NCBI GenBank assembly: GCA_046760305.1
Contig: JBHIDX010000007.1
Span: 5,185 to 69,184 of the forward strand
Direction of reading: 5' to 3'
Origin: Candidatus Aminicenantales bacterium
Lineage (GTDB): Bacteria; Acidobacteriota; Aminicenantia; Aminicenantales; Aminicenantaceae
Length of the DNA stretch: 64,000 nt
Of this stretch, positions 1-64,000 are shown one piece after another. The notes under the pieces were generated by a model that did not search any database, was not told the origin of the DNA, and saw nothing but the letters and a program-made list of their open reading frames with translations. Positions within the stretch are counted from its first letter, which is position 1. Each line of letters starts with the position of its first letter. The translations under genes were made by a program, and so were the position numbers.

Positions 1-174
1 GATTTTTGTCGGGGAGGAAAAAGTTAGCTCTAGCGCGATTTCTTCCCACTCCATAGCAAGGAAATTACTATAGAGTAATAGTAAGAGCATGTCAAATAGC
101 CTGGATTATCCAGGAGAAACTAGAGATTTTGCTTAAATATTTACATCCTCAAAGACCTCTGTTAAAATCGATTC

Positions 175-1707
175 ATGCAAAAGGTTGTCATCTTAGACTT
201 CGGCTCACAATACACTCAGCTCATTGCGAGGAAGGTTAGAGAGCTGGGAGTTTTCTCTGTAATTCTACCTTTTAGCATATCTTACAGCAGGTTGAAGAGG
301 GAAAAGCCAGAGGCGCTTATCCTCTCGGGCGGGCCACGAAGCGTTTATGAAGAAGGAAGTCCTGTTATTTCAAGTGATGTTTTAAGGATGGGAGTGCCTG
401 TCCTTGGCATCTGTTATGGTTTACAGCTCATGACGCATTTATTGGGCGGGAAGGTTCTCCCTTCAGCGGAGAGGGAGTACGGACCAGCTTTTTTAAGGAT
501 TACGGATAGGCGAGGTTTACTCCGTGGAGTGCGAGATAAAGGCCAGGTATGGATGAGCCATGGAGACAGGGTGGAAGAACTTCCTCCCGGCTTTATCATT
601 TCAGGAAAGACAGCAAGCACCAGCGCCGCTGTGATTGAGTCTCCCGAGAGAAAACTCTACGGAGTACAGTTTCACCCCGAAGTAATTCATACTCATGAGG
701 GAAAGAAGATACTGTCGAATTTTCTCTTCCGCATCGCTCGGCTCCAGCCTGAATGGAGTATGGGTTCTTTTATCAGGAGGAAAGTTGAGGAAATCCGCCA
801 CACGGTGGGAGAGAAAAGAGTAATCTGCGGCCTTAGCGGTGGGGTTGATTCTCTTGTGACAGCGCTTATCGTCCACAAAGCAGTCAGAGACAAGCTTTTC
901 TGCATTTTTGTGGACAATGGACTTCTGCGTAAAGGGCAGTACCAAGAACTCATGTCTAAATTTAAATCTCAGCTCTCACTCAATGTTAGGGGGGTGGATG
1001 CTTCAGAGCTCTTTCTCCAGAGACTAAGGGGCGTTATTTCTCCTGAAAGAAAAAGGAAGATAATCGGTAAAATATTTATCCGTATCTTCGAAGAGCAGGC
1101 GAAGATAATAGGCAGAGTCCACTTCCTGGCTCAGGGCACGATTTACCCTGATGTAATCGAAAGCATTCCTGTAAAAGGACCTTCATCTGTCATTAAGTCC
1201 CATCACAATGTTGGTGGACTTCCAAAGCGGTTACCTTTCCAGCTTATCGAGCCTCTCAGGGACCTTTTTAAAGATGAAGTGCGGATCATCGGAAGAGAGC
1301 TCGGCGTGGATGAGGATTTTATTTCCCAGCATCCTTTTCCTGGCCCAGGCCTGGCGGTGCGAATCATCGGCGAGGTCACACCGGAAAGGCTAGAGATATT
1401 GAGAGAAGCTGACAGTATTCTCCTTCAGGAGGTTAAAAAAGAGAGGCTTTACAACAAACTCTGGCAGGCGTTTGCCGTTCTTCTTCCAGTGAAATCGGTT
1501 GGTGTCATGGGTGATCAACGAACCTACCAGAGTGTGGTTGCCATAAGGTTAGTCCAGAGCGTGGACGGGATGACGGCCAACTGGTATGCGGCACGACCCG
1601 AAGTCTTAGCAAGGATTTCCAACCGCATTGTGAATGAGGTCTCTGGCGTTAACCGCGTCGTTTACGACATCACCACCAAACCACCCGGCACCATCGAGTG
1701 GGAATAG
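175..1707 (+). CDS. guaA: GMP synthase (glutamine-hydrolysing)
   Basis: 510 aa. N-terminal class-I GATase, then an ATP-PPase SGGVDS P-loop and the characteristic GuaA C-terminus (…KPPGTIEWE). Confidence 0.93.
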   Translation: MQKVVILDFGSQYTQLIARKVRELGVFSVILPFSISYSRLKREKPEALILSGGPRSVYEEGSPVISSDVLRMGVPVLGICYGLQLMTHLLGGKVLPSAEREYGPAFLRITDRRGLLRGVRDKGQVWMSHGDRVEELPPGFIISGKTASTSAAVIESPERKLYGVQFHPEVIHTHEGKKILSNFLFRIARLQPEWSMGSFIRRKVEEIRHTVGEKRVICGLSGGVDSLVTALIVHKAVRDKLFCIFVDNGLLRKGQYQELMSKFKSQLSLNVRGVDASELFLQRLRGVISPERKRKIIGKIFIRIFEEQAKIIGRVHFLAQGTIYPDVIESIPVKGPSSVIKSHHNVGGLPKRLPFQLIEPLRDLFKDEVRIIGRELGVDEDFISQHPFPGPGLAVRIIGEVTPERLEILREADSILLQEVKKERLYNKLWQAFAVLLPVKSVGVMGDQRTYQSVVAIRLVQSVDGMTANWYAARPEVLARISNRIVNEVSGVNRVVYDITTKPPGTIEWE

Positions 1708-1717
1708 GAGCTTTTCC

Positions 1718-4700
1718 ATGGAGCTATCATTCATTCATCTCCACAATCATTCAGAATTCAGCATCCTGGATGGAGCTTTAAAGGTCGAAGAACTTGTTGA
1801 GGCAGCCTACAGGTATAATATGCCTGCTGTAGGGCTTTCTGACCACGGAAATATATTTGCTGCTGTTAGCTTTTTTAAAAAGGCTAGGGAGAGAGGTATA
1901 AAGCCCATTCTCGGGTGCGAAATGTATGTGGCTCCAGGTAGCCGTTTCGAAAAGAAGTCTTCTCCAAAGGATACGAATCACTTCCATCTGATTGTTTTCG
2001 TCAAGAATGAGCAGGGATACAGAAATCTCTGCCAACTCATCACCAACAGTTATCTCGAGGGCTTTTACTATAAGCCCAGGATAGACAAGGAGCTCCTTGC
2101 CCGTCACAGTGAAGGTTTAATAGGACTTTCAGCCTGCCTGAAAGGAGAAATCAATCATAATTTACTCCGGGGACGCGAGGAGGAGGCAAAACAAGTAGCT
2201 CTTGAGTACGCCGCCCTCTTCCCTGAGGGAGATTTTTATATCGAGCTTCAGGACAACGGGCTTCCTGAACAGAAGAAGATAAATCCTCTCCTCGTCGAGC
2301 TCGCTCAAGAACTTAAGCTTCCTCTAGTGGCTACGAGTGATACCCATTATCTCACCAGAGAAGACGCTAAAACCCATGACATTCTACTCTGTATCCAGAC
2401 CAATAAGAAAGTGAGTGACCAGGATAGAATTCGTTTCTCAAGCGATGAGTTTTATTTCAGATCTCCTCAAGAGATGATAGAGATTTTCAAGGATGTGCCC
2501 GAAGCTATAAAGAACACGGCTCGGATTGCTTCTCAGTGTGATTTCGAATTTCCTCAATCAGGGTATTTCCTGCCCCAGTTCAAGACTCCTGAAGGGATTT
2601 CGCTTGAGGAATATTTTTCTCAGGTGGTGAAGGAGAGATTTAAGGAGCGCCTAAAAACTCTGCGAAAAAGAGAAGAGAGAGGAGATGTGCGTCATTCCCT
2701 AGATGAATATGAAGATAGACTAGAAAAAGAGATGAAGCTCATCAAGGAAATGGGGTTTGAGGGTTATTTTCTTATTGTCTGGGATCTTATCCGTGAGGCG
2801 AAAGCGAGGAATATCCCTGTGGGTCCTGGTAGGGGTTCTGCTGCAGGCAGTCTGCTTGCTTATTGCCTGGGGATTACAGACATAGACCCTCTTGAGTATG
2901 ACCTTCTTTTTGAGAGGTTTCTAAACCCAGAGAGAATAAGCCTGCCTGATATTGATATTGATTTTTGTGGCCGACGTAGGGAAGAAGTTCTTTCCTACGT
3001 TACCCAGAAGTATGGTCAGGAGAATGTTTGCCAGATAATTACCTTTGGCACCATGGCTGCTCGGGCAGCAGTAAGAGATGTAGGCCGAGCTCTTGAGGTT
3101 CCACTTCCCGAGGTTGACAGAATAGCTAAGATGATTCCTCCACTTGGTCCTGAGGCGACGATAGAGGGAGCCCTGAAGAATATTCCACAGCTTCAGGAGT
3201 TAAGAGATAAAAATCCCAGAATTGCCCAGCTTCTCTCCATTGCCCAGAAGCTTGAGGGACAGGTGCGGCATCCCTCGATTCATGCTGCAGGAATTGTTAT
3301 TGCGCCTAAGCCGATGGTAGAGTTTATGCCTCTCTACCAATCAGCTAAGGGAGAAATCACTACCCAGTTTCCAATGCAGGATATCGAGGCTCTGGGCTTG
3401 CTCAAAATGGACCTTCTCGGGTTGCGGAATCTGACAGTTATCCATGATACAGTCGAGCTGGTTGAGAAAAACACGGGAGAGAAGATAAACATCGATGAGC
3501 TTTCCCTGGATGACGAGAAGACATTCAAACTCTTCCAGACAGGAAACACCGATGGAGTTTTCCAATTTGAAAGCCCGGGGATGAAAGACCTTCTGCGCAA
3601 TTTTAAGCCTGAAAATTTCAGGGATTTAATCGCTCTCAACGCCCTTCACCGTCCTGGGCCTCTGAAAAGCGGCATGACTGATGAGTTCATAAAACGCAAG
3701 CACCATCCTGAGATGGTGAAATTTGAGTGTCCCGAGCTGGAGCCAATCCTGAAAGAAACGCAGGGCATAATCGTCTACCAAGAACAGGTGATGAGGATTG
3801 CCACCGACCTGGCCGGCTTTTCTCTTGCTGAAGCAGATGTTCTGAGGAAGGCGATGGGTAAAAAGGTAACAAGCATGATGAGGGCTCAGAAGAAAAGGTT
3901 TATTCAGGGAGCCAAGAAAAAAGGGTTGTCTCAGGCTAAAGCCGAGAAGATATTCGAGCAGATAAAATATTTTGCAGGCTACGGGTTTAATAAATCTCAC
4001 AGCGCTGCCTATGCCTATCTTGCCTATCAGACTGCTTATCTCAAGGCCCACTACCCTTCTTATTTTCTGGCTGCGCTCCTCACTTCTGAGGCTGAGAGGG
4101 GAGCTACTTCCCAGGTAGTTAAGTATATTCATGAGTGCGGGGAGATGGGGATTAAAGTCCTTCCTCCTGATATAAATGCCAGTGATTTTAATTTCACCGT
4201 TCAGGATGGGTGTATTCGTTTCGGTCTTTCAGCCGTGAAGAATGTAGGAGAGGGAGCAGTTCGCTCCCTGATCAGGGCCAGGGAGAAAAAAGGCAAGTTC
4301 GAAACCCCTTTCGATATCTGTCAGGAAGTGGATTCCAGAGTTGTCAACAGGAAGGTGCTTGAGAGTCTGATTAAAGCGGGAGCCTTTGATTCTCTTGGAT
4401 GGAAGAGATCTCAATGCTTCCATATGATAGATAAAATGATTGATTATTCCCACCAAATTCAGAAAGTGAAGGCTTCAAAGCAAAACTTGCTCTTTGGTGA
4501 GAATCATATTGGAACACCTGAAGTGCCGGATGAAGTAAAGCAGATGCGGGAGTGGGATGAGTCGCTTCTTCTCTCCTATGAGAAAGATGCGGTAGGTTTT
4601 TTTATCACCGGGCATCCTCTTGCTCAGGTGGCCTCCAAGCTTCAGAAATTGGTTTCTCATACACTTGAAAGCCTTGATGAAGAGGAGGATTTTAACAGCG

Positions 4701-5200
4701 AGGTCAGGGTTGCTGGAATTATTGCTTCTCTTAAGCCTATTAAAACCAGGAAAGATGAGAGAATGGCGGCTTTTGTCCTTGAAGACCTAAGCGACAGGAT
4801 AGAAGTTGTTGTTTTTCCCGATAATTATAAAAAATATTTTGAATTTCTCCGAGAGGACCAGCTAGTCTGGGTAAGAGGACGTTTTATTGGCGAGGGTGAG
4901 AACAGAAAAATACACTGTATGGAAATGATGCCTCTGGCTGAAGCTTTCCAGAAGCAGGCAAAAAGGGTGATTCTGAGGATATTTCTTCCTGGGCTTGAGG
5001 AGTCAGTGTTTAAAGAGCTTAGGGTAATGCTGGAAAAATATAGTGGGGATTGTCCCCTCTTTTTTGAGCTTGAAACTCCCCCTGCCTACAAATTAGTAGC
5101 ACAATCGACAGAAATCCAGGGAGTAACTCCATCTGAAGATTTCACCAAAAATATTGAACGATTATTAGGCGAAGAATCAGTTTTCATTGAGTATAGATAG
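1718..5200 (+). CDS. dnaE: DNA polymerase III alpha subunit
   Basis: PHP domain start MELSFIHLHNHSEFS. Polymerase core motifs present and length is about 1160 aa. A GGAG SD sits at 1706-1709 upstream of ATG 1718. The ORF-track start at 1634 is an upstream extension overlapping guaA. Confidence 0.93.
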   Translation: MELSFIHLHNHSEFSILDGALKVEELVEAAYRYNMPAVGLSDHGNIFAAVSFFKKARERGIKPILGCEMYVAPGSRFEKKSSPKDTNHFHLIVFVKNEQGYRNLCQLITNSYLEGFYYKPRIDKELLARHSEGLIGLSACLKGEINHNLLRGREEEAKQVALEYAALFPEGDFYIELQDNGLPEQKKINPLLVELAQELKLPLVATSDTHYLTREDAKTHDILLCIQTNKKVSDQDRIRFSSDEFYFRSPQEMIEIFKDVPEAIKNTARIASQCDFEFPQSGYFLPQFKTPEGISLEEYFSQVVKERFKERLKTLRKREERGDVRHSLDEYEDRLEKEMKLIKEMGFEGYFLIVWDLIREAKARNIPVGPGRGSAAGSLLAYCLGITDIDPLEYDLLFERFLNPERISLPDIDIDFCGRRREEVLSYVTQKYGQENVCQIITFGTMAARAAVRDVGRALEVPLPEVDRIAKMIPPLGPEATIEGALKNIPQLQELRDKNPRIAQLLSIAQKLEGQVRHPSIHAAGIVIAPKPMVEFMPLYQSAKGEITTQFPMQDIEALGLLKMDLLGLRNLTVIHDTVELVEKNTGEKINIDELSLDDEKTFKLFQTGNTDGVFQFESPGMKDLLRNFKPENFRDLIALNALHRPGPLKSGMTDEFIKRKHHPEMVKFECPELEPILKETQGIIVYQEQVMRIATDLAGFSLAEADVLRKAMGKKVTSMMRAQKKRFIQGAKKKGLSQAKAEKIFEQIKYFAGYGFNKSHSAAYAYLAYQTAYLKAHYPSYFLAALLTSEAERGATSQVVKYIHECGEMGIKVLPPDINASDFNFTVQDGCIRFGLSAVKNVGEGAVRSLIRAREKKGKFETPFDICQEVDSRVVNRKVLESLIKAGAFDSLGWKRSQCFHMIDKMIDYSHQIQKVKASKQNLLFGENHIGTPEVPDEVKQMREWDESLLLSYEKDAVGFFITGHPLAQVASKLQKLVSHTLESLDEEEDFNSEVRVAGIIASLKPIKTRKDERMAAFVLEDLSDRIEVVVFPDNYKKYFEFLREDQLVWVRGRFIGEGENRKIHCMEMMPLAEAFQKQAKRVILRIFLPGLEESVFKELRVMLEKYSGDCPLFFELETPPAYKLVAQSTEIQGVTPSEDFTKNIERLLGEESVFIEYR

Positions 5201-5214
5201 AGGTAAAAAGGCTA

Positions 5215-5847
5215 TTGAAGTATAAACTCATCGTAGCTGATGGAAGTCCTTCGGTGCAGAAAGTGGTGGAGCTTTCTTTCCCAGCCTCGGATTTTGAAAT
5301 ATTTTCTTTTGATGATACCAACGAGGTTATTGAGAATATCTCAAGGATTGAGCCTGATGCTATCCTTCTCAGTCTTTCTCTCCCCGGTAAAGACGTTTAC
5401 GAAGTGGCTTTTTTTCTCAGAAACCACAGGGAGTTGAATAAAATTCCTATCTTTCTCCTGAGGGGGGCGTTCGAAAGCATTGATTACCAGAAGGTAGCCA
5501 GCATTGACTATGATGAGATTGTAAACAAGCCCTTTGATTCAGTGAAACTTGCGCGGAAAGTGAGAGAAGCAATTGAGAGGAAGAGAAGCCCTGTTACTTT
5601 TCCTGAAGAGCCATTTCCAGAGGAGTCAGTCTCGGCTCATGAAGAGGGAGAAGAGAAAGAAAAAAGGGTGGGAGATGTTGAAAAACTTATTGCCCAACGT
5701 ATGAGAGAAGCAGAGAGGAACCTTGAGAAAAGTCTCAAGGAAGAGCTGAGGCAAGAACTTAGAGAGGAGCTCAGGAAGGAATTGGAAGAGCTTAGAAAGA
5801 GGAAAGTCAAAATACCTTCTGGTTCAGAGGAAAAATTGTTAAAATAG
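5215..5847 (+). CDS. Receiver (REC) domain protein with acidic coiled-coil C-terminus; phospho-acceptor Asp replaced by Ser
   Basis: CheY-like fold signature (LIVADGS…ILLSLSLPGKD…IVNKPFD). The conserved K is present. S occupies the D57-equivalent position and there is a single D in the beta1 acidic pair. The C-terminal 100 aa is E/K/R-rich coiled coil. TTG start. Confidence 0.6.
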   Translation: MKYKLIVADGSPSVQKVVELSFPASDFEIFSFDDTNEVIENISRIEPDAILLSLSLPGKDVYEVAFFLRNHRELNKIPIFLLRGAFESIDYQKVASIDYDEIVNKPFDSVKLARKVREAIERKRSPVTFPEEPFPEESVSAHEEGEEKEKRVGDVEKLIAQRMREAERNLEKSLKEELRQELREELRKELEELRKRKVKIPSGSEEKLLK

Positions 5848-5935
5848 TTAATCCTGGAAATTAGAGACATGCACTGATTTTCCGAACTCAGTTACGTCTG
5901 CCTTGATTTCCAGAATTTTTAGTATAAAGGTTGCG

Positions 5936-8563
5936 ATGAGCAAAAAGCTAATAATGATTAAGGCCTATGACCCTAAACCCGTTGAGGAAAAGTGGAGTAA
6001 GTTCTGGATTGAGCAGGATTTTTTCCGGGCTGATGCCAGATCTAAGAAGAAAAGATTTTCCATGGTGCTTCCACCGCCAAATGTGACTGGCATCCTTCAT
6101 ATAGGGCATGCTCTCTGCTTTACGCTTCCAGATATAATCGCTCGCTGGAAGAGGATGCAGGGTTACAACACTCTCTGGCTACCGGGGACTGACCACGCCA
6201 GTATCGCTGTCCACAATGTAATTGAACAGGAGCTAGCAGAGAAAGGATTAACGCGGGAACAAATCGGGCGTGAAGAGTTTCTGAAGATTGCCTGGGCATG
6301 GAAGAAAAAGTACGGCGGGAGGATAGTTCATCAGCTTAAGAGGCTTGGTGCATCCCTGGACTGGTCCCGGGAGAGGTTTACCCTTGATGAAGATTATGCT
6401 CGAGTGGTGAGAAAAATATTTGTAGAGCTTTATCAGGAAGGCCTTATCTACAGAGACTATTATCTGGTAAACCACTGCCCCCATTGTGGCACAGTTCTCT
6501 CTGACATAGAGGTCGAACACCGGGAACTTAAAGCAAAGCTTTACTACATAAAATACCCCAAAGTTGACTCAGAAGGATACCTGGTTGTGGCTACAACCAG
6601 ACCAGAAACAATGCTGGGCGATACTGCTGTTGCCGTCCATCCCGAGGATAAGCGCTACAAGGAGCTTATCGGAAAAGAGGTTTATCTTCCCCTAACAGGC
6701 CGCACCATACCCGTCGTCTCAGACACCGAGGTTGACATGGATTTTGGCACCGGTGCCGTAAAAGTGACCCCTGCTCATGACCCGGTGGATTTCGAGCTGG
6801 GAAAAAGGCATAACCTCGAACAGGTTACTGTCATCGACAAATCTGGCAAGATGACCGAAGAGGCGGGAGAAGATTTTAAAGGCCTAGACAGGTATGAATG
6901 CCGGCAAAAAGTGCTCGAAAAGCTTGAAGAACAGGGTTTACTGGAGAAGGAGGAGGACTATCAGCACGCAGTAGGCCACTGTTACCGGTGTAAAACTGTT
7001 ATTGAACCCTTTCTATCCTGGCAGTGGTTTGTGAAAGTTGGTCCCCTTGCCAGAGAAGCAATCCGTGTCGTCGAGAAGCGAAGGATAAAATTTATACCTG
7101 CCAACTGGGCTAAAACCTACTTTGAGTGGATGTACAACATACATGACTGGTGTATCTCCCGCCAGCTCTGGTGGGGCCACAGAATCCCTGCCTGGTACTG
7201 TGAAGATTGCGAGGAAATTACAGTGGCTATGGATACTCCTGCTCACTGTACGAAGTGCAAAAGTACCCGCCTCAAGCAGGATGAGGATGTGCTCGATACT
7301 TGGTTCAGTTCAGCTCTCTGGCCATTTGCCACCCTGGGCTGGCCAGAAAAGACAGACGACTTCAAAACTTTCTACCCCACTGACCTGATGTCAACAGGAT
7401 TTGACATCATTTTTTTCTGGGTGGCCAGAATGATTATGATGGGTTTGAAGTTTGCCGGGGATATCCCTTTTAGACATGTCTACATCAACGGTCTGGTGAG
7501 GGATTTTAGAAGGAGGAAGATGAGTAAGTCCGAGGGTAATGTCATCGACCCGCTGGAGATGATAGAGAAATATGGAACAGATGCCTTGAGGTTCACTCTC
7601 GCTGCTCTGGCTGTCCCAGGCATGGATATAGCCCTTTCCGAGGAGAGAATGGCTGGCTACAGAGCCTTTGCTAATAAGATATGGAATGCTTCGCGCTTTG
7701 TGTTGATGAACCTCGAGGGAGAAAATTTTACCATAAGGGATGAGGAATTGACTCTGGCTGACCGCTGGATAAGAAGCAGGCTGGATAGAATAATTGAGCA
7801 CATAAACACAGCCCTGGAAGAATACAGGTTTTATGAAGCAGCCGAAAAAATTTACCACTTCATCTGGGGTGAGTTCTGTGATTGGTATATAGAACTAGCC
7901 AAGCCAAGCCTGAGGGAAAAAAATAGAACTACCCAGGCCGTTCTCGCCCAGAGTATTGACAAGATTTTGAGGTTGCTTCATCCCTTTATGCCCTTCATCA
8001 CAGAAGAAATATGGCAGCATTTGCCTTTTCCAGGGAAATCTTTGACAGTAGCTCAGTTTCCTCAATCTGATAAAGCCCTTAGAGATGAGGATGCTGAAAG
8101 AGAAATGGCTGTTCTTCAGCAGCTCGTAGTCGAAGTAAGGACAATCAGGGCAGAACACACGATTCCACCCCGAGAAAAACTTAAGTTGCTGGTGAAGTCC
8201 AGCGGAGTGGAGAAGGAAGTTATTTTGCGCAACAGGAGATCAATAGAGACCCTGGCAGGCCTAAACGAGATCCAAATGGTAGAAGAATTCCCCCGGGAAA
8301 AGTGTTTGCTCAAGGGAGTTAGTAGCAGCGGGGAGATTGCGCTCTTAGCAAAGAGTGATGTTCATCTGGAAAGGGAAAGAGAGAGACTGGAAAGGGAGAT
8401 TGTGAAGGTCAAGAGGGAGATAGGGAAAATAGAAGGGAGGCTTAAGAACACCAATTTTCTCCAGCGAGCCCCCCGGGAGGTTGTGAGCAGAACCAAGCAG
8501 AGGCTTGTAGAACTCAGAAGGCGTAAGTCAAAACTGGAATTGGGCAAGAAAAATGTTTCCTGA
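5936..8563 (+). CDS. valS: Valyl-tRNA synthetase
   Basis: HIGH motif (PNVTGILHIGHAL) and KMSKS. C-terminal coiled-coil tRNA-binding arm. ATG at 5936 gives MSKKLIMIKAYDP. Confidence 0.93.
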   Translation: MSKKLIMIKAYDPKPVEEKWSKFWIEQDFFRADARSKKKRFSMVLPPPNVTGILHIGHALCFTLPDIIARWKRMQGYNTLWLPGTDHASIAVHNVIEQELAEKGLTREQIGREEFLKIAWAWKKKYGGRIVHQLKRLGASLDWSRERFTLDEDYARVVRKIFVELYQEGLIYRDYYLVNHCPHCGTVLSDIEVEHRELKAKLYYIKYPKVDSEGYLVVATTRPETMLGDTAVAVHPEDKRYKELIGKEVYLPLTGRTIPVVSDTEVDMDFGTGAVKVTPAHDPVDFELGKRHNLEQVTVIDKSGKMTEEAGEDFKGLDRYECRQKVLEKLEEQGLLEKEEDYQHAVGHCYRCKTVIEPFLSWQWFVKVGPLAREAIRVVEKRRIKFIPANWAKTYFEWMYNIHDWCISRQLWWGHRIPAWYCEDCEEITVAMDTPAHCTKCKSTRLKQDEDVLDTWFSSALWPFATLGWPEKTDDFKTFYPTDLMSTGFDIIFFWVARMIMMGLKFAGDIPFRHVYINGLVRDFRRRKMSKSEGNVIDPLEMIEKYGTDALRFTLAALAVPGMDIALSEERMAGYRAFANKIWNASRFVLMNLEGENFTIRDEELTLADRWIRSRLDRIIEHINTALEEYRFYEAAEKIYHFIWGEFCDWYIELAKPSLREKNRTTQAVLAQSIDKILRLLHPFMPFITEEIWQHLPFPGKSLTVAQFPQSDKALRDEDAEREMAVLQQLVVEVRTIRAEHTIPPREKLKLLVKSSGVEKEVILRNRRSIETLAGLNEIQMVEEFPREKCLLKGVSSSGEIALLAKSDVHLERERERLEREIVKVKREIGKIEGRLKNTNFLQRAPREVVSRTKQRLVELRRRKSKLELGKKNVS

Positions 8564-8678
8564 AACTTGTCTGTAATTCACTTTAAATGGCGTATTTGGC
8601 TTTATTGTTCACTGGCTGAAAAGAGTAGATTTAAATTCACCATGCTCAAGAGGAAATTGGGATGTTTTTCAGGTTGAG

Positions 8679-9437
8679 ATGAGAATTGGAGATACAATCA
8701 TTGCTGTCGAATCCTGCTCATCCACTAGCGACTTGGCTCGTGAGGCAGCAACTGGCGGTGCAGAGGAGGGAATGGTCTTTGTCTCTCGAGAGCAGAAGCA
8801 TGGAAGGGGAACGCGGGGAAAATCCTGGTTTTCCGCCAAAGATAAGGGCCTTTATGCTTCAATCATTCTCCGTCCCCCAGAGTCTCATCTCTCCCTTGTC
8901 CCCCTTCTCGCCGGACTAGCGGTTAGAGATGCAGTAAAAGAAGAAACTCAAGTTGATGTTGAGCTTCGTTGGCCGAACGATATTGTCTGGAAGTCTTGTA
9001 AGCTAGGAGGAATCCTCTGCGAAAGCGAATTTATGGGCAATGAACTTCGCTTTCTCATCGTGGGCATCGGTCTCAATATTTCTCATAAGAAAGTGGATTT
9101 TCCTCCTCATATACGGAATCTCGCTACCTCTTTGAAGATTATCTGTGGGAAAGCTCCTCAGACTCCCCTCCTCCTCTCTGCTCTCTGCAGGGCTTTAAAT
9201 GGCTGGTATTCGTCCTTTTTGGAAGGAAAAAACGAGGGGATAATCAGTTCTTTCCAGGAGAGTTCTTCTATTCCCCAGGGAGCGAGGGTTAGCCTCTTCA
9301 GCAGCGGGCAGGAGGTAGAAGGTAGTTACAGAGGGCTTGATCCTAGAGGGGGCCTCGTGCTCGAGGAAAGCGGAAAAAGGAGGTCTTTCCTTGCGGCAGA
9401 GGTGAAGGGGATAAACATAGTTAACCGGGGAGGATAA
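8679..9437 (+). CDS. birA: Biotin--[acetyl-CoA-carboxylase] ligase (group I, no HTH)
   Basis: GRGTRGKSWFS biotin-binding loop. 252 aa. Immediately upstream of coaX, a conserved pairing. Confidence 0.85.
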   Translation: MRIGDTIIAVESCSSTSDLAREAATGGAEEGMVFVSREQKHGRGTRGKSWFSAKDKGLYASIILRPPESHLSLVPLLAGLAVRDAVKEETQVDVELRWPNDIVWKSCKLGGILCESEFMGNELRFLIVGIGLNISHKKVDFPPHIRNLATSLKIICGKAPQTPLLLSALCRALNGWYSSFLEGKNEGIISSFQESSSIPQGARVSLFSSGQEVEGSYRGLDPRGGLVLEESGKRRSFLAAEVKGINIVNRGG

Positions 9438-9438
9438 A

Positions 9439-10203
9439 ATGCTTTTAGCCGTTGATATAGGAAACACGAACATTGAGATAGGAGTTTTCAGGGGGGAAAA
9501 GCTCATCGAGAATTGGAAGATGAAAACAGTAAAGGATAAGACAAGAGACGAGTATGTGCTCGCCCTCATCAACCTCTTTCGATTTACATCCCTGGGTGTA
9601 GGGGATATTGATGCTGTCATCGTCTCCAGCGTGGTGCCGCCTCTTACTCCTGTTTTCCAGGATCTCAGCCTGAAACTTTTTAAACGCAAGTCCTTGGTTG
9701 TAGGTCCTGGACTAAAAACAGGAATGTCAATTCTGTATGAGAACCCCCAGGAGGTAGGAGCTGATAGAGTGGTGGCCAGCGTAGCTGCTTTTGAGAAATA
9801 CGGCGGTCCATGTATAGTGGTCGACTTTGGAACTGCTATCACCTTCGATGCCATCTCATCAAAAGGCGAGTATCTGGGAGGAGCGATTGCTCCAGGAATT
9901 CAGATTTCTGAAGAAGCCCTTTTCCGCAGAACAGCGAAGTTACCACGGGTGGAAATAAAAAAGCCAAAAAAAGCCATCGGCCGCACCACGGTTGCCAGTA
10001 TTCAATCAGGGCTTTTTTTTGGTTACATAGGCTTGATTTCGAATATCATCGCCCACATAAAAAAGGAGCTCGGGAGTGATACCAGAGTAATTTCAACCGG
10101 AGGTTTTGCCCGGCAAATCACACCCGAGATCAAGGCCATAGACCATGAAGAACCCCATCTTGTGCTTGAAGGGCTGAGGATTCTTTACCAAAAAAACAGC
10201 TGA
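9439..10203 (+). CDS. coaX: Type III pantothenate kinase
   Basis: MLLAVDIGNTNIEIGVF ASKHA fold N-terminus. 254 aa. GGAGG SD upstream. Confidence 0.9.
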   Translation: MLLAVDIGNTNIEIGVFRGEKLIENWKMKTVKDKTRDEYVLALINLFRFTSLGVGDIDAVIVSSVVPPLTPVFQDLSLKLFKRKSLVVGPGLKTGMSILYENPQEVGADRVVASVAAFEKYGGPCIVVDFGTAITFDAISSKGEYLGGAIAPGIQISEEALFRRTAKLPRVEIKKPKKAIGRTTVASIQSGLFFGYIGLISNIIAHIKKELGSDTRVISTGGFARQITPEIKAIDHEEPHLVLEGLRILYQKNS

Positions 10204-10211
10204 GAGCATTG

Positions 10212-10850
10212 ATGAAGGAAGAGCACAGCCGCTATTTTCAGGAGATTGCTAATCATTTTATTGCTGAGAGGGGGGCTCCATTTTTTCTCTCCTCCGTGGA
10301 TATTGAGCTTATTCAATCTTGGGAGAGGATGAAGATTCCCCTTGATATCGTTCTTGAAGGGATAAAGAAGGCATTCCAGGAGCGGCAGATCAAGTCCGGG
10401 AAAAGAGGCAGAGTTCGGAGTCTTGTTTCCTGTCGGTATCATGTGTTGAGAGCATTCGAGCAATACAGAGAGCGCAGAGTTGGGGTGCCCAGGAAAGAAG
10501 CAGGAGAGGCAAGGCAGGAAAAGAGGCGCAGGATAAAAAAAGAAACAGAGAATTTTATGGCCTTAATTCCTCCGGAGCTCTCTTATCTTGAAGACATATA
10601 CCAGGCAGCCAGGCATTTGCTCTCCCGAAAGGAAGTTGATGAGGCCAAACTCGAACAGCTTGATCAGAAAGTCGAAGAACTCCTCTTCAGCCGTTTTCCC
10701 CAAGAAGAAAAGGAAAAGATAAAGGAGAAAGTCTGGGGCGAATATCCATCGGCCGATGATAAGGAGCTCGATTCTCTGGTTAAGATCAAAACAGTAAAGT
10801 TCCTGAGAGATAAGTATAAAATTCCTTACCTCTCATTTTACTATTATTAA
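10212..10850 (+). CDS. Hypothetical protein, possibly with a DnaD-like helical domain
   Basis: Clean ORF with a basic, charged middle and C-terminus. No P-loop or other catalytic motif recognised. Confidence 0.45.
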   Translation: MKEEHSRYFQEIANHFIAERGAPFFLSSVDIELIQSWERMKIPLDIVLEGIKKAFQERQIKSGKRGRVRSLVSCRYHVLRAFEQYRERRVGVPRKEAGEARQEKRRRIKKETENFMALIPPELSYLEDIYQAARHLLSRKEVDEAKLEQLDQKVEELLFSRFPQEEKEKIKEKVWGEYPSADDKELDSLVKIKTVKFLRDKYKIPYLSFYYY

Positions 10851-10945
10851 TGTTTAGTTTTTTTATAGGGGGAGAGAGTTTGCTGATAGTGAGGGCAAGA
10901 AGCAGGGATTTTATCAGGAGAAAACCCAGGTCTGAATAGAGAACG

Positions 10946-12031
10946 ATGAAAACTTCTTGTTTTGAAGCGGTTATCGATTTTAATTTTCTACCGGCGAGCG
11001 AACCGTTTTCAGCTCTCATTGTCTCCAAAGCAGGCAAATCCCACGCCTCGCTAGCCATCTATAAGCTTCAGGAAGAGAGAAAAAGTAAGGCTTTCCTGGT
11101 TCAGATTCATAGCCAAAACCCTCTTTCTCTCAAGTGGGGTGATGTGTTTGAGGTTATCCAGGAGGGAGGAACACTCCTGGGCAGGGGAAGAGTGATAAAC
11201 CCCTTTTCCTCCAGAGTGAGAGGCAAAAAACTGAAGAAGAGGTTAGGCTTGCTTTTCCAGCTTGAGGGAGATGAGAAAGAAATGATTACCGCTCTAGCTC
11301 GGGAAAGAGGGATTAGAGGGTTGAGAGAAAAAGAGATTCTCGATTTTGCTCGAATATCCAGAGCCTCATTGAGAAGACTGGCAGAGGAACTTGAGGCAGA
11401 AGATAAGGTGAGGATTATCTCTTTTTCTCCTCTCTTCATTATCTGGCAGCAGAGTCTTTGTTATCTTGAGGAGAAGCTACTTGCCTATCTTGAGCAGTTT
11501 CATTCGAAACATCCCGGGGAGAGAGGTATCTCGAGGGCGAGGATAAAAAAAAGGTTTAATCTCTCTCAGAAGGTGCTCCTCTTGGTTCTTGAGCGTCTGA
11601 TCAGAGAGAAGAAGGTAGAGAAATCAGAAGAGATTATTGCCCTTGCTTCTTTTAAACTTTCCCCTACTCCTGAAGAGGAACGAGTACTTTCTAAACTCGA
11701 GGAGATGTGTTTAAGAGGAGAGTTGAGGAGTGTTTCTCAGGAAGAGCTGGCACGAACTTTTCACCTCTCACCGGAGAAGCTCAACAAGATGCTTTCTCTC
11801 CTGGTTGAGCGTAAAAAAATAGTCCAAGGAAAAGAAGGATTCTTTATCCACTCAAAATGGCTGGAGGAGACAGTTACCAAGGTGAGAAGCTTAGGGAAAA
11901 AGGAACTTACTGTCACTGATTTTAAAACGATGACAGGACTCAGCCGGAAATATGCCATTCCTCTCCTCGAACTTCTCGACCAGATGGGCGTAACTCGCAG
12001 GGTAAGCCCTTCGCGTCGGGAAATTATTTAA
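10946..12031 (+). CDS. SelB-like winged-helix protein lacking the GTPase domain
   Basis: N-terminus resembles the EF/SelB beta-barrel domain III (GDVFEVIQEGGTLLGRGRVINP). It is followed by four WH-like repeats. The C-terminal repeat carries the SelB WH4 signature (TGLSRKYAIPLLELLDQMGVTRRV). No G1-G4 GTPase motifs anywhere in the protein. Confidence 0.6.
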   Translation: MKTSCFEAVIDFNFLPASEPFSALIVSKAGKSHASLAIYKLQEERKSKAFLVQIHSQNPLSLKWGDVFEVIQEGGTLLGRGRVINPFSSRVRGKKLKKRLGLLFQLEGDEKEMITALARERGIRGLREKEILDFARISRASLRRLAEELEAEDKVRIISFSPLFIIWQQSLCYLEEKLLAYLEQFHSKHPGERGISRARIKKRFNLSQKVLLLVLERLIREKKVEKSEEIIALASFKLSPTPEEERVLSKLEEMCLRGELRSVSQEELARTFHLSPEKLNKMLSLLVERKKIVQGKEGFFIHSKWLEETVTKVRSLGKKELTVTDFKTMTGLSRKYAIPLLELLDQMGVTRRVSPSRREII

Positions 12032-12160
12032 ACCTGAACTATTAGCTTGAAAATGCATGTCATCGCGAGCGACCGAAGGGAGCGTGGCGATCTCATTTTC
12101 ATCGGTCGTGGGTGGCGTTGTCGCCATGATAAATTACCTAAAATGTGGCACAAAATCATT
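12032..12160. repeat. Intergenic nested-palindrome repeat, short copy (same family as 40867-41200)
   Basis: Shares the modules CCTGAACTATTAG.T.GAAAAT, GTCATYGCGAGCG and TCGTGGGTGGCG-(4 nt loop)-TCGCCATGATAAATTACCT with the 40.9 kb copy. Starts right after a + strand stop codon. Confidence 0.7.
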
Positions 12161-12236
12161 TTTATGGTTTTTCTTTCATTCAACCGATATATTTTATAGA
12201 ATTGTCTCCATCTTAATCTAAGCAAAGGAGGAGAAA

Positions 12237-13064
12237 ATGAGCAACATCCAGACTTATGTTGATAAGGCTGTTGAGTTGGCTATGAGTTATGTGCCGAAAT
12301 TGCTGCTGGCAATAGTTGTCCTTGTTCTCGGTTTCTGGATTATCAAGCTTGTGGTGAAGGGATTAAATCGTTTTCTTGAGAGGAGCAAAGTTGAGATTTC
12401 TTTACAGAAATTTCTCAGCAGTCTGGTTGGTATTTTATTGAAGGTTATGTTGCTCATCAGTGTGGCTTCAATGCTGGGCATTGCCACCACTTCCTTTGTA
12501 GCCATGTTGGGTGCAGCAGGTCTTGCTGTCGGCTTGGCTCTACAGGGAAGTCTTGCCAACTTTGCCGGAGGGGTTTTGATTTTGTTCTTCAAGCCATTCA
12601 AGGTAGGAGATGTTATCGATGCCCAGGGATTTACAGGGAAAGTTCACTCTATTCAGGTCTTTCACACTGTGTTAAAGACTTATGACAACAGAACTATCAT
12701 CATTCCTAACGGCAGCCTATCAAACAACAGTATTACAAACTTTAGTACCGAACCAACGCGGCGTCTCGACATGACCTTTGGCATCAGCTACGGTGATGAT
12801 ATGGCTAAAGCGAAGAATATTCTGAAGAAACTAGTGGATGAGGATGAACGTATTCTAAAAGAACCACAACCATCAATCGTTGTATCCGAGCTTGCCGACA
12901 GCTCGGTGAACATTTCGGTTAGAATATGGTGTCCTACGGCTGACTACTGGAATGTAAATTTTGACATGCAGGAAAAGGTGAAGATGGCCTTTGACAAGGA
13001 AGGAATTTCCATTCCTTTTCCCCAGAGGGATGTACATCTTTTTCGAGAAGGAAAAAACACTTAA
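12237..13064 (+). CDS. Small-conductance mechanosensitive channel (MscS family)
   Basis: Three N-terminal TM helices, then the MscS beta-domain (…GDVIDAQGFTGKVHSIQVFHTVLKTYDNRTIIIPNG…). AAGGAGG SD precedes it. Confidence 0.85.
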   Translation: MSNIQTYVDKAVELAMSYVPKLLLAIVVLVLGFWIIKLVVKGLNRFLERSKVEISLQKFLSSLVGILLKVMLLISVASMLGIATTSFVAMLGAAGLAVGLALQGSLANFAGGVLILFFKPFKVGDVIDAQGFTGKVHSIQVFHTVLKTYDNRTIIIPNGSLSNNSITNFSTEPTRRLDMTFGISYGDDMAKAKNILKKLVDEDERILKEPQPSIVVSELADSSVNISVRIWCPTADYWNVNFDMQEKVKMAFDKEGISIPFPQRDVHLFREGKNT

Positions 13065-13070
13065 GATTTC

Positions 13071-15140
13071 TCAACTTTTCTTTTTCTTCTTGTCTTTATG
13101 CTCGAGGGCATCCTTTAGCTTTTCAGCAAAAATGCCCCTGAAAACAGACTCATCCGGAACAACAGGCTTTTTTACTTCTTCCTTTTTAGCTTCAGCGGCA
13201 ATTCTTTCCTCTTCTTGTGTCCTCTCTTCTTTTATTTTTTTAGCTGTAAGGGCTTCCATTTCGAGCTCTTCGATTTCAATTTTCTCCTCTATCACCTTCT
13301 TTTCGCCTTTTCTTGCGCGCGGGACTCTTTCCGCTTCTATTTTTGGTTTCTTTTTCTTTTTCAGCTTTTCTTTGGGAGGTAGTTTCTCACGCCGAGGTTT
13401 CTCTCCAAAGTCTTCGACTCTCTCCACTATTTCCGGTTCTCGAACATGGGGCTCGACTTCACTCGCGGGTATCTCTTCGAGGGAGATTTCGGGTCTCTCT
13501 TCTTCGGCAGAAACAGCAGGCTTAGCCACTTGAGCTGGCAGTTCTTCGGGTTTGATTTCAGGTGGTGCTTCAATTTTTTCCTCTTCTATTTCTTCTTCCT
13601 GGAAAAAGTATGTTCCTTTTTTCTTTTCTGATTTTCTGAACTCAGGAGTGTTATGGAGGGTGAGGGCCACCTCTTCCATTGAAGTGTTTTTCAGAATGTC
13701 AACCAGGTGGTATGCCCGCTGGTAGTGGAGGGCGAAGTTATCAGACTCAATGCCAAAATTCTTGAAGATGAGAACAAGCAGCTCTCCCAGGTGGAGGTCA
13801 TTTATCTGAGAGTAGAGAGAAAAGAGGCGGTCGAAAGTTTCTTTTTCCAGGTGAATGATTTTGTTGGGAACGGAATATGTAAACACTTCTTCACCACTGG
13901 CGCTGAGTTTGTCTTTCTGGGCATCATACTCAACCGTGTAGACAGAAAGCTTCTTTTTTGACTTCTTGAGCCAGAAGTTGAAACGGTTCAAACCTGTTTT
14001 TTCAAGAGTGAGGCTGGCTCCTTGAGGGACATTGTTTTCCCTGTAGAACTCCTTTAACCCAAGGAAAAAATCCCGGGCGGGATAGAAGTAGACAGTGTAT
14101 TCTTTTCTTTTTTCAGGGTCTATGAATACATATTCTCTGAATTTTGATAATTCTCGGTTAAGAGCTTTGGGGGTTTTTATCGCCCCTGAAAGAATTTCTC
14201 TCCAGGTGAGATATACTTTGAGAGAGGATAGGTCGAGTTCATCTTTTTCCGGCTCTTCCACTTCTTCAAAATGGGGAAGACTGGCTCTGGAGGCGGCCAC
14301 GGGGAGATTTTCCAAGTATGATTCGAGCGTTTTTCTTATGGCCCATTTCCCCCAGCCTTCAGGAGAAACAAAGATGAAGTTTTTCTTGTATTTTTTTTCC
14401 AGGACATAGTTCAAACTCATGGAGTGCATGTCAAAGTCTTTATGGTCGGAATTCAGGCCGAAGAATTTCTCCACAAGAGTAGCAGTTTCAGCAGATTGCT
14501 TTTTTTTGAGTAGATATTTTTCCACTTCTTTTATTTTCCCTTCGGAGATATCCACCATTTTTTCAGTGAGCTGCCAGTGTTCGTCCCAGTTGAAAAATTT
14601 GACTGACTTGGTGAGAGACTTGACTATGTTGCGTTCGAGAGTCTTCAGGTCTTTTTCGTCCATAGGGAGGGCTGAAAGCTGTGGGTTATCCTCTCTTTTG
14701 ATTATTTCTGGAGTTTGTGCTTTTCTTTCGAGGTTAGAAGGCAGGAGAACCTGAGTTTTTGATTTTTTCATGTACTCCATGTATTTTCTGAATATCCCTC
14801 CTCCCGCATAATCCACTTCAAGCATGTCACAGTTGAAGTCCTTGTACTCGATTTTATTCACCACCTTGAGCACCACGGTTCCTTTGAAATGCTGACTCAC
14901 TTTACTGCTCACATTGAGGAGTTCGTCATACTCCTTGCATATGGAGTCGCCAACTTCATAACTGCAGTAGGGATTGTATTTTTTTACTTCCTGGTCCAGC
15001 TGGTGAGCGGTTTTCATGTAGGCGAGCTTCTCTGTCAGCTCACCAAGGATCAGCGGCCTTGAAGACTTGCGCAGTTCTTCCTCGAGGAAAGAGATATCTT
15101 CCTCGTTGAGGCTCGTAAACTTTTTTCTCTCTTTATCCAT
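13071..15140 (-). CDS. Hypothetical 689-aa protein with K/E-rich low-complexity C-terminal region
   Basis: Long uninterrupted ORF, last gene of the minus-strand argF-arcC operon. Globular N-terminal roughly 480 aa with no recognised domain. C-terminal roughly 200 aa is highly charged (EEEKIE…KKKKKPK…KDKKKKKS). Confidence 0.55.
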   Translation of the reverse strand: MDKERKKFTSLNEEDISFLEEELRKSSRPLILGELTEKLAYMKTAHQLDQEVKKYNPYCSYEVGDSICKEYDELLNVSSKVSQHFKGTVVLKVVNKIEYKDFNCDMLEVDYAGGGIFRKYMEYMKKSKTQVLLPSNLERKAQTPEIIKREDNPQLSALPMDEKDLKTLERNIVKSLTKSVKFFNWDEHWQLTEKMVDISEGKIKEVEKYLLKKKQSAETATLVEKFFGLNSDHKDFDMHSMSLNYVLEKKYKKNFIFVSPEGWGKWAIRKTLESYLENLPVAASRASLPHFEEVEEPEKDELDLSSLKVYLTWREILSGAIKTPKALNRELSKFREYVFIDPEKRKEYTVYFYPARDFFLGLKEFYRENNVPQGASLTLEKTGLNRFNFWLKKSKKKLSVYTVEYDAQKDKLSASGEEVFTYSVPNKIIHLEKETFDRLFSLYSQINDLHLGELLVLIFKNFGIESDNFALHYQRAYHLVDILKNTSMEEVALTLHNTPEFRKSEKKKGTYFFQEEEIEEEKIEAPPEIKPEELPAQVAKPAVSAEEERPEISLEEIPASEVEPHVREPEIVERVEDFGEKPRREKLPPKEKLKKKKKPKIEAERVPRARKGEKKVIEEKIEIEELEMEALTAKKIKEERTQEEERIAAEAKKEEVKKPVVPDESVFRGIFAEKLKDALEHKDKKKKKS

Positions 15141-15146
15141 TGTTTG

Positions 15147-16115
15147 TTATTTTACCTTCCCCATCAATGATACCATAATTGCTTTTTGGACATGAAGTCT
15201 GTTTTCTGCCTGATTGAAAACTACTGAACGTGGCGAATCGATGACCTCGTCTGTCACTTCCTCTCCCCGGTGAGCGGGAAGACAGTGCATGAAGAGGGCC
15301 TCGGGCTTGGCACTCTTCATGAGAGTTGCGTTTACCTGATAGGGAGCAAATATTTTTTTCCTCTTTTCCCGCTCTTTTTCCTGGCCCATAGAAGCCCAGA
15401 CATCGGTGTAGACAGCGTCGGCTTCCTCTACCGCTTTTTTTGGGTCATTGGTGAGTGAAAGACGAAAGCCTGTCTCTTTTCCATCTTCCTCTGCCTGATC
15501 AATGATTTCTGCTCTGGGCTCGAATCCTCTGGGAGTTGCGATTGAAATCCAGGAACCAGCTTTAGCTGCGGCCAGAATAAGGCTGTGACAGACGTTGTTT
15601 CCATCACCGATGTAGGCAAGCTTAAGGGAGTTCAGACTCCCTAATTTTTCTTTCAGAGTAAAAAAGTCTGCCATGGCCTGGCAGGGATGAAGGAGGTCCG
15701 TAAGCCCGTTTATGACATGGATGCGGCTGCTTCGGGCAAGGTCGACTGCAATCTGGTGAGCAAAAGTTCTGATCATGATACAGTCGACCCAGCGCTCGAG
15801 GTTTTTCCCCACATCATAAACACTCTCCCGCTTTCCGAGCTGGATATCAGATGGACTCAGGTAAACTGCCTCTCCTCCGAGCTGGAGCATACCCACCTCG
15901 AAGGTCACCCTTGTCCTAAGAGAGGGCTTTTCGAATATCATGGCCAGTATCTTCTGCTTTAATACTTTTTGGAATCGCTGGGAATGTTCTTTAATTTCCT
16001 CGGTGAGCTCCATGAGGCGGTTGAACTCGTAAAGGCTGAGCTCATGAATGGAAATAAAGTCTTCGAGCATTCTTTCCTCCTTTTCAGTTAGCGGGAATGA
16101 TTTTTGTCCCACCAC
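15147..16115 (-). CDS. argF: Ornithine carbamoyltransferase
   Basis: SLRTR carbamoyl-phosphate motif. HPCQ. DVWASMG ornithine-binding motif. HCLPAHRGEEV. Confidence 0.88.
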   Translation of the reverse strand: MVGQKSFPLTEKEERMLEDFISIHELSLYEFNRLMELTEEIKEHSQRFQKVLKQKILAMIFEKPSLRTRVTFEVGMLQLGGEAVYLSPSDIQLGKRESVYDVGKNLERWVDCIMIRTFAHQIAVDLARSSRIHVINGLTDLLHPCQAMADFFTLKEKLGSLNSLKLAYIGDGNNVCHSLILAAAKAGSWISIATPRGFEPRAEIIDQAEEDGKETGFRLSLTNDPKKAVEEADAVYTDVWASMGQEKEREKRKKIFAPYQVNATLMKSAKPEALFMHCLPAHRGEEVTDEVIDSPRSVVFNQAENRLHVQKAIMVSLMGKVK

Positions 16116-17034
16116 GGTTTATGAGAGCGGATTTCAGGTGGCTGGCAGAGGTAATAAGGACTTCCTTCCCTCCTCCTTTGATGTATTCAATCGCGGCTTC
16201 TATTTTAGGCCCCATCGACCCTGAGGGGAAATGTCCCTGGTCGAGGTATTCCTGAGCCTGGTCAACGGTCATTTTATGTATGCCCTTTTGTTCGGGTTTT
16301 CCCCAATTGAGATAAACTTGGTTGACATTGGTAAGGATGATAAAGAGGTCAACCTTTACTTCTTTGGCAATCATGCTCGCTGTGTAGTCCTTGTCGATGA
16401 CAGCCTCCACTCCCTGAAAGAGGCCATGGGAATTGATGATGACAGGGATTCCTCCGCCACCTCCAGCGATGACAATTTTGCCTGCTCTGACCAGGTCTCT
16501 TATGACAAATTTTGAGACCACATCTATCGGCCGGGGAGAAGGAACGACGATACGGTATCCTCGACCCGCATCCTCGATGAGCTTGACCTTTTTCTCTCGC
16601 ATAATCATTTGCGCCCTGTATTTTGAATAGAAGGGACCCACAGGTTTTGTCGGCTTCTCAAAGGCCGGATCCTCTCTGTCAACCACTACCTGTGTAATCA
16701 AGGTAGCCACGTCTTTATCTACTGAATTTCTGCGCAGCTCGTTGATTACTGACTCCTCCAGCATGTAACCCATGCTCCCCTCGGTCATGGCGTCACAGAC
16801 CTCTAGAGAGAAGGGAGGCACTTTTGTTACGGATTCTTCCATCTGGATGAGGAGGTTTCCTACCTGAGGGCCGTTTCCGTGAACGATGATAAGCTCGTAG
16901 CCCTTTTTCACCACATGGACCATGAGTCTGGCCGCACGCTGAGCATTTTTTATCTGTTCTTGCTGGAGTCCCCTCTGGTGTTCAGGAAGAAGGGCGTTGC
17001 CCCCGAAAGCGATGAGTGCAATTTTCCTTCTCAT
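16084..17034 (-). CDS. arcC: Carbamate kinase
   Basis: MRRKIALIAFGGNALL amino-acid-kinase N-terminus. 316 aa. Overlaps argF by 32 nt and the upstream gene by 1 nt, indicating an operon. Confidence 0.88.
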   Translation of the reverse strand: MRRKIALIAFGGNALLPEHQRGLQQEQIKNAQRAARLMVHVVKKGYELIIVHGNGPQVGNLLIQMEESVTKVPPFSLEVCDAMTEGSMGYMLEESVINELRRNSVDKDVATLITQVVVDREDPAFEKPTKPVGPFYSKYRAQMIMREKKVKLIEDAGRGYRIVVPSPRPIDVVSKFVIRDLVRAGKIVIAGGGGGIPVIINSHGLFQGVEAVIDKDYTASMIAKEVKVDLFIILTNVNQVYLNWGKPEQKGIHKMTVDQAQEYLDQGHFPSGSMGPKIEAAIEYIKGGGKEVLITSASHLKSALINRGGTKIIPAN

Positions 17035-18344
17035 CAGAATTCCTTAAGCACATCTTCGAGTGTGGGTGAGCCAATTTCTTCAAGACGATAGCTTACATGG
17101 AGGATTTTCTTTTCGGTGTGTATCAGACGATTGAGGTCAATCGGCGTCCCGCTGAGGATAAGATCGCAGTCTGCTCTGTTGATGGTCTCAGTCAGCTCGG
17201 CGACCTGTTCGCTTCCGTAGCCCATAGCAGGAAGAACACGGTCGAGATGAGAGTACTTCTGGAAAGTATCCCTGATACTCCCCACAGCGAAAGGCCGCGG
17301 ATCGATGATTTCAGAGGCATGGTGTTTGGTGGCAGCAATGGTTGCTGCCCCATAAGGCATGCCACCGTGGGTAAGAGTGGGACCATCTTCTATGACCAAC
17401 ACTCTTTTTCCCTCTATCTCCTTTCCATCGGCAACAGTGAAAGGAGAGCTGGCCCTGATTATTGTTGCTTGGGGATTTATTTCTCTGATGTTTTTAAGCA
17501 CTTCCTCGATTTTTTCCTTCCGAGCGGTGTCCATTTTGTTGATGACATAGACATCAGCTCTCCGGAAATTGGTTTCTCCAGGGTAGTAAAGGAGCTCATG
17601 ACCTGCCCTGTGCGGGTCTACAACCACGATTTCAAGGCTTGCATTGAAGAAAGAGAAGTCATTATTTCCTCCGTCCCAGAGAATAATGTCTGCTTCTTTT
17701 TCTGCCTCCTTGAGGATAGCCTCATAATCCACCCCGGCATAAACGACAATTCCCCGCTCGATGTGTGGTTCGTACTCCTCTCTTTCCTCAATGGTACATT
17801 CATGTTTGTCCAAGTCCTCGTAGCTCGCAAAGCGCTGAACCTTCTGCTTAACCAGGTTTCCGTATGGCATTGGGTGGCGGATAACTACCACCCGCCTCCC
17901 CTTATTTTTGAGCAGGAGTGCAGTTTTACGACTCGTCTGGCTCTTTCCACTTCCGGTTCTTACAGCGCAGACAGAGATGAGTGGTAGCTTTGAGGAAAGC
18001 ATTGTCTGCTTTGGCCCGAGAAGAATAAAGCTTGCCCCTGCAGCCTGAACAATCGAGCAACGGTGCATTACGTAATCATGAGAGATATCGCTGTAGGCAA
18101 AATAAACTTCATCCACACCATGTTCCTTGATGAGGGGAACGAGGTCTTCTTCAGGGTAAATCGTAATTCCCTCCGGGTAAAGTCTCCCTGCCAGCTCTGC
18201 CGGGTATTTCCTGTCCTCGATATCCGGAATCTGAGTGGCAGTGAAGGCCACTACTCGGTATTCGCTGTTGTTCCTGAAATAGACGTTGAAGTTGTGGAAA
18301 TCTCTTCCAGCTGCTCCCATGATTATCACTTTTTTCATACTCAA
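17034..18344 (-). CDS. P-loop NTPase with N-terminal Rossmann/CoA-binding-like domain (cyclic 2,3-diphosphoglycerate synthetase-like or DUF1611-like; function unknown)
   Basis: VIIMGAAGRDFHNF Rossmann-like start. Walker A CAVRTGSGKSQTS. NKMD G4-like motif. 436 aa. First gene of the operon with arcC and argF. Confidence 0.4.
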   Translation of the reverse strand: MSMKKVIIMGAAGRDFHNFNVYFRNNSEYRVVAFTATQIPDIEDRKYPAELAGRLYPEGITIYPEEDLVPLIKEHGVDEVYFAYSDISHDYVMHRCSIVQAAGASFILLGPKQTMLSSKLPLISVCAVRTGSGKSQTSRKTALLLKNKGRRVVVIRHPMPYGNLVKQKVQRFASYEDLDKHECTIEEREEYEPHIERGIVVYAGVDYEAILKEAEKEADIILWDGGNNDFSFFNASLEIVVVDPHRAGHELLYYPGETNFRRADVYVINKMDTARKEKIEEVLKNIREINPQATIIRASSPFTVADGKEIEGKRVLVIEDGPTLTHGGMPYGAATIAATKHHASEIIDPRPFAVGSIRDTFQKYSHLDRVLPAMGYGSEQVAELTETINRADCDLILSGTPIDLNRLIHTEKKILHVSYRLEEIGSPTLEDVLKEF

Positions 18345-18480
18345 GACTCCTTTCCCAGATTATCAATTAAAGAAAGAAATAAAGAATAATGAGTTGTAAG
18401 TATAACATAAATATGAATGTTACCCAAGGTAAGAAAATCAGAGAGATGATGTCTATTAACGATTTTTTTCTGGTTAAATT

Positions 18481-18519
18481 ATGGACATGGATATCATGTC
18501 CCCTTTTTTCGCTTTTTTC
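18481..18519 (+). terminator. Rho-independent terminator-like hairpin on the + strand (orphan)
   Basis: GGACATG-gatat-CATGTCC, a 7-bp perfect stem, followed by CCTTTTTTCGCTTTTTTCG. It works only in + orientation, but both flanking genes are on the - strand. Confidence 0.5.
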
Positions 18520-18639
18520 GCCTGCTATAGGGAGGAGGTTTTAGGGGTGAAGGTCGTTGCTTTCTTAGTTTTTGCCAGGCTGGTTTCTGACGTCTGTTTA
18601 TTCCTCTGGGCATTATTATTTTATATCACTTCGCTTTCT

Positions 18640-19122
18640 TTACAAGGCTACTATCTCAGCTGTGAGTGACTTCTGGTCGAGAAGAACAACCGTTGGTCTG
18701 CCAGAAAGCCAGCCTCCCGCCTCTCCGGGGTTTATGAAGAGGGTGTTTTTTCTCTTTGTAACTTGGGGCTTATGTGTATGAGCGAAGACAGCGACATCGT
18801 ATTCCTTTGAGGCAGCATCTTTGTCGAGGACGAAATCAAGGTGGACGAGGAAAAAGTTGAGATTCTGGAAACTGAATGAATGCGGAGCTTCCTCTATTTC
18901 ACCCAAGGGTTCAAAGGCTTTCCTCAGTCCTTCTCTTTCGCCGTCGCAGTTGCCATAAACAGCTTTTACTCTGCACTTCAAGCCTCCGAGTTCCCTGGCA
19001 GCAAAGGGAGCGATAAAGTCACCAGCGTGGATGACCAGGCTGCATCGAGCGTCATTGAAAAGCTCAACAGCTCGCCTGATATTTGTGACGTTGTCATGGG
19101 AATCTGCCATGATTCCAATCAT
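18640..19122 (-). CDS. Metallophosphoesterase, YfcE/MJ0936 family
   Basis: MIGIMADSHDN…IHAGDF…GNCDGE…AHTHKP motifs. GGAGG-type SD (GAGGAGAGAGGG) upstream of ATG at 19122. The ORF-track 5' extension into low-complexity sequence was rejected. Confidence 0.8.
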   Translation of the reverse strand: MIGIMADSHDNVTNIRRAVELFNDARCSLVIHAGDFIAPFAARELGGLKCRVKAVYGNCDGEREGLRKAFEPLGEIEEAPHSFSFQNLNFFLVHLDFVLDKDAASKEYDVAVFAHTHKPQVTKRKNTLFINPGEAGGWLSGRPTVVLLDQKSLTAEIVAL

Positions 19123-19173
19123 CCCTCTCTCCTCAGTGCTCCTATTGTAGCAGAAAAAATCGAAAGTTTCAGT

Positions 19174-19653
19174 GTCCCGGCGTAAGCATCTTTTTTCCGT
19201 GATAATCAAACATAATATTAAAAGGAAGAAGAAAAAAGAAAAAGAAAGGAAAAAGAAAGAAGAAAGAAGAAAGGGGACGGGCCGCAGCAATTTATTTATA
19301 ATCAACAAATTACGTAATATTTTAACCCTAAAAAAGGCCTTAAATGCGATTTTTAAGGGCAAAAATCAATTTTAAACTTGAAGTGATTTTAAGAAAATCC
19401 TTAAAGCCCATTTTTGACCCCAAAAATGAAGTCTAAGGCATAAAATCGGCTTCATATTTGCATCTATCTTACTGATAACACTGAAATTAGTGAGGCCCGT
19501 CCCCTCTTATCCCTCTTATCCTTCTCTTATCCTTATCTTCTTATCTTATACCTTCCTCTTATACCTTATACCTCTTATACCCCTCTTATAACATAACCGT
19601 ACTCTTATAACCCTCTTATAATTATCACGCAAAAAAGATGCTTCCTGTCCCGG
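19174..19653. mobile_element. MITE-like non-autonomous element / large imperfect palindrome
   Basis: 21-bp terminal inverted repeats, GCATCTTTTTTCCGTGATAAT (19186-19206) and ATTATCACGCAAAAAAGATGC (19621-19641), with one mismatch. Flanking 7-bp direct repeats GTCCCGG at 19174-19180 and 19647-19653. Inside are a polypurine tract, GGGACGGGCC, an AT-rich core, GGCCCGTCCC, and a polypyrimidine tract with about 8 CCTCTTATA tandem units. No transposase. Confidence 0.55.
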
Positions 19654-19663
19654 TTATCTTCCT

Positions 19664-19692
19664 TTAACAAGCAGTAAATTTTGTGATAACAT
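19664..19692 (+). promoter_or_regulatory. Putative sigma70-type promoter for the ABC transporter operon (leaderless-like)
   Basis: TTAACA-N17-TAACAT ending about 12 nt before ATG 19705. No SD upstream of the ATG. Confidence 0.25.
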
Positions 19693-19704
19693 TCAGAAAG
19701 CTCA

Positions 19705-21213
19705 ATGCTGCTCCGTATGGAAAAAATAGAAAAATCATTTTCCGGAGTGCGTGTCCTCCACGGTGTTTCTTTTGAACTCAAGGAAGGAGAAATCCACGTT
19801 CTCGCCGGTGAAAACGGAGCGGGAAAAACTACCTTGATCAAGATTCTTTCCGGAGTTCACACTGATTATCAGGGTTTCATCCGCTTCAAAGGAGAATTAG
19901 TTCGCTTCAAATCACCCCAGGAAGCAGCTAAAAAGGGAATCGTTGCCATCCATCAGGAGCTTTCTTTGGTCAATTCGATGAGTGTCCTTGACAACATTTT
20001 CTTGGGGAGGGAAATCACACGACCCTCAGGATTCATCGATTATAGAGCCGAGCGGATAAAAGCCCGACCGATTCTCGAATGCCTGGGCCTGGAAGTCGAC
20101 CTTTCTCAGCCGGTTGAACATTATCCCTATTCTGTCCGCCAGATGGTAGAAATAGCCAAGACACTGGTAAACGATGCCCAGGTGATTGTCATGGATGAGC
20201 CTTCATCCGCCCTCTCCGAATTTGAAGTAAGAAAGCTCTTTAAAATCATCTCTGACCTAAAAAAAAGAGGATGCAGCCTTATTTACATCACTCACCGCCT
20301 CGAAGAAGTTTACCGCATCTCTGACCGGATCACTGTTCTTCGTGACGGACAGCATGTCGGCACAGCCTTAACTAGAGACCTCCATCCAGAAAAACTCATT
20401 CACTGGATGGTGGGCAGGGAAATCAGCCGGCAATTTCCTGAATACATTCACTGTCACGGAGAAGAAAGACTACGGGTAGGTTCACTTTTTGTCCCCGACC
20501 CCATGGGGATGAAGCGCTGGGTGGTGGAAAACATCTCTTTTTCTCTTCGTCAGGGCGAGATACTCGGGTTTGCCGGGCTTCAGGGTTCGGGAAAAAGCGA
20601 GCTTTTTCACGGCCTTTTTGGGTCTTTCGGCAGGGGAGTGAGGGGAAAAATTTTCCTTGACGGCAAACCAGTTGTTGTCCGCTCGCCTTCGGACTCGATC
20701 AGAGAAGGGATAGTCCTCTTGACCAATGACCGCAAGGGGACAGGGTTAATTCCTCCCTTGAATGTGGTTCACAACATCACTCTTGCCTCTTTAAGGAGAT
20801 TTTCTCCCCGGGGCTGGGTTCAGACTCAACGGGAGAATGAGCACAGTAAAAAATATGTGCAAAGACTCCAGATCAAGATTAATTCTTTAGACCAGGAGGT
20901 TCAAACTCTCTCCGGCGGCAACCAGCAGAAGGTCGTTCTGGCCAAATGGCTCGAGACAAATCCCCGGGTTTTGCTTCTCGATGAGCCAACTCTAGGAGTG
21001 GATGTGGGAGCCAAGCATGATATCTACTGTCTGATGAACGAGTGGAAATCCCAGGGGATATCCATGTGCCTCATCACTTCTGAGCTTCCAGAGCTGTTAG
21101 CCATGGCTGACCGTATCCTCGTTATGCACCGCGGCCGGAAGAAAGCGGAGTTTGCACGTGCTGAAGCTACCCAGGAAAAGCTGATGAAGGCTGCTGTAGG
21201 AGGAGAGGCTTGA
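19705..21213 (+). CDS. Sugar ABC transporter ATP-binding protein (tandem NBDs, RbsA/MglA/XylG type)
   Basis: Two Walker A motifs (GENGAGKTT and GLQGSGKSE). Two LSGG signatures. 502 aa. Confidence 0.88.
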   Translation: MLLRMEKIEKSFSGVRVLHGVSFELKEGEIHVLAGENGAGKTTLIKILSGVHTDYQGFIRFKGELVRFKSPQEAAKKGIVAIHQELSLVNSMSVLDNIFLGREITRPSGFIDYRAERIKARPILECLGLEVDLSQPVEHYPYSVRQMVEIAKTLVNDAQVIVMDEPSSALSEFEVRKLFKIISDLKKRGCSLIYITHRLEEVYRISDRITVLRDGQHVGTALTRDLHPEKLIHWMVGREISRQFPEYIHCHGEERLRVGSLFVPDPMGMKRWVVENISFSLRQGEILGFAGLQGSGKSELFHGLFGSFGRGVRGKIFLDGKPVVVRSPSDSIREGIVLLTNDRKGTGLIPPLNVVHNITLASLRRFSPRGWVQTQRENEHSKKYVQRLQIKINSLDQEVQTLSGGNQQKVVLAKWLETNPRVLLLDEPTLGVDVGAKHDIYCLMNEWKSQGISMCLITSELPELLAMADRILVMHRGRKKAEFARAEATQEKLMKAAVGGEA

Positions 21214-22202
21214 TTAAGAAAAGTGGACTTATTGCTCTCTTCAGCTCTCCTTTTGTCAGGGCATTTCTGGCTCTCGTTTTTGTTTTTGTTATCGGAATTG
21301 TCTTCAACGCTAATGGTGCTTTTTTCAAGTGGGAGACCCATCGTGATATGTTCCGCCATATTTCTGTTTTTGCCATTCTGGCTTGCGGGATGACAATGGT
21401 CATCATTGCCGCTGGCATCGATCTTTCGGTGGGAAGCTTGCTCGGGTGGAGTGCTGTCCTCTTTTCCATCCTCACCATTCAGAAAAGCCTCTCTCCACTG
21501 TTGGCAGTGCCTGTAGTACTCGTAACCGGACTTGCCTGTGGGATGATTTCTGGAGGTATCATAGCCCGCTTCAAAGTCCAGCCTTTTATCGCTACTTTAG
21601 CCATGATGGTTTTTGCCCGAGGAATGGCTAAATGGATATCAGGAGGAAGAAAGATTTCAACCGCTGTTCTTGACGCCTCGGGGAATTACCGTTATGTGGA
21701 AGTGCCGGGCGTTTTCAATTTTCTCAATTCCAAAGTCCTTCACCAAAACCTGGCCGTGGTGACTTTGATTTTCTTGGGTTGTGCTCTGTTGAGCTGGGTG
21801 CTTCTTTCCAAATTTCGCTTTGGCCGCTATTTATACGCTATCGGCGGCAATGAGGAAGCAGCCAGGCTTTCGGGTGTTCCAGTGGGAAAGACGAAGCTCT
21901 TTGCCTACGGCCTGAGCGGGCTCTTCAGCGCTGTGGCCGGCATCTGTCAGGCTGCTCAAGAGCTGCAGGGTGATCCTGAGGCAGGAATGACATATGAGCT
22001 TACTGCTATTGCCATTGTCGTCATCGGGGGCACAAGCCTCATGGGAGGAAAGGGAGGGATTGGCCTGACCATTGTCGGTGCGCTGACTATAGGGTATCTG
22101 GAAAAAATCTTGAGCGTTAACGCTGTTGGTGAGGCCAGCCGGTTGATGCTTACCGGAGCGATTATTGTTGGAGCAGTCCTCTTCCAGCGCGCTCGGAAGT
22201 GA
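21210..22202 (+). CDS. Sugar ABC transporter permease (RbsC/AraH-like)
   Basis: Polytopic membrane protein with the conserved GGxxxxGG region. Its start overlaps the ATPase stop by 4 nt. Confidence 0.85.
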   Translation: MIKKSGLIALFSSPFVRAFLALVFVFVIGIVFNANGAFFKWETHRDMFRHISVFAILACGMTMVIIAAGIDLSVGSLLGWSAVLFSILTIQKSLSPLLAVPVVLVTGLACGMISGGIIARFKVQPFIATLAMMVFARGMAKWISGGRKISTAVLDASGNYRYVEVPGVFNFLNSKVLHQNLAVVTLIFLGCALLSWVLLSKFRFGRYLYAIGGNEEAARLSGVPVGKTKLFAYGLSGLFSAVAGICQAAQELQGDPEAGMTYELTAIAIVVIGGTSLMGGKGGIGLTIVGALTIGYLEKILSVNAVGEASRLMLTGAIIVGAVLFQRARK

Positions 22203-22268
22203 AATGTTAGGTTGAAAAGAGCAGGATGAGGATGAATAATGAAAGCAGTTTTTTAGGTCGAGGGAAAA

Positions 22269-23246
22269 ATGGCTAAAAGTAACTTTTTTTTGATTGGCCT
22301 CATCATGGCCGGCCTTTTCTTCTGGTCCTGTAAGGGCCACCGGGAAGAAAACCTGGCTAAGAAAGAAAGGGGAGAGGAAGCAAAGCCGGGATGGACGATC
22401 GGGATGAGCCAGTGTAATTTGGGTGAACCGTGGAGAGTTCAGATGAACCTGGACATCAAGAACGAGGCAGAGAAGCATCCTGAGATAAGAGTGATTTTTA
22501 AGGATGCCCAGAATGATTCTCTTCGTCAGAGAGCCCAGATCGAGGAGTTCATAAATTCCGGAGTGGACCTGATAATCGTTTCTCCCAAGGAAGCAGCACC
22601 GCTTACCCCACCGGTAGCAGCTGCCTACGAGCAGGGGATCCCGGTCGTCGTCCTTGACCGCCGCGTGCTAGGAGATAAGTATACCTGCTTCATAGGTGCT
22701 GATAACAAGAAAATTGGCAGGGCAGCAGGACGCTGGGTTGTCGAGCGCTTGGGCGGGAAAGGCAAAGTTGTGGAGCTTAAAGGACTGATGACCTCTACCC
22801 CTGGTCAGGACAGGCATACCGGGTTTAGAGAAGGAATCGGGGGGAGTGAAATTGAGGTCATTTTTGAAGCGGATATGAAGTGGCTTGAGCCTGAAGCGAG
22901 AGAAGAGATGGAATCAGCTCTGGCCCGTTTTCCCGACATTGACCTCGTCTATGCTCATAATGACCCTGGGGCACATGGTGCCTACCTGGCCGCAAAGGCC
23001 TCAGGCCGGGAAAAGGAGATTATTTTTATCGGCATCGACGGTCTTCCCCACGAAGGTCAAGTGTATGTTCGGCAGGGAATCCTCGAAGCCAGCTTTGAAT
23101 ACCCTACTGGAGGAAAAGAAGCTGTCCAGGTCGCGCTCCAGATTCTCCAGAAAAAAAAAGTTCCTAAGGAAATTGTCCTTCCTTCTCGAGTCTTCACCGC
23201 ACAAAACATCGGCCGGGGCGGCGAATATATTGATGGAGAAGATTAA
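22269..23246 (+). CDS. Sugar ABC transporter periplasmic substrate-binding lipoprotein (PBP type I, RbsB-like)
   Basis: Lipobox LFFWSC. Periplasmic binding fold (…VDLIIVSP…VVVLDR…YAHNDPGAHGA…). Confidence 0.82.
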   Translation: MAKSNFFLIGLIMAGLFFWSCKGHREENLAKKERGEEAKPGWTIGMSQCNLGEPWRVQMNLDIKNEAEKHPEIRVIFKDAQNDSLRQRAQIEEFINSGVDLIIVSPKEAAPLTPPVAAAYEQGIPVVVLDRRVLGDKYTCFIGADNKKIGRAAGRWVVERLGGKGKVVELKGLMTSTPGQDRHTGFREGIGGSEIEVIFEADMKWLEPEAREEMESALARFPDIDLVYAHNDPGAHGAYLAAKASGREKEIIFIGIDGLPHEGQVYVRQGILEASFEYPTGGKEAVQVALQILQKKKVPKEIVLPSRVFTAQNIGRGGEYIDGED

Positions 23247-23268
23247 AAAGACAAGAGGAAAAGAACTC

Positions 23269-24783
23269 ATGAGAAAGGTAGTGGATATTTATTTACCGCT
23301 TGATAGCCGCGAGGAGCCGAACAGAATTGTCTGGCCGGTGACGAAGAAACAACTTAAAGAACTCACCAGAGTCATCGAAAAATGCGGCTGGAAAGCTTGT
23401 GTGTTAAACCCTCACAAGCCAGTGGCCAGTGTGGCTGAGGGAATGAGAACCATTGAGAAGGCCAGGGGAGAGAGGTTCATCAATTTCATGGGAGGCTGGG
23501 CCTATCCCGATTTTTCTGTCAGTCCGATGGCCCAGCTGCCAGAAGAGGTGCCCAAACTCTTGGTTGGAAGTGCCATTCCCGATTTTCCCGGGAACGTGGG
23601 GCTTTTTGCCGCTGCTTCAGGTTTGGCTCAGGTGGGTATTGAAACAGAGCGCGTTTTTATCGAGGAATTCAGCAAGCACGATACTTATGAGGATGATATC
23701 GCTTCTTTCTTAAGGGATGGAAAAATTAAAAGACATCTTCCCCAAACCATCGATATCGCTGTCACTGAGGCTCAAAGGGAAAAGGCAAGGAAGGTTAAGG
23801 ACAAACTCCGTGGAATGATATACGGTGCGGTCGGCCCGCGCTCGATGCAGATGTGGAACAAAGTTAGCGAAGCTGATTTCCTTCGTTATTTCGGAATTGC
23901 CAGAGAAGGTTTTGACGGACTTCGCCTGCTGAAGATGGCGGAAAAGGTGAGTGATAAGCGCGCAGAGAAAGCCATGAATTTCCTCATCGACAAGGGGATG
24001 GAGATTCGGCTGGGAAAGGACCCGCAGAGGCATCTAACGAAAGAGATGGTCATTTTTCAGATGAAAGTTTATTTTGCCCTTCTCGAGCTCAAGGAGCAGT
24101 TCGGCCTGGATTTTGTCGGGGTCCAGGACCAGCTCGATTGGATCGAACATTATCCCGCCACAGATTTGACTTTGGGAATCCTGAATAACAAGCTCAGACC
24201 TGAAGGTGAGGAGACGACTCTGGTTGCCGCCACCGAAGCAGATGATGGTGCGGCCATCACCATGCAGGTCCTCAAGCTCCTCAACGGAGGAGAACCGGTG
24301 GGTTTCAACGACCTTCGTTACTGGGAGCCGAGGAAGGGACTTTACTGGTTTGTCAATTCCGGTGCTCTAGCGCCTTATTTTGCTTACGGTAGCCACGATT
24401 CTTTAAAGGGAGCCTGGTCCGAGAGACAGCCTTACATGTATTTTAAGCAAGGAGGAGGAACGTGTAGTGTGGTTGTCCGTATCCCCGGTGTAGTCACCTG
24501 GGCACGCTTCTCTTACCGTAATTATGGCTTGTATTTGTGTGCAGGAAGGGGGGTAACTGATGTGCCAACCGAGAACGAATGGCACAAACGTTCTGCACGG
24601 TGTAACCCTGAATGGCCTCACTGGTACCTTAAACTTTGCGCAAAGGTGGAGTGGAAAGTGAACTCCAATCATCCTCTCACAGTCTGTGGGGATTATCTGG
24701 CTGAGCTCAAAGCTCTGGCAGAGGAGTTAGACATTCCGTTTGAATGCTACGATCATCTAAAGCCTGAGGACATTCCTCGATAA
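23269..24783 (+). CDS. L-fucose isomerase family (FucI-like) sugar isomerase
   Basis: 504 aa. C-terminal region typical of the FucI/AraA-like family. AGAGGAAAAG SD sits 6-16 nt upstream of ATG 23269. The ORF-track start at 22885 runs through the SBP gene and was rejected. Confidence 0.5.
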   Translation: MRKVVDIYLPLDSREEPNRIVWPVTKKQLKELTRVIEKCGWKACVLNPHKPVASVAEGMRTIEKARGERFINFMGGWAYPDFSVSPMAQLPEEVPKLLVGSAIPDFPGNVGLFAAASGLAQVGIETERVFIEEFSKHDTYEDDIASFLRDGKIKRHLPQTIDIAVTEAQREKARKVKDKLRGMIYGAVGPRSMQMWNKVSEADFLRYFGIAREGFDGLRLLKMAEKVSDKRAEKAMNFLIDKGMEIRLGKDPQRHLTKEMVIFQMKVYFALLELKEQFGLDFVGVQDQLDWIEHYPATDLTLGILNNKLRPEGEETTLVAATEADDGAAITMQVLKLLNGGEPVGFNDLRYWEPRKGLYWFVNSGALAPYFAYGSHDSLKGAWSERQPYMYFKQGGGTCSVVVRIPGVVTWARFSYRNYGLYLCAGRGVTDVPTENEWHKRSARCNPEWPHWYLKLCAKVEWKVNSNHPLTVCGDYLAELKALAEELDIPFECYDHLKPEDIPR

Positions 24784-25208
24784 AATATCACCGATTAAAT
24801 TTAGCTGCCACCACCGGTCTTCTCCAGTCAAAAACACAATTTCATAAGACTCTATTGTTTGTCCAAGATGACTTTTAACCATCGGCAGAATGCTTAACTT
24901 TTAGATGCTGCCTTACTTTCTCCTCGATCTTTTTTCGGGCTTCAAGCCGGGAAAGCCAGTCGCTCGGCAGAGCACTAGCTCCTGAGCGGGCTCCTGCCCC
25001 TGCTCCGGCCATCGCTCCTACCCGTAATTGAAGGCATAAACTTTTAGACCCTGGTTGACTTTTTTTCGACTCCTTCCTATACTCGCTTCTAAAGTTGAGA
25101 AAAAAACAGAATTGAAAAAGGAAAACCGAGTAAATGGATCACCCTTAATGCTTTACATGCTTTAAAGCTCTATTATGGATAAAGTCGGAATCTCGCCTTA
25201 CTGCTCTA

Positions 25209-25238
25209 TTGACACCTATAGGCTTTATTTTTTATCAT
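25209..25238 (+). promoter_or_regulatory. Putative promoter for tRNA-Val
   Basis: TTGACA (25209-25214), a 17-18 nt spacer, then TATCAT. It ends about 20 nt before the tRNA 5' end. Confidence 0.4.
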
Positions 25239-25257
25239 ATATTAGCTTTGTGAAGGC

Positions 25258-25332
25258 AGGCGCGTAGCTCAGTGGTAGAGTGCTTCCTTGACGCGGAAGA
25301 GGTCGAGGGTTCGATACCCTCCGCGCCTACCA
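25258..25332 (+). tRNA. tRNA-Val (anticodon GAC)
   Basis: 7-bp acceptor stem AGGCGCG/CGCGCCT. D arm GCTCAGTGGTAGAG. Anticodon stem CTTCC/GGAAG with loop TTGACGC. T arm GAGGGTTCGATACCCTC. Encoded CCA. Confidence 0.9.
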
Positions 25333-25410
25333 ATTTATTTTGGAGTTATCATTTTGTACATTGGAAGAGATAAATGAGTACCGCAGCTTGCTCTCTACAT
25401 ACAGTGTTTA

Positions 25411-27333
25411 ATGGCTGAGTTTGTCAAGGTAAGTATAGAGGGGTCTGAATTTTCAGTCGAAAAAGGAACTCCTCTCTCCGAGCTTATTCCTCGCCTTGGG
25501 CTCGTGGAAAAACCCATCTTGGCCAGAAAGGACGGTGAGCTGGTGGACCTCAGCACGCCTCTTGAGGATGAAATGGAAGTGAGAATGGTCTACAGAGATT
25601 CGGATGAAGCCCTCGAGGTACTGCGCCACAGTGCCTCTCACCTGCTCGCCCATGCTGTTCTAGAGCTATTTCCAGGAACACTGTACGGGATTGGCCCCGC
25701 TGTTGAGAACGGTTTTTACTATGATTTTTTAAGGGATAAGCCGTTTGCTCCCCAAGACCTGGAAGCCATCGAGAAGAAGATGAGAGAGTTGAGCAACAAA
25801 GACCTCCCTATTGAGAAAGTTGTCTATTCAAAAAGAAAGGCGCTCGATATTTTTAAACAGCTCGGTCAGGAGTTGAAAGCGGAGCTTATCCAGGAGAAAG
25901 CAGAGAAGCAGGTTACCTGTTACAGGCAGGGAGATTTTATAGATTTCTGTCTCGGTCCCCATCTCCCCTCAACAGGCCATATCAAACATTTCAAAATCCT
26001 ATCTTCTTCCGGTGCTTACTGGAAAGGTGATGAGGAGGGGATTCAGCTTCAGAGAATTTACGGTACTGCCTTTTTCGAGAAAAAACAGCTCGAGGAACAT
26101 CTCAGACTGCTTGAGGAGGCGAAGAAGCGTGACCACAGAAGGCTTGGCCAGGAGCTTGATCTCTTCAGCTTCAACGAGAGTTTAGGAGCCGGGCTTGTTC
26201 TCTGGCACCCCAGAGGAGCAAAAATTAGACAGCTTATCGAGAATTACTGGCGCCAGGAGCACATTAATGACGGCTACGAATTTCTCTTCACACCCCATGT
26301 AGCCAAGCTCGATGTCTGGAGGAGAAGCGGACACACAGAATTCTATGATGCTCTCTATCCTCCTCTCATCTCAGAGGGTGTGGAGTATGAGCTCAAGCCG
26401 ATGAACTGCCCTTTTCATATCATGGTTTTCAACTCACGGCAGCGCAGCTACCGCGAGCTTCCTCTCCGCTGGGCAGAGCTGGGCACGGTTTACCGCTTTG
26501 AACGCAGTGGTGTACTCCACGGATTGCTGAGGGTAAGGGGATTCACCCAGGATGATGCCCACATCTTCTGCCGTCCAGATCAGCTGGAAGAGGAAATAGG
26601 AAGAGTCATCCACCTCACGCTGAGAATGTTGAAAACATTTGGGTTTAAAGAATTTGACATCTATCTCTCCACCAAGCCGGAGAAGTATGTGGGTTCGGAT
26701 GATGACTGGGAGAAGGCCACCAGCGCCCTGAGGAACTCCCTCCTCACTGAGAAGCTTGAGTTCAGGATAGATGAAGGACAGGGAGTTTTTTACGGACCAA
26801 AAATAGACATCAAGATAAAGGATGTCCTCCTCAGATCATGGCAGTGCACGACCATCCAGCTTGATTTTAATCTAGCTGAGAGGTTTAACCTTAGCTACAT
26901 CGGGGATGACGGCAGAGAGCACCGGCCCTTTATGATCCACAGGGCTCTTCTCGGATCCCTGGAGAGGTTTTTCGGTATTCTCATCGAGCACTACAACGGA
27001 AATTTCCCTCTCTGGCTTGCCCCAACCCAGATTATTATCCTTCCCATAGCAGACCGCCACAACGAGTACGCTTTCTCCCTTGCTGAGAGATGCAGGAGTT
27101 TCGGTCTCAGGACTGAGGTTGATGTCCGCCGGGAAAAAATAGGCCACAAAATAAGGGAAGCAGAGAAAATGAAAATACCCTTCATGCTCGTTGTTGGAGA
27201 TAAAGAAATGAACCACAAGAATGCTTCCCTGAGGATTCATACTCTCGGAGATAGGGGACAGGTAGAGGTGGATGAATTTCTTGAAAAAGTGAGTGAATTA
27301 GATAAGAATAAATCATTGGAAGTAAACATATAA
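25411..27333 (+). CDS. thrS: Threonyl-tRNA synthetase
   Basis: TGS N-terminal domain, editing domain with HSASHLLAHAV, class II core motifs, C-terminal anticodon-binding domain. 640 aa. Confidence 0.93.
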   Translation: MAEFVKVSIEGSEFSVEKGTPLSELIPRLGLVEKPILARKDGELVDLSTPLEDEMEVRMVYRDSDEALEVLRHSASHLLAHAVLELFPGTLYGIGPAVENGFYYDFLRDKPFAPQDLEAIEKKMRELSNKDLPIEKVVYSKRKALDIFKQLGQELKAELIQEKAEKQVTCYRQGDFIDFCLGPHLPSTGHIKHFKILSSSGAYWKGDEEGIQLQRIYGTAFFEKKQLEEHLRLLEEAKKRDHRRLGQELDLFSFNESLGAGLVLWHPRGAKIRQLIENYWRQEHINDGYEFLFTPHVAKLDVWRRSGHTEFYDALYPPLISEGVEYELKPMNCPFHIMVFNSRQRSYRELPLRWAELGTVYRFERSGVLHGLLRVRGFTQDDAHIFCRPDQLEEEIGRVIHLTLRMLKTFGFKEFDIYLSTKPEKYVGSDDDWEKATSALRNSLLTEKLEFRIDEGQGVFYGPKIDIKIKDVLLRSWQCTTIQLDFNLAERFNLSYIGDDGREHRPFMIHRALLGSLERFFGILIEHYNGNFPLWLAPTQIIILPIADRHNEYAFSLAERCRSFGLRTEVDVRREKIGHKIREAEKMKIPFMLVVGDKEMNHKNASLRIHTLGDRGQVEVDEFLEKVSELDKNKSLEVNI

Positions 27334-27386
27334 CATGGATTATTCATTCATTTTTTATGAATATTTCAGGCTAAAGGAGGTTTGAC

Positions 27387-28016
27387 ATCAGAAGAAGATT
27401 TTACAGAGGACGTCCGCAGAAGGAAAAACCGCATCGTATTAATGAAGGAATAAGGCACAGGGAGGTCAGGGTGATTGACGAAGATAAGCAGCAGATAGGG
27501 ATTCTCCCAGTATCTGAAGCCCTGGCACTGGCGCGCGAGAAAGACCTGGATTTGGTGGAGATTGCTCCTCAGGCAACTCCACCTGTATGCAGGATCATGG
27601 ATTACGGAAAGTACCTTTATGAATTGCATAAAAAAGCGCAGGAAGCTAAAAAACATCAGAAGCAGATTCAGGTTAAAGAAATCAAGTTCAGGCCAAAAAT
27701 TTCTATCCACGATTATAATTTCAAAGTGCGTCATGTTCAGAGATTTCTTTCTGAAGGACACAAGGTGAAGATAACAGTAATGCTCCGGGGACGGGAGAAA
27801 TCAAGGCCTGAGCTGGCACGAGGTATCATCGACAGAGTTTTTGAAAATGTAAAAGAAACAGCGAAACAGGACGGAGAGATGAAAATCCAGCCCTGGGCAG
27901 TCTCGGTTTTTCTAAGTCCGCAGAGAACAGGAGGAAAGGATGCCCAAATTAAAGACACACAGAGGGGCGAGGAAAAGGTTCAAAATAACAGGGAAGAAAA
28001 AAATTCTTCACCATAA
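27387..28016 (+). CDS. infC: Translation initiation factor IF-3, probable AUC start
   Basis: Conserved N-domain ([24 protein letters not shown]) lies upstream of the first in-frame GTG (27471). The frame opens after TAA at 27372-27374. AAAGGAGG SD at 27373-27380 is 6 nt before ATC 27387. IF3 classically starts on a non-AUG codon. The C-terminus runs 77 nt into rpmI. Confidence 0.6.
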
Positions 28017-28140
28017 AGCCTATAAAAGCCATATACTTACCAAGAAATCAGCCAAGCGGAAGAGAGGGCTGGGCAAAAAATCCCATGTAAGCAGGGCTGA
28101 TAGAGGGAGGATCAAAGAGATGCTTCCCTATGATTTTTAG
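27940..28140 (+). CDS. rpmI: 50S ribosomal protein L35
   Basis: [22 protein letters not shown]… 66 aa. AGGAGGAAAGG SD upstream. Confidence 0.92.
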
Positions 28141-28288
28141 TTCTAGCCCTCCATATTAAGGAAACGACTGCAAGCTGGAGGAAAAGCAAGTTTAATAGTG
28201 TTCAGTGGATTGAATTTATAGTCGAGTTTTTCGTTAATGCTTTATCCAGCCGGCAAACCCATGGAACAAAGGATGCAAGGAGAAGAAA

Positions 28289-28645
28289 ATGCCTAGAGTC
28301 AAAAGAGGACCTCGGAAAAAGCAGAGAAGAGCCAAGATTCTGAAGCTCGCCAAGGGATACTGGGGGGCAAGGAGTCACAACTACAGAACGGCCAAGGAAG
28401 CGGTGGAAAGAGCACTCCTCTATGCTTACAGAGACAGGAGAAGGAGAAAGAGAGACATGAGGCGGTTGTGGATTATAAGGATAAAAGCTGCTGCCGAGGC
28501 GAATGGTGTCTCTTACAATCGTTTTATTCACGGTCTCCATGCGCTCAACATTCAGCTCGACAGAAAAATTCTGGCTGATCTGGCTGTGAACTCTCCCCAG
28601 ACATTTCTCCGTCTCGCCCAGAAAGTGAAGGAGTCGCAGGTCTGA
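28289..28645 (+). CDS. rplT: 50S ribosomal protein L20
   Basis: MPRVKRGPRKKQRRAKILKLAKGYWG… 118 aa. Confidence 0.93.
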   Translation: MPRVKRGPRKKQRRAKILKLAKGYWGARSHNYRTAKEAVERALLYAYRDRRRRKRDMRRLWIIRIKAAAEANGVSYNRFIHGLHALNIQLDRKILADLAVNSPQTFLRLAQKVKESQV

Positions 28646-28647
28646 GG

Positions 28648-29682
28648 ATGGAGAATCTAAGCCATAAAATTGCCAGCTACAGAAGCGATTTTGATAGAGC
28701 TGCCGCAGGAGTAGAGGACAAGAAAACACTCCAGGAATTACGCGACCTCTACCTCAGTCGTAAAAGAGGAAGGATAACTCTCCTCCTGCAGGAGCTTCAG
28801 ACATTACCTCCCGAGGCAAAACCTGCTGCCGGTCAGCTTATCAATAGCCTGAAAAAGCACGTCCGGGAAAAGCTTCAGGCACTCAGGAATAGGGTTGAGG
28901 TGGAAGCTGAAGTGGAGAAAAAGTTTGACCTCACTCTCCCTGGAGAACAGAAATACTGGGGAGCGCCCCACCCTATTCATCTTTTTCAGGAGAAAATTGA
29001 GCGTATCTTTCTTTCGATGGGTTACCTGATTGAGGAAGGACCTGAGATTGAGACTGATTATTATAACTTCGAAGCACTGAACTTTCCTCCCCACCATCCT
29101 GCCCGCGACGACTGGGATACGCTTTACCTCACTGATGACCTCCTCCTCCGAACTCATACTTCTCCTGTTCAGATTCGTGTCATGGAAAAACGCAAGCCGC
29201 CCCTTCAGATTATTGTTCCTGGTAAAGTATTCCGCAGAGAGACACCGGACCCGACACACACTCCCATGTTTTACCAGCTTGAAGGCCTTGTTGTTGACAG
29301 GGGAATTACCCTCTCTCATTTGAAAGGAACCCTGGAGTACTTCCTCAAAGCACTCTTTGGTGAAAAGATTGCCATGAGGTTTCGACCCTCGTTTTTCCCC
29401 TTCACCGAACCTTCAGCTGAGGTAGATATCAGTTGTATTGTCTGCGAAGGGAAAGATGAGGAGTGTCGCGTCTGCGGCGGAACAGGCTGGAAGGAGATTT
29501 TAGGAGCAGGGATGGTTGACCCGCAGGTCTTCAAGAATGTGAACATCGATCCTGAAAAATATTCCGGGTTTGCCTTCGGCCTCGGGATCGACAGGACAGC
29601 CATGTTTGCTTACCAGATTTCAGACATGAGGTTGTTCTATGAAAACGACCTCAGGTTCAACAGGCAGTTTTTTCTAAAATGA
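28648..29682 (+). CDS. pheS: Phenylalanyl-tRNA synthetase alpha subunit
   Basis: Class II motifs (FRPSFFPFTEPSAEVDI, GAGMVDP). 344 aa. Confidence 0.93.
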   Translation: MENLSHKIASYRSDFDRAAAGVEDKKTLQELRDLYLSRKRGRITLLLQELQTLPPEAKPAAGQLINSLKKHVREKLQALRNRVEVEAEVEKKFDLTLPGEQKYWGAPHPIHLFQEKIERIFLSMGYLIEEGPEIETDYYNFEALNFPPHHPARDDWDTLYLTDDLLLRTHTSPVQIRVMEKRKPPLQIIVPGKVFRRETPDPTHTPMFYQLEGLVVDRGITLSHLKGTLEYFLKALFGEKIAMRFRPSFFPFTEPSAEVDISCIVCEGKDEECRVCGGTGWKEILGAGMVDPQVFKNVNIDPEKYSGFAFGLGIDRTAMFAYQISDMRLFYENDLRFNRQFFLK

Positions 29683-31763
29683 GAGTAAGTCTAGAGTGGC
29701 TTAAAGAATATGTAGAGATTGATATCCCGCTCTCTGTGCTGATGGAGAAGCTGGATATGATCGGTCTTGTGGTTGAGGAGCAGGAAAAAAGAGAGGGAGA
29801 TGTAATCCTTGATATCGAAACCCATGCCAACCGGCCTGATACTCTTGGTCATCTGGGAGTTGCCAGGGAAATATCAGCCGCCTTTGGTTTTCCTTTCAGA
29901 GATAGAGAGTGGACAATTAATTCTGTTGACTCTGGAGGGGAAAAAACAGCAGATTTAATAGACATCCAGATCAATGACCCGCAGCTCTGCCGTCGTTACT
30001 GTGGAGTTGTGGTCAGAAATGTTAGGGTTGAGCCTTCGCCCGAATGGCTGAAGAAAAGGATTGAAGCCATGAGACTCAATCCCATTAACAACATTGTCGA
30101 TATCACCAACTATGTATTGTTTGCTACCGGACATCCGATCCATGCTTTTGATTTGGCCCGGATCAAAGGCCGCAAGATAGTAGTCCGCCAGGCTCAGAAG
30201 GGGGAAATGCTCATCACTCTTGACAGAGAAGAACTGAGCCTCTCCCCGCCGCAATTGGTGATCGCCGATGCAGAAAAACCTGTAGCCCTGGCTGGCATAA
30301 TAGGAGGCGAGGGGTCAGCAGTCTCAGCCACCACCAAAGACGTCCTCATTGAGAGTGCGTGGTTTGATCCTGTTTCAGTCCGCAAAACCAGCAAACAGGT
30401 AGGCATACAGACAGAAGCATCATACAGGTTTGAGCGGGGTGCTGATGTTTCTTATCCTCCCTGTGCTGCTCTCATGGCAGCTTCTCTTCTCTCCCAGTTT
30501 GGCGGACAACCCGCCGAGGAAATACTGGATGTAAATCCTGTCCCTCCTAAGAAGAAAATTGTTATTCTCCGTCACCATCAGGTAGGAACTCTTCTCGGAA
30601 TTGAGATTGATCAAAAATTCATTTCTCAAACACTTACCAGGCTGGGATTTCATCTAGAAGAGCAAAAACCGGGAATGTGGCAGGTAACTATACCTACTTT
30701 CAGAGTTGATATCGAGAGAGAAATCGACCTCATTGAGGAAATTGCCCGCTTTTATGGTTATGATAGAATTCCTTCCTCTCTCCCTCAGCTCCGGGCTCCT
30801 GAACCTTACAGCAATGATAAGAGAGAGTGTGTACACAAGGTGCGCCGACTGCTCAACCACCAGGGTTTTGATGAAGTGGTTAACTACAGTTTCTCTGATC
30901 CAGAAGAGGGAGCTCCTTTTCTCGATAAAGAGTGTGCCATTGTCATCAGAAATCCCATTTCCCGTCGTGCGTCATATCTGAGGACTTCGCTGCTAGACGG
31001 CCTCCTGGCTACGGTGCGGTGGAATAAAAACAGAGGAGCCGAAGGAGTAAGCATCTTTGAAGTGGGAAATATCTATTTCTGGGAAGAAGGGAAGGCCTGT
31101 GAGCAGTTGATGCTGGGCATAGCTACCAGCGGTCTGTGGACTGAGGAAAGGAACGAGCAGCGAAGCGAAGAGAATATTTTTTTCCATTTGAAGGGTGCTC
31201 TTGAAGCGATGATGTTCTATTTAAGGTACGAGCCTTTTTCTTTCGAGGAAGTGAAATCAGCTTATTTTGATGAGGGTTACTCACTCAATCTTGTTTTTAA
31301 GGGTGAGAGAATAGGTTGTTTGGGGAAGGTGAAGTCGGAAATTCTCAATTTATACTCTTTAAAGGATTCAGTCTATGCCGCGGAGATAAATCTCACTCAT
31401 CTTTTGAGCAAACAGCCAAAACCTTTTAAGTATACAACGGTGCCGAAATTCCCTAGCGTGAGTCGTGACCTATCGTTTCTTGTTGACCGGGGGGTGAGCT
31501 ATCAGTCAATAAAACAGGCAATTGAGGAGCTCAAAATATCTTATCTGGAGAAATTCTCACTCCTCGACCGTTTCCAGGGAGAGCCAATTCCTGGGGATAA
31601 GATAAGCCTCTCTTTAAGGTTTGTTTTTCGCCACCCACAAAGAACCCTGCTTGCCAGGGAAGTTGATAATCTTCAGCTAAAGATTATCAAGAGGCTAGAG
31701 TCAGGCTTCAAGATTCAGCTAAGGGAAGGAGGAAAAATTGACAAGCGAACTGGAAAGAATTAA
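29679..31763 (+). CDS. pheT: Phenylalanyl-tRNA synthetase beta subunit (short form, no N-terminal EMAP/tRNA-binding domain)
   Basis: B3/B4, B5 and FDX-ACB-like domains. 694 aa. Start overlaps the pheS stop. Confidence 0.88.
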   Translation: MRVSLEWLKEYVEIDIPLSVLMEKLDMIGLVVEEQEKREGDVILDIETHANRPDTLGHLGVAREISAAFGFPFRDREWTINSVDSGGEKTADLIDIQINDPQLCRRYCGVVVRNVRVEPSPEWLKKRIEAMRLNPINNIVDITNYVLFATGHPIHAFDLARIKGRKIVVRQAQKGEMLITLDREELSLSPPQLVIADAEKPVALAGIIGGEGSAVSATTKDVLIESAWFDPVSVRKTSKQVGIQTEASYRFERGADVSYPPCAALMAASLLSQFGGQPAEEILDVNPVPPKKKIVILRHHQVGTLLGIEIDQKFISQTLTRLGFHLEEQKPGMWQVTIPTFRVDIEREIDLIEEIARFYGYDRIPSSLPQLRAPEPYSNDKRECVHKVRRLLNHQGFDEVVNYSFSDPEEGAPFLDKECAIVIRNPISRRASYLRTSLLDGLLATVRWNKNRGAEGVSIFEVGNIYFWEEGKACEQLMLGIATSGLWTEERNEQRSEENIFFHLKGALEAMMFYLRYEPFSFEEVKSAYFDEGYSLNLVFKGERIGCLGKVKSEILNLYSLKDSVYAAEINLTHLLSKQPKPFKYTTVPKFPSVSRDLSFLVDRGVSYQSIKQAIEELKISYLEKFSLLDRFQGEPIPGDKISLSLRFVFRHPQRTLLAREVDNLQLKIIKRLESGFKIQLREGGKIDKRTGKN

Positions 31764-31998
31764 AATACTGGAGAGTAAAGTTTCCAGGGTTGTTGATTAC
31801 ATACACAAGCTGGTAGGGGAGAACAAGAGGCTCGAGCAGCAAATAAAAGAGCTGAAGTCTGAGAAAAAGATTCTTGATGAGCGTCTGAAGAAGGCAGAGA
31901 AAGCAGAGCAGGTTATCAAAGAGTATGAAGATGAAAGAGCAGTGCTGCAGGAGAAAATAGAAACAATAATAAACCACATTGACGAGATCGGGATATGA
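31738..31998 (+). CDS. zapB: ZapB-like coiled-coil cell-division protein
   Basis: 86-aa all-coiled-coil protein with an L/E/K heptad pattern. Translationally coupled to zapA. Confidence 0.55.
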   Translation: MTSELERIKILESKVSRVVDYIHKLVGENKRLEQQIKELKSEKKILDERLKKAEKAEQVIKEYEDERAVLQEKIETIINHIDEIGI

Positions 31999-32321
31999 TT
32001 GACAAGATTGTTGAAGTCGAAATCTATGGGCAAAAATATAAGATAAGAGTCAAAGGAGAAGAGGATGAAAAATATATAAGCCATCTTACTTCATTCGTTG
32101 ACCAGAAAATGCAGGAGGTGGCTGTAAAATCCAAATCAACGGATTTAGTCAAGATTGCAGTGCTTGCTGCTTTAAACATCGCCGATGAGCATTTCTTAAG
32201 CCAGAAGAAGCTGGATCAACTGAATGAAGCAATTGGCCAGATGGAAAGTGAGTTAGAAAGTTTGGAGGATCATATTCTTAAGAATGAGAATAAATTTAAA
32301 TCTTACGAGGAAACTCCTTAA
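31995..32321 (+). CDS. zapA: Cell division protein ZapA
   Basis: VEIYGQKYKIR… N-terminal signature. 108 aa. Lies downstream of pheT as in Bacillus. Confidence 0.8.
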   Translation: MIDKIVEVEIYGQKYKIRVKGEEDEKYISHLTSFVDQKMQEVAVKSKSTDLVKIAVLAALNIADEHFLSQKKLDQLNEAIGQMESELESLEDHILKNENKFKSYEETP

Positions 32322-32517
32322 GGTGAGCAAGACAAGTATGGATGTCTATCGAGAAAAGGCCCAGAAGAGATATTCGCTTCTCTCAGGAGGCAGGGGATTA
32401 TTCTCGAAGGGCACAGATTTGCCGGCAGGAATTCAGGAGAGAAATTTTCTCCTAGAGTGAGTTTTCTCGCCCTCCTTACTTTCATCTCCTTTGATTCACC
32501 GCAAGGAGGTGGTCAAA

Positions 32518-34083
32518 GTGAATTTAGCCTTTCTTATCGTCAACATAGTTATTTTGTGTGCCCTGGCCGGCTTTGTGGTGTTTGTCGTGCTGAGGAAGAA
32601 GTCTTCAGCCAGGGCAGTGTTCACGGCCAAGCAGGAAGCAAAGAAGATAGTCGAGCAAGCAGCAGGCGAAGCAGAAAAAATAAGAAGAGAGGCATCTCTT
32701 GAGGCAAGAGAGAAGCTTTTAAACCTTAAATCTGATTTTGAGCGTCAGACAAGGGAGAGGCGTAAAAAGCTGAATGAGCAGGAAAGAAGGCTCATGCACA
32801 AGGAGGAAAATTTAGACCGCAGGTTTCAGAATCTTGAGCGAAGAGAGAGGGATTTCTCGAATAAAGAGCGAAATCTTTATCAGAAAGAGCGGCAGGTTGC
32901 TGAGAAAGAAGAGAAATTGAACGAGCTTATGAAGCAGGAAATGGAGGAGCTGGAAAGGATTGCGGGTATGACTCAGGAAGAAGGAAAGAGCCTGCTGATG
33001 AAGAAGATTGAAGAAGAAGCACGGCTTGAAGCAGCTCAGGTTCTCAAGAAAGTTGAGGAAGAAACAAAGGAAAAGAGCAGTGTTCTTGCCCGGAATATCA
33101 TCAGTCAGGCCATCCAGCGCTCTGCTGCCGAACATGTAGTAGAGACTACAGTCTCGGTTGTTGACCTTCCTTCTGATGATATGAAGGGAAGGATAATAGG
33201 AAGGGAAGGGCGAAACATCAGGGCACTCGAGATGGCTACTGGAGTCGACATCATCGTGGATGACACTCCTGAGGCTGTCATACTTTCCAGTTTTGATCCC
33301 ATAAGAAGAGAGATGGCCCGCATGGCCATCGAAAAGCTCGTCGTCGACGGAAGGATTCATCCAGCTCGCATTGAAGAAGTTGTGGAGAAGGTGAAAGAGG
33401 AGATTGACGAGAACATCAAGCAGGAAGGAGAGTCTGTGATTATCGAGCTCAGAATTCAGGATATCCATCCTGAACTGGTGAAGCTTCTGGGAAAGCTGAA
33501 ATACAGGACAAGCTACGGGCAGAATGTTCTCCAGCATTCCAAGGAGGTTGCTTATCTTGCAGCCTTGATGGCGAGAGAGCTCGGCGTGGATTCCAACATT
33601 GCCCTCAGAGCAGGACTTCTCCATGACATCGGTAAAGCTGTCGACAGGGAAATCGAGGGCACTCATACTGAATTGAGTGTCGAACTTACCAGGAAATATG
33701 GAGAATCAGAAGAAGTAGTTAAAGCCATTGCTTCTCACCACCGTGATGTGGATTTTCCTTCTGTTGAAGCTGTGCTTGTTCAGGCTGCTGATACTCTCTC
33801 GGCGGCAAGGCCTGGAGCACGAAGAGAGCTTCTCGAAACCTACATCAAGAGATTGGAGAAGCTTGAGGAGATAGCCAATTCGTACGAGGGAGTGGCCAAG
33901 TCTTTTGCCCTTCAAGCGGGAAGAGAGATAAGGATTATTGTTGAAAGCCAGAAAGTTTCGGATGAAGAAGCTGGCATCACAGCCAAAGAGATAGCTCAGA
34001 AAATAAAGGATGAGCTGGACTACCCCGGTCAGATAAAGGTGACAGTTATCCGAGAAATGAGAGCGGTGGAGTATGCCCGATAA
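32518..34083 (+). CDS. rny: Ribonuclease Y
   Basis: N-terminal TM helix, coiled coil, KH domain, HD domain (LLHDIGKA). AAGGAGGT SD is 7 nt before GTG 32518. Confidence 0.9.
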
Positions 34084-34876
34084 GATAGGAATCCTCTTTC
34101 TCGGAGATATCATCGGTCGCCCGGGGAGAAAAGCCTTAAAGCAATATCTTCCCCGCCTGATAGAGAAATATTCCCCTTCTCTTATCATCGCCAATGCAGA
34201 GAATGCTGCTGGTGGGATAGGAATCACCGAGAAGGTTGCTCAAGAACTTTTCAGCCAGGTCAACGTGCTAACCTCGGGCAACCATATCTGGGATAAGAAA
34301 GAGGCGATTGAGTACATCGAAAGGGAGAAGCGGCTGCTTCGTCCTGCGAATTTTCCACCCCTCAACCCGGGAAGGGGCTCTTTCCTTTTCGAAGACGAAA
34401 AAGGGATAAAGATTGGCATCCTCAATCTTCAGGGAAGGGTCTTCATGGAACCCATCGACTGTCCTTTCCGCACCGCTGATAGGGAGATTGCCCTGATGAG
34501 GGAAAGCACTTCTCTGATTGTTGTCGATTTTCATGCTGAGGCAACCTCTGAGAAGCAGGCCATGGGGTGGTACCTGGATGGAAGAGTGTCGGCGGTCATC
34601 GGTACCCACACTCATGTTCCCACGGCTGATGAGAGGATCCTTCCCCAGGGGACTGCTTACATAACAGATGTGGGAATGATCGGAGGATACAACTCAATCA
34701 TCGGCATCCGCAGGGAGCATGCGCTCGACCGTTTCCTGCTCGCACGTACCCAGCGTCTGGAACCGAGCAAGGATGGTTTGATTTTTGGCGCTCTCGCTGT
34801 CGAGATAGATAGGTGGACAGGAAGAGCTCTTGGAATCGAGAGAGAAGTTATAAAAGTGGAAAAAAATGAGGTTTGA
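34073..34876 (+). CDS. ymdB: YmdB-like 2',3'-cyclic-nucleotide phosphodiesterase (TIGR00282 metallophosphoesterase)
   Basis: [13 protein letters not shown]…ANAENAAGG…GNH motifs. Conserved rny-ymdB pairing. Confidence 0.85.
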
Positions 34877-36203
34877 AAGCGAGGAGTATCCGAAAAAAGT
34901 ATACACCGTCTCTGAGGTGACAAAGATGGTGAAAGATATCCTCGAGAGCACCTATCCGGAGCTCTGGGTCGAGGGCGAGATTTCAAATTTCCATCGCCAC
35001 CATTCAGGCCATCTTTATTTTACACTCAAGGATGAGACAAGCCAGCTCAAGACTGTGATGTTCAGGTCTGAGGCCCTGAAAGTGGTTTTTGAAATAAAAG
35101 ACGGGCTCCAGGTAATCTGTCACGGCCGAATAAATGTCTATGAGCCACGGGGTGAATACCAGCTTGTAACTGACTTGATGGAACCAAAGGGAAAGGGTGC
35201 TCTCCAGTTAGCTTTTGAACAGCTCAAAGAAAAGCTCAGAAAAGAAGGTCTTTTTGACCCGGAGTACAAGAAAAAGCTTCCCCTTTTCCCCAAAAAAGTA
35301 GGAGTTGTCACCTCTCCTCGCGGGGCTGCCATCGTTGATATCGTTCGGACCCTTGAAAGAAGGTTTGCTCGTCTTCATATCATCATCTATCCCGTTAAAG
35401 TTCAGGGAGAGGGGGCAGCAGATGAGATTGTGGAAGGAATAGACTACCTGGGGCAGCAGAAAGACATAGATGTGATTATTGTTGGCCGCGGAGGCGGGTC
35501 GATAGAGGACCTGTGGGCTTTCAACGAAGAAAAGGTTGCCCGGGCTATCTTTCGATGTCCTATTCCTGTGATATCTGCTGTCGGCCATGAGATTGATTTT
35601 ACCATTGCTGATTTTGTTGCCGATATCAGGGCTTCCACACCTTCGGTGGCGGCAGAAATGGTGATCGAGAAAGAAGAGGCTTTTATGGAGCGTATCCAGA
35701 GCCTGATGAATCAGCTGGCCAGGAGCGAGAGATATTTTCTCCAGGAGCTTAACAACCTGGTTCTGAGAATGTCTCACCACAAGATATTCCAGAATTTCAA
35801 AATCAAGCTTCTTAACCTCGAGCAGAAAGTCGATGAGCTGGAGATGAAGGCCTGGAATGTGCTCAGGGAGGAGAGTAAAAAAATAGGAGAGACAAGGTCC
35901 TCCCTCGCTCTTCTCGAGGAGAAAATGAAGAACAGGATGTGGAGTATCCTCCAGAGTCTTGAATCCCGCTGGGAAAAGCTTTCATCTGATTTGCACAATA
36001 TGAGCCCCTTGAATATACTAAGAAAAGGCTACACACTGTGTTGGAAAAACGGGCATCTTATCCAGGATATAAAAGAGGTGGAAAAGGAGAGTGAAATGGA
36101 GGTCTCTTTCCACAAGGGAGAGTTCTCTTGCGTGGTAAAAGATATTTATCCTGAGAGGCAAATTGAATCGCGGCTGGAAAGGAGAAAAAATGGCAAATCT
36201 TAG
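34866..36203 (+). CDS. xseA: Exodeoxyribonuclease VII large subunit
   Basis: OB-fold N-terminus (VYTVSEVT…[10 protein letters not shown]). 445 aa. Confidence 0.9.
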
Positions 36204-36462
36204 CTTCGAAAAGGCACTGGAGGAACTGGAAAAAATTGTCGCCAGGCTTGAGGAAGGTGGTCTTTCCCTGGACGAGTCCCTCTCTCTTTTCGAGAAAGGA
36301 GTGAAACTTGCCAGGTTCCTGAGAGAAGAGCTCCAAAAAGCTGAAAAAAAGGTGGAAATTCTCCTTAAAGATGAAAAGGGTGAGATGAAGGAAGAACCCT
36401 ACCAGCCATCCGAAGAAGAGGAGACCTCCCCCGAAGGGTCAGATGAGGAAGTGCCGTTTTAA
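36190..36462 (+). CDS. xseB: Exodeoxyribonuclease VII small subunit
   Basis: [17 protein letters not shown]…LSLDESL… GGAG SD upstream of ATG 36190. Confidence 0.88.
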
Positions 36463-36468
36463 AAACCG

Positions 36469-37332
36469 ATGAATGTGGTAGAAAGCCTTAACGAAAAAAG
36501 AGCAGCGGTAGAGGATTTTCTTTCCTCCATTCTCAGCCAGGAAAATACTGTTCTTTTCCAGGCTATGAGATACACCGTTTTTTCCGGAGGAAAGAGATTC
36601 AGGCCTCTTCTCGCTCTTTGTTCAGCCGAGTATTTTCGGGTAGACCAGGAAGAGGTGCTTCCTTTCGCCTCTGCTTTGGAGCTTATACATAACTATTCTC
36701 TTATTCATGATGACCTGCCTCTGATGGATGACGATGATTTTAGGCGGGGAAAACCCTCGAGTCACAGGGTTTTTGGAGAGGCTGTGGCTCTTCTTGCCGG
36801 GGATAGTCTACTTACCCTGGCTTTCGAGGTCATGGTCGGTGCTTTGGCTGGAAAAGGTTCGATGTCAAGAAAGGCCCGAGTGATAAAGGAAATAAGTGAA
36901 TGTGCTGGTGCCAAGGGAATGATTGGGGGTCAGGTGATAGACATTACGTTTGAGAAAAATAAGGTTACTAAAGATAGGATGCATGAACTCATCCAGAAAA
37001 AAACAGGTGCATTGATCACAGCTTCGGTAAAAACAGGAGCAATCCTGGGTGACGCTTCCCCTCGCCAGCTTGAAGCGTTGACTCACTACGGGAGAAATGT
37101 CGGGTTTGCCTTTCAGGTTAGGGACGATATTCTTGACCGTACTGCTGAGGGAAGTGACGCCAGTGACGACGAGCCAAATTATGCCCTTTTTGTGGGGCTC
37201 GAGGAATCGAAGCGCAGGCTGAAAGAATTCGTGAACGATGCCCTGCACTCACTCGAGAATGCGTCCCTCGATTCAGAAGAACTTCGGTATCTGGCTCGGA
37301 TGCTTCTCGATGTGGAGGGGAAAAAGGAATGA
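36469..37332 (+). CDS. ispA: Geranyl/farnesyl diphosphate synthase
   Basis: First DDxxD motif (LIHDDLPLMDDDDFRRG) and second (FQVRDDILD). Confidence 0.9.
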   Translation: MNVVESLNEKRAAVEDFLSSILSQENTVLFQAMRYTVFSGGKRFRPLLALCSAEYFRVDQEEVLPFASALELIHNYSLIHDDLPLMDDDDFRRGKPSSHRVFGEAVALLAGDSLLTLAFEVMVGALAGKGSMSRKARVIKEISECAGAKGMIGGQVIDITFEKNKVTKDRMHELIQKKTGALITASVKTGAILGDASPRQLEALTHYGRNVGFAFQVRDDILDRTAEGSDASDDEPNYALFVGLEESKRRLKEFVNDALHSLENASLDSEELRYLARMLLDVEGKKE

Positions 37333-39212
37333 AAAGAATACTCGATAGGATTGAGAGCCCCCAGGACTTGAAGAAAATCCCCTTACGTGACCTTCCCAGG
37401 CTGGCCCAGGAAATAAGGAAACTCATTCTTGAGGTAGTCTCCCATAACGGTGGGCATCTTGCTCCCAATCTCGGCGTGGTAGAGATTGCTATTGCTGTGC
37501 ATTATGTTTTTAATGCTCCCCGGGACAAAATAATCTGGGATGTGGGACACCAGTGCTATCCGCATAAAATCCTCACCGGTCGTAAAAGCAGATTCCACAC
37601 TCTACGTCAGTATAAAGGAATTTGCGGGTTTCCCTCGCGCGAGGAGAGTGATTATGATGTCTATAACACTGGCCATGCCTCAACTGCTCTTTCCGCAGCC
37701 CTGGGCATGGCTGCTGCCCGGGAGAGAACAGGGGATGATTATGAGGTTGTGGCTGTTGTTGGTGACGGAAGCCTGACAGGAGGTGTGGCTTGGGAAGCAC
37801 TCAATCAGATTGGGCATCTCAAGAAAAAGCTGATTATCATCCTCAACTACAATGAAATGTCTATTTCTCCTAACGTTGGCGCTCTCTCCAGGTACCTTTC
37901 CTACATCGTTTCTGGGCAGTATATTCTGAGGATGAAAGACCTGGTTAAATCTATCCTCAAAGTTGTTCCTGCTGTGGGCGTGCCGATGATAAAAGTGGCC
38001 CGTGCTGTGGAAGACGCGGTAAAAAAGGCTGTTTTTCCGGGTCTTGTGTTTGAGAGGCTGGGAATCAAATACATTGACCCTGTTCAGGGGCATAATCTTG
38101 ACTCACTCATTGAAGCTTTTGAGAGGGCTAAGTCCTACCATGGTCCGATTCTGGTTCACTGCGTTACCAGGAAGGGAAAAGGATACAGGCCGGCCAGGAA
38201 TAATCCCGAGAAGTTCCACGGCACAAGTCCGTTTGATATCAAAACAGGCAAACCTCTTAATGAAGATTCAACACCCACTTATTCTGCTGTGTTCGGTGAG
38301 ACAATGGTTGAGGTTGCTAGGGAAGACGAGCGTGTGGTAGCCATCACTGCAGCCATGCCTGATGGAACTGGCCTGCGCAAGTTTGCCACCGATTTCCCCC
38401 AAAGGTTCTATGATGTTGGAATCGCCGAACAGCATGCAGTTGATTTTGCTACCGGTCTGGCTCTTTCTGGTCTGAAGCCTGTGGTGGCCATCTACTCTAC
38501 ATTTCTCCAGCGGGCATACGATCAGCTTTACCACGATGTCTGCCTTATGGATGTTCCCATTCTCTTCGCTCTTGACCGTTCGGGCATTGTCTCCGACGAT
38601 GGTCCAACTCACCAGGGCGTAAACGATATCGTCTACCTCCGACATCTTCCGCATATGATTGTCATGGCCCCCAAAGACGAGAATGAGCTGCGGCACATGG
38701 TCAGGTCAGCGATTTCCTATCCCCATCCCACGGCGATCAGATATCCGAAGGGAAAAGGATGGGGAGTTCCCCTTGATGAAGAGTCCGTCCCTATTCCTCC
38801 GGGGCAGAGTGAGCCTCTTAAAGAGGGAGAAAACCTGATTGTCGCTCTGGGAAGCATGGTCTATCCTTCGCTCAGGGTAGCCGAGAGGCTGGAGAAGGAA
38901 GGCTTCAGTTTTGCAGTTCTCAACGCCAGGTTTGTCAAGCCGCTTGATGAGAAGATGATACTCAGTCTTGTCCGGCCCGGAAAAATCGTCATTAGCGTTG
39001 AAGAAGGAGTTCTCGACGGTGGTTTCGGGAGTGCGGTCCGGGAACTCCTTGACAGGGAGAAGAGGTTTTCGGTTAAATTCAAGAGAATAGGCCTTCCGCT
39101 GGATGTCTACCCTGTGGGAAAGGCTGACCTGATTAAAAGGCTGTATTCGCTCGATGAGGACGGTATCTTCAGGCAGATAATGGGTTTTATTCAGAAGTCA
39201 GAAAAAAATTAA
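37329..39212 (+). CDS. dxs: 1-deoxy-D-xylulose-5-phosphate synthase
   Basis: TPP-binding GDG motif, transketolase-like domains. 627 aa. Conserved xseB-ispA-dxs operon. Confidence 0.93.
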   Translation: MKRILDRIESPQDLKKIPLRDLPRLAQEIRKLILEVVSHNGGHLAPNLGVVEIAIAVHYVFNAPRDKIIWDVGHQCYPHKILTGRKSRFHTLRQYKGICGFPSREESDYDVYNTGHASTALSAALGMAAARERTGDDYEVVAVVGDGSLTGGVAWEALNQIGHLKKKLIIILNYNEMSISPNVGALSRYLSYIVSGQYILRMKDLVKSILKVVPAVGVPMIKVARAVEDAVKKAVFPGLVFERLGIKYIDPVQGHNLDSLIEAFERAKSYHGPILVHCVTRKGKGYRPARNNPEKFHGTSPFDIKTGKPLNEDSTPTYSAVFGETMVEVAREDERVVAITAAMPDGTGLRKFATDFPQRFYDVGIAEQHAVDFATGLALSGLKPVVAIYSTFLQRAYDQLYHDVCLMDVPILFALDRSGIVSDDGPTHQGVNDIVYLRHLPHMIVMAPKDENELRHMVRSAISYPHPTAIRYPKGKGWGVPLDEESVPIPPGQSEPLKEGENLIVALGSMVYPSLRVAERLEKEGFSFAVLNARFVKPLDEKMILSLVRPGKIVISVEEGVLDGGFGSAVRELLDREKRFSVKFKRIGLPLDVYPVGKADLIKRLYSLDEDGIFRQIMGFIQKSEKN

Positions 39213-39236
39213 TCCTCGGGAGGAGATTTTTTCACG

Positions 39237-40028
39237 GTGGGTAAAGATAGAGCGGACAGGATTCTTGTCACCAGGGGGCTTGCTGCCAGCCGGCAGAAAG
39301 CGCAGGCGCTCATCATGGCAGGACTTGTGTTTGCGGGGGAAAGAAGAATTGATAAAGCCGGAATGTTGGTCGATGAAGAGAGCGATATCTTCCTTAAAGA
39401 AAAACTCCCCTATGTCAGTCGAGGCGGGCTTAAGCTCGAGGAGGCTCTGGACCGCTTTGAGATTTCTGTCGAGGGGAAGACAACAGCCGACCTCGGGTCA
39501 TCGACAGGAGGGTTTACCGATTGTCTTCTCCAGCGTGGCGCCCGGAGAGTCTATGCTGTGGATGTCGACATCAGACAGCTGGACTGGAAGTTGAGGCAGG
39601 ACAGCCGGGTTATATGTCTTGAGAAAAACGCCCGCTATCTGGATAAAGAAGATTTCAGTCACACTCTTGACCTGGTGACGATGGATTTATCGTTTATCTC
39701 GATAATCAAGGTTCTACCCGCAATAAAGAGATTCCTCGGAAACGGTTTTCTTCTTTCTCTTGTCAAGCCTCAGTTTGAAGCTGGTCCTCGCCAGGTGGGG
39801 AAGAAGGGAATAGTCAGGGACGCCGGCCTTCATGAGGAAGTGTTGGTAAAGGTTATCGCTGCAGCTCAAGCCATGGGCTTTGCTCTCAGAAAGCTGATGA
39901 AATGCTCTCTTCCAGGAGCCAGAGGAAATCGTGAGTTTTTTGCCCTCTGGTCACTGGGGGAGAGAAGCCTGACTTCTGGGGAGGAGATGAGACTGGTCAA
40001 GGAGGCAGTTCGGGATGGAAAAAATTGA
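39237..40028 (+). CDS. tlyA: TlyA family rRNA 2'-O-methyltransferase (hemolysin A-like)
   Basis: S4 domain, then FtsJ-like MTase (DLGSSTGGFTD). GTG start with GGGAGGAG SD. Confidence 0.85.
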   Translation: MGKDRADRILVTRGLAASRQKAQALIMAGLVFAGERRIDKAGMLVDEESDIFLKEKLPYVSRGGLKLEEALDRFEISVEGKTTADLGSSTGGFTDCLLQRGARRVYAVDVDIRQLDWKLRQDSRVICLEKNARYLDKEDFSHTLDLVTMDLSFISIIKVLPAIKRFLGNGFLLSLVKPQFEAGPRQVGKKGIVRDAGLHEEVLVKVIAAAQAMGFALRKLMKCSLPGARGNREFFALWSLGERSLTSGEEMRLVKEAVRDGKN

Positions 40029-40866
40029 GCGCATTGGTCTTGTCATTAAACCCCATGCTCCTCATATTGAGAGGGTGTTAGAAGAGCTTATCAACTTTCT
40101 GGAAAAGAAGGGAATAACCTGTTTTCTAGAAGAGATAGCTGCTCAAAAACTCGGCAAGGGGAAGGGAATGACACGGGAAAAGCTCCCGGAGAGTGTTGAT
40201 CTGATTATCGTCCTTGGGGGTGACGGCACTCTACTCAGCGTGGCTCACCTTGCTGCCCTGAAAAATGTGCCTGTGCTCGGGGTTAACATGGGAAGCCTTG
40301 GTTTCCTGACCGAGGTACCCCTGGATGAAATGTACCTTACCCTTGAGGCTTTCTTTGCAGGGAATGAGGAAATTGTAAGCAGGCGGAGACTGCTGGAAGC
40401 AAGAGCAAAGGGGAAGCTCTATTACTGTCTTAACGATGTGGTCATAAATAAAGGAGCGCTTGCCAGGATGATCCAGGTTGCAATCTGGATTGACGGCAAG
40501 GAAATTGCAACTCTTAAAGCAGATGGCCTCATCATTTCCACTCCAACCGGCACCACCGGCTATTCGCTCTCTGCCGGTGGTCCTATCCTTAAGCCTTACA
40601 TCCCTGCCATTGTGCTCGCTCCTATCTGCCCTCATACACTTTCCTTCCGTCCCATGGTTATCTCCTCTGAATCCCTAGTGAGGGTCAGACTGCTTACAGG
40701 AGGAGAGGAAGTGTATCTTACTCTGGACGGCCAGCGGGGGGATTTACTGGTCAAGAATGACGAGGTAAAAGTGAAGAAGGCGGATTTCCAGTTTAAACTC
40801 ATATCCTCACCCCAGAGGAATTATTTTGACCTGCTTAAGGAGAAGCTTGGCTGGGGGCAGAAATGA
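40015..40866 (+). CDS. nadK: NAD kinase
   Basis: GGDGTLL motif. NE/D short motif. 283 aa. Confidence 0.9.
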   Translation: MEKIERIGLVIKPHAPHIERVLEELINFLEKKGITCFLEEIAAQKLGKGKGMTREKLPESVDLIIVLGGDGTLLSVAHLAALKNVPVLGVNMGSLGFLTEVPLDEMYLTLEAFFAGNEEIVSRRRLLEARAKGKLYYCLNDVVINKGALARMIQVAIWIDGKEIATLKADGLIISTPTGTTGYSLSAGGPILKPYIPAIVLAPICPHTLSFRPMVISSESLVRVRLLTGGEEVYLTLDGQRGDLLVKNDEVKVKKADFQFKLISSPQRNYFDLLKEKLGWGQK

Positions 40867-41200
40867 AAACAATGCCCTGACCTTAACCGGCCTGAACTAT
40901 TAGTTCGAAAATAGCATTTTCATTTGTCGTGGGTGGCGCACTCGCCATGATAAATTACCTAGAAAATGCGCCATGTCATTGCGAGCGGAGCGAATCAATC
41001 TGTCGTTGCGAGCCCTGAAAGGGCGTGGCAATCCCATCATCTCCGGGAGTGAATGAGGTTGCCACGCTTCGCTCGCAACGGAGGATTGCCACGGCACTTC
41101 GTGCCTCGCAGAGACGAGAGGCCGCCAATGCATGGGACTGCTTCGTCGCTCCGCTTCTCGCAATGACAAGGCCAACATCATTTTCATACCACTATTATCA
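40867..41200. repeat. Intergenic nested-palindrome repeat, long copy (same family as 12032-12160)
   Basis: Outer inverted repeat CATGTCATTGCGAGCGGAGCGAA (40972-) pairs with TTCGTCGCTCCGCTTCTCGCAATGACAAG (41141-). Inner hairpin CGTTGCGAGC…GGCGTGGCAA pairs with TTGCCACGCTTCGCTCGCAACG. Shares the 5' module and the TGGCG-loop-CGCCA hairpin with the 12 kb copy. The frame-shadow ORFs translate to an ARND-containing peptide. Confidence 0.75.
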
Positions 41201-41223
41201 CACTTTTTAGAGCCAGGCTCAGG

Positions 41224-41252
41224 TTGACATTTCCCGAGGGTAAAATTATGAT
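41224..41252 (+). promoter_or_regulatory. Putative sigma70 promoter for glgA (near-leaderless)
   Basis: TTGACA-N17-TATGAT. The -10 element ends 11 nt before ATG 41264. No SD. Confidence 0.4.
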
Positions 41253-41263
41253 TAATTCCTGTC

Positions 41264-42760
41264 ATGAATCAGAAAATAAGAGTACTTTATGTCTCCTCCG
41301 AGCTGGCTCCTTTTGCTAAATCAGGTGAGATGGCAGATGTAGCCTCGTCTCTTCCCAAGTATCTTTCCGCTCTGGGGGTTGAAGTTGCTGTCGTTATGCC
41401 TCGCTACAGGCGGCCAGAGATAGACTCGCTTGACATGGACCTGGTTGAAGATAAATTACCCGTTTCTCTCGGGGAAGAGAGAGTAAAAGCCCGTGCTTTT
41501 AAAGCTGAGCCAGGGCATTACAGAATTTACCTCATCGATAACCCCAAATACTTCCTTAGAGAGAACATTTATGGTACTGAAAAAGGCGATTATCTCGATA
41601 ACGACGAGAGGTTTATCTTCTTCAATCGGGCTGTGCTCGAGTTTGTATTAAAGAAAAAAATGGAAGTGGATATCATTCACTGTAACAACTGGCCCACCGC
41701 ACTCATCCCCCTTTTCCTTAAAACCCACTATGCCCATAAAGCTCATTTCAGGAGCACGGCTACAGTCCTTACCTTGCATAACATCGCCTACCAGGGGGAT
41801 TTTCCTCCTGAGACCCTCTCTCTCACCGGTCTTGACTGGAGTTATTTTAATCCTCAACAGCTTTCCTTTGATGGGAGGTTTAATTTTCTCAAAGCAGGGA
41901 TCATGTTTTCTGATGTGCTCAACACGGTCAGCTCCACCTACAAGAGAGAAATTCAGAGGGAGGAACACAGCTTCGGACTCGACCGGCTGCTCAAAAAGCG
42001 CCGGGATGTCTTTTTTAGCATCAGAAACGGGATTGACTGCGAGGTCTGGAATCCAGAGACAGACCCCTTCATTGCGGCCAATTATTCTCTCTCAGACCTG
42101 AAGCCAAAAAGGGAATGCAAGCTGAACCTAATCGACGAGTTCGGGCTTAAGATGGCGGAAAAGACTCCTCTCCTGGGGGTGGTTTCTTACCTCACCTCTT
42201 ACAAAGGGTTCGATATTCTGTTCGATGTCGTTGATGAATTGATGGCCATGGAGGTGGGGCTTGTTGTTCTTGGAAAGGGAGAGGAGAAATACGGAAATGC
42301 CCTGTTAAAACTCAGAGAAAGGTATCCTCAGAGAATAGGAGTAAAGCTCGAGATGAGCCAGTCATTGGCTCACAAAGTTGCCGCAGGAGCTGATATGTTG
42401 CTCATACCCTCATTGTACGAACCCTGTGGGTTGCATCAGCTTTACAGCTTTCGCTACGGAACAGTTCCAGTTGTCAGGGCAACCGGAGGCCTGAGGGAAA
42501 CGGTCAGGCCATTCAATCCCCGGACAGGGAGAGGAAACGGTTTTGTTTTTAAAGAATATTCTGCCCGCGCTTTTCTCCACACTTTCAAGACTGCGCTTCA
42601 GTACTACAGGCAGCCGCCTCTCTGGCTGAAGATTATGAAGGCAGGTCTTGAGGAAGATTTTTCGTGGGATACAGCAGCCCGCAAATATATCAGGCTCTAC
42701 AGAAAAGCTCTCAAATTAAGAAGAGGAGGAAAATCTTGGTCGAAAAAATTACCGAGGTAA
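41264..42760 (+). CDS. glgA: Glycogen synthase (ADP-glucose type)
   Basis: N-terminal SSELAPFAKSGEMADV motif, GT5/GT1 domains. 498 aa. Confidence 0.9.
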   Translation: MNQKIRVLYVSSELAPFAKSGEMADVASSLPKYLSALGVEVAVVMPRYRRPEIDSLDMDLVEDKLPVSLGEERVKARAFKAEPGHYRIYLIDNPKYFLRENIYGTEKGDYLDNDERFIFFNRAVLEFVLKKKMEVDIIHCNNWPTALIPLFLKTHYAHKAHFRSTATVLTLHNIAYQGDFPPETLSLTGLDWSYFNPQQLSFDGRFNFLKAGIMFSDVLNTVSSTYKREIQREEHSFGLDRLLKKRRDVFFSIRNGIDCEVWNPETDPFIAANYSLSDLKPKRECKLNLIDEFGLKMAEKTPLLGVVSYLTSYKGFDILFDVVDELMAMEVGLVVLGKGEEKYGNALLKLRERYPQRIGVKLEMSQSLAHKVAAGADMLLIPSLYEPCGLHQLYSFRYGTVPVVRATGGLRETVRPFNPRTGRGNGFVFKEYSARAFLHTFKTALQYYRQPPLWLKIMKAGLEEDFSWDTAARKYIRLYRKALKLRRGGKSWSKKLPR

Positions 42761-43062
42761 CCGATAATAACTTTGAAGAGGAAGTTATAAAGGCAGAGAT
42801 ACCGGTCCTGGTTGATTTCTGGGCTGAGTGGTGTGCACCCTGCCGAATGATACTTCCCGCCATCGAATATCTTGTCCAGAATTATGGACATAAGATGAAA
42901 GTCGTCAAATTGAATGTGGATGAGAACATGAAGACAGCAACCAGGTACGGTGTGCGAAGCATTCCCACCCTACTGCTTTTTAAAGGAGGTGAGTTGAAGG
43001 AAACTCTTGTTGGAGCTCATCCCCAGAATAAGATTGAGGAGGTTGTTCTAAAACACCTATGA
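42736..43062 (+). CDS. trxA: Thioredoxin
   Basis: WAEWCAPCR active site. 108 aa from TTG 42736 with an AAGAGGAGGA SD. The start lies within the last 25 nt of glgA. Confidence 0.85.
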   Translation: MVEKITEVTDNNFEEEVIKAEIPVLVDFWAEWCAPCRMILPAIEYLVQNYGHKMKVVKLNVDENMKTATRYGVRSIPTLLLFKGGELKETLVGAHPQNKIEEVVLKHL

Positions 43063-43979
43063 ATGAAAATTGGGATGTGGTTATTATCGGAGCAGGCCCA
43101 GCTGGGCTGGCTGCTGCTGTTTACACAGGCCGCGCCCGGCTCAAATCGCTAGTCCTAGAGAGAGGAGTACCCGGGGGGCAGATACTGCTCACTGATTTTG
43201 TCGAGAATTATCCAGGCTTTCCCGATGGTGTTGTTCCTTTTGAGCTCATGGAGAGGTTTCGCGTTCACGCTGAAAAGTTCGGAGCCAGGATTGAGACAGA
43301 TGAAGCAAGGCAAATCAAGAAAAAAGATGAGCGCTGGCTTGTGGTCGGTACAAGGGGTGAATACCCAACAAAAGCGGTTATCATCTCTACCGGCTCTTCT
43401 TATCGGAAACTCGGAGTTCCGGGAGAAGAAAAATTGACTGGTAGAGGTGTTTCTTTCTGTGCCACCTGTGACGGTGCCTTTTTCAGGGACCAGGAAGTGG
43501 CGGTTGTTGGAGGGGGTGATAATGCCCTGAACGAAGCCCTGTTCCTGACAAAATACTGTAAAAAAGTGATAATCATCCACCGCCGCCACATGTTCCGGGG
43601 GGTGAAAATTCTTCAGGAGAGAGTGTTCAGGAACGAAAAGATTGAAATCATCTGGGACTCGGTAGTGGAGAAGATATCGGGGGAAGAGAAGCTTGAGTCA
43701 GTCACTCTCAAGAATGTGAAAAACGACGAGACCTCGGTCGTTAAACTGGATGGCCTTTTCGTTTCCATCGGTACTGTACCTAACAGCGGTTTTGTCAAGG
43801 GCTTACTTAAATTGAACGAATCAAATGAGATCGAGGTTAAAAACGGAATGGCCACCAGCCAGCCGGGCATCTTTGCTGCTGGAGATGTGACCAATGCCTG
43901 TCCCCAGCAGATGGCAACCGCAGTCGGGACCGGGGTCGCTGCTGCCCTGAGCGTTGATGAATACCTGAGCGGAATGTAG
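43059..43979 (+). CDS. trxB: Thioredoxin-disulfide reductase
   Basis: FAD motif VVIIGAGPAG. Redox-active CATCDG. NADPH GGGDNA motif. Confidence 0.92.
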   Translation: MNENWDVVIIGAGPAGLAAAVYTGRARLKSLVLERGVPGGQILLTDFVENYPGFPDGVVPFELMERFRVHAEKFGARIETDEARQIKKKDERWLVVGTRGEYPTKAVIISTGSSYRKLGVPGEEKLTGRGVSFCATCDGAFFRDQEVAVVGGGDNALNEALFLTKYCKKVIIIHRRHMFRGVKILQERVFRNEKIEIIWDSVVEKISGEEKLESVTLKNVKNDETSVVKLDGLFVSIGTVPNSGFVKGLLKLNESNEIEVKNGMATSQPGIFAAGDVTNACPQQMATAVGTGVAAALSVDEYLSGM

Positions 43980-43993
43980 GGCCTGGGCCCTTT

Positions 43994-45052
43994 CTATTTG
44001 TTCCTTTTTTCCAGGCTTTCCAGTTTTTCCTCAATTTTTTTCACGGTTTTTACAAGCTCTGGAAGGCGGGGTAGGTGGGAGACGATTTTCAGCGCTTGTC
44101 TGAAATTCATGCTCGGCGTCCAGGCCATGATTGAATTGGGGGGGATATCTTTCATAACACCACTCTGAGCAACCAGGGTAACATTGTCCCCTATTGTTAT
44201 GTGGTCTGCGATACCCACCTGGCCGGCCATAGCAACATTTTTTCCCACCTTAACGCTGCCCGAGATCCCGACCTGGCCGGCGAGAACACTGTTTTCTCCT
44301 ATTTCAACGTTATGGCCGACCTGGACGAGGTTATCTATTTTAACACCGCGCCTGATTCGAGTTTCTCCCAGAGCTGCTCGATCAATGGCGGTCAAAGCCC
44401 CTATTTCAACCTCATCCTCGATGATGAGAGTGCCGAGCTGCGGGATTTTCAGCCTCGTTTTGTCTTCCTGCTGGAGGTAACCAAAGCCGTCAGCTCCAAG
44501 GACAGCACCGTTGTGGATGATGACTCTGTTTCCCACCTGAACTCCTTCCCGGAGGGAGACATGAGAATGGATGACTGTCTCCCTTCCAATCTTCACTCCA
44601 GGATAGATAGAGACAAGGGGATGGATTACGGTTTTTTCTCCTATTTCTACCTCTTCTCCGATAAAAGACAGAGCCCCTATGGATACCTCGCGGCCGATTT
44701 TTGCCGAAGGGGAGACGAATGCAGTGGGGTGAATACCAGGCTGAGGTGGCTTCGGTTCATACAGAATCTCTATCGCCCTGACAAAGGTTAAAGGGGGATT
44801 TTTGGCCTTCAGCACAGGAATTCTTTCAAACTTCTCTGACTCGGGAATGATAGCTGCAGAGGCTCTACTTTTTTCGAGCAGAGGAATATATTTTCGGTGA
44901 GAGATAAAAACAAGGTCTCCTTCACCTGCTTTTTCAGGACTTGAGACAGACAGGATTTCTGTTTCTCCATCACCTTCAAAATGACAGCCGAGAAGTTGAG
45001 CAAGTTTTTTGAGTTTAATCGGATGGGTGATGTAGTTAACCTTCTTTTTCAT
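43994..45052 (-). CDS. lpxD: UDP-3-O-(3-hydroxyacyl)glucosamine N-acyltransferase
   Basis: LpxD N-terminal domain, then a long left-handed beta-helix of hexapeptide repeats. Start chosen at MKKKVNYI. Confidence 0.8.
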   Translation of the reverse strand: MKKKVNYITHPIKLKKLAQLLGCHFEGDGETEILSVSSPEKAGEGDLVFISHRKYIPLLEKSRASAAIIPESEKFERIPVLKAKNPPLTFVRAIEILYEPKPPQPGIHPTAFVSPSAKIGREVSIGALSFIGEEVEIGEKTVIHPLVSIYPGVKIGRETVIHSHVSLREGVQVGNRVIIHNGAVLGADGFGYLQQEDKTRLKIPQLGTLIIEDEVEIGALTAIDRAALGETRIRRGVKIDNLVQVGHNVEIGENSVLAGQVGISGSVKVGKNVAMAGQVGIADHITIGDNVTLVAQSGVMKDIPPNSIMAWTPSMNFRQALKIVSHLPRLPELVKTVKKIEEKLESLEKRNK

Positions 45053-45905
45053 GCTTTCTTTCGTTGAGCACAGCCGCCAGTTCTGCTCCCCAGAGAAAGA
45101 TAACAAGGGAAATTGATATCCAGAGTAAGAAAAAGATGATGGAAGTCAGTGTTCCCTGCAGGAGTCTGGAGAGAACTATGCCCACGGCAGAGAAATGGGC
45201 CACATAGAAGGCAAAGAGCCTTTTGCCCACTTCCAAGAGCAAGGCGGCTGCAGCGGCGGCAACAGCTGCTGCTCTAGTATGGACTCTGACCTCAGGAATA
45301 AACTTGTAGAGAATGAAAAAGACAAAGAAAGTGAGAGCAAAGGGAATAAAATACTGGATGAAGAAGTTGTTGATGAAGGTCACTATCTCCGGATTGATGT
45401 TGTTGGCCACAAGGCTGCTTTCTCTGATAAGGCGGTGGACTGCAGTCCAGATGGTTGTGATGGACAGGGAGAGGAGCATGATGATGGCCATGGTAAACAT
45501 GATGATGTATTCCATCAGCCGTTTGTAGAGAAAGGACTTCTGGAAGTTTGCCTTGAAGATGAAGTTTATGGAGTATATCAGGTTGGAGAAGAGAAAACTT
45601 CCTGCCACAAAGGAACCTATAACTCCAAAATAACCGAGGTTTGAAATGTTCTGGGAAAGGTACTCAAGCCGCTGGAAAAACTGAGGGTCGAGATGGGCGA
45701 AGAATTCCTCGGAGAAAAGGTTAAGACTCCTGAGAGCTATTTCTGAGGTGCCGAGAATTTTGGTTGTCACAAAGGCAAAAAGCGCGACAAGGGGAAGTGC
45801 ACAGAGGAGGGAGAAATAAGAGATGGTGATGGCAAAATTGCCGCACCTGTCTTCATTGAACCTTTTGATTGTTGTCTTGATGATATCGAAGAGAGATAGT
45901 TTCAT
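45036..45905 (-). CDS. YihY/BrkB family inner-membrane protein
   Basis: Six predicted TM helices with an N-terminus typical of YihY (…RCGNFAITISYFSLLCALP…). Confidence 0.75.
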   Translation of the reverse strand: MKLSLFDIIKTTIKRFNEDRCGNFAITISYFSLLCALPLVALFAFVTTKILGTSEIALRSLNLFSEEFFAHLDPQFFQRLEYLSQNISNLGYFGVIGSFVAGSFLFSNLIYSINFIFKANFQKSFLYKRLMEYIIMFTMAIIMLLSLSITTIWTAVHRLIRESSLVANNINPEIVTFINNFFIQYFIPFALTFFVFFILYKFIPEVRVHTRAAAVAAAAAALLLEVGKRLFAFYVAHFSAVGIVLSRLLQGTLTSIIFFLLWISISLVIFLWGAELAAVLNERKHEKEG

Positions 45906-45936
45906 AAACTCTCTTTCGATAGATATGCTTCTGTCT

Positions 45937-46278
45937 TTAATATTGACCCCACTTTATCATAAGAATGATGATGGTGATAAACAGTGCATAAATAACGAGG
46001 GTTTCGATCAAGACGAGGCCAAGCATAACGATGAAGCGAATGTGAGGAGCAGAGCCGGGGTTGCGGGATATTCCCTCGCAGGCACTTGTTATGGCCTTCG
46101 CCTGTGAAAAGGCGCCGGCTGATGCGGCAATGGTGATGATGGCACCACCGACGATAATCGAGACTTTAAAAATAGAACCTTTCTCAGCTGTGGTTTCAGC
46201 TTCCTGAGCAAGAAGCGACCCTGTGAGAATGACGAGAAGAAAGAAAAGAAGAGCTAGATGCTTGCTTTTTTCTCTCAT
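45937..46278 (-). CDS. atpE: F0F1 ATP synthase subunit c with about 40-aa N-terminal signal-peptide-like extension
   Basis: Hairpin core (GGAIITIAASAGAFSQAKAITSACEGISRNPGSAP…VMLGLVLIETLVIYAL) with the conserved carboxylate E. Preceded by MREKSKHLALLFFLLVILTGSLLAQEA. Confidence 0.8.
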   Translation of the reverse strand: MREKSKHLALLFFLLVILTGSLLAQEAETTAEKGSIFKVSIIVGGAIITIAASAGAFSQAKAITSACEGISRNPGSAPHIRFIVMLGLVLIETLVIYALFITIIILMIKWGQY

Positions 46279-46298
46279 AAGGCTAACTCCTTTCTGAA

Positions 46299-47045
46299 TT
46301 AATGTTCTTCCTCCGAAGCAACTGCTCCAGCAATATATATACACGAAAGCAGCACAAAAACAAAGGCCTGAATTATAGCCGTGAGAATGGCCAGTGCCAT
46401 GAAAGGGAGAGGCAGGAAAAAAGGCACTATTGAGGCGATGATGAGTATAAGCAGTTCCTCGGCAAATATGTTACCAAAAAGACGCATGGAGAGAGAGACC
46501 GGTCTTGAGAAATGGCTGATGATTTCAATCGGAAGCAGAAGAGGAGCGAGAAGAGGGATGGGGCCGGTAAAGTGCTTGAGGTACTTGAAGAGCCCCTGTG
46601 TTTTTATCCCCTGCCAGTGATAGTAGGCGAAGACGACAAGGGCGCAGCCGGCCGTGACATTGATGTTACTCGTTGGTGACATGAAACCAGGGATGAGCCC
46701 CAGAATGTTGCTGAAAAAGATGAAGAGGCCGATGGTACCTATGAGAGGCAGATATTTTTTCCCCTCCTCTCCGATGAGGTCGACGAGAATGTACTCAAAA
46801 CCCTGGATTATGACCTCGAGTATGCTCTGGAGCTTTGAGGGGATGAACCTGAGTTTTCGAGCCGAGAGTCCGAGGAAAAGGACGAGAAAAAAGCTGACAA
46901 TGATACTCATCACCACATAGTCGGGAATGAGATGGAGGGGGTCTTTGATCTGAATTCCAACCAGAGAAAGAAAGGCAGCAAGTGGCGGGCCAAAAATTTT
47001 GTTGAAGAGTTCCACGATAAGAAAACTGTGTTCTAATTCTTCCAT
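46299..47045 (-). CDS. atpB: F0F1 ATP synthase subunit a
   Basis: Conserved Arg in the LSMRLFGNIFAEE helix. 248 aa. Confidence 0.88.
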   Translation of the reverse strand: MEELEHSFLIVELFNKIFGPPLAAFLSLVGIQIKDPLHLIPDYVVMSIIVSFFLVLFLGLSARKLRFIPSKLQSILEVIIQGFEYILVDLIGEEGKKYLPLIGTIGLFIFFSNILGLIPGFMSPTSNINVTAGCALVVFAYYHWQGIKTQGLFKYLKHFTGPIPLLAPLLLPIEIISHFSRPVSLSMRLFGNIFAEELLILIIASIVPFFLPLPFMALAILTAIIQAFVFVLLSCIYIAGAVASEEEH

Positions 47046-47455
47046 TTTGTCATCTTCGATATGCCAGCAACGGCCTCGACAAACAAAACTACAACAATTG
47101 CGGAAAATCCAGCCATAAAGGCAAAGATTAGCTTAGAAAAAAAGATGATTATAATTGAAAAAATTCCTATAATCAACAGCAGCCGGGGGAGATAGCTGGA
47201 GAGAATAATTCTCAGTGCCTTTTTATTTTTTTCTCCACCAAGTAGCCGGGAGAGTGTTTTTTTAAGCCAGATAAAGCTTCCTGCGGCAAAAACACCGCCT
47301 CCGAGAACAAATAATGCGGCTGGAATGTCGAGAAAAAAGCCTGCCATCACAGCGCCAGCTGAAGCAAGAAGGAGAATTTCAAGGGGGATACGGTTTAATA
47401 TTTTTTCCTCTTCGGCAGTTAGTTCGGCGCTGTCATTCGTTTTCATTTTCTTCAT
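47033..47455 (-). CDS. atpI: ATP synthase protein I (AtpI-like small membrane protein)
   Basis: 140 aa with four hydrophobic segments. Position immediately upstream of atpB. Confidence 0.6.
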   Translation of the reverse strand: MKKMKTNDSAELTAEEEKILNRIPLEILLLASAGAVMAGFFLDIPAALFVLGGGVFAAGSFIWLKKTLSRLLGGEKNKKALRIILSSYLPRLLLIIGIFSIIIIFFSKLIFAFMAGFSAIVVVLFVEAVAGISKMTKWKN

Positions 47456-47672
47456 TCCCGTACTTGCTCAGACCTCTGAAAAAGCCTAAAAAACCGGATA
47501 TTGTTCCCAGGATCATGAACGCCAGCAGCAGCCAGGGCTGGGTGTTGAAAATCCTGTCGAGCATGTAGCCGATGAAGAGCCCAACAGCAATAGAAGAAGG
47601 AATCATGAGTGCCAGGGAGCTGAGCAAGGCAAATTTTTTCAAGTCCTTTCCGGGCGAAGATTTTCTTCCCAT
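47433..47672 (-). CDS. AtpZ/AtpR-like putative F0F1-ATPase small membrane subunit
   Basis: 79 aa with two TM helices. Overlaps atpI. Typical position at the head of atp operons. Confidence 0.5.
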   Translation of the reverse strand: MGRKSSPGKDLKKFALLSSLALMIPSSIAVGLFIGYMLDRIFNTQPWLLLAFMILGTISGFLGFFRGLSKYGNEENENE

Positions 47673-47756
47673 GGTTATCTCTAACTATGGTAAACTCGAA
47701 CTCTTTATCAGTCAATATCGTTGATTCATGGGAGGGGTTGTGTTACATATTTTCTC

Positions 47757-49874
47757 ATGAAGAGGCCAAAGGCGATTTTATTGCTCTTTTTTCTTTCTGT
47801 TTTCAGCCTCCAGGTTCTCAGTTCAGCTCAGGATATTTCTTCCTCAGACGAGATTGTTATCAAGGCCAGGAGAGAGGAGAGGACTGAAGAGCGGCTCTTG
47901 GCCTCAGGCGATGTTGAAATTCGTTACCGAAATCTTGTCCTTTTCGCTGACAGAGTTGAATTTGAGCAGAGCTCAAAAGAAGTTTTCGCCCAAGGAAATG
48001 TGGTCATTCACCTCGGCGACCAGGTGGTAAGAGCCAGCTGGATACGTCTTAACCTGGAAACACTCAGAGGAGAGATGGAGGATGTCCGGGGCAGGATACA
48101 GCCCACCTTGCTCATCGAGGCAAAGTCTTTGCGCCGTATCAATGATACTCTTTTCAGCTTTGCCAGGGCAAGAGTAACTACCTGTACCCAGCCTGTTCCT
48201 CGCTGGAGCTTCACCTGTTCAAAAGGAAACTGGAAGGAAGGTGCTTACATAGAGATGTGGAATCCTGTCTTTTCGGTGAAAAATATACCTCTCCTCTACT
48301 TGCCTTATATTCGCTACCCACTTCTCAAGGAAAGGACTACCGGGTTTTTAATTCCCCAACTGGGACATTCCAATCAGAAGGGTTTATTCCTCAGCCAGAG
48401 CTTTTACTGGGCAATAAAAAGGAATATGGATGCCACTTTCACCTTTGACCTCTACTCAGCCAGAGGTCTGGGTGCCGGCCTGGAATTCCGTTACCTTCTC
48501 TCCAGAGATTCATCAGGTCAGCTGAACGGGTATTATTTCGCTCCTCTGAAGAGGAAAGCCCAAGCGGATTATCTCCTCCGTTTTAACCACAGGCAGTTTC
48601 TTCCGTTTGGCTTTTCTCTGGCCGCGGATGTAGACCTCCAGAGCTCCTACCAGTTTCTGAGAGAATTTGACAACTCCTTCAAGCGGGCCGTGGTCTGGAA
48701 TCGGAAAACACAGGTTTATATCTCGAGAGCATGGGCTTCTTTTAATTTCAACCTCAGGCTCAGCCGTTTCGAAACATATTTCCCTTCCCGGGAAAAGTCG
48801 GCTGTCACCTATAATCTGCCTGAGGCAAGCTTAAGCTTATTCAAACAGAAGCTTTTCTACCCCCTTTATTTTTCTTTTACTTCCTCTTTCAGAGACTGGA
48901 AACACATAAACCTTGAGGGCACTCGAACAGCCTCCCGCACACTTGCCTTGAGTCCGGTTCTGACTCTTGCTTTGACGAAAATTCCCTGGCTTTTCATAAA
49001 TACCACATTGACGAATAACTTTTTCTTATCCTTTGAAAAGAACGCCCCCGAGATTCCGGATATGGATGGTGAACTCAATTTTGGGCATAATTATGTGCTC
49101 AACATAGAGCTCACAGGCCCCACTTTTTACAGGGTTTACCGTAAATTTTTGAAAACTTCCAGGTTGAAGCACCTCATCGAACCTTCCCTTGTCTACAGGT
49201 ATGAGAGCCCCTTGAGTGGCAGTCAAGATGTGCCCGGTTATCAGCCTTCGTTGAGGATTCACCAGCTCACCTACAGCCTCACCAATCGTTTCCTGGTAAA
49301 AAAAGATGGCTTTCCCCGGGAAATTCTGAGTTTTGCTCTTGAGCAAAGCTACTATTTTTCTCCTCAAACAAGTCCTTTGAGGGACTACAGGGTGAGTGGT
49401 CAGATTCCTGAATTTTCAGACTTAAGAGGCACCTTGAGATTTTATCCTGTGGACGACTACAGCATTGATGTTGCTCTCAGCTTCAATCCTTATTACAAGT
49501 CATTTTCCACTTTTCGCCTCGGAGCTCTTTTCGGCTCTGCAGATGCCCCCTGGTTTTTCAGACTGAACTGGTTTAAAAGTATTAATCCCTACCGCGAGGA
49601 CCCTGTCTGGAATCGCCATCAGATTCAATGTTATGCAGGGCTGCGGCTTCCATCTTTCCCTCTGAAGGGAGAGGCAGACCTGAGTTACAACATTGAGGAG
49701 AAAAGACTTCTCTACTGCGGGTTTCAGTTTGTGTACAATTTTCAGTGTCTTGATATCAAGGGTAGTCTCCGCATCTACTACTTCAGAGAGAAGCCAGAGC
49801 TTCAGTTCAGGCTTTCGGTAGGATTGGGAGATATCGGTAAGACGGTGGATGCACTCGGAGGGCTTGGCTTTTAA
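47757..49874 (+). CDS. lptD: LPS-assembly protein LptD (OstA family)
   Basis: Signal peptide, OstA N-terminal beta-jellyroll (…GDVEIRYRNLVLFADRVEF…GNVVIH…), large C-terminal beta-barrel. TTG 47721 is an alternative start. Confidence 0.8.
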   Translation: MKRPKAILLLFFLSVFSLQVLSSAQDISSSDEIVIKARREERTEERLLASGDVEIRYRNLVLFADRVEFEQSSKEVFAQGNVVIHLGDQVVRASWIRLNLETLRGEMEDVRGRIQPTLLIEAKSLRRINDTLFSFARARVTTCTQPVPRWSFTCSKGNWKEGAYIEMWNPVFSVKNIPLLYLPYIRYPLLKERTTGFLIPQLGHSNQKGLFLSQSFYWAIKRNMDATFTFDLYSARGLGAGLEFRYLLSRDSSGQLNGYYFAPLKRKAQADYLLRFNHRQFLPFGFSLAADVDLQSSYQFLREFDNSFKRAVVWNRKTQVYISRAWASFNFNLRLSRFETYFPSREKSAVTYNLPEASLSLFKQKLFYPLYFSFTSSFRDWKHINLEGTRTASRTLALSPVLTLALTKIPWLFINTTLTNNFFLSFEKNAPEIPDMDGELNFGHNYVLNIELTGPTFYRVYRKFLKTSRLKHLIEPSLVYRYESPLSGSQDVPGYQPSLRIHQLTYSLTNRFLVKKDGFPREILSFALEQSYYFSPQTSPLRDYRVSGQIPEFSDLRGTLRFYPVDDYSIDVALSFNPYYKSFSTFRLGALFGSADAPWFFRLNWFKSINPYREDPVWNRHQIQCYAGLRLPSFPLKGEADLSYNIEEKRLLYCGFQFVYNFQCLDIKGSLRIYYFREKPELQFRLSVGLGDIGKTVDALGGLGF

Positions 49875-51340
49875 ATTTCGAGCTCCAATTGCCTTTCTTT
49901 GCTGAATTTTCTTTCCTTTTCTATAGCTTCGAGGATTTCTTCGGTAACGTCCCCTGTCGGATAGTTGCCGTCGAAACAGGCTCCACAGAATGCTTTAAGT
50001 TGTGGGTTCTCAAGCTGAACCGCTTTCTTGAGGGAATCAAGGCTTTGATAGATAACTTTGTCAGCTTTTATTTCCCTGGCCACCTGGTCAGGAGTTGAAT
50101 TTCTGGCGATAAATTCAGTTTTTGTCTGCATATCAATGCCATAAACACACGGGTAGCGGAGGGGAGGCGAGTAAGAGGCGAAATAAACTTTCTTCGCCCC
50201 GCATTGACGAGCAAGCTCGATGATTTTTCGAGATGTGTGACCCCGGACGATGCTATCATCCACGATGAGTACATTTCTGTTCTTGAATTCGGAGGGAATG
50301 GGGTTTAGCTTCTGGCGGACTGAGCTCTGTCGTTTTTCATCAGAAGGCATGATAAACGTGCGTCCGATGTATCGATTTTTGACCAGAGCCTCCCTGTATT
50401 TAACATTGAGCTCCCGTGCGATCTCGATTGCTGCGTCCCTGGCCGAGTCGGGAACAGGAACCACGACGTCAATGGATAGGTTGTGTTTCTTTATCTCCTC
50501 TGCCAGGAAATGACCGAGGTGCACCCGGCATTTATAAACGTTGACATTATCGATGTAGGAGTCCGGCCTGGCAAAATATACCCATTCAAAGAGGCAGGGA
50601 GTATGGGGACATCTGGCAATTTTTTTTGTGTGCACCTCTCGGTTAGTGTCGATGAATACAGCCTGGCCTGCCTCGATGTTGGTGATGGAGTCGAAGTTCA
50701 TGATATTGAGACATACTGTTTCAGAGGCAGCTGCGTAGGAAGGAAGTATTTTATCATCCCTTCTGCCGTAGACGAGCGGCTTTATCCCAAAGGGATCCCG
50801 GAAAGCTACCAGTCCCTGCTCAGCAATGTAAGCAATTACCGCGTAACTACCCTTAACCTTCTTGTAAACTTCTTCTACCGCGTGGAAAACATGTTTGGGC
50901 TTTAGTTTTCTCGTGTTCTGGCTCTCCAGTCCCTGGGCGAAGACGTTGAGGATGGCCTCTGCGTCACAATCAGAATTGAGCAGTCTTTTGTGTCTGCAGA
51001 AAAGCTCCTGCTTGAGCTCCGGGTAGTTAATAACGTTGCCGTTGTGAGCCAAGATTATACCAAATGGTGCATTCACCTGTATGGGCTGGGCATCCTCGCC
51101 TCTTCCTCCACCCACAGTGGGATAGCGGGTGTGCCCGATGCCGACTGTCCCTTTCAGGCGGTCGAAGTGTTCTCTGGTGAAGATATCTCTCACCAGTCCA
51201 TTTCCTTTTTTGGTATGGAATTTACCGTCATAGGTGATGATGCCAGCCGCATCCTGGCCGCGATGCTGGACAGCGAGAAGACCCTGGTAAATATCGCCCA
51301 CTACGTTTTCATTGCCGATTATTCCCACTACACCGCACAT
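49871..51340 (-). CDS. purF: Amidophosphoribosyltransferase
   Basis: N-terminal MCGVVGI Ntn-hydrolase Cys. PRTase motif (VLIVDDSIVRGHTS). Confidence 0.93.
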   Translation of the reverse strand: MCGVVGIIGNENVVGDIYQGLLAVQHRGQDAAGIITYDGKFHTKKGNGLVRDIFTREHFDRLKGTVGIGHTRYPTVGGGRGEDAQPIQVNAPFGIILAHNGNVINYPELKQELFCRHKRLLNSDCDAEAILNVFAQGLESQNTRKLKPKHVFHAVEEVYKKVKGSYAVIAYIAEQGLVAFRDPFGIKPLVYGRRDDKILPSYAAASETVCLNIMNFDSITNIEAGQAVFIDTNREVHTKKIARCPHTPCLFEWVYFARPDSYIDNVNVYKCRVHLGHFLAEEIKKHNLSIDVVVPVPDSARDAAIEIARELNVKYREALVKNRYIGRTFIMPSDEKRQSSVRQKLNPIPSEFKNRNVLIVDDSIVRGHTSRKIIELARQCGAKKVYFASYSPPLRYPCVYGIDMQTKTEFIARNSTPDQVAREIKADKVIYQSLDSLKKAVQLENPQLKAFCGACFDGNYPTGDVTEEILEAIEKERKFSKERQLELEI

Positions 51341-51391
51341 AATTACAGTATATTATATCCACTTTGGAGATGGAATTAAACCTCACCTTTT

Positions 51392-52366
51392 TCAGTCTTC
51401 TTTTTCCAGGGCGCTGAGCAGCTCAGAATAGCCGATGGTTGCGGTTCCGATTTTAGCCACCACAATTCCGGCTGCAATGTTAGCCAGGAGAGCAGCTTCT
51501 CTGATTGAGGCGCCTGAGAGAAGAGCAAGGGAGGCGGTGGCTATAACCGTGTCTCCAGCACCGGTGACGTCAAAAACCTCTTTGGCCTGGGTCGGAATAT
51601 GGACAGCTTTTTTATCCCTTTCAAAAACGCTCATCCCCAGTTCTCCCCTTTTAAGGATAATATATCTGGTTTCGATTTTTTTCATCATTTCCTGACCTGC
51701 TTTCTCAATCTGCTCGTCAGTCTTACAGGGGTGGTGCACGATTCTCTCTGCTTCGTAATGGTTGGGGGTGATGAGGAGGACAGGAGAAAAAAGGGTAAAA
51801 TTATCAACCTTGGGGTCAACAAAGACAGGTATTTTGCTCCTGGCGGCATGGGTGAGTATTCTTTTGATAAGAGTGCGTGTAATTACTCCTTTATTGTAGT
51901 CAGAGATGATGATACCCTGGTATTCATTTTCAATCATAAATCTCAGGATTTCATCCTCCATTCGGCTGGAGAGTACAGAATTTTTTTCCCTGTCTACCCT
52001 GACTATCTGCTGCTGATGAGCGATTACTCTTGTTTTCACCGTCGTCGGCCTTCTGTTGTCGATAAAAATACCGGTGCTGTTAGATGTGTTCTCTTTTATC
52101 CACATACCCTCAGTATCATTACCAACCACTCCCACCACCAGCGGCGAAGCTCCCAACCTTTCCACATTCATACACACGTTTCCCACTCCGCCCAGGCAAA
52201 AAGTCTCTTTTTTGACCTCAACCACTGGTACGGGAGCCTCCGGAGAGATGCGGCTCACCTCACCCCATATGTACTTGTCGAGCATCAGGTCCCCTATTAG
52301 AAGAACTTTTTTCCCCCTGAATCCCTCGACAAAATAGGAGAGTTTTTGCAGGCTCAAATTAATCAT
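51392..52366 (-). CDS. hldA: D-glycero-beta-D-manno-heptose-7-phosphate kinase (stand-alone RfaE/HldE domain I)
   Basis: PfkB-family ribokinase fold. VLLIGDLMLDKYIWGEVSRISPEAPVPVV is typical of HldE domain I. Only the kinase domain is present (324 aa). Confidence 0.82.
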   Translation of the reverse strand: MINLSLQKLSYFVEGFRGKKVLLIGDLMLDKYIWGEVSRISPEAPVPVVEVKKETFCLGGVGNVCMNVERLGASPLVVGVVGNDTEGMWIKENTSNSTGIFIDNRRPTTVKTRVIAHQQQIVRVDREKNSVLSSRMEDEILRFMIENEYQGIIISDYNKGVITRTLIKRILTHAARSKIPVFVDPKVDNFTLFSPVLLITPNHYEAERIVHHPCKTDEQIEKAGQEMMKKIETRYIILKRGELGMSVFERDKKAVHIPTQAKEVFDVTGAGDTVIATASLALLSGASIREAALLANIAAGIVVAKIGTATIGYSELLSALEKED

Positions 52367-52423
52367 CGATAATCCTTATGTAACGGATATTTATGATAGG
52401 AGGAGAAGTCAAGCAGTTGGGGC

Positions 52424-52612
52424 CTAATCCTTGGTTGCCCTCTCAGGCTCGATTGTGGCTTCGTCAATGAGCATAACCGGTATGTCATCCTTTATGGGGT
52501 AGACCCGGTGACACTTGACACATTTAAGCCCCTTTTCGTCAGCAGTGAGCTTTACATCCTCCTTACACAGGGGGCAGGCAAGTATTTCGAGCAGTTTTGA
52601 ATCAATGGCCAT
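52424..52612 (-). CDS. Trm112/YcaR family small zinc-ribbon-like protein
   Basis: MAIDSKLLEILACPLCKEDVKL…LKCVKCHRVYPIKDDIPVML. Start chosen at the internal Met matching the family N-terminus. Confidence 0.7.
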   Translation of the reverse strand: MAIDSKLLEILACPLCKEDVKLTADEKGLKCVKCHRVYPIKDDIPVMLIDEATIEPERATKD

Positions 52613-52666
52613 CACAATCTCCTCTCCTGTTATCTTAAAATCAAACTCTCTACTCGTCAATCAATT

Positions 52667-53848
52667 TTAAATTGTAATTCTGAACCCGATTCTGAAGCTC
52701 AACCCTGATAAATTTAGAAGGGCAAAGCGGCGGGGGTCAATTTCCCCTCCCGCTGCAGGCATCTTTTCCCTGACTTCTACCTGAGGGTAAGCATTATCGT
52801 TTGAGGTTAACCTGTGGTAAAGATAGAGGCTTCCTTCTTCAGTAGAATTAAAACCGTTTGAGTTCATCCTCGTTCCCTCGCCCCTGAGCCTGTTAAGGCA
52901 GATGTAACGAGCCGATATTTCAGCCACGAAAAAGAGGTTTGAGGCCAGAGTTAGTTCTCCACCCAGAGCGCCGAGAACTCCAAGGCCCCAGCCATGAGCA
53001 TTGCCGCTTTTCTCTTCCCAGGTGTTTGGCCCATCAAAGCGGTTGTAATAGGAACATTGAGCAAGGTAAAGCTCGACTCCAGCCTTGACGTAAACCGAGG
53101 GAAAAAGGTAATGGAGAAGAAAAACTCTCAGGGGAAAAGCTTGGATTTTTGGTCTGTAGGAGAAAGTGACTTCAGTATCATTTAATTGATACTCAGCCAA
53201 CCTCTCTCTCCGGGCCAGGAAATAGTCGACTCCCACTCCGACCATAAACTGGGGCGAGATGAAGAGACCAGCCTCTGCTCCAACCACATAACCGAGGTGA
53301 AGGGGGTGGGCCCTGGCTTCACCTGCGAGGCCAAATTCGTCATCGTAATAGTGGATGAATCCTCTCATTCCCCTGTTGAGGTCATTGCCGGAGACATGGT
53401 TTGCCCCTCCATAAAGGCTGAAAGAAAAATTCATCCGCGGCCCTCTCTCAGGGATGGAGAGGGGAGGGATTCTTTGAACTAGCGGAGTTTTCTCTTCCTC
53501 TTTTTTTTCTTCTTTTTTCTCCGGCGCCCTTATTTCCGGGATTTGCTCCCTGGAAATATCTTCCACCCTGATAACGAGGCTTTCGTGGACATAGCCGTGG
53601 AGCGTTTTTCCTTCTTTCCCTTTTAAAATGATAAGATACCATTCGCCGCTCTTACCCAGGGATCTGAGATAGGTTCCCTGTGGGACGCGGAGGATGAGAG
53701 GGCTGCTAAGGTCTGGCTTTTCCCGGATGTTTGCCTGTTCTGTGACCACTTTGAGCACAAATAAGGTTTCCTGATTCTGAGTGAAGACAGGATTGTGAGC
53801 AGCGAATAGAACCAGAAGGCTCAAAAGCGGAATGAGTATTTTTTTCAT
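52667..53848 (-). CDS. Outer-membrane beta-barrel protein with N-terminal SH3b-like domain
   Basis: Signal peptide, SH3b-like segment, K/E-rich linker. C-terminal alternating-hydrophobic beta-strands end in an aromatic/hydrophobic residue. Confidence 0.45.
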   Translation of the reverse strand: MKKILIPLLSLLVLFAAHNPVFTQNQETLFVLKVVTEQANIREKPDLSSPLILRVPQGTYLRSLGKSGEWYLIILKGKEGKTLHGYVHESLVIRVEDISREQIPEIRAPEKKEEKKEEEKTPLVQRIPPLSIPERGPRMNFSFSLYGGANHVSGNDLNRGMRGFIHYYDDEFGLAGEARAHPLHLGYVVGAEAGLFISPQFMVGVGVDYFLARRERLAEYQLNDTEVTFSYRPKIQAFPLRVFLLHYLFPSVYVKAGVELYLAQCSYYNRFDGPNTWEEKSGNAHGWGLGVLGALGGELTLASNLFFVAEISARYICLNRLRGEGTRMNSNGFNSTEEGSLYLYHRLTSNDNAYPQVEVREKMPAAGGEIDPRRFALLNLSGLSFRIGFRITI

Positions 53849-54028
53849 TCTTTCTTTCTGGATGTTTTTCCCATTATAGAGAATCGTCTTTCAGAGTGTC
53901 AAGGCAAAACCGGCTTTATAATAAAAGTGTGGTGATTGTGAACTTGGGTCCAGTGGTAATTGGCTGATTTGAACGTGGACTGGACAGGAGCGACAAAATA
54001 ATGTAAATATGTAGATTAAACGGAGGAG

Positions 54029-54811
54029 ATGATGATAGAGAAGGCAAAGGGAAGAACATGTTTGGTGCTCCTCAGCATGGTCTCGGTTCTTCTGATGGCC
54101 CTTATGCTCCTGGCTGAGAAAGGACCGAGAATAGAGTTTAAAGAGACATCTTTCAACTTCGGTCAGGTAGAACAGGGGAGGATATTGACTCATGTCTTTA
54201 AATTCACCAATGCTGGCGATGAAACACTGGTTATCGAAAAGGTAAGGAGCTCCTGCGGGTGCACTGCTGTTCTAGTTTCAGCCAGGAAGATAGCTCCAGG
54301 AGCAAAAGGGGAGCTTAAAGCAACCTTTAACACCAGTGGATTTCAGGGTAAGGTCTCAAAGTATGTTTATGTGGAAAGCAACGATCCCCGGAAGCGCCAG
54401 GTTACGCTCACAATCTCGGCTGAGATTGAGGTTCCTCCCAGGCCGCAGATTCAGCTTGAGAGCTATACTTCAGATCAGGGAGTTTGCCTCGAGGGTGAGG
54501 AAATCAGAGCCAAGACAGTGATTCGTAACAAAGGAGAGCTTGAGCTGAGGGTAAACATCAGCCACCGTGATGCAAAGTTTTACACACAGGGGAAGGAAGT
54601 GTCATTTCCTTTAAGGATTGCTTCCGGAGAAAGCGTAGAGTTGGAAGTTGCCATTCCTTCGCGCAACAGGAAAGGACTGGTAAGAGAATATGTTCTTTTA
54701 AGGTCAAATGACCCCCAGAGGCAGACAGTATCCTTCTACATTACTGGCTACATCATCACCAGGAAGCAGTTAAAAGAGCTTTTTGAAAAGTATAAGGATA
54801 TCCTACACTGA
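54029..54811 (+). CDS. DUF1573 domain protein (tandem repeats)
   Basis: N-terminal TM/signal anchor. Two Ig-like DUF1573 repeats with the F.F.N.G…L.I..V…CGCT signature. Confidence 0.7.
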
Positions 54812-54827
54812 GCAGAAGGAGCAGCAA

Positions 54828-55151
54828 GTGATTCTCGTTGGAAACTTTCTTTCAGCCGTGGCCAAGATGCTCAACATTGTTCTTGTTATCTATATGTGGA
54901 TTGTGATTATTAGAGCTATCCTTTCCTGGATAAATATTCCCTCCCTATACGAGGTGAATGTTATTCTCTATCGAGTTACAGAACCGGTGCTCCGTCCGAT
55001 TAGAAAGATTGTTCCTCCTCACCGGATGGGAGGAATCGATATCTCCCCCATAATTTTGGTCCTCATCATCATTTTTATAAATTCTTTCTTCGTCAAGTCG
55101 CTAGCAATTTATGCCCGGGAGCTTCTTGAGGGATTTAGGAAAAATTTTTAA
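54828..55151 (+). CDS. YggT family membrane protein
   Basis: Two TM helices. Partner of the DUF167 gene downstream. GTG start with GAAGGA SD. Confidence 0.7.
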
Positions 55152-55313
55152 GCTTGCTCCCTTTGTTTAGCTTGGAAGAAATTTTTCGCCTATGATAAGT
55201 TGAGAAATCATTCTAGCCTCTTGATTGCATTCATTTATGTTAAATAGTGTTGGCGTCATTTTCTAATTAGTAGTCCAGGTTAAGGGAGAATTAGGAGATT
55301 GAAGAGAATATAT

Positions 55314-55580
55314 GTGAGAGTAAGAGTGATCCCCAGAGCAGCAAGAAAAGGAATCGAGGAGACAGGGAAAGGAGAGCTGAAGATAAAAGTAAAATCTCCT
55401 CCCTCAAAAGGGGAGGCGAACAGAGAAGCTGTTAAGCTTCTTTCGGATTTTTTCGCTCTTCCTTCCTCCAGGATAAATATCGTCCGGGGACGCACTTCCC
55501 GCTTAAAGCTTATTTCACTCAAGGTTGAAGAGGAAAAGTTTGCAAGCCTAGAGAGAAAAGATTATATTCTGAAAGGGTAA
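55314..55580 (+). CDS. DUF167 (YggU/UPF0235) family protein
   Basis: RVRVIPRAARKGI…KIKVKSPPSKGEAN…V family signature. Start codon uncertain (TTG 55299 or GTG 55314). Confidence 0.7.
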   Translation: MRVRVIPRAARKGIEETGKGELKIKVKSPPSKGEANREAVKLLSDFFALPSSRINIVRGRTSRLKLISLKVEEEKFASLERKDYILKG

Positions 55581-55587
55581 ATGAGGA

Positions 55588-56898
55588 ATGGAGCTCTATA
55601 ATCTGGTGAGCTTCGCCGGTATTTTTATCTTGGTGCTTTTTGCCTGGTTGTGTTCTTCGAACCGCAGAGTGGTGAACTGGAGGGTTGTTGGCTGGGGGAT
55701 AGGGCTTCAGCTCTTTTTTGCTTTTTTTATCTTCATTTTCCCGGTTGGAACCAGAGTTTTTCTTTTTGTGAATAAGGTGGTTGTGGCAGTTCTGGATTCT
55801 GCAACTGCTGGTACGAGGCTTCTTTTCGGGCCCCTTGCTCTTCCCCCTGGAGAAGTGACCGAAGCAGGGGAAAAATCGATCGGCTACATCCTTGCTTTCC
55901 AGAGCCTGCCCACTGTTATCTTTTTCTCCGCTCTGGTTGGAGCTCTTTATTACCTGAAAGTCATGCCCCTGGCAATCAGGGGTTTTTCCTATATCTTTAC
56001 AAGATTGATGCGCATAAGCGGGGCTGAATCCCTGTGTGCTTCAAGCAACATTTTTGTCGGTATAGAATCTGCTCTTGTTATCCGGCCTCACCTCAAGGAT
56101 ATGACTCGCTCTGAGTTGGTGACCATCCTCGCTGCAGGCATGGGAACCATTGCCTCCACAGTGCTGGCCATTTATGTCTTTTTCCTCCAGGATGTACTGC
56201 CCACCATTGCCGGTCACCTTGTATCGGCCTCTTTCCTCTCCGCCCCGGCAGCTGTGGTCATGGCCAAGCTGGTTGTCCCGGAGACAGAAAAGCCGCAGAC
56301 CCTGGGAGTGGATGTCAAACCTGAGTACGAGCGGGAAGACAATCTCATCATGGCTATCATCAATGGAGCTCAGAGCGGGCTTCGTTACCTGGGGGGCATC
56401 GTGGCTCTTCTCCTTGCCTTCCTGGGTTTGCTTTCTCTTCTGAACCTCATTCTCGGTCAGATCGGCCTTCCTGTAAACAGGCTGTTGGGGTGGAATTTTG
56501 ATTTCAGACTGGAGAGCATTCTGGGGTTTGTTTTTTATCCTTTCACCATTATTCTCGGTGTTCCACCCGCTGATGCCTTCAAAGTGGCCGAACTCCTGGG
56601 CGAGAGAGCGATTGTCACTGAGCTCGTTGCCTACCAGGATCTTGCCCGGCTCATGGCCGAAGGTTCACTTATCCATCCCCGATCTCTGATAATTGCTTCC
56701 TACGCCCTGTGCGGTTTTGCTCATATCGCCTCTCTGGCGATTTTCGTTGGAGGAGTGGGTGCTCTTGCCCCTGGGAGGCTGAAAGACCTTTCGCGCCTTG
56801 GCTTTAGGGCCCTTCTGGCAGCTACTCTGGCCTGTCTTATGACAGGAGCAGTGGCAGGCGCTTTTTTCTCCCAGACTTCTATCCTGCTCGGCAAATAG
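55588..56898 (+). CDS. nupC: Concentrative nucleoside transporter (NupC family)
   Basis: CNT N-terminal and C-terminal domains. 436 aa polytopic. Confidence 0.8.
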   Translation: MELYNLVSFAGIFILVLFAWLCSSNRRVVNWRVVGWGIGLQLFFAFFIFIFPVGTRVFLFVNKVVVAVLDSATAGTRLLFGPLALPPGEVTEAGEKSIGYILAFQSLPTVIFFSALVGALYYLKVMPLAIRGFSYIFTRLMRISGAESLCASSNIFVGIESALVIRPHLKDMTRSELVTILAAGMGTIASTVLAIYVFFLQDVLPTIAGHLVSASFLSAPAAVVMAKLVVPETEKPQTLGVDVKPEYEREDNLIMAIINGAQSGLRYLGGIVALLLAFLGLLSLLNLILGQIGLPVNRLLGWNFDFRLESILGFVFYPFTIILGVPPADAFKVAELLGERAIVTELVAYQDLARLMAEGSLIHPRSLIIASYALCGFAHIASLAIFVGGVGALAPGRLKDLSRLGFRALLAATLACLMTGAVAGAFFSQTSILLGK

Positions 56899-56992
56899 AA
56901 AAACATCCCTGCTTTTTCCTTGTTTTTTTCAATCCTCCTGCTTAAAATATGAGTGACATTTCACGGATGAGGTTCTCAACAAGGAGAGACTG

Positions 56993-57868
56993 ATGGCGGA
57001 TTTTTTGAAAAAAATACTGTGGGCGACCGATTTCTCGGAAGAATCAGAAGAAGCCTTTGCTTGGGCCAATCTTTTTGCTCGAGTTTATAACAGCTCTCTT
57101 ATTGCTCTCCATGTCGTGCCCGATTTTTCTCCTTTCCTCTACAGAGACTCGTACCTTATCGGAGAGGAACTTCGCCAGCGGGTAACAGAGCTCAGGAATG
57201 AGGCAGCAAAGAGACTGGAGAGATTTCAATCGGCCAAGAAAGCCTCATATAAGATTTTCATCAAGGAGGGAACCCCGGCAAAAAAGATTGTCGAAACAGC
57301 CGAGGAGGAAAATGCAGACCTGATTGTTATGGGCAGAAAAGGGCTCTCTGCCCTGGAAAAGCTTCTCATCGGGAGCGTTGCCAACCAGGTTTTAAGAAGT
57401 ACTTCTGTTCCGGTTCTGGTTACAAAAAAGAGGAAGAAGAAGAGATTGATAAAGAAAATACTTGTGCCCACAGATTTTTCGCCCCAGGAAGAGATAGAAA
57501 GAGATTTTGCCTGGAAGCTGGCCCGGGGCTTTGGGGCTGAGCTTATTTTCCTCCATGTACTCGAACTTCATGATTACGAATTTTCGCCACGTGTGCTTGA
57601 CGAGATGTTCAAGGCCCTTATGACTAGACTTAAAAAGAGAAGGAAGAAAGAGGGAGAGGATATAAAAGTTTCGGAGGAAGTTGTTCGTGCGGTTAATGCT
57701 GCGTTGGGAATAGTTGAGTTTGCTGAGGAGAAAGAAGTAGATTTAATCGTTCTTTCCACCTATGTCCAGAGTCATCTGGAAAGATTCTTCCTGGGGAGTA
57801 CGACTGAGAAGGTTATCTCTCATTCCACTCTTCCCGTCTTCGCCATTCCTCCGGAGCGCAAAAAATAG
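56993..57868 (+). CDS. Universal stress protein, tandem UspA domains
   Basis: Two UspA domains, each with an ATP-binding G-x2-G-x9-G(S/T)-like segment (VMGRKGLSALEKLLIGSVANQV…). Confidence 0.8.
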   Translation: MADFLKKILWATDFSEESEEAFAWANLFARVYNSSLIALHVVPDFSPFLYRDSYLIGEELRQRVTELRNEAAKRLERFQSAKKASYKIFIKEGTPAKKIVETAEEENADLIVMGRKGLSALEKLLIGSVANQVLRSTSVPVLVTKKRKKKRLIKKILVPTDFSPQEEIERDFAWKLARGFGAELIFLHVLELHDYEFSPRVLDEMFKALMTRLKKRRKKEGEDIKVSEEVVRAVNAALGIVEFAEEKEVDLIVLSTYVQSHLERFFLGSTTEKVISHSTLPVFAIPPERKK

Positions 57869-57873
57869 GAAAG

Positions 57874-58968
57874 GTGGAAGATAATCGAAAATACTGGGTT
57901 GCTTTTAACAGCATCCTCGGAGAGCGGTTAGGGGCAGCAAGAAAGGTTTACCACCATTTTCCTTCAGTAGAGGAAATTTTTAAAGCAGGATTGAGTGAAC
58001 TAACCTCGATCGGCCTAGAAAAAGAGCTGGCTTCGAGACTCATTTCACCTAAAACTCTTGACCAGGCCTCGAGGGAGGTCGAGCACATTGAGAGAAGGAG
58101 ATATGTTCTCATCACTATCGAGGATGAGAATTATCCCCTGCTGTTGAGAGAAATTTTCGATCCTCCGTTCGTTCTTTACTGTGCAGGAAACGTTGAAGCG
58201 CTCTACGGTCCGGCTGTTTCTCTGGTTGGAACGAGAAAACCAACTCCCTATGGAAAAGCTGTGACCGAGAGACTGGCGGAGGATCTCGCTGCCCTGGGAT
58301 TGGTGGTCATAAGCGGATTAGCAAGAGGTATTGATTCCATGGCTCACTGGGGAGCACTTAAGAAAGGAAGGACAGTAGCAGTGTTGGGTTCAGGCCTGGA
58401 TAATGTCTACCCAAGGGAGAATCGGTCTCTTTACCAGAAGATTATCGAAGAAGGAACTGTAGTTTCTGAGTTCCCTCTTCGCTCCGAACCTTACGGCTTT
58501 CATTTTCCCATCAGAAACAGGATTATCAGCGGCCTTTCTTTTGCCCTGGTTGTGGTTGAGGCTGCTGAGCGCAGTGGTTCGCTCATCTCTGCCCGTCTGG
58601 CACTGGAACAGAACAGGGAGGTGATGGCAGTTCCGGGCAATGTTACCTCTCCCTTCAGTGTGGGCACAAACTGGCTGATTAAATCAGGTGCAAAGCCAGT
58701 TCAAAACTGGGAGGACGTGGCTGAAGAACTTCCTTCCCCGCTCAGGGAAAATCTCCTCTCAAGGAGAGAAGAAAAGAAAAAGCCCGACCTTGATCAACGG
58801 GAGAAAAAAGTGTTTTCCCTTCTTACCGCTGATTCCCTGACTCATATTGATGAGCTGGTGGAGGAAACAGGATTTTCTGTGTCTGAACTGCTGGCTCTGC
58901 TGCTCAACATGGAACTAAAAGGTTATGTTTCCCAGAGCCCAGGAAAATATTTTCAGAGGAAATTGTGA
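57874..58968 (+). CDS. dprA: DNA-processing protein DprA (Smf)
   Basis: Rossmann-like core (VGTRKPTPYGK…ISGLARGIDSMAH) plus a C-terminal WH-like domain. Confidence 0.9.
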   Translation: MEDNRKYWVAFNSILGERLGAARKVYHHFPSVEEIFKAGLSELTSIGLEKELASRLISPKTLDQASREVEHIERRRYVLITIEDENYPLLLREIFDPPFVLYCAGNVEALYGPAVSLVGTRKPTPYGKAVTERLAEDLAALGLVVISGLARGIDSMAHWGALKKGRTVAVLGSGLDNVYPRENRSLYQKIIEEGTVVSEFPLRSEPYGFHFPIRNRIISGLSFALVVVEAAERSGSLISARLALEQNREVMAVPGNVTSPFSVGTNWLIKSGAKPVQNWEDVAEELPSPLRENLLSRREEKKKPDLDQREKKVFSLLTADSLTHIDELVEETGFSVSELLALLLNMELKGYVSQSPGKYFQRKL

Positions 58969-61212
58969 ATGAACAGGTCGCTTGTTATCGTTGAATCTCC
59001 AGCCAAGGCAAAGACTGTCAACCGTTATCTGGGGTCAAATTATGTGGTCAGGGCCTCGATGGGTCACATAAGAGACCTGCCCAAAGGAGAGCTGGGAGTT
59101 GATATTGAGAATAATTTCAAGCCCCGGTATGTAATAATTCCCGAGAGAAAAAAAATCGTTGAAAACCTGAAGAAGGTCGCCCAGAAGAGTAAAGAAGTAA
59201 TCCTGGCCGCTGACCCGGATAGAGAAGGAGAAGCCATCTGCTGGCACCTCAGTACTCTCCTCCAGGCAGTGAACCATAATATTTACAGGGTGCTCCTCAA
59301 CGAAATTACGAAGAAAGCCGTAGAAGAGGCCTTCAAGAATCCAGGCCATCTTGATGAGGATAAGATAAAAGCCCAGCAGACAAGAAGAATACTGGACAGG
59401 CTTGTTGGTTACCGCATCAGCCCGCTTCTCTGGAAGAAGGTCGGGAGCAGGTTGAGTGCCGGAAGAGTTCAGTCGGTAGCTCTGCGTCTGATATGCGAGC
59501 GCGAAAAGCAGATTAAAGATTTTATCCCTGAGGAATTCTGGACCATAACCGCGCATCTGAAGGCAGAAAAGCCGCCTCGTTTTAAGGCTATGCTGGCGAA
59601 AATTTCAGGCACAAAGGCGAAAATAAAGAATAAAAACGAGGCAGAAGAAATTGTGGCTGAGCTTCAGAAGGTTCCTTTTGTTGTTGAGAGCGTAAAGGTA
59701 GAAGAGAAAAAGAAATATCCGCCGCCACCTTACATCACCAGCACTCTTCAGCAGGACAGCTTCAGGCAGCTTCGCTTCCCTGTAAAGCGAACAATGTACA
59801 TTGCCCAGCGGCTTTACGAGGGAATTGAGATGGGCGAAAGAGGGAGAATCGGTCTTATCACCTACATGAGGACTGATTCGGTCCGAGTTTCAAACCTTGC
59901 CCTCTACCTGGCGCGGAAATTCATTGAAGAAAATTATGAACCTCAGTACCTGCCTCAGAAAGCGCGCATTTACAAGAATAAGAGGAAAGCCCAGGATGCT
60001 CACGAGGCGATACGGCCCACTTCATTTGATATCCCTCCCGAGGAGGTCAGGCCTTTCCTTAAAAAGGATGAGTTCAGCCTTTACAAGCTTATCTGGGACA
60101 GGTTTATTGCCTCGCAGATGAGTCCGGCCGTGGTAGAGGAAACAGAGATAGAAATTTGTGCTTCGAAGTATCTTTTCAGAGCAAAGGGAGAAGTGGTGAA
60201 GTTTGATGGTTTTTTCACTCTCCTTTCAGGGAAGAGAAAGGAAGAACAGCTTCCTGAAGTGAGAAAAGGGGAAAATCTGACCCTTGTGGAACTTGAACCC
60301 AGACAGAATTTCACTCAGCCGCCACCCCGTTATACGGAAGGAACACTGGTTAAAGAGATGGAATCAAAGGGAATCGGCCGGCCCAGCACCTACGCTCCGA
60401 TTATCAGCGCTCTTCAGGAAAGAGGGTATGTGGTGAAAGAAAAGGGAAAGTTTATTCCGAACGAACTGGGAATTTATGTTTCCGACTTCCTGGTTGAAAA
60501 CTTTCCGGATTTGATGGAAGTTGAATTTACGGCCAGGATGGAGGAAGACCTAGACCGCATCAGCGAAGGAGGGCAGGATTGGCTTGATTCTCTCAGGAGG
60601 TACAATGAGCTTCTTGACAGGGATTTAGAACAGGTGATGAAGGTTGAAGGCGTGAGGAAGTCGGGGATTCCGACTGATGAAGAGTGTCCTGAGTGTGGCC
60701 GTCAGCTTGTCATCAGAGAAGGCCGCTACGGGAGATTTAAGGCCTGTTCCGGATTTCCAGAATGCAAGTATAAAGAAAGTTATCGGAAAAAAGAAACGAG
60801 AAAACTCGACGAGAAATGCCCGGAGTGCGGCTCAACACTTGTACTTAGGTACGGAAAGTACGGTAGTTTCATTGCTTGCTCTAACTACCCTCAGTGCAGA
60901 TACACAAGAAAAGAAAGCATGGCCACAGACATTGACTGTCCCCAAGACTGCGGGGGAAAGATTGTGAGGAGGAAAACCAAGAAAGGGAAGATATTCTTCG
61001 GGTGCAGTAATTACCCCCAATGCGATTATGCCACCTGGGATGAACCGGTTAAGCAGCCGTGTCCTTTTTGCGGCCGGGAGTTTGTTCTTCGCAGGAATCG
61101 GATAAAAGCCAGCTCCTACCTCTACTGCAGTTCAGATGAATGCGATTACAGGGAAGAGGTGGAAAAGAGAAAAATCTGGGAAAGAGAAGATTCTTCTGGT
61201 GAAGAAAAGTGA
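58969..61212 (+). CDS. topA: DNA topoisomerase I with four C-terminal C4 zinc ribbons
   Basis: TOPRIM N-terminus, catalytic Tyr region, four Cys4 ribbons. 747 aa. Confidence 0.93.
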   Translation: MNRSLVIVESPAKAKTVNRYLGSNYVVRASMGHIRDLPKGELGVDIENNFKPRYVIIPERKKIVENLKKVAQKSKEVILAADPDREGEAICWHLSTLLQAVNHNIYRVLLNEITKKAVEEAFKNPGHLDEDKIKAQQTRRILDRLVGYRISPLLWKKVGSRLSAGRVQSVALRLICEREKQIKDFIPEEFWTITAHLKAEKPPRFKAMLAKISGTKAKIKNKNEAEEIVAELQKVPFVVESVKVEEKKKYPPPPYITSTLQQDSFRQLRFPVKRTMYIAQRLYEGIEMGERGRIGLITYMRTDSVRVSNLALYLARKFIEENYEPQYLPQKARIYKNKRKAQDAHEAIRPTSFDIPPEEVRPFLKKDEFSLYKLIWDRFIASQMSPAVVEETEIEICASKYLFRAKGEVVKFDGFFTLLSGKRKEEQLPEVRKGENLTLVELEPRQNFTQPPPRYTEGTLVKEMESKGIGRPSTYAPIISALQERGYVVKEKGKFIPNELGIYVSDFLVENFPDLMEVEFTARMEEDLDRISEGGQDWLDSLRRYNELLDRDLEQVMKVEGVRKSGIPTDEECPECGRQLVIREGRYGRFKACSGFPECKYKESYRKKETRKLDEKCPECGSTLVLRYGKYGSFIACSNYPQCRYTRKESMATDIDCPQDCGGKIVRRKTKKGKIFFGCSNYPQCDYATWDEPVKQPCPFCGREFVLRRNRIKASSYLYCSSDECDYREEVEKRKIWEREDSSGEEK

Positions 61213-62093
61213 AGAAAGAACTTGACCACTTCCTTTCTTATCTTAAGTATGAAAAAAATGCTTCCCCCCACACCATAAAAAGCTACAGGACTGACCTCCT
61301 CCAGCTCCATGATTTTCTTGCCCAGAGAAGAGTGAGCTTGAAGGAGATTGACAACCTTATTATCAGGGGATTTCTGGCGAGGCTCAATGCTAGAGGAGAG
61401 AAAAAGTCGACTGTAGCCAGAAAGCTGGCCGCGGTTCGCTCTTTTCTGCAGTTCTGCATGAAGAGGAAGTGGATAAATAACAATCCTGCCCGAGTAGTAG
61501 CCACTCCCAAGCAAGAGAAACATGTCCCCTCTTTTCTCTCCGAGGATGAGATGGCAGGATTCCTCGACCTCCCCCCATCAAACAAGCCTCTGGATTTAAG
61601 GGACAGGTTGTTGCTCGAGTTTCTGTATGCCACAGGCATGCGGGTGAGTGAGCTTGTTGGCATTAACCTCGAGGATATTAGCCTTGAGGAAAGACTGGTT
61701 CGCGTGAGGGGCAAAGGCAAGAAAGAAAGAATCCTCCCCTTCGGCAGAAAAGCTAGGGAGATCCTTGGCCGTTACCTTCGTGCCAGGCCCTTCATCAATA
61801 AAGGAAGAATCGACGAAGAGGCGCTTTTCTTGAATTATCGGGGGGAGAGGCTAACAGCTCGCTCGGTGGAAAGGATTATTGATAAGTACATCGAGCTCTC
61901 TGCCCTGAAAAGGAAGATAAGCCCTCACTCACTCCGCCACTCCTTTGCATCCCATCTTTTGGGTCGGGGGGCTGACCTGCGTGTCATTCAGGAGCTTCTG
62001 GGCCATGAAAGTCTGGCCACAACACAGAAATATACCCACCTTGATTTGAGGAAACTGCTCGAAGTCTACCGCAAAAGTCATCCCCGCTCCTGA
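61209..62093 (+). CDS. xerC: Tyrosine recombinase XerC/XerD
   Basis: R…HSLRHSFASHLL…LGHESLATTQKYTHL catalytic R-H-R-Y signature. Confidence 0.88.
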   Translation: MKKELDHFLSYLKYEKNASPHTIKSYRTDLLQLHDFLAQRRVSLKEIDNLIIRGFLARLNARGEKKSTVARKLAAVRSFLQFCMKRKWINNNPARVVATPKQEKHVPSFLSEDEMAGFLDLPPSNKPLDLRDRLLLEFLYATGMRVSELVGINLEDISLEERLVRVRGKGKKERILPFGRKAREILGRYLRARPFINKGRIDEEALFLNYRGERLTARSVERIIDKYIELSALKRKISPHSLRHSFASHLLGRGADLRVIQELLGHESLATTQKYTHLDLRKLLEVYRKSHPRS

Positions 62094-62322
62094 GATACCC
62101 AAGAAAGAAATCGATATTTCTTTCCCGCCGCTGCCTTTGCCTATTAAGAATTGCCCCGGCTTTAAAAGAGGTAAACATCTGTTCACAGAATAAAAGCTTC
62201 TGGGGTGAACTTCTATTTACACAACCCTTCTCTTGTGAAATTGTAATTAATTGATAATAATAGAGATGGGAACTTAAGCGCATTGGCCTCGAATTTGCAT
62301 AAGGTGCAGGTGAAAGGAGGTT

Positions 62323-62637
62323 GTGATGAAAATTAAATCTATCAAAGGGTTAGTCTTCAGTTTCCTACTTCTCTTCTTTTTTACTTCGCTTTTCGTGCTG
62401 GATGTACCTGCTCAGTCGACCGGGAAAAAGATTAACATCAACACAGCTTCAGCCACAGAGCTTCAGAAGCTTCCGAGAGTCGGAGAAAAGATTGCCCGTC
62501 GGATTATTGAATTCAGAAAGGAAAACGGCCAGTTCAAGAAGGTGGAAGAGATTATGAAAGTGAAAGGAATTGGCGAGAAGACATTCAAGAAGATTAAAGA
62601 CTTTATCACGGTGAAAACTGTCAAAAAAGTCAAGTAG
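62323..62637 (+). CDS. comEA: ComEA-like helix-hairpin-helix DNA-binding protein
   Basis: Signal/TM anchor, then tandem HhH (NINTASATELQKLPRVGEKIARRII…GIGEKTFKKI). Confidence 0.82.
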   Translation: MMKIKSIKGLVFSFLLLFFFTSLFVLDVPAQSTGKKININTASATELQKLPRVGEKIARRIIEFRKENGQFKKVEEIMKVKGIGEKTFKKIKDFITVKTVKKVK

Positions 62638-62714
62638 TCAAACAGAGAGCAAACCTTTCAGAGAATGGTCTCAGGTCTGGTTCTGTTTTTCCCCCATGGC
62701 AAACTGTTCTGCGT

Positions 62715-63164
62715 ATGAGGAAGGAGAGAGAGCAATCGATTGTGGCCCAGGCTGAGGAGATCGGGGAAATGGTGGATGGGTTAATCAAGAGAATGTCTTT
62801 TCCGGGCAGGGAAGTTGAAATTCTCACTGCCGGGCTGAAAAAAAAGGCTGCTTTTTTGGTTTATAACATCCGTCAATCTCTGTCCACAATTCAATACACC
62901 CTCTGCCGGAGATACCTGCTAAAAGCATTATCTGACCTTTATGCCCTGAGTTACTACAATTATGTATCCCGGCGGGTGGGCTGTTTCTCTTCAGGCCCTT
63001 ACCTCTCTCTAGCTCATAAACTGGAAGAACTTAAGAAAAGAATTCAGTTTCTTGATAAGGCTTTAAGGATGAAAGAAGGAACCAGGCCTAGGCCATTTCT
63101 TCCCCCGCGAGATGGGTTAGAAGAAAAGACCTCAATTTCCTTAGAGCCTGGCCGCGGTGGCTGA
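62715..63164 (+). CDS. Hypothetical protein
   Basis: Clean 149-aa ORF, predicted helical. Its 3' end overlaps the convergent rdgB by 77 nt. Confidence 0.4.
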   Translation: MRKEREQSIVAQAEEIGEMVDGLIKRMSFPGREVEILTAGLKKKAAFLVYNIRQSLSTIQYTLCRRYLLKALSDLYALSYYNYVSRRVGCFSSGPYLSLAHKLEELKKRIQFLDKALRMKEGTRPRPFLPPRDGLEEKTSISLEPGRGG

Positions 63165-63705
63165 TCCTGTTTTTCTCTTGGGGCAGAAGCTCTCCGAACG
63201 TCCGCTCGAGGGGAGGGTAATAAAAGACCGGGTCATACCCGAATCCATAATTCCCGCGTCTTTCCATGGTGATGTACCCGCTTACACTTTCCATGAATTC
63301 TTTGATTATTGAACCCCTCTGTGCCAGAACCATGCAGGAGACGAAACGTGCCTTTCTTTTTTCATCAGGAACATTTTTTAGGACGCGGAGGAGTTTTTCG
63401 ATGTTTTTATCATCGGTCGCCTTGGGACCTGCGTACCTTGATGAGAAAACCCCAGGCGCTCCATCAAGGTATTCGACTTCAAGTCCCGAATCTTCACTCA
63501 GAGTGAGCCCGCTCGATTTCAGACTGTAGAAGATACTTTTTCCTCGCGCGTTTTCGATGAAGGAGGCCCCTTTTTCAGGAAATGATATCTTTATTCCTGC
63601 TTCCTCAAGGCTGAATATTTCAAACGGAAGGTTTTCAAGGAATTTTTTTATTTCAAAGGCTTTCCCGGGATTGAACGTTGCCAGGAGAAGTTTCCTTTTT
63701 TTCAA
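63088..63705 (-). CDS. rdgB: Non-canonical purine NTP pyrophosphatase (RdgB/Ham1)
   Basis: Family signatures LATFNPGK, FGYDPVF and EKNRISHRGQAL. Confidence 0.9.
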   Translation of the reverse strand: MKKRKLLLATFNPGKAFEIKKFLENLPFEIFSLEEAGIKISFPEKGASFIENARGKSIFYSLKSSGLTLSEDSGLEVEYLDGAPGVFSSRYAGPKATDDKNIEKLLRVLKNVPDEKRKARFVSCMVLAQRGSIIKEFMESVSGYITMERRGNYGFGYDPVFYYPPLERTFGELLPQEKNRISHRGQALRKLRSFLLTHLAGEEMA

Positions 63706-63837
63706 TTTTCCGTACTAACCTGGACTATTCACAAATAGTTCAGGTTTCCCTGATTTCCATACCTGTATGAATAATTCAGGCTGAGTTCCTTTCTTTATTG
63801 GAGACAAGGCTCTATGATTATTCAGTCAAAGAGAGGC

Positions 63838-64000
63838 TTACTTTTTACCGAGGAAGTGTTTGAACCAGAAATTGACATAATCTCGGCTTGAGTGTTCTCT
63901 TTTTTTTCCCCCGAAGCCATGCCTCTGGTTGGGGTATATCATGAGTTCGAATTTTTTCCCCAGGTCAGTAAGCTTATCAACAAGCTGAATGGTGTTCTGC
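63838..64000 (-). CDS. S9 family peptidase, C-terminal fragment (gene continues beyond window)
   Basis: Reverse translation gives …DKLTDLGKKFELMIYPNQRHGF… This matches the catalytic-His region of prolyl oligopeptidase/DPP family C-termini. Stop codon (TAA) at 63838-63840. Confidence 0.5.
   Translation of the reverse strand, partial: QNTIQLVDKLTDLGKKFELMIYPNQRHGFGGKKREHSSRDYVNFWFKHFLGKK

Follow-up and report, generated by a model that had tools for sequence, protein, structure and literature searches.

A stand-alone GTPase-less paralogue of the C-terminal half of bacterial SelB in Candidatus Aminicenantes

The C-terminal half of SelB is the textbook bacterial reader of an mRNA hairpin that reprograms decoding. 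The stretch of DNA analysed here (the window; 64,000 nucleotides of contig JBHIDX010000007.1 from a Candidatus Aminicenantales bacterium) contains a gene, designated selBC, whose 361-aa product resembles this half of SelB on its own. Such a gene raises the question of whether it is a remnant of a decayed selB or a gene in its own right and, in the latter case, what its product may do. The initial annotation, made from the sequence of the window, had put both possibilities side by side.

Domain architecture of the selBC protein and the upstream sequence

The selBC open reading frame starts with an ATG, ends with the stop codon at 12029–12031 and encodes a basic protein (pI 9.8). The features of the locus and the evidence on which they were assigned are collected in Table 1.

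Table 1. Features of the selBC locus in the window (positions are those of the window).
Feature	Position	Strand	Basis
unk213, Aminicenantes-only all-alpha protein, no GTPase remnant	10209..10850	+	Synteny, homologue search, AlphaFold2
95-nt spacer where 77/85 related loci have rnr	10851..10945	+	Synteny, junctions, remnant search
selBC gene (stand-alone SelB domain III + WH1–4, 361 aa)	10946..12031	+	ORF, Pfam, PDB SelB matches, AlphaFold2, Foldseek, conserved family
EF-Tu/SelB domain-III-like beta-barrel, diverged, aa 1–85	10946..11200	+	AlphaFold2 strands 2–85, Foldseek, SelB residues ~267–350 aligned, signature comparison
Basic spacer aa 86–109, helix 94–106, counterpart of the SelB N–C spacer	11201..11272	+	AlphaFold2, A. 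aeolicus domain map, phmmer vs 4ZU9, pI 11.1
WH1 (aa 110–167) and WH2 (aa 168–233)	11273..11644	+	AlphaFold2, 1LVA and 2V9V alignments, PF09106
WH3 (aa 242–302) and WH4 (aa 303–361), counterpart of the SECIS-binding pair of SelB	11669..12028	+	1WSU alignment, PF09107, consensus, conservation

The Pfam search assigned SelB-wing_3 (PF09107) to aa 318–354 (E 5e-17; 61.6 bits versus a gathering score of 23.2) and SelB-wing_2 (PF09106) to aa 179–233 (E 4.7e-10; 39.8 bits versus 22.3), and gave no match to the EF-Tu GTPase family PF00009. This combination fits the name "SelB C-terminal domain-containing protein", under which NCBI lists the identical protein and its Candidatus Aminicenantes relatives. 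Against the selB equivalog model TIGR00475 of NCBIfam, the protein scored 48.7 bits, below the curated whole-protein cut-off of 242.25 bits, and was aligned only at positions 303–573 of the 581 model positions.

Among solved structures, the sequence matches were to SelB only. The phmmer search of the PDB paired aa 120–357 with the C-terminal fragment of Moorella SelB (1LVA; E 8.7e-22, and E 1.7e-31 with the profile of the selBC family), aa 58–358 with residues 314–579 of Aquifex SelB (4ZU9), and aa 244–357 with 1WSU (E 1.2e-10). The AlphaFold2 model, for which 31 homologues were used as input, reached a pLDDT of 88.6 and consists of a beta-barrel (1–85), a helix (94–106) and four winged helices (WH; 110–167, 168–233, 242–302 and 303–360). 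The top Foldseek matches of this model were 1LVA, 4ZU9 and 5LZB, the last being ribosome-bound E. coli SelB, and the alignments with 4ZU9 and 5LZB spanned 367–373 columns, so the similarity to SelB structures extends well beyond the last winged helix. The barrel on its own matched ~90 residues in many EF-Tu structures. The protein is thus composed of the domain III barrel and four winged helices in the order of SelB, as had been read from the sequence initially, and Pfam, phmmer, AlphaFold2 and Foldseek all bear this out. The identification of its last domain as the WH4 of SelB likewise holds, given the PF09107 match and a signature common with canonical SelBs.

Residues 1–3 of the protein align with residues ~267–270 of full-length SelB. 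In the SelB of A. aeolicus, domain III (D3) occupies residues 266–342, WHD1–4 occupy residues 362–582, and the N–C spacer between them (343–361) fixes WH1 to D3 (PMC4605307). The alignment thereby places the N-terminus of the selBC protein at the boundary between SelB domains II and III.

The G1, G3 and G4 motifs were found neither in the selBC open reading frame nor in the one upstream, and the N-terminal GTPase with motifs G1–G4 that characterizes canonical SelB is therefore missing. When seven full-length SelBs were compared with the whole window using tblastn, they matched 10946–12019 only; the matches to 10200–10945 were at chance level (E 1.5 or worse). The claim that the protein has no GTPase is thus upheld, and the frameshifted remnants of a G domain that would have pointed to a broken selB were not found upstream. 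The unrelated protein thought to be encoded there proved to be a conserved all-alpha protein, unk213, whose AlphaFold2 model has nine helices (pLDDT 84). It had no Pfam match and no significant fold match, and its homologues were found from Aminicenantes alone.

Conservation of selBC in Candidatus Aminicenantes

A search of 5.8 billion proteins returned more than 120 clusters related to selBC at 47–60% identity. Nearly all of these proteins are 359–368 aa long, the few others being fragments or reaching up to 391 aa. The identity across the clusters of the family falls to ~40%, while the length, the start and the invariant residues are kept. The family alignment has 35 invariant columns and a retained N-terminus, MKTxCFDA; the window protein, which forms its first row, carries all 35 invariant residues. 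It also shares the other traits of the family, namely a length of ~360 aa, the WH4 motif TGLSRKYAIPLLELLDQMGVTRR and a position downstream of unk213; the rnr gene, which will be considered below, is missing.

A profile search run without filters separated this family from canonical SelB. Approximately 45 representatives (taken at the 50% identity level, ~360 aa) mostly scored above 300 bits, and the weakest full-length one scored 227, whereas full-length SelBs of 620–655 aa reached at most 161 bits, beyond a gap in the scores. In a rough neighbour-joining tree, the family came out as a single clade, separate from the C-terminal halves of 44 SelBs. A scan of species representatives with one genome per species yielded 479 tblastn-confirmed stretches, which is an upper bound, as one of the two search patterns can also be matched by canonical SelB. 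Of these 479 stretches, the best-scoring 80 nearly all carried the label Aminicenantes, and the four complete chromosomes CP070825.1, CP070750.1, OY969586.1 and OY969696.1 were among them. At least 80 species-level genomes of Candidatus Aminicenantes, a class-level group of Acidobacteriota, have the gene at the same place in the chromosome, and its product is a core protein of this group.

These data decide the first part of the question. A decayed selB pseudogene would explain why two-fifths of SelB are missing, and database entries for short SelBs are indeed often fragments of broken genes. However, across more than 120 clusters whose identity falls to ~40%, a decaying gene would hardly keep its length, its start and 35 invariant residues, nor would it stay at a fixed position in this many species with no trace of a G domain upstream, and we regard this explanation as next to impossible. 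That selBC belongs to a functional conserved family is practically certain. We conclude that the gene is intact and under selection, and that it encodes a paralogue of bacterial SelB without a GTPase.

Other short SelB entries were examined as well. The idea that stand-alone SelB halves form a broad family spanning several phyla was rejected, because the other matches of ~370 aa were fragments of broken canonical selB genes or a single recent truncation. One candidate (P0242) turned out to be a piece of a selB that is frameshifted and lies within a sel operon, and another (P0209) lies alone on a 1.1-kb contig. A locus of another organism (L092; GCA_012975005.1, JABAOC010015720.1, 1838–7116) contains a sel operon in which an in-frame TGA (Sec) divides selD and a TusA/YedF-like gene and selA come next; its selB was called as two overlapping open reading frames of 260 and 371 aa. 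Such a split selB indicates that many short SelB entries in the databases are fragments of broken canonical genes.

The single truncation (P0298) is a 376-aa SelB copy in a Thermodesulfobacterium-like genome (L009, 10001–11131, and L010) that starts 20 nt downstream of glyQ-glyS. Like the selBC protein, it consists of D3 and WH1–4 and has no GTPase. It is 53% identical to the full-length Thermodesulfobacterium SelB and 32% identical to the window protein, and, as a single recent cluster with no wider family, it represents an independent event outside the selBC family. It could have arisen recently by truncation or as a duplicate, and may be non-functional. A partner shared by both stand-alone copies was rejected, as the 213-aa protein of L009 is unrelated to unk213; an AIRS gene of the same locus, considered as selD, is purM.

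The literature search turned up no paper on a SelB C-terminal protein or family that stands alone. The initial annotation had called such a family uncharacterized to its author's knowledge, which agrees with this search, except that a domain-level name already exists at NCBI. The domains themselves are known as well. Many members of the family carry the JGI/IMG label "selenocysteine-specific elongation factor", which is a misannotation of proteins without a GTPase.

The selBC locus and its relation to RNase R

Mapping with tblastn revealed a syntenic block across the relatives, valS-birA-coaX-unk213-rnr-selBC, with unk213 upstream in the cluster at every locus with readable upstream sequence. 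The view that the surroundings of selBC are among the least housekeeping-like in the window is therefore not supported. Downstream of selBC, on the opposite strand, the relatives have genes for a 689-aa protein and an ornithine/aspartate carbamoyltransferase.

The rnr gene lies directly upstream of selBC in 77 of the 85 distinct loci. In 49 of these 77 its stop codon overlaps the selBC start, the overlap being 4 nt in 38 loci and 1 nt in 10; a gap of at most 30 nt separates the two genes in 18 further loci. The upstream gene of one locus (L005) encodes a bona fide RNase R, scoring 677 bits versus the equivalog cut-off of 598. This gene (7932–9986 of L005) and its equivalents encode an Aminicenantes RNase R of ~684 aa in which the N-terminal winged-helix region is present. 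The lysine-rich C-terminal tail of E. coli RNase R is implicated in the recruitment of the enzyme to stalled ribosomes. The Aminicenantes enzyme stops directly after its S1 domain and has no basic C-terminal extension, which is compatible with, and is not itself evidence for, an accessory RNA- or ribosome-binding subunit.

At four loci, rnr is missing from this position and selBC is intact: the window, L044, L059 (Ca. Aminicenans sakinawicola) and L062. The nearest relatives of the window (59% and 58% identity) possess rnr, and no remnant of it was found in the spacer between unk213 and selBC; its absence here thus represents a lineage-specific loss or relocation. The same spacer showed no significant RNA structure (fold z-score +1.08) and no plus-strand match to a promoter or terminator. 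As rnr is absent in this genome, its near-universal coupling to selBC was invisible from the window alone. Since rnr is absent from this position in four lineages in which selBC is intact, an adjacent rnr is not obligatory for selBC. The adjacency and overlap of the two genes may also reflect a compact operon rather than a partnership, as the cluster includes the unrelated genes birA, coaX and valS and the synteny of the region is class-wide.

The sequence downstream of selBC in the window has some features of its own. Short intergenic repeats occur at 12059–12143, right after the selBC stop codon, and at 40915–41200. Those after selBC are of two kinds, a GTCATCGCGAGCG...GCGATCTC unit and one of 50 nt (12094–12143) that recurs at 40915–40964 with 88% identity, with further GTCATTGCGAGCG-type units behind the second copy. 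Four independent Logan contigs of the same genome all stop 31 bp past the selBC stop codon, which indicates that assemblies break at the repeat. Between selBC and the convergent gene for the 689-aa protein (13071–15140, minus strand), the window has an inserted gene for an MscS-type mechanosensitive channel (12237–13064, plus strand); no MscS match was seen at the 80-plus related loci. The 689-aa protein is conserved and has no Pfam match and a K/E-rich C-terminal third; its gene is convergent with selBC in almost all relatives and, in several of them, lies only a few bases after selBC. A conserved 436-aa protein with no Pfam match (17034–18344, minus strand) is encoded next to the genes for a carbamate/amino-acid kinase and the carbamoyltransferase.

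Possible function of the selBC protein

Within the selBC family, conservation per column peaks in WH4 (0.81; 15 positions are invariant), is next highest in WH3 (0.72) and reaches its minimum in the barrel (0.55). When the family and 44 canonical SelBs were put into one alignment, the consensus of the family, FK..TGLSRKYAIPLLELLDQMGVTRR.G..REIL, matched the SelB consensus fK...g.sRKyaiPlLEylD....T.R.Gd.R, which gives the common WH4 consensus FK..G.SRKYAIPLLE.LD....T.R.G..R. Meanwhile, the D3 motifs of SelB (H.gT.E..arv and gDrFiiR.ySp.TiGGG) are absent from the family. In SelB, the last two winged helices (WHD3–4) bind the SECIS hairpin and, according to the published model, D3 touches tRNA-Sec at its T and extra arms (PMC4605307). 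Taken together with the basic pI, the conservation and shared signature of WH4 and the loss of the D3 motifs lead us to infer that hairpin-type RNA binding by WH3 and WH4 is the activity under selection in selBC, and that the recognition of tRNA-Sec has probably not been retained. Judging from these sequence features, we lean towards the view that the protein binds RNA. A conserved candidate target RNA was not found near selBC. Of the earlier proposal of a distinct GTPase-less family of SECIS-like hairpin binders, the family status stands, as the single clade and the gap in bit scores show, and so does the retention of the WH4 signature; the binding of RNA, and of a SECIS-like target in particular, is putative.

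The protein is homologous to bacterial SelB (TIGR00475; 4ZU9, 5LZB-D) over domain III, the N–C spacer and WH1–4 in the same order, and the two have the WH4 signature SRKYAIPLLE.LD...T.R in common; it differs from SelB in lacking domains I (the GTPase) and II as well as the D3 motifs, and in being encoded in an rnr operon rather than a sel operon. The closest likeness is to the C-terminal fragment of Moorella thermoacetica SelB (1LVA, 2UWM, 2PLY, 1WSU), which also has four winged helices and gave the best sequence and fold match (TM 0.77, normalised to the target). This fragment is an experimental truncation that binds SECIS alone, which means that a GTPase-free half of SelB can fold and bind RNA. 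It is, however, a laboratory construct, whereas selBC is a natural stand-alone gene whose product keeps the domain III barrel too. The eukaryotic SBP2, a trans-acting SECIS binder, is similar in concept only, in that hairpin recognition is set apart from the elongation-factor GTPase. SBP2 uses an L7Ae-type domain, while the selBC protein had no Pfam match to L7Ae/L30e at E values up to 1, and nothing ties it to Sec decoding. The archaeal aSelBL proteins (PMC3037878, PMC4329189) are likewise SelB-derived paralogues without a demonstrated role in Sec. They keep the GTPase and EF domains and have no bacterial winged helices, i.e., they retain the half opposite to that of selBC.

The reading that we tentatively prefer, while giving it somewhat less than an even chance, is that the protein, as a SelB paralogue without a GTPase, binds structured RNA and has RNase R as its probable working partner. 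WH3 and WH4 would grip a structured RNA, most simply a hairpin, as SelB grips SECIS. With domains I and II missing, the protein could bind neither GTP nor the aminoacyl end, so it would serve as an RNA-recognition or adaptor module and not as a translation factor. In most of the class, it would be translated together with RNase R. As its start overlaps the RNase R stop in most relatives, its most likely field of action, shared with RNase R and possibly with unk213, would be the turnover of RNA or RNA quality control linked to the ribosome rather than selenocysteine insertion. Taken by itself, a real partnership with RNase R is rather doubtful. A bolder and unlikely version would be that the SECIS-reading half of SelB was turned, class-wide, into a free reader of RNA hairpins made together with RNase R, i.e., a specificity or docking subunit that guides RNase R to particular structured RNAs, or to the side of the 30S subunit where mRNA enters, or that shields these from the enzyme. 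Still bolder would be a split bacterial Sec system with SECIS recognition in trans.

A role related to selenocysteine, either as the trans-acting SECIS-binding subunit of a split SelB with the D1–D2 GTPase encoded elsewhere (compare SBP2) or as a competitor or regulator that binds SECIS, would account for the fact that the SECIS-binding signature of WH4 is kept as the most conserved part of the protein and that the protein begins exactly at the D2/D3 boundary. Canonical SelB is present in other Acidobacteriota, so the ancestor plausibly used Sec. However, the Sec trait is usually patchy among genomes, and selBC lies in a fixed housekeeping block at every locus examined. Neither selA, selD nor the N-terminal half of SelB was found in 1.54 Mb of related sequence (~85 loci, ±10 kb), nor was any EF-like gene within ±10 kb of selBC in these loci. 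The window has no tRNA-Sec, its Rfam match being tRNA-Val only, and no canonical SelB labelled Aminicenantes was seen in passing in searches not aimed at it. The literature search found no paper on the use of Sec in Aminicenantes. In addition, the lost D3 motifs belong to the domain that contacts tRNA-Sec (PMC4605307). We therefore consider a Sec-related role improbable.

The remaining two explanations concern the partner of the winged helices. [quoted passage not shown] Such a factor would agree with the constancy of unk213 and the absence of rnr from the cluster in four lineages, and the truncated SelB copy P0298 behind glyQS offers an independent example in a translation-related neighbourhood. 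That copy, however, is one recent and possibly non-functional cluster, and the stop/start overlap of selBC is with rnr and not with unk213; this explanation thus appears unlikely, as unlikely as the bolder RNase R version above. A DNA-binding protein, i.e., a transcription regulator or nucleoid protein built on the SelB scaffold, is slightly less probable even than the Sec-related role. The protein is basic, WH3 gave weak Pfam matches to FeoC and to Crp, MarR and GntR-type HTH domains, and tandem winged-helix proteins (Rpc34, TFIIIC) were among the Foldseek matches. Apart from FeoC, a marginal exception at 24.2 versus a cut-off of 21, the HTH matches were nevertheless below threshold; no conserved intergenic operator lies beside selBC, the junctions being overlapping or very short, and conservation is strongest in the WH4 motif, which canonical SelBs use for RNA binding.

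The label "selenocysteine-specific elongation factor" would yield false positives and inflate the counts of the Sec trait in metagenomes. How RNase R selects its substrates is poorly understood, and the selBC protein is a candidate for a partner of this enzyme. Although we infer its function, selBC offers a clean, testable case of a module of a decoding factor reused without the GTPase. If the preferred reading of a structured-RNA binder is true, this natural, class-wide, GTPase-less version would represent a second life of the hairpin reader outside selenocysteine insertion.

Follow-up and report, generated by a model that had tools for sequence, protein, structure and literature searches.

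A probable transposase-less element of an ISKra4/ISLre2-related family between two divergent promoters in an Aminicenantales genome

In the window, that is, the whole 64-kb stretch of DNA analyzed here, a YfcE-type phosphoesterase gene (18640-19122, minus strand) is transcribed away from a sugar ABC operon, which contains the genes of a two-domain sugar-type ABC ATPase (19705-21213, plus strand), a permease (21210-22202), and a periplasmic binding protein (22269-23246), with a 504-aa fucose-isomerase-like gene (23269-24783) beyond it. The spacer between the two transcription units is bounded by inverted repeats, and a preliminary description had interpreted it either as a miniature, non-autonomous transposon or as a structured regulatory module. 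The locus thus raises the question of which kind of DNA occupies this divergent promoter region, and what its presence means for the promoters of the adjoining genes. Comparison of the spacer with metagenomic sequences indicates that positions 19182-19645 very probably represent a non-autonomous transposable element (MITE) of a family with terminal repeats of approximately 24 bp and the consensus G[G/T]AAGCATCTTTTTTTCCGTGATA.

Boundaries and interior of the element

The core of the terminal inverted repeat, 23 nt in length, has the sequence AAGCATCTTTTTTCCGTGATAAT at 19184-19206 and is found in reverse complement, with one mismatch, at 19621-19643. Not a single chance match to it was obtained in 100 shuffles of the window. 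The inverted repeat with one mismatch that had been noticed in the spacer was thereby confirmed, with ends situated 2 nt further out. By comparison with the other members of the family, the repeats were extended outward by two additional bases (GT on one side, GG on the other) to 19182-19206 and 19621-19645, which gives terminal inverted repeats of 25 bp with two mismatches, G[T/G]AAGCATCTTTTTT[C/G]CGTGATAAT, and a non-coding element of 464 bp spanning 19182-19645. The left repeat, GTAAGCATCTTTTTTCCGTGATAAT (19182-19206, plus strand), carries the 'GT' end, fits the family consensus and resembles the transposase-distal repeat (IRR) of the full-length insertion sequence described below, and the right repeat (19621-19645, minus strand; reverse complement GGAAGCATCTTTTTTGCGTGATAAT) carries the 'GG' end.

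Both terminal repeats are directly abutted by a 9-bp direct repeat, which reads TGTCCCGGC on the left (19173-19181) and TGTCCCGGT on the right (19646-19654). The two copies are identical in eight of nine positions and share the string TGTCCCGG at 19173-19180 and 19646-19653. The shorter direct repeat GTCCCGG (19174-19180 and 19647-19653), which the preliminary description had regarded as a 7-bp target-site duplication, is a portion of this 9-bp repeat. Its interpretation as a genuine target-site duplication was upheld; its length is 9 bp, and it adjoins the terminal repeats, the gap of '5 nt outward' having been noted because the inverted repeat was taken to begin at GCATC. Of the 35 family members listed, 25 share this 9-bp geometry. 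The single mismatch between the duplication copies, together with the two mismatches between the terminal repeats, suggests that some time has passed since the insertion.

The interior of the element consists of two arms and a core. In the left arm (19207-19283, plus strand), a short AT stretch precedes a purine tract (71% A, 20% G) with (AAGAAAG)n-type repeats, and the arm ends with an inner repeat, GGGGACGGGCC (19273-19283). The inverted counterpart of this inner repeat, GGCCCGTCCCC (19494-19504), opens the right arm (19494-19620, plus strand), and behind it lies a tract of pyrimidines made up of CTCTTAT(C/A)C-type repeats; the right interior contains 45% T and 33% C. Measured from the terminal repeat to the inner repeat, the outer arms have lengths of 102 nt (left) and 152 nt (right); when aligned as inverted copies they are identical in 88 of 101 ungapped columns (87%), and the right arm, which contains about 50 nt of slippage-type extra sequence, is an inverted, slippage-expanded counterpart of the left arm. 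The AT-rich core of 210 bp (19284-19493) is not palindromic and contains two 47-nt direct repeats (19329-19375 and 19390-19436; 72% identical) with a small hairpin in each. The designation of the whole element as a giant imperfect palindrome is therefore appropriate for the outer arms and not for the core. The inner repeats were also considered as the ends of a nested second element, a possibility that was rejected as no direct repeat flanks them.

As proposed earlier, the folding of both strands was assessed, and the predicted structures were far more stable than those of shuffled sequences (z = -6.1 for DNA, -5.6 and -9.0 for the two RNA strands), the lowest z-score belonging to the minus-strand RNA with -163.8 kcal/mol. 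No credible open reading frame was found inside the element, in agreement with the original observation; apart from overlaps with the flanking genes, there is only a 67-aa low-complexity reading of the purine tract rich in Lys, Glu, and Arg. A permissive Rfam scan (E of 1 or less) yielded no match for the element region, the core included, and scans of the window and of the related loci L004 and L005 at the gathering threshold retrieved tRNA only. When homologs of the interior were sought among 120 family loci, only low-complexity purine-run matches were obtained. No homolog of the core and no second copy with the same interior were present among the fetched family loci, and blastn searches of plasmid and phage collections with the element gave no match.

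One Logan contig (L001, from SRR29324583), the product of a separate assembly, is identical to positions 19483-23859 of the window. It begins inside the core of the element at 19483, covers the right arm, the terminal repeat, the duplication, and the ABC operon, and runs unbroken through the junction of repeat and flank. Hence, no other copy sharing the subterminal sequence confused that assembly, and there are hints that the subfamily of the window element is present at low copy number.

The repeat family and its transposase-encoding members

Metagenome contigs were scanned with the pattern GCATCTTTTTTN{1,2}CGTGATA, which located the terminal repeat on more than 120 contigs (a lower bound), many of them from the same few metagenome projects. 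Among the matches listed, approximately 170 repeat ends have diverse flanks, bases that the pattern does not require are conserved as well ([G/T][G/T]AA before GCATC), and about nine recurrent classes can be distinguished by the sequence inside the repeat, each of them found next to different outer flanks. A fuzzy search of the matches listed recovered 37 convergent repeat pairs, 35 of them non-redundant, which enclose 69-479 bp. The 9-mers flanking these pairs match at seven or more of nine positions in 25 of the 35 non-redundant pairs listed, a level that was reached by 2% of the flanks after random re-pairing, which served as control; the mean match was 6.5 of nine positions in the listed pairs versus 2.6 after re-pairing. 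Further copies with different flanks, as had been anticipated, thus exist for the repeat family, although none with the interior of the window element was found among the fetched loci. The smallest members (L101, positions 547-616; L115, positions 134-198) comprise hardly more than two inverted terminal repeats separated by about 27 nt and have a total length of 69-74 bp including the terminal dinucleotides. Carriers of the family include the Aminicenantales-labelled metagenome-assembled genome of the window and relatives that share its phosphoesterase locus. The same repeat scan applied to the GTDB species representatives gave two chance single matches in coding regions, in Peptococcaceae and Paenibacillus, and did not recover the window locus.

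One of the interior classes can be read as the 3' end of a gene. The respective reading frame in L022 codes for the C-terminal 303 amino acids of a transposase and stops 8 nt before the repeat. In profile searches, this partial protein matched the NCBIfam models ISKra4 (E = 3e-37) and ISLre2 (2e-33), and with 47.1 bits it exceeded the gathering score of 24.3 of the Pfam family UPF0236. Full-length homologs of the transposase have 422-426 aa. A full-length partner transposase scored 179.7 bits against ISKra4 (E = 1e-52) and 147.5 bits against ISLre2 (E = 6e-43), and since both values are below the curated NCBI cut-offs of 205 and 200, respectively, this transposase group is a divergent relative of ISKra4/ISLre2. 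In L130, L132, and L133 the gene is located between a left repeat (IRL), GGAAGCATCCCCAATTCCGTGAT, and a right repeat (IRR; reverse complement GTAAGCATCTTTTTTTCCGTGATG), forming an element of approximately 1.39 kb; the contig of L131 starts 2 nt outside the IRL end. The same arrangement, with GGAAGCAT...CCGTGAT at the IRL and ...CACGG...ATGCTTAC at the IRR around a UPF0236 transposase gene, was observed in L130-L133 and additionally in L134-L150. Shorter portions of the gene adjoin the repeat in L014, L017, and L125, which retain 65, 40, and 24 C-terminal transposase codons, and these three together with L022 are putative deletion intermediates between the insertion sequence and the MITE.

As judged by sequence comparison, these analyses show that the predicted autonomous members of the family are insertion sequences of approximately 1.4 kb encoding an ISKra4/ISLre2-like (UPF0236) transposase, that family members are flanked by apparent target-site duplications of 9 bp, and that the shorter members grade from presumed deletion derivatives with a transposase remnant to repeat-only units of 69 bp. 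The transposase of the family had no tblastn match anywhere in the 64-kb window. The window copy, which lacks a transposase gene, would consequently have to have been moved in trans by a family enzyme that binds both of its ends, and a staggered cut of 9 bp followed by repair would have given rise to TGTCCCGG(C/T) on both sides. Thus, the identification of the spacer as a MITE was borne out with corrected boundaries by the repeat family, the 9-bp duplications, and a transposase partner with the same ends. The family of insertion sequences and MITEs appears to be large in sediment metagenomes and is seemingly undescribed in the literature searched.

Flanking promoters, related loci, and alternative explanations

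The best sigma-70-like site of the phosphoesterase gene (CTGAAA and TACAAT, separated by 17 nt, with TG; 19144-19172, minus strand) and that of the sugar ABC operon (TTAACA and TAACAT, likewise separated by 17 nt and with TG; 19664-19692, plus strand) are both located outside the element, and neither a promoter-like site nor a terminator was found inside. The predicted -35 hexamer of the phosphoesterase promoter touches the left copy of the duplication, 9 nt from the GT end, and the predicted -35 hexamer of the ABC promoter is 18 nt from the GG end. A -10 sequence (TAGAAT/TACAAT) is also present at the corresponding position of the phosphoesterase gene in L004, L005, L007, and L009, which are orthologous loci. 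An empty site would read ...TTTCAG / TGTCCCGGY / TATCTTCCT / TTAACA..., and reads spanning an empty allele would be expected to contain ...GAAAGTTTCAGTGTCCCGGYTATCTTCCTTTAACAAG.... The element would then have entered the 18 bp between the -35 hexamers of the phosphoesterase and ABC promoters, which are arranged back to back, and the insertion would have pushed the two promoters 473 bp apart (464 bp of element and 9 bp of duplication) and left both core promoters intact. The suggestion that the element might supply the flanking promoters was accordingly not substantiated by the location of the predicted sites; by these predictions, the element separated the flanking promoters and does not supply them. 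As the core promoters appear undestroyed, any effect of the insertion on expression would probably concern upstream contacts or the coupling of the two promoters and not promoter supply.

The phosphoesterase of the window is 100% identical to a protein from an NCBI metagenome-assembled genome labelled Candidatus Aminicenantales bacterium, and in the nearest relatives beyond it the protein is only about 65% identical. In two relatives, L005 and L009, tRNA-Val and ThrRS directly adjoin the phosphoesterase gene in divergent orientation. Positions 19142-25395 of the window had no tblastx counterpart in L005, and the block is absent from the syntenic loci L005 and L009; the tRNA-Val gene (25258-25332 in the window), which would have escaped tblastx, is also present in L005. 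The lack of a counterpart in both loci indicates that the sugar ABC operon and the fucose-isomerase-like gene are a lineage-specific block between the phosphoesterase gene and tRNA-Val. Exact-protein look-ups found no record for the phosphoesterase or the neighboring 434-aa protein and located the ABC ATPase on a Logan contig. All five loci (the window, L004, L005, L007, and L009) also have a conserved small basic reading frame of 39-56 aa between the phosphoesterase gene and the gene of the 434-aa protein (window 18494-18613, minus strand; L004 801-971; L005 6536-6685; L007 1008-1145; L009 3524-3673). Its sequence is MPRxIxRRQKPAWQKLRKPxPPPxKP..KKGKKGY.RKDK, and it is called as a gene in L005 only.

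Upstream of the phosphoesterase gene, other family members or their remnants apparently occur at the same promoter in the relatives. L004 and L007 contain the motif TATCACGGAAAAAAAGATGC, which is much like the left repeat of the window element, 54-63 nt ahead of the start codon of the phosphoesterase ortholog and without the 460-bp element. In L004 a 'class 9' interior directly adjoins this motif, in L007 a second pair of copies bounds a unit of approximately 115 bp located between the phosphoesterase gene and the adjacent one, and L004, L005, and L009 share a conserved block ahead of the phosphoesterase gene that represents the interior of one family class. The putative upstream remnants are located at 5631-5862 in L005, 100-187 and 1159-1272 in L007, 2830-2900 in L009, and 1-169 in L004. 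They take the form of GGGAATGGC..GCCATTCCC hairpin modules and of GCTAAA.CTG..GTCGCTTCATCCATTCCC blocks and are found in both orientations. An unrelated perfect inverted repeat of 23 bp with a spacer of 35 nt is present in L005 (5866-5946), and in several assemblies the contigs end upstream of the phosphoesterase gene. Two interpretations, namely the L004/L007 motif as a conserved upstream regulatory site and an orientation difference between L005 and L007 as an invertible switch, were dropped in view of the repeat pairs with 9-bp duplications and the transposase partner.

Three other explanations of the spacer have to be weighed against a MITE. The repeats might be resident regulatory DNA, that is, operator or upstream-element sites for a factor that acts on both promoters, perhaps by looping, and that are conserved in the relatives. 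Such sites would be in keeping with the motif at 54-63 nt from the orthologous start codon in L004 and L007, with the equal distance of 62 nt between each terminal repeat in the window and the start codon of the adjoining gene, and with an A-tract in the motif at a plausible distance for an upstream element. However, in L004 the motif terminates a different family member, whose 'class 9' interior adjoins it, and the motif recurs at about 170 sites listed, typically in convergent pairs with 9-bp duplications, and at the end of a transposase gene. Since target duplications are not expected around the site of a regulator, this explanation is very improbable, and the alternative of a structured regulatory module offered in the preliminary description is not supported either. 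A structured non-coding RNA gene with the long hairpin as its product, which the very stable predicted folds and in particular that of the minus strand could indicate, is exceedingly unlikely: the element region lacks an Rfam match even under permissive settings as well as any detected internal promoter or terminator, its interior is not conserved among the fetched family copies, and the stability is a trivial consequence of the inverted arms of a palindromic transposon.

An inverton, in which a site-specific recombinase would flip the repeat-bounded segment and thereby switch the expression of the flanking genes, could account for a 460-bp segment with inverted repeats of about 25 bp in a divergent promoter region, for a related block that precedes the phosphoesterase gene in opposite orientations in L005 and L007, and for the frequent breaks of metagenome contigs in this region. 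Inversion does not create the 9-bp direct duplication that flanks the repeats, however, and these repeats also delimit a transposase gene and many elements at loci unrelated to this one. Independent insertions of family members account for the orientation difference between the relatives, no promoter-like site is found inside the element to be switched, and there is no recombinase gene among the neighbors identified by synteny and Pfam. Inversion is thus an extremely improbable origin of the structure, and the spacer is best explained as a non-autonomous member of the transposable repeat family.

Relation to promoters and to known transposable elements

The flanks of the family members listed were inspected for promoter signals separately for both types of ends. 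Outside the GT (IRR-type) ends, positions 17-21 are dominated by T (79%), T (79%), G (56%), A (53%), and C (35%), and an A/T signal resembling a -10 region follows 17 nt beyond these -35-like positions, whereas nothing comparable is found at the GG ends. A full promoter-like site with its -35 element at an offset of 15-17 was detected at 21 of the 57 non-redundant GT ends listed. The offset is exactly 16 in 15 of these 21, and no other offset is represented by more than two, while the GG ends listed have at most one promoter-like site at any offset. The full-length copies, which were not chosen by the repeat pattern, were used for an additional test of the offset: all four (L130-L133) fit a distance of 16 nt, as do nine of ten independent right flanks from two further subgroups of the insertion sequence. 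In the full-length copies examined, the transposase gene and the host gene downstream of the element point in the same direction.

The -35 region is separated from the end of the element by the 9-bp duplication, an arrangement which implies that the promoter was present before the insertion, and the sharpness of the offset to a single base argues for targeting over survivorship. On balance, we therefore lean towards the interpretation that the family is targeted to sigma-70 promoters in single-nucleotide register and fixed orientation, with the 'GT' end of the IRR placed 16 bp upstream of the -35 hexamer. The position of the window insertion just upstream of sigma-70-type promoters fits this family habit; the gap is 18 nt toward the ABC promoter and 9 nt toward the phosphoesterase promoter, and both values differ from the modal family gap of 16 nt.

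Small, non-coding, multi-copy elements with terminal inverted repeats and a target duplication are well known from bacteria, such as the Correia elements of Neisseria and the pneumococcal RUP. These MITEs are often found in intergenic DNA near promoters, and they can form long hairpins; Correia elements measure about 100-155 bp and are flanked by a duplicated TA, and for RUP a link to IS630-type elements is known. The window element is likewise non-coding, bounded by repeats, flanked by a duplication, and adjacent to promoters, but differs in its size of 464 bp, its 9-bp duplication, its ISKra4/ISLre2-like partner, and its unique interior of purine/pyrimidine simple repeats. Insertion sequences that use signals of gene expression as targets are also known: the IS900-type elements of the IS110 family insert between ribosome-binding site and start codon in an orientation-specific manner. 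These elements encode DEDD recombinases and are not known to have terminal inverted repeats or to cause a 9-bp duplication. Common to them and the family described here are a target of this kind and a single orientation, but here a DDE-type element inserts approximately 16 bp ahead of the -35 hexamer, without damage to the promoter.

The closest known systems are the ISLre2 and ISKra4 families (Pfam UPF0236; for example, ISGka4 of Geobacillus kaustophilus). The partner element likewise encodes a single transposase of approximately 425 aa with ISKra4 and ISLre2 as best profiles, and the family resembles ISLre2, for which 9-bp direct repeats have been reported (PMC8024623), also in its combination of terminal inverted repeats with direct repeats of this length. 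A genome survey found both ISLre2 and ISKra4 preferentially in intergenic regions at a distance of 50-250 bp from the nearest gene (PMC9208149), which fits the placement in the window. In contrast, ISLre2 has been reported almost exclusively from Firmicutes (PMC9208149), whereas the family was found here in an Aminicenantales-labelled metagenome-assembled genome and its relatives, and the window element differs from all of these insertion sequences as a transposase-less derivative. In the retrieved literature on ISLre2 and ISKra4, no description was found of their MITEs or of a promoter target in fixed register.

For the locus studied here, these results mean that the odd spacer is most likely parasitic DNA and not a designed regulatory module, and that both flanking genes keep their own predicted promoters. 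On a larger scale, the family may account for frequent assembly breaks upstream of genes in sediment metagenomes. If the family is indeed targeted to promoters, its 9-bp duplication would cover about -51 to -43, and integration would be guided by promoter-bound RNA polymerase or by the geometry of promoter DNA near the position of the alpha-CTD and the UP element. Yeast Ty and Tf1 elements use a promoter-proximal 'safe-haven' targeting, of which the family would represent a bacterial counterpart. The oriented placement at 16 bp could make it a natural promoter marker in uncultured bacteria, and the family could serve as a model of how a DDE transposase reads promoter architecture.

Follow-up and report, generated by a model that had tools for sequence, protein, structure and literature searches.

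The gene for initiation factor IF3, infC, has been described as using 'either AUU or AUC' as its start codon and as the target of autoregulation by its own product (PMC5499595). The demonstrated case is that of E. coli, where, in the work cited in PMC5499595 and PMC2830850, conversion of the AUU start to AUG abolishes autocontrol (Butler et al. 1987), AUU-based autoregulation was also described by Brombach and Pon (1987), and the demonstrations of IF3 feedback on infC that these two sources recount are from E. coli only. Such codons are weak starts: reporters in E. coli with the native initiator tRNA gave 352 units for AUC and 301 for AUU vs 7314 for AUG (PMC3643588), and in another system AUA, AUC, AUU and CUG reached 1–2% of AUG, with methionine found at the N-terminus for an AUC start (bioRxiv 10.1101/063800). 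Further non-canonical infC starts, in these cases AUA, are known from Deinococcus/Thermus (PMC2830850) and Flavobacterium johnsoniae (PMC7797042). In both, the annotated start lay too far downstream and the true one was deduced from conservation of the N-terminus (PMC2830850, PMC7797042), and for F. johnsoniae the AUA start was confirmed by mass spectrometry and mutagenesis (PMC7797042).

An infC gene of the same general kind is found in the window, by which is meant the whole 64,000-nt stretch of DNA that was analysed. Open reading frames and NCBIfam matches place it in a cluster of the order thrS-infC-rpmI-rplT-pheS-pheT, as in E. coli K-12, and the features of the region are collected in Table 1. 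In addition to gene order, the two loci share a protein that is 47% identical, with nearly equal N-termini, and a GGAGG motif followed by a non-canonical AUH start. A DNA-level search with the window infC against E. coli genomes returned no match. The two loci differ in several respects. As read from the E. coli locus, GGAGG is followed after 8 nt by ATT, whereas in the window ATC follows after 6 nt; the thrS stop codon lies 3 nt before the start in E. coli and 53 nt upstream of it in the window; and infC and rpmI, separated by a 96-nt gap in E. coli, overlap in the window. Compared with the AUA genes of Deinococcus, Thermus and F. johnsoniae the difference is in the codon itself, AUC in the window, and F. 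johnsoniae makes no use of Shine-Dalgarno (SD) sequences, in contrast to the strong SD of Aminicenantes infC.

Table 1. Features of the thrS-infC-rpmI region; positions are those of the window.
Feature	Position	Strand	Remarks
tRNA-Val (anticodon GAC)	25258-25332	+ (strand of thrS)	directly upstream of thrS
thrS, threonine--tRNA ligase	25411-27333	+	640-aa ORF; TIGR00418 702 bits vs cutoff 384
thrS-infC spacer	27334-27371	+	only in this window; about 41 nt with the second TAA (27372-27374) counted
In-frame TAA closing the infC frame upstream	27372-27374	+	overlaps the SD; is the thrS stop codon in most relatives
SD of infC, AAAGGAGG(T)	27373-27381	+	AAAGGAGG itself 27373-27380
Spacer TTTGAC, SD to start	27381-27386	+	6 nt
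ATC, probable infC initiation codon	27387-27389	+	6 nt past the SD
infC CDS as predicted from the ATC	27387-28016	+	209 codons and TAA stop
GTG, public-record start of infC (181-aa product)	27471-27473	+	rejected as main start
AGGAGG, rpmI SD	27929-27934	+	inside the infC CDS, 5 nt before the rpmI ATG
rpmI, ribosomal protein L35	27940-28140	+	ORF; TIGR00001 88 bits
rplT	28289-28645	+	followed by pheS, pheT

Where translation of this gene begins is best approached from the protein. The IF3 equivalog profile TIGR00168 scores 209.7 bits against a cutoff of 60, positions 2–169 of its 170 being aligned to residues 13–180 of the product counted from the ATC. Both IF3 domains, PF05198 (IF3_N) and PF00707 (IF3_C), are recorded for the shorter 181-aa version in the public databases, and IF3 chains of known structure are matched with E-values of 7e-45 (5lmn_X) and 3e-42 (8jsg_A). 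Judged by profile, both domains, structures and gene neighbourhood alike, the gene is infC and its product bacterial IF3. For the solved N-domains the alignment begins at their residue 3, opposite window residue 15 in the case of 5lmn_X and 14 in that of 1tif_A, and residue 6 of E. coli IF3 pairs with window residue 9, so that the ATC-started N-terminus is 3 residues longer than that of E. coli. This agrees with the initial annotation, which had placed the conserved N-domain upstream of the first in-frame GTG (27471): since both the profile and the solved structures align upstream of this codon, translation must start earlier, and by these alignments the infC start must be confined to the stretch from 27375 to about 27423. 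Direct translation of the frame confirmed that none of the 32 codons from the TAA to GTG 27471, itself codon 29 counting from the ATC, is ATG, GTG or TTG. The TAA that closes the frame stands four codons upstream of ATC 27387, which is also the sole codon between this stop and the profile match to differ from ATG by one change at the first or third base. Two other codons of the AUH type, ATT 27444 (the Ile of the conserved RINE motif) and ATA 27456, were rejected as starts, both lying within the conserved domain and without an SD at a usable distance.

The public record takes a different position. The exact 181-aa protein that begins at GTG 27471 is deposited at NCBI as MFQ6069383.1, and neither version of the 209-aa product is on record. 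According to this record translation starts at the GTG and the open frame upstream serves as an untranslated leader, a reading that has on its side a canonical codon preceded at 5 nt by GGGAGG, which explains its choice by gene callers. It is nonetheless very unlikely. A start at this position, residue 29, would remove about 15–17 residues that match the IF3 profile and the folded N-domain of the solved structures, and the residues upstream of it (RRR.FY...KPHRINE) are kept as protein in relatives, close relatives differing mainly at third codon positions. The GGGAGG arises simply from the codons that spell R-E-V; a canonical start at the homologous codon occurs in 10 of 65 loci, only 2 of which have an SD-like sequence as well, and as far as these alignments extend the combination of GTG 27471 with GGGAGG is specific to this window. 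Being unconserved and truncating the N-domain, GTG 27471 was rejected as the true start. The two elements together, within 27457–27473, mimic a ribosome-binding site inside infC, and internal initiation there may yield a minor, truncated IF3 product.

Within the confines set by the protein, the elements named in the initial annotation, an SD followed after six nucleotides by ATC, are all in place (Table 1). The SD motif by itself is not above chance, AAGGAGG being found 22 times in the 64,000 nt of the window vs 21.2 times expected. Seven other copies precede, by 3–9 nt, the canonical start of an ORF of 86 codons or more, showing that this genome does use AAGGAGG as an SD; with its 6 nt the infC copy conforms to the SD pattern of the neighbouring canonical genes. 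What puts the SD-ATC arrangement beyond chance, as judged from aligned loci, is its conservation among relatives rather than the motif alone. Scanning GTDB with one genome for each species gave 80 loci, 64 of which (L001–L064) are Aminicenantes-type, with IF3 amino-acid identities of 58–74%. These identities assign the window to an Aminicenantes (Acidobacteriota) genome, from an organism known through metagenome-assembled genomes only. When the window and 63 of these loci were aligned on the start codon (n = 64; L054, which could not be anchored, was left out), the homologous codon was found to be ATC in 23 and ATT in 41, and never ATG, GTG, TTG or ATA. Without exception the 64 share the A and T of this codon and two G's of the SD, and GGAGG is present in every one, 6–7 nt upstream of the start in 63 and 9 nt upstream in the remaining one, against a background of variable spacer and upstream sequence. 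Mapped onto a neighbour-joining tree built from the IF3 proteins, the third base must have switched between C and T at least nine times. Ten of the 63 relatives do have in-frame canonical codons somewhere between the stop upstream and RINE; these are sporadic, differ in position and share no register. A canonical start in another register, which the initial annotation had considered a possible refutation, was encountered in none of the 64 loci. In Aminicenantes, to judge from this alignment, AUC and AUU are interchangeable at the infC start and AUG, GUG and UUG are excluded. Two side observations concern the same positions: the base preceding the start (27386, position -1) is C in 60 of the 64 loci, the rest of the spacer being variable, and in many of the relatives among L001–L064 the start consists of a tandem ATC-ATY.

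The same comparison bears on the possibility that the ATC stands for an ATG misread in sequencing or assembly, or that a nearby indel conceals a canonical start. In its favour is a prior alone, namely that non-canonical starts are rare. Over 27325–27480 the window is matched at 100% identity by Logan assemblies of two separate sequencing runs (SRR29324586, SRR29324587), including the codon at 27387–27389 for which an error had initially been contemplated; no indel restoring an ATG, GTG or TTG was found; and 63 independent genomes have ATC or ATT at this position with not a single ATG. In view of the two independent assemblies and the 63 relatives an error or indel was ruled out, its probability being negligible.

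Outside the Aminicenantes-type loci the picture becomes more varied. In more distant Acidobacteriota GGAGG is again followed at 6–7 nt by ATC (L070, L073, L075, L078–L080) or by ATA (L076). A sister group of five loci at 47–53% identity (L065–L068 and L071), labelled Chrysiogenales, Patescibacteria or Aminicenantes, presents ATT followed directly by an in-frame ATG behind an SD resembling AGGAAAAGAG; in this group infC may use the canonical ATG, or the ATT and ATG may compete. In two loci, L054 and L077, the infC frame upstream of the conserved domain is either broken or offers no anchor, possibly owing to a frameshift, to misassembly or to a region that is built differently. PMC5499595 goes too far in stating that AUU or AUC serves all bacteria at infC, given the AUA starts reported in Deinococcus, Thermus and Flavobacterium and the ATT-ATG arrangement of the sister group.

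At the junction between thrS and infC the window departs from its relatives. In 57 of the 63 the thrS stop lies 11–13 nt ahead of the infC start, its TAA or TAG adjoining the infC SD; the 53 nt of the window are due to an insert of about 41 nt (27334–27374), which holds a weak AT-rich hairpin at 27336–27368 and of which no further copy was found elsewhere in the window. At this insert the TAAAGGAGG junction appears to have been duplicated or retained. Searches for a regulatory element in the RNA or DNA of this region gave negative results: the fold of 27325–27430 is no better than that of shuffled sequence (z = -0.66), no Rfam family matches the window at the gathering threshold, the sole Rfam match at E ≤ 1 over 27100–28400 is SAM_alpha at chance level, and the promoter and terminator matches in 26800–28400 are likewise at chance level.

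Combining these observations with the precedent of E. coli suggests how the start may function. The strong SD, AAAGGAGG(U) in the mRNA, would place the 30S subunit at the AUC 6 nt downstream, and this codon would be read as fMet by the initiator tRNA. If the IF3 of Aminicenantes discriminates against AUC, as is assumed here, a high level of IF3 would lead to less initiation on infC mRNA and a low level to more, closing a negative feedback loop. AUC 27387 is very probably the main infC start, and it is likely, by analogy with E. coli, that this start serves IF3 feedback; the explanation as a whole, an infC that starts at AUC behind a strong SD under feedback by IF3, is considered highly probable. 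From sequence and analogy we infer both the actual use of AUC as the start and its repression by IF3. The initial annotation had proposed the same logic as that of the E. coli AUU with a different codon. This proposal agrees with PMC5499595 as to the choice of codon, and its second element, an autoregulation that has been shown for E. coli infC, stands for the window as a prediction.

An AUC start may also operate apart from any IF3 feedback, by setting a low constitutive rate of initiation, or by supporting re-initiation after thrS in those loci where the thrS stop is 11–13 nt upstream. Such a scheme gains from the thrS stop of 57 of 63 relatives, which adjoins the SD of infC, from the similar position of the E. 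coli thrS TAA, 3 nt before the ATT, and from the restriction of demonstrated IF3 feedback to E. coli. Against it, the window keeps its AUC and its SD although the thrS stop is 53 nt away, and through at least nine C/T switches the codon has never become ATG, GTG or TTG, as selection for an IF3-discriminated codon predicts. The last argument has its limits: a third base that moves freely between C and T and is never G is predicted by the IF3-feedback model and is also compatible with selection for low expression. Since low expression too predicts the exclusion of ATG, GTG and TTG, the low-expression or re-initiation scheme is only weakly separated from feedback by IF3, and is regarded as unlikely. 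The toggling itself is in keeping with AUC and AUU having proved equally weak in E. coli, and with selection against a strong start.

The non-canonical start can also be followed in existing records. Among the 120 nearest cluster representatives in public protein collections, about 100 are truncated, their first residue lying past the RINE motif, and about 10 start at or beside the ATY codon. Six NCBI entries (P0011, P0013, P0019, P0041, P0077 and P0083) have precisely the homologous ATC or ATT as their start, and two of these, P0011 and P0013, correspond by their N-terminal sequences to loci L016 and L014, respectively, both starting at ATC. Annotators have therefore already recognised a non-canonical infC start in Aminicenantes/Acidobacteriota, though inconsistently. 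What the locus offers is a re-annotation and an example, from a new lineage, of a textbook mechanism; the AUC reading is correct, the mechanism is not new, and an infC started at AUC opens no new question. The practical value lies in the correction of IF3 records that lack part of the folded N-terminal domain. In broader terms, the rule of a non-canonical IF3 start is extended to a deep, uncultured lineage, the Aminicenantes, and to other Acidobacteriota, and the 64 loci amount to a natural experiment in which the third base of the codon toggles between C and T at least nine times and never becomes G or A.

The downstream end of the gene is of note in its own right. Having no stop codon before rpmI, infC runs through the rpmI SD and ATG (27940) to the TAA at 28014–28016, the two genes overlapping in different frames over 77 nt (27940–28016). 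By this readthrough IF3 gains a 29-residue tail (residues 181–209) beyond the family profile. All Aminicenantes loci in which rpmI could be placed show an overlap of 8–104 nt in a constant relative frame, and the relatives examined keep the rpmI ribosome-binding site, CAGGAGGAAAAG-ATG, within infC. In the Logan gene calls of the window's contig (L082, L083) rpmI is missing, presumably because infC overlaps it; in all, at least two automated gene-call sets leave it uncalled. A C-terminal tail beyond the canonical domain is also a feature of Dsg, the IF3 of Myxococcus xanthus, where it exceeds 60 aa (PMC2241858) compared with about 29 aa here. The tail encoded in the window represents the 5' region of rpmI in a different reading frame and is of variable length among relatives. 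The dsg gene (Cheng, Kalman and Kaiser 1994) reportedly starts at AUC as well.

The arrangement raises the idea that infC in Aminicenantes may be the middle link of a tight translational chain from thrS to rpmI, a tentative and rather improbable proposal at this stage. Conserved RNA structure around the rpmI start was not found (the consensus fold amounts to -1.9 kcal/mol, with zero supported helices), and neither a covariance model nor conserved structure identified an L20 leader or operator of the Rfam RF00558 type upstream of infC or rpmI. Should access to the rpmI start be governed by ribosomes that translate infC, an IF3-sensitive AUY start would set not only the level of IF3 but also the synthesis of L35 and L20. 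If true, this would constitute an undescribed coupling of initiation-factor feedback to ribosomal-protein output, replacing control by the L20 operator.

Follow-up and report, generated by a model that had tools for sequence, protein, structure and literature searches.

Two intergenic spacers in a 64-kb stretch of DNA from a Candidatus Aminicenantales bacterium (64,000 nt, hereafter the window) share sequence directly behind stop codons, which raises the question of what kind of element they hold. The sequence-only reading had described two intergenic regions, each after a plus-strand stop codon and before the next promoter, and we found both as described. The 12 kb copy (12033-12167, plus-strand spacer) begins 1 nt past the TAA stop (12029-12031) of a plus-strand ORF (10946-12031), and the 40.9 kb copy (40891-41195, plus-strand spacer) begins 24 nt past the TGA (40864-40866) that ends the NAD kinase gene (ppnK).

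We found that about 100 nt align between the copies once the hairpin units described below are removed, so the conserved modules claimed for the two regions withstood pairwise alignment. A 50-nt core (12094-12143 and 40915-40964) is 88% identical, a left block of 22 nt (12033-12054) matches 40891-40912, and TCGCCATGATAAATTACCT and CCTGAACTATTAGYTYGAAAAT each occur exactly twice, relative to shuffle expectations of 0.00 and 0.02. This shared part, module A (~100 nt), is A/T-rich, has three small hairpins (h1, h2 and h3) and is present in two copies in the window. However, the regions do not form the single repeat family that had been proposed; they are a mosaic in which the lineage-specific module A is combined with a hairpin repeat, B, that is pan-bacterial. 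Module A and B units occur together at both loci and are arranged differently at each, as in mosaics of the BIME/NIME type.

The B units are hairpins of about 26-35 nt that read YGTC-ATTGC-GAG-(variable GC hairpin)-GTG/GAA-GCAAT-CYC. The 12 kb copy has one unit, U0, as an insertion inside module A, and the 40.9 kb copy has five (two on the plus strand, three on the minus strand); this array (40975-41168; GC content 60% vs. 47% for the window) lies wholly within the loop of h3. Hairpin h1 holds a B unit in the 12 kb copy and none in the 40.9 kb copy, and the opposite applies to h3 (Table 1). Heads resembling GTCATTGCGAGCG are confined within the window to these two loci (4 matches at ≤2 mismatches vs. 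0.87 expected); TTGCGAG heptamers at 224, 7207 and 17824 lie within genes, lack both the GTC tag and the tail, and were dismissed as chance. Since the B units sit inside hairpin loops of module A, and in a different hairpin in each copy, module A may be a carrier or landing site, and may itself be mobile.

Table 1. Features of the two element copies and their surroundings, in window coordinates (minus-strand units are given in minus-strand reading).
Feature	Position	Strand	Sequence	Remark
Module A, left part, 12 kb copy	12033-12058	+	CCTGAACTATTAGCTTGAAAATGCAT	h1 left arm GAAAAT at 12049-12054
U0	12059-12094	+	GTC-ATCGC-GAG-CGACCGAAGGGAGCG-TG-GCGAT-CTC	T before (TGTC); in h1 loop, 12 kb copy
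Module A, core and right part, 12 kb copy	12095-12167	+		By alignment
h1 right arm, 12 kb copy	12095-12100		ATTTTC	
h2, 12 kb copy	12113-12126		TGGCG-TTGT-CGCCA	
h3, 12 kb copy	12140-12162		AAAATG-11 nt-CATTTT	No B unit in loop
65-aa ORF over 12 kb copy	12028-12225	-		Spurious
Module A, left part and core, 40.9 kb copy	40891-40974	+		Sequence shared with 12 kb copy
121-aa ORF over 40.9 kb copy	40900-41265	-		Spurious; no homologue at E ≤ 10
h1, 40.9 kb copy	40907-40921		GAAAAT-AGC-ATTTTC	No B unit in loop
h2, 40.9 kb copy	40934-40947		TGGCG-CACT-CGCCA	
h3, 40.9 kb copy	40962-40968; 41179-41185		GAAAATG (left arm); CATTTTC (right arm)	
U1	40975-41000	+	GTCATTGCGAGCGGAGCGAATCAATC	T before (TGTC tag); degenerate, tail TCAATC, no stable hairpin of its own
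U2	41002-41035	+	GTC-GTTGC-GAG-CCCTGAAAGGG-CGTG-GCAAT-CCC	Best preserved; DNA fold -7.0 kcal/mol, z -2.4
U3	41055-41082	-	TCC-GTTGC-GAG-CGAAGCG-TG-GCAAC-CTC	
U4	41083-41116	-	CGTC-TCTGC-GAG-GCACGAAGTGC-CGTG-GCAAT-CC	
U5, long form	41134-41168	-	TGTC-ATTGC-GAG-AAGCGGAGCGAC-GAA-GCAGT-CCC	
Module A, right part, 40.9 kb copy	41169-41195	+		Alignment with 12 kb copy resumes
glgA promoter	41224-41252	+	TTGACA-17 nt-TATGAT	11/12 matches; outside the element, marks its downstream limit

In agreement with the description of the long copy as a hairpin within a hairpin, the RNA fold of the 40.9 kb copy reached -151.6 kcal/mol relative to -115.3 ± 5.7 kcal/mol for shuffles (z -6.4; 0 of 100 shuffles equal). 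The nested palindrome results from the inverted arrangement of the B units, and its stems are long yet imperfect since the inverted arms of 33 nt have 76% complementarity. The RNA fold of the whole 12 kb copy is at shuffle level (z -0.27), and the DNA fold of 40905-40972 has -13.2 kcal/mol (z -3.5). Both copies do keep a TGGCG/CGCCA stem with differing loops, as had been pointed out, but the selection on structure read into this difference does not follow, because there are only two copies of a 5-bp stem and zero compensatory changes in it. Covariation resides in the B units instead.

Among relatives, two (L007 and L008) have a ppnK-glgA spacer of just 72 nt that lacks the element and keeps the TTGACA-17-TATGAT promoter, and a third (L006) has an unrelated insert in this spacer. 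Hence, the element is an insertion, and it lies upstream of the glgA promoter rather than between the promoter and glgA.

Since some E. coli REPs protect mRNA or end transcription, the element might work at the RNA level as a 3' untranslated region that terminates the upstream transcript (ppnK, or the ORF ending at 12031) or shields its mRNA from 3' exonucleases. Both copies would be well placed for this, 1-24 nt past a plus-strand stop codon and ahead of the promoter that follows; the fold of the 40.9 kb copy goes far beyond shuffles, and CGTC-tagged REPs generally lie near the 3' ends of upstream ORFs. However, we found no intrinsic terminator (GC-rich hairpin followed by a T-run) in 40867-41200 or 12031-12236, so none inside either copy; the sole terminator-like site (40804-40819) is within ppnK, at a count that matches shuffles. 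Moreover, the 12 kb copy folds no better than shuffles, relatives do with the 72-nt spacer without the element, and an RNA role leaves unexplained both the conservation of B units across phyla and their flanking of GIY-YIG genes, described below; SsnA, a GIY-YIG nuclease with related targets, is inactive on RNA (PMC11893778). We therefore regard an RNA-level role as an unlikely explanation of the element, and one that could coexist as a side effect.

Module A is a lineage-specific two-copy repeat with no relative in any collection searched. The exact pattern GGCG-N4-CGCCATGATAAATTACC had no match in GTDB species genomes or JGI metagenomes, the patterns GTGGGTGGCG-N4-CGCCATGATAAAT and CCTGAACTATTAG-N3-GAAAAT had none in viral contigs, and blastn of the whole spacer had none in plasmids. 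Literature searches by sequence string returned no relevant papers. Several readings of module A were rejected on inspection: a sigma-54 promoter (wrong GG/GC spacing), a dif/Xer site (a centre of 4 nt, not 6-8 nt, and two direct copies), a diverged B unit (no basal stem) and the ends of a MITE (no convincing terminal inverted repeat). The 29 kb between the copies hold syntenic housekeeping genes, which also excludes the dif/Xer reading as well as attachment sites of an island.

In Logan assemblies of the same organism, contigs are interrupted at module A: L001 stops at 40925, and L003 and L002 begin at 12111 and 41081, respectively. As a sign of further copies, these breaks are a weak hint: the window copies share at most 20 identical bases, below k = 31, and strain microdiversity explains the breaks equally well.

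If module A were functional itself, as an operator, a small RNA or a minus-strand peptide gene, the B units would be incidental passengers. Candidates are TGGCG-N4-CGCCA as the operator of a dimeric regulator and the minus-strand peptide MASAPPTTNENAIFELIVQAG. The 88% identity of the core, with its differences clustered in the hairpin loop, would fit such a function, as would the fold of the core at 40.9 kb, which beats shuffles (z -3.5), and the fact that module A is not a known repeat. Against it, the element is situated upstream of the glgA promoter instead of between promoter and gene, the orthologous spacer of relatives lacks the module, there is no Rfam match, no frame matches any protein, the B insertion frameshifts the 21-aa ORF in the 12 kb copy (a 78-aa ORF there), and zero compensatory changes stand behind any stem. 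Hence, we consider a function of module A itself improbable.

The ORFs called on the minus strand over both copies had been judged annotation artefacts with near-identical peptides. Both ORFs exist, both frames are open, and the peptide LGNLSWR(V/Q)RHPR(Q/P)MKM is common to the two, which are the grounds on which they could be taken for real, related small proteins. However, we found no homologue of the 121-aa ORF, the 65-aa ORF or any frame of module A (queried as a concatenation of all open frames) among 5.8 billion proteins, and the shared peptide is expected because the 88% DNA identity of module A gives similarity in every frame. In addition, the ORFs traverse hairpin repeats, and the orthologous spacer of relatives has 72 nt. 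The case for real proteins is thus effectively refuted already, its probability being negligible, and the view of both regions as non-coding repeats is upheld. In annotation, the minus-strand ORFs 40900-41265 and 12028-12225 should be left out of the gene calls, and hairpin units of the B type are probably the source of many spurious hypothetical proteins in metagenome-assembled genomes (MAGs) of many phyla.

Unlike module A, the B units belong to a family of hairpin repeats, tagged TGTC or CGTC, that is pan-bacterial. With a B pattern of 22 specified bases, we found at least 120 stretches in GTDB species genomes, and near-identical repeats of the B type occur in at least 10 bacterial phyla. 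The matches listed come from Alpha-, Beta- and Gammaproteobacteria, Desulfobacterota, Chloroflexota, Nitrospirota, Planctomycetota, Bacteroidota, Bacillota, Armatimonadota, Fibrobacterota and Aminicenantes, and their consensus is YGTCATTGCGAGCG-N-AGCGAAGCAATCCAG, plus longer forms. Family-wide, T precedes GTC in 251 and C does so in 246 of the 535 cases tallied, and 128 of 235 adjacent pairs have their tags outward and span 85 nt at the median. Most proteobacterial matches have CCA(G) as their tail; elsewhere, the window included, it is CTC or CCC.

In the family, a basal stem of 5 bp leads through a conserved internal loop into an apical stem of 2-8 bp, with loops of 3-7 nt. The apical hairpin is GC-rich, free in sequence and often closed by a GNA triloop; among the matches listed, 168 distinct units have 71 different apical stems (for example GGCGC-GAA-GCGCC and CCGC-GCA-GCGG), an invariant 5' GAG loop and a 3' GAA in 136 of 168. 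Compensatory variants of the basal stem occur in the family (ATC/GAT, GTT/AAC and ACT/AGT) and likewise in U0, in U3 and in an Aminicenantes MAG (L045). The G-T wobbles of the basal stem number 13 on the tag strand vs. 2 on the opposite strand, a possible hint that the repeat is bound and cut strand-specifically as single-stranded DNA.

Within the window, the basal stem of U0, ATCGC/GCGAT, is a compensatory variant of ATTGC/GCAAT that is also found in L045, and in U3, which contains a GCGAAGC mini-hairpin and has lost the GTC tag, a compensatory change to GTTGC/GCAAC keeps the basal stem. U4 has an intact apical hairpin with a degenerate basal stem and is the inverted partner of U2; U5 is the inverted partner of U1, with which it forms the outer stem of the nested palindrome. 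The tag is TGTC in U0, U1, U2 and U5 and CGTC in U4, and both GTC and the C after GCAAT are kept across the family and in these five units. The predicted fold is retained only by U0, U2 and U3, whereas degeneration has affected U1, U4 and U5, so the array is possibly inert. For the element, Rfam gave nothing at the gathering threshold and, by E-value, a chance miRNA match only (E 0.81); it gave nothing for the units of 18 other loci. The window element is an ordinary, largely decayed repeat cluster.

The description of the element as REP-like proved apt for these units, which have the head GTCATTGCGAGCG, are tagged TGTC or CGTC, open their palindrome with an A-T pair, end in a C-rich tail and form inverted pairs (cf. 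PMC3733652). As short palindromic extragenic repeats whose inverted pairs resemble REPINs, they might also be classical REPs mobilised by a RAYT, a Y1 transposase of the IS200/IS605 type. However, the tag is YGTC, not GTAG, the gene that the units flank is a GIY-YIG gene, and no tyrosine transposase with CGTC repeats at its flanks was found by Di Nocera et al. (PMC3733652). Mobilisation by a RAYT is thus very unlikely.

At three loci of the family (L035, L041 and L110), B-type units with their tags outward flank an ORF that matches the GIY-YIG domain (Pfam PF01541, E 1e-15 to 1e-18). In a protein-seeded metagenome scan, we found loci encoding single-domain GIY-YIG proteins of ~95 aa, and a B unit lies within 200 nt of the gene upstream in 56 of 76 loci and downstream in 64 of 79. 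Units stand on both sides, tags outward, in 50 of 75 metagenomic loci. The flanked proteins have 95 aa vs. 94 aa for SsnA, the Tyr of GIY, the Tyr of YIG and the Glu are spaced by 11 and 47 residues, equal to Y6, Y17 and E64 of SsnA, and there is a weak match to the UPF0213 structure 1zg2. The window itself has no GIY-YIG ORF of the flanked clade in its 64 kb. These results indicate that the partner of the B units is likely a single-domain GIY-YIG nuclease. The sequence-only reading did not foresee such a partner.

Most often, the apical element of the family reads GCG-N-AGC, where the middle base is free; in the short form, among the matches listed, GCGAAGC was counted 43 times, GCGCAGC 29, GCGTAGC 15 and GCGGAGC 8. 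In the window, CGAAG occurs in U0 and U4, and GCGAAGC in U3. According to work of Hirao, Yoshizawa and co-workers in the 1990s, d(GCGAAGC) and d(GCGNAGC) reportedly form extraordinarily stable DNA mini-hairpins. The mini-hairpin is a structural motif, not a genetic element, and the B units share it; by analogy, the folded form of the units would be single-stranded DNA.

Taken together, we think it probable that both spacers hold a non-coding mosaic insertion resembling BIMEs and NIMEs, built from module A and tagged hairpin units associated with GIY-YIG nucleases. On this explanation, the mosaic would have inserted between the stop codon of one gene and the promoter of the next. By analogy with SsnA and its targets (NTS) in Neisseria, a strand of a B unit would fold when it becomes single-stranded during replication, repair or DNA uptake, and the cognate GIY-YIG nuclease would bind the folded unit and cut a few nucleotides 5' of the tag. 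The full-length form is a ~95-aa single-domain GIY-YIG gene between inverted units with tags outward, and units or pairs without a gene would be its non-autonomous derivatives, which build up in the spacers behind genes. At 40.9 kb, the five units (two plus, then three minus) may record successive nested insertions, now mostly degenerate; module A would serve as carrier or landing site, as RS modules do in NIMEs, and effects on transcripts would be a by-product.

A bolder version, in which module A is an undescribed landing pad whose filled and empty h1 and h3 record two independent unit insertions into A/T-rich hairpin loops, directly 3' of CAT, is rather doubtful in our estimate. A complementary run of at least 6 bp in the outer flanks was found for 11% of unit pairs vs. 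3.8% of controls, a minority pattern that rules out insertion into flanking palindromes as a general rule. If general, the landing-pad version would offer a first concrete clue to the spread of CGTC/Ssn-type repeats, through extruded single-stranded hairpin loops; if true, it would in addition set apart a sequence subtype, and probably a class of Ssn specificity, not captured by the published SRM pattern. With paralogous hairpins in both the filled and the empty state, the window offers a small natural experiment on where units insert.

Compared with known systems, the B units resemble first the CGTC-tagged REPs, which include dRS3 of Neisseria and RPE-4/RPE-6 of Rickettsia (Di Nocera, De Gregorio and Rocco 2013, PMC3733652). 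These REPs have an unpaired CGTC (or TGTC/CCTC) end tag, a stem of 8-9 contiguous bp with A-T and T-A as the first pairs, a loop of 4-5 nt and a 3' tail that is mostly CCA; they are intergenic, generally close to the 3' ends of upstream ORFs, and mostly inverted dimers, with atypical loops in CGTC-1 of Bradyrhizobium (PMC3733652). They share with the B units the unpaired CGTC/TGTC tag, the palindrome starting with A-T/T-A pairs, the C-rich tail, the preference for inverted dimers, the spread over several phyla and the occasional company of other palindromic target modules, and both window loci are likewise near ORF 3' ends. In contrast, the stem of the B units is not continuous over 8-9 bp; it has a basal stem of 5 bp, an internal GAG/GAA loop and a free apical hairpin, and the tail outside Proteobacteria is CTC or CCC. 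The five phyla given in that paper for CGTC repeats do not include Aminicenantes/Acidobacteriota, Chloroflexota, Nitrospirota or Bacillota, and the ATTGCGAG type and its peptides are absent from its text and supplements, though the type may be one of the four published families. CGTC/TGTC-tagged, Ssn-type hairpin repeats are now extended to Aminicenantes.

Also similar in layout are the NTS/SRM repeats with the Ssn single-domain GIY-YIG endonucleases, which act on single-stranded DNA (Nat Commun 2025, PMC11893778). In that paper, the GTC 5' and the C 3' of the palindrome are critical for cleavage and binding by SsnA, and both are conserved in the B units, which share the frame CGTC-ATT...AAT-C(YRG), the spread across phyla and the many copies without a gene. 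In both systems inverted repeats flank a gene for a single-domain GIY-YIG protein of ~94-95 aa, in 50 of 75 loci for B units and in 42% for the SRM (PMC11893778). The B-flanked genes thus show the NTS-ssnA-NTS layout, and by size, residue spacing and flanking repeats their products appear comparable to Ssn. The palindromes differ, ATTGC...GCAAT with an internal loop in B units vs. ATTCCCGCG...CGCGGGAAT in the NTS. The published SRM pattern, HGTCWYN(0-2)YYVSBRHN(0-5)WNVSBRGN(0-2)RNCYNB (PMC11893778), recognises the NTS, but U0-U5 and both family consensus sequences escape it, and it has 0 matches in the window. It thus misses a very widespread subtype, ATTGCGAG...GCAATC, that yet flanks single-domain GIY-YIG genes at two of every three loci sampled, and these B-flanked loci are ready candidate pairs of nuclease and target for enzymes that cut single-stranded DNA.

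BIMEs (E. coli) and NIMEs (Neisseria; dRS3 with RS modules) resemble the window element in mixing hairpin repeats with non-coding modules downstream of genes, with units in both orientations and larger secondary structures. The partner modules differ, as module A is unrelated to them in sequence, with two copies recorded, and the B units lie within the loops of module A's own hairpins.

REPINs and RAYTs, as Bertels and Rainey (2011) and Nunvar (2010) are said to have described them, combine inverted doublets with a gene flanked by the same repeats. The B system likewise has non-autonomous inverted doublets and a single-copy flanked gene for a presumed mobilising or processing enzyme. However, the tags differ (GTAG vs. 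YGTC), as do the enzymes (an HUH Y1 transposase vs. a GIY-YIG nuclease), and REPIN sequences are lineage-specific and vertically inherited, whereas the B unit is near-identical across phyla. The system is of a known kind, to which the window adds an Aminicenantales representative rather than a new system.

The two look-alike spacers at 12 kb and 40.9 kb are mosaics of two components and not, as the sequence-only reading had it, copies of a single repeat family. The conserved modules it saw in both were confirmed (a 22-nt left block and a 50-nt core, 88% identity), and each of its two diagnostic strings occurs exactly twice in the 64 kb, against ~0 expected. Once the B units (GTCATTGCGAG-type hairpins of 26-35 nt) are taken out, the spacers are colinear over ~100 nt; this A/T-rich part (42% GC), module A, contains three small hairpins, h1 to h3. 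The 12 kb copy carries one B unit, which fills h1 and leaves h3 empty; at 40.9 kb h1 is empty and h3 is filled by an array of five, whose GC content is 60% vs 47% for the window.

Features of the two spacers and anatomy of the B unit
Feature	Position	Strand	Description
40.9 kb element		+	between ppnK (stop codon 40864-40866) and glgA (start 41264)
12 kb element		+	between 361-aa ORF 10946-12031 (stop codon 12029-12031) and MscS-type channel gene (start 12237)
Module A, 40.9 kb copy	40891-40974 + 41169-41195	+
Module A, 12 kb copy	12033-12058 + 12095-12167	+
h1			GAAAAT-loop-ATTTTC
h2			TGGCG-N4-CGCCA, stem spotted in the sequence-only reading
h3			(G)AAAATG-loop-CATTTT(C)
U0	12059-12094	+	within h1 loop, 12 kb copy
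U1, U2	array 40975-41168	+	within h3 loop, 40.9 kb copy
U3, U4, U5	array 40975-41168	-	within h3 loop, 40.9 kb copy
glgA promoter	41224-41252		TTGACA-17 nt-TATGAT, downstream of element
B-unit tag			YGTC; first base T 251, C 246, n=535 (among matches listed)
B-unit basal stem			ATTGC/GCAAT
B-unit 5' internal loop			GAG in all 168 distinct units (among matches listed)
B-unit apical hairpin			sequence free, 71 different 5' arms (among matches listed)
B-unit 3' side of internal loop			GAA 136/168, else GTG or GCG (among matches listed)
B-unit tail			C-rich

The nested palindrome described for the long copy was borne out by folding (-151.6 kcal/mol, z -6.4; inverted arms of 33 nt, 76% complementarity), and it arises because U1/U5 and U2/U4 (with U3) are inverted copies of one unit. 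Taken whole, the short copy shows no unusual structure (z -0.27). U0 (ATCGC/GCGAT, a variant also found in L045, a stretch from another Aminicenantes MAG) and U3 (GTTGC/GCAAC) have compensatory variants of the basal stem; the family-type fold is kept only in U0, U2 and U3, with U1, U4 and U5 degenerate. The minus-strand ORFs are present and, as suspected, artefacts (0 homologues among 5.8 billion proteins), their peptides being near-identical because 88% DNA identity yields such likeness in every frame. As to the proposed terminator role, we found no intrinsic-terminator-like site inside either copy. No Rfam family matched the element.

No relative of module A turned up among GTDB genomes, JGI metagenomes, viral contigs or plasmids, or in protein space, where every frame was compared with the 5.8 billion proteins. 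In Logan assemblies of this organism (SRR29324587), contig breaks fall within the element at 40925/40926, 41080/41081 and 12110/12111, at or adjoining the shared GTCGTGGGTGGCG; the contigs with ppnK and with MscS each occur in 4 samples, and the two window copies have no common 31-mer. Extra copies elsewhere may cause these breaks, as may microdiversity among strains or reduced coverage at the hairpins, and the breaks are at best a weak hint of further copies. A separate intergenic region of ~460 nt (19184-19643), unrelated to modules A and B, lies between 23-nt inverted repeats of 96% complementarity (AAGCATCTTTTTTCCGTGATAAT / ATTATCACGCAAAAAAGATGCTT), with purine-rich GAAAG tandem repeats on one side (19221-19273), mirroring CTCTTAT(C/A)C repeats on the other (19502-19590) and an additional internal 45-nt inverted repeat. 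This may be the other repeat family implied by the sequence-only reading.

An NCBI MAG protein from a 73,210-bp contig matches the window NAD kinase (ppnK, 40015-40866) at 100% identity, and the next-closest relatives of the kinase reach ≤79%. Since two relatives with conserved gene order (L007 and L008) have a ppnK-glgA spacer of 72 nt with the identical promoter, the 40.9 kb element is, on this comparison, an insertion and not a conserved regulatory region. In another Candidatus Aminicenantes genome (GCA_012974965.1; L006 10854-11164), the same spacer carries an unrelated ~310-nt insert that has 15-nt terminal inverted repeats (GGTTTTTGGGAGTGG / CCACTCCCAAAAACC) and a spurious 69-aa ORF called across it. 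The ppnK-glgA spacer seems to be a repeated landing place of small non-coding elements. One 283-aa NAD kinase homologue (P0034; 75% identical, Pfam NAD_kinase domains) from a Candidatus Aminicenantes MAG is labelled 'transposase' in NCBI/nr, evidently a mis-annotation.

The B units, by their sequence, belong to a hairpin family that crosses phyla. Using a pattern of 22 specified bases built from them on GTDB contigs (one genome per species), we found at least 120 matching stretches; those listed include Bradyrhizobium, sphingomonads, Legionellales, Comamonadaceae, Desulfomonilaceae, Dehalococcoidia, Nitrospirota, Planctomycetota, Chryseobacterium, Hymenobacter, Oscillospiraceae, Armatimonadota, Chitinispirillales and another Aminicenantes MAG. 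Among the matches listed, units are near-identical between phyla and take the form YGTCATTGCGAGCG-N-AGCGAAGCAATCCAG or the longer GTCATTGCGAGGAGCG-N-AGCGACGAAGCAATC. The fold is supported by compensatory changes in both stems, which among these matches include apical GGCGC/GCGCC, CCGC/GCGG and unrelated stems of up to 8 bp, and basal ATC/GAT, GTT/AAC and ACT/AGT. G-T wobbles, again among the matches listed, number 13 on the tag strand vs 2 on the opposite strand, which hints that one particular strand folds. The commonest apical tip in this set is GCG-N-AGC, the GNA-triloop DNA mini-hairpin. Inverted, tags-outward pairs dominate there (128/235 adjacent pairs, median span 85 nt). Unlike these, a Eubacteriales Family XIII MAG (L079 897-992) has three units directly repeated every 35-36 nt, followed by a degenerate fourth.

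Four loci among the 120 DNA-pattern matches listed contain a GIY-YIG ORF (95-98 aa; Pfam PF01541, E 1e-15 to 1e-18), and in three of them (L035, L041, L110) the flanking units are of the ATTGCGAG type, tags facing outward, whereas in the fourth they are of the related ATTCTGAG type. A second scan, seeded by these proteins and not by DNA, gave 80 metagenomic loci: a unit head lay ≤200 nt upstream of the gene in 56/76, a reverse-complement head ≤200 nt downstream in 64/79, and units on both sides in 50/75, against an estimated chance expectation of ~2e-4 per flank. These counts show that the hairpin family flanks GIY-YIG genes. The flanked proteins space the three catalytic-motif residues like SsnA Y6/Y17/E64, and among solved structures a UPF0213 GIY-YIG protein comes closest to them (E 8e-4). 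Within the 64-kb window no GIY-YIG ORF of this clade was found.

At L118 (3677-4591) a GIY-YIG gene of the same clade lies between units of a different type (TGTCATTCTGAG...GAAGAATC; opposite side CCTCAGGATGACA), which suggests that nucleases and repeats co-vary in several specificity classes. At L041 (4879-5595; Planctomycetota MAG contig CAYWBA010000025.1) the unit-GIY-YIG-unit cassette sits inside a ~110-nt direct duplication that translates as MNVSYNWLKELVEFDLTPEEL... and looks like the pheT 5' end; the upstream duplicate meets a premature stop and the downstream one continues the gene. The duplicated stretch, either a long target duplication or a scar left by gene conversion, may bear on cassette insertion.

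The best explanation is that in both spacers a pan-bacterial ssDNA hairpin repeat, associated with GIY-YIG (Ssn-type) genes, has inserted in nested fashion into a module specific to this lineage, and that most of these insertions have since decayed. Module A would then be a landing site; an Ssn-type nuclease may recognise the window's B copies, and ppnK or glgA transcripts could be affected. The window element itself is ordinary. Modestly interesting, as a by-product, is that two thirds of the GIY-YIG genes sampled lie between units of a very widespread subtype that the published SRM pattern does not cover.

In Neisseria, SsnA binds the NTS repeat (CGTCATTCCCGCGMAVGCGGGAATCYRG) as ssDNA and cleaves a few nucleotides upstream of it; this single-domain GIY-YIG nuclease has 94 aa, and its gene lies between NTS repeats; GTC before the palindrome and C after it are critical, and NTS-like motifs (SRM) lie beside Ssn homologues in several phyla (2025; PMC11893778). 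B-type units likewise flank GIY-YIG genes but do not match the published SRM pattern. CGTC-tagged REPs, defined by Di Nocera et al. 2013, have a CGTC or TGTC tag, A-T-first stems and a CCA tail, form mostly inverted dimers, lie near 3' ends of upstream ORFs and are sometimes inserted within other palindromic modules; a dedicated transposase was not found (PMC3733652). B units resemble them in the TGTC/CGTC tag, the A-T-first stem and the inverted pairs, and the window spacers carry a mosaic similar to that of BIMEs and NIMEs.
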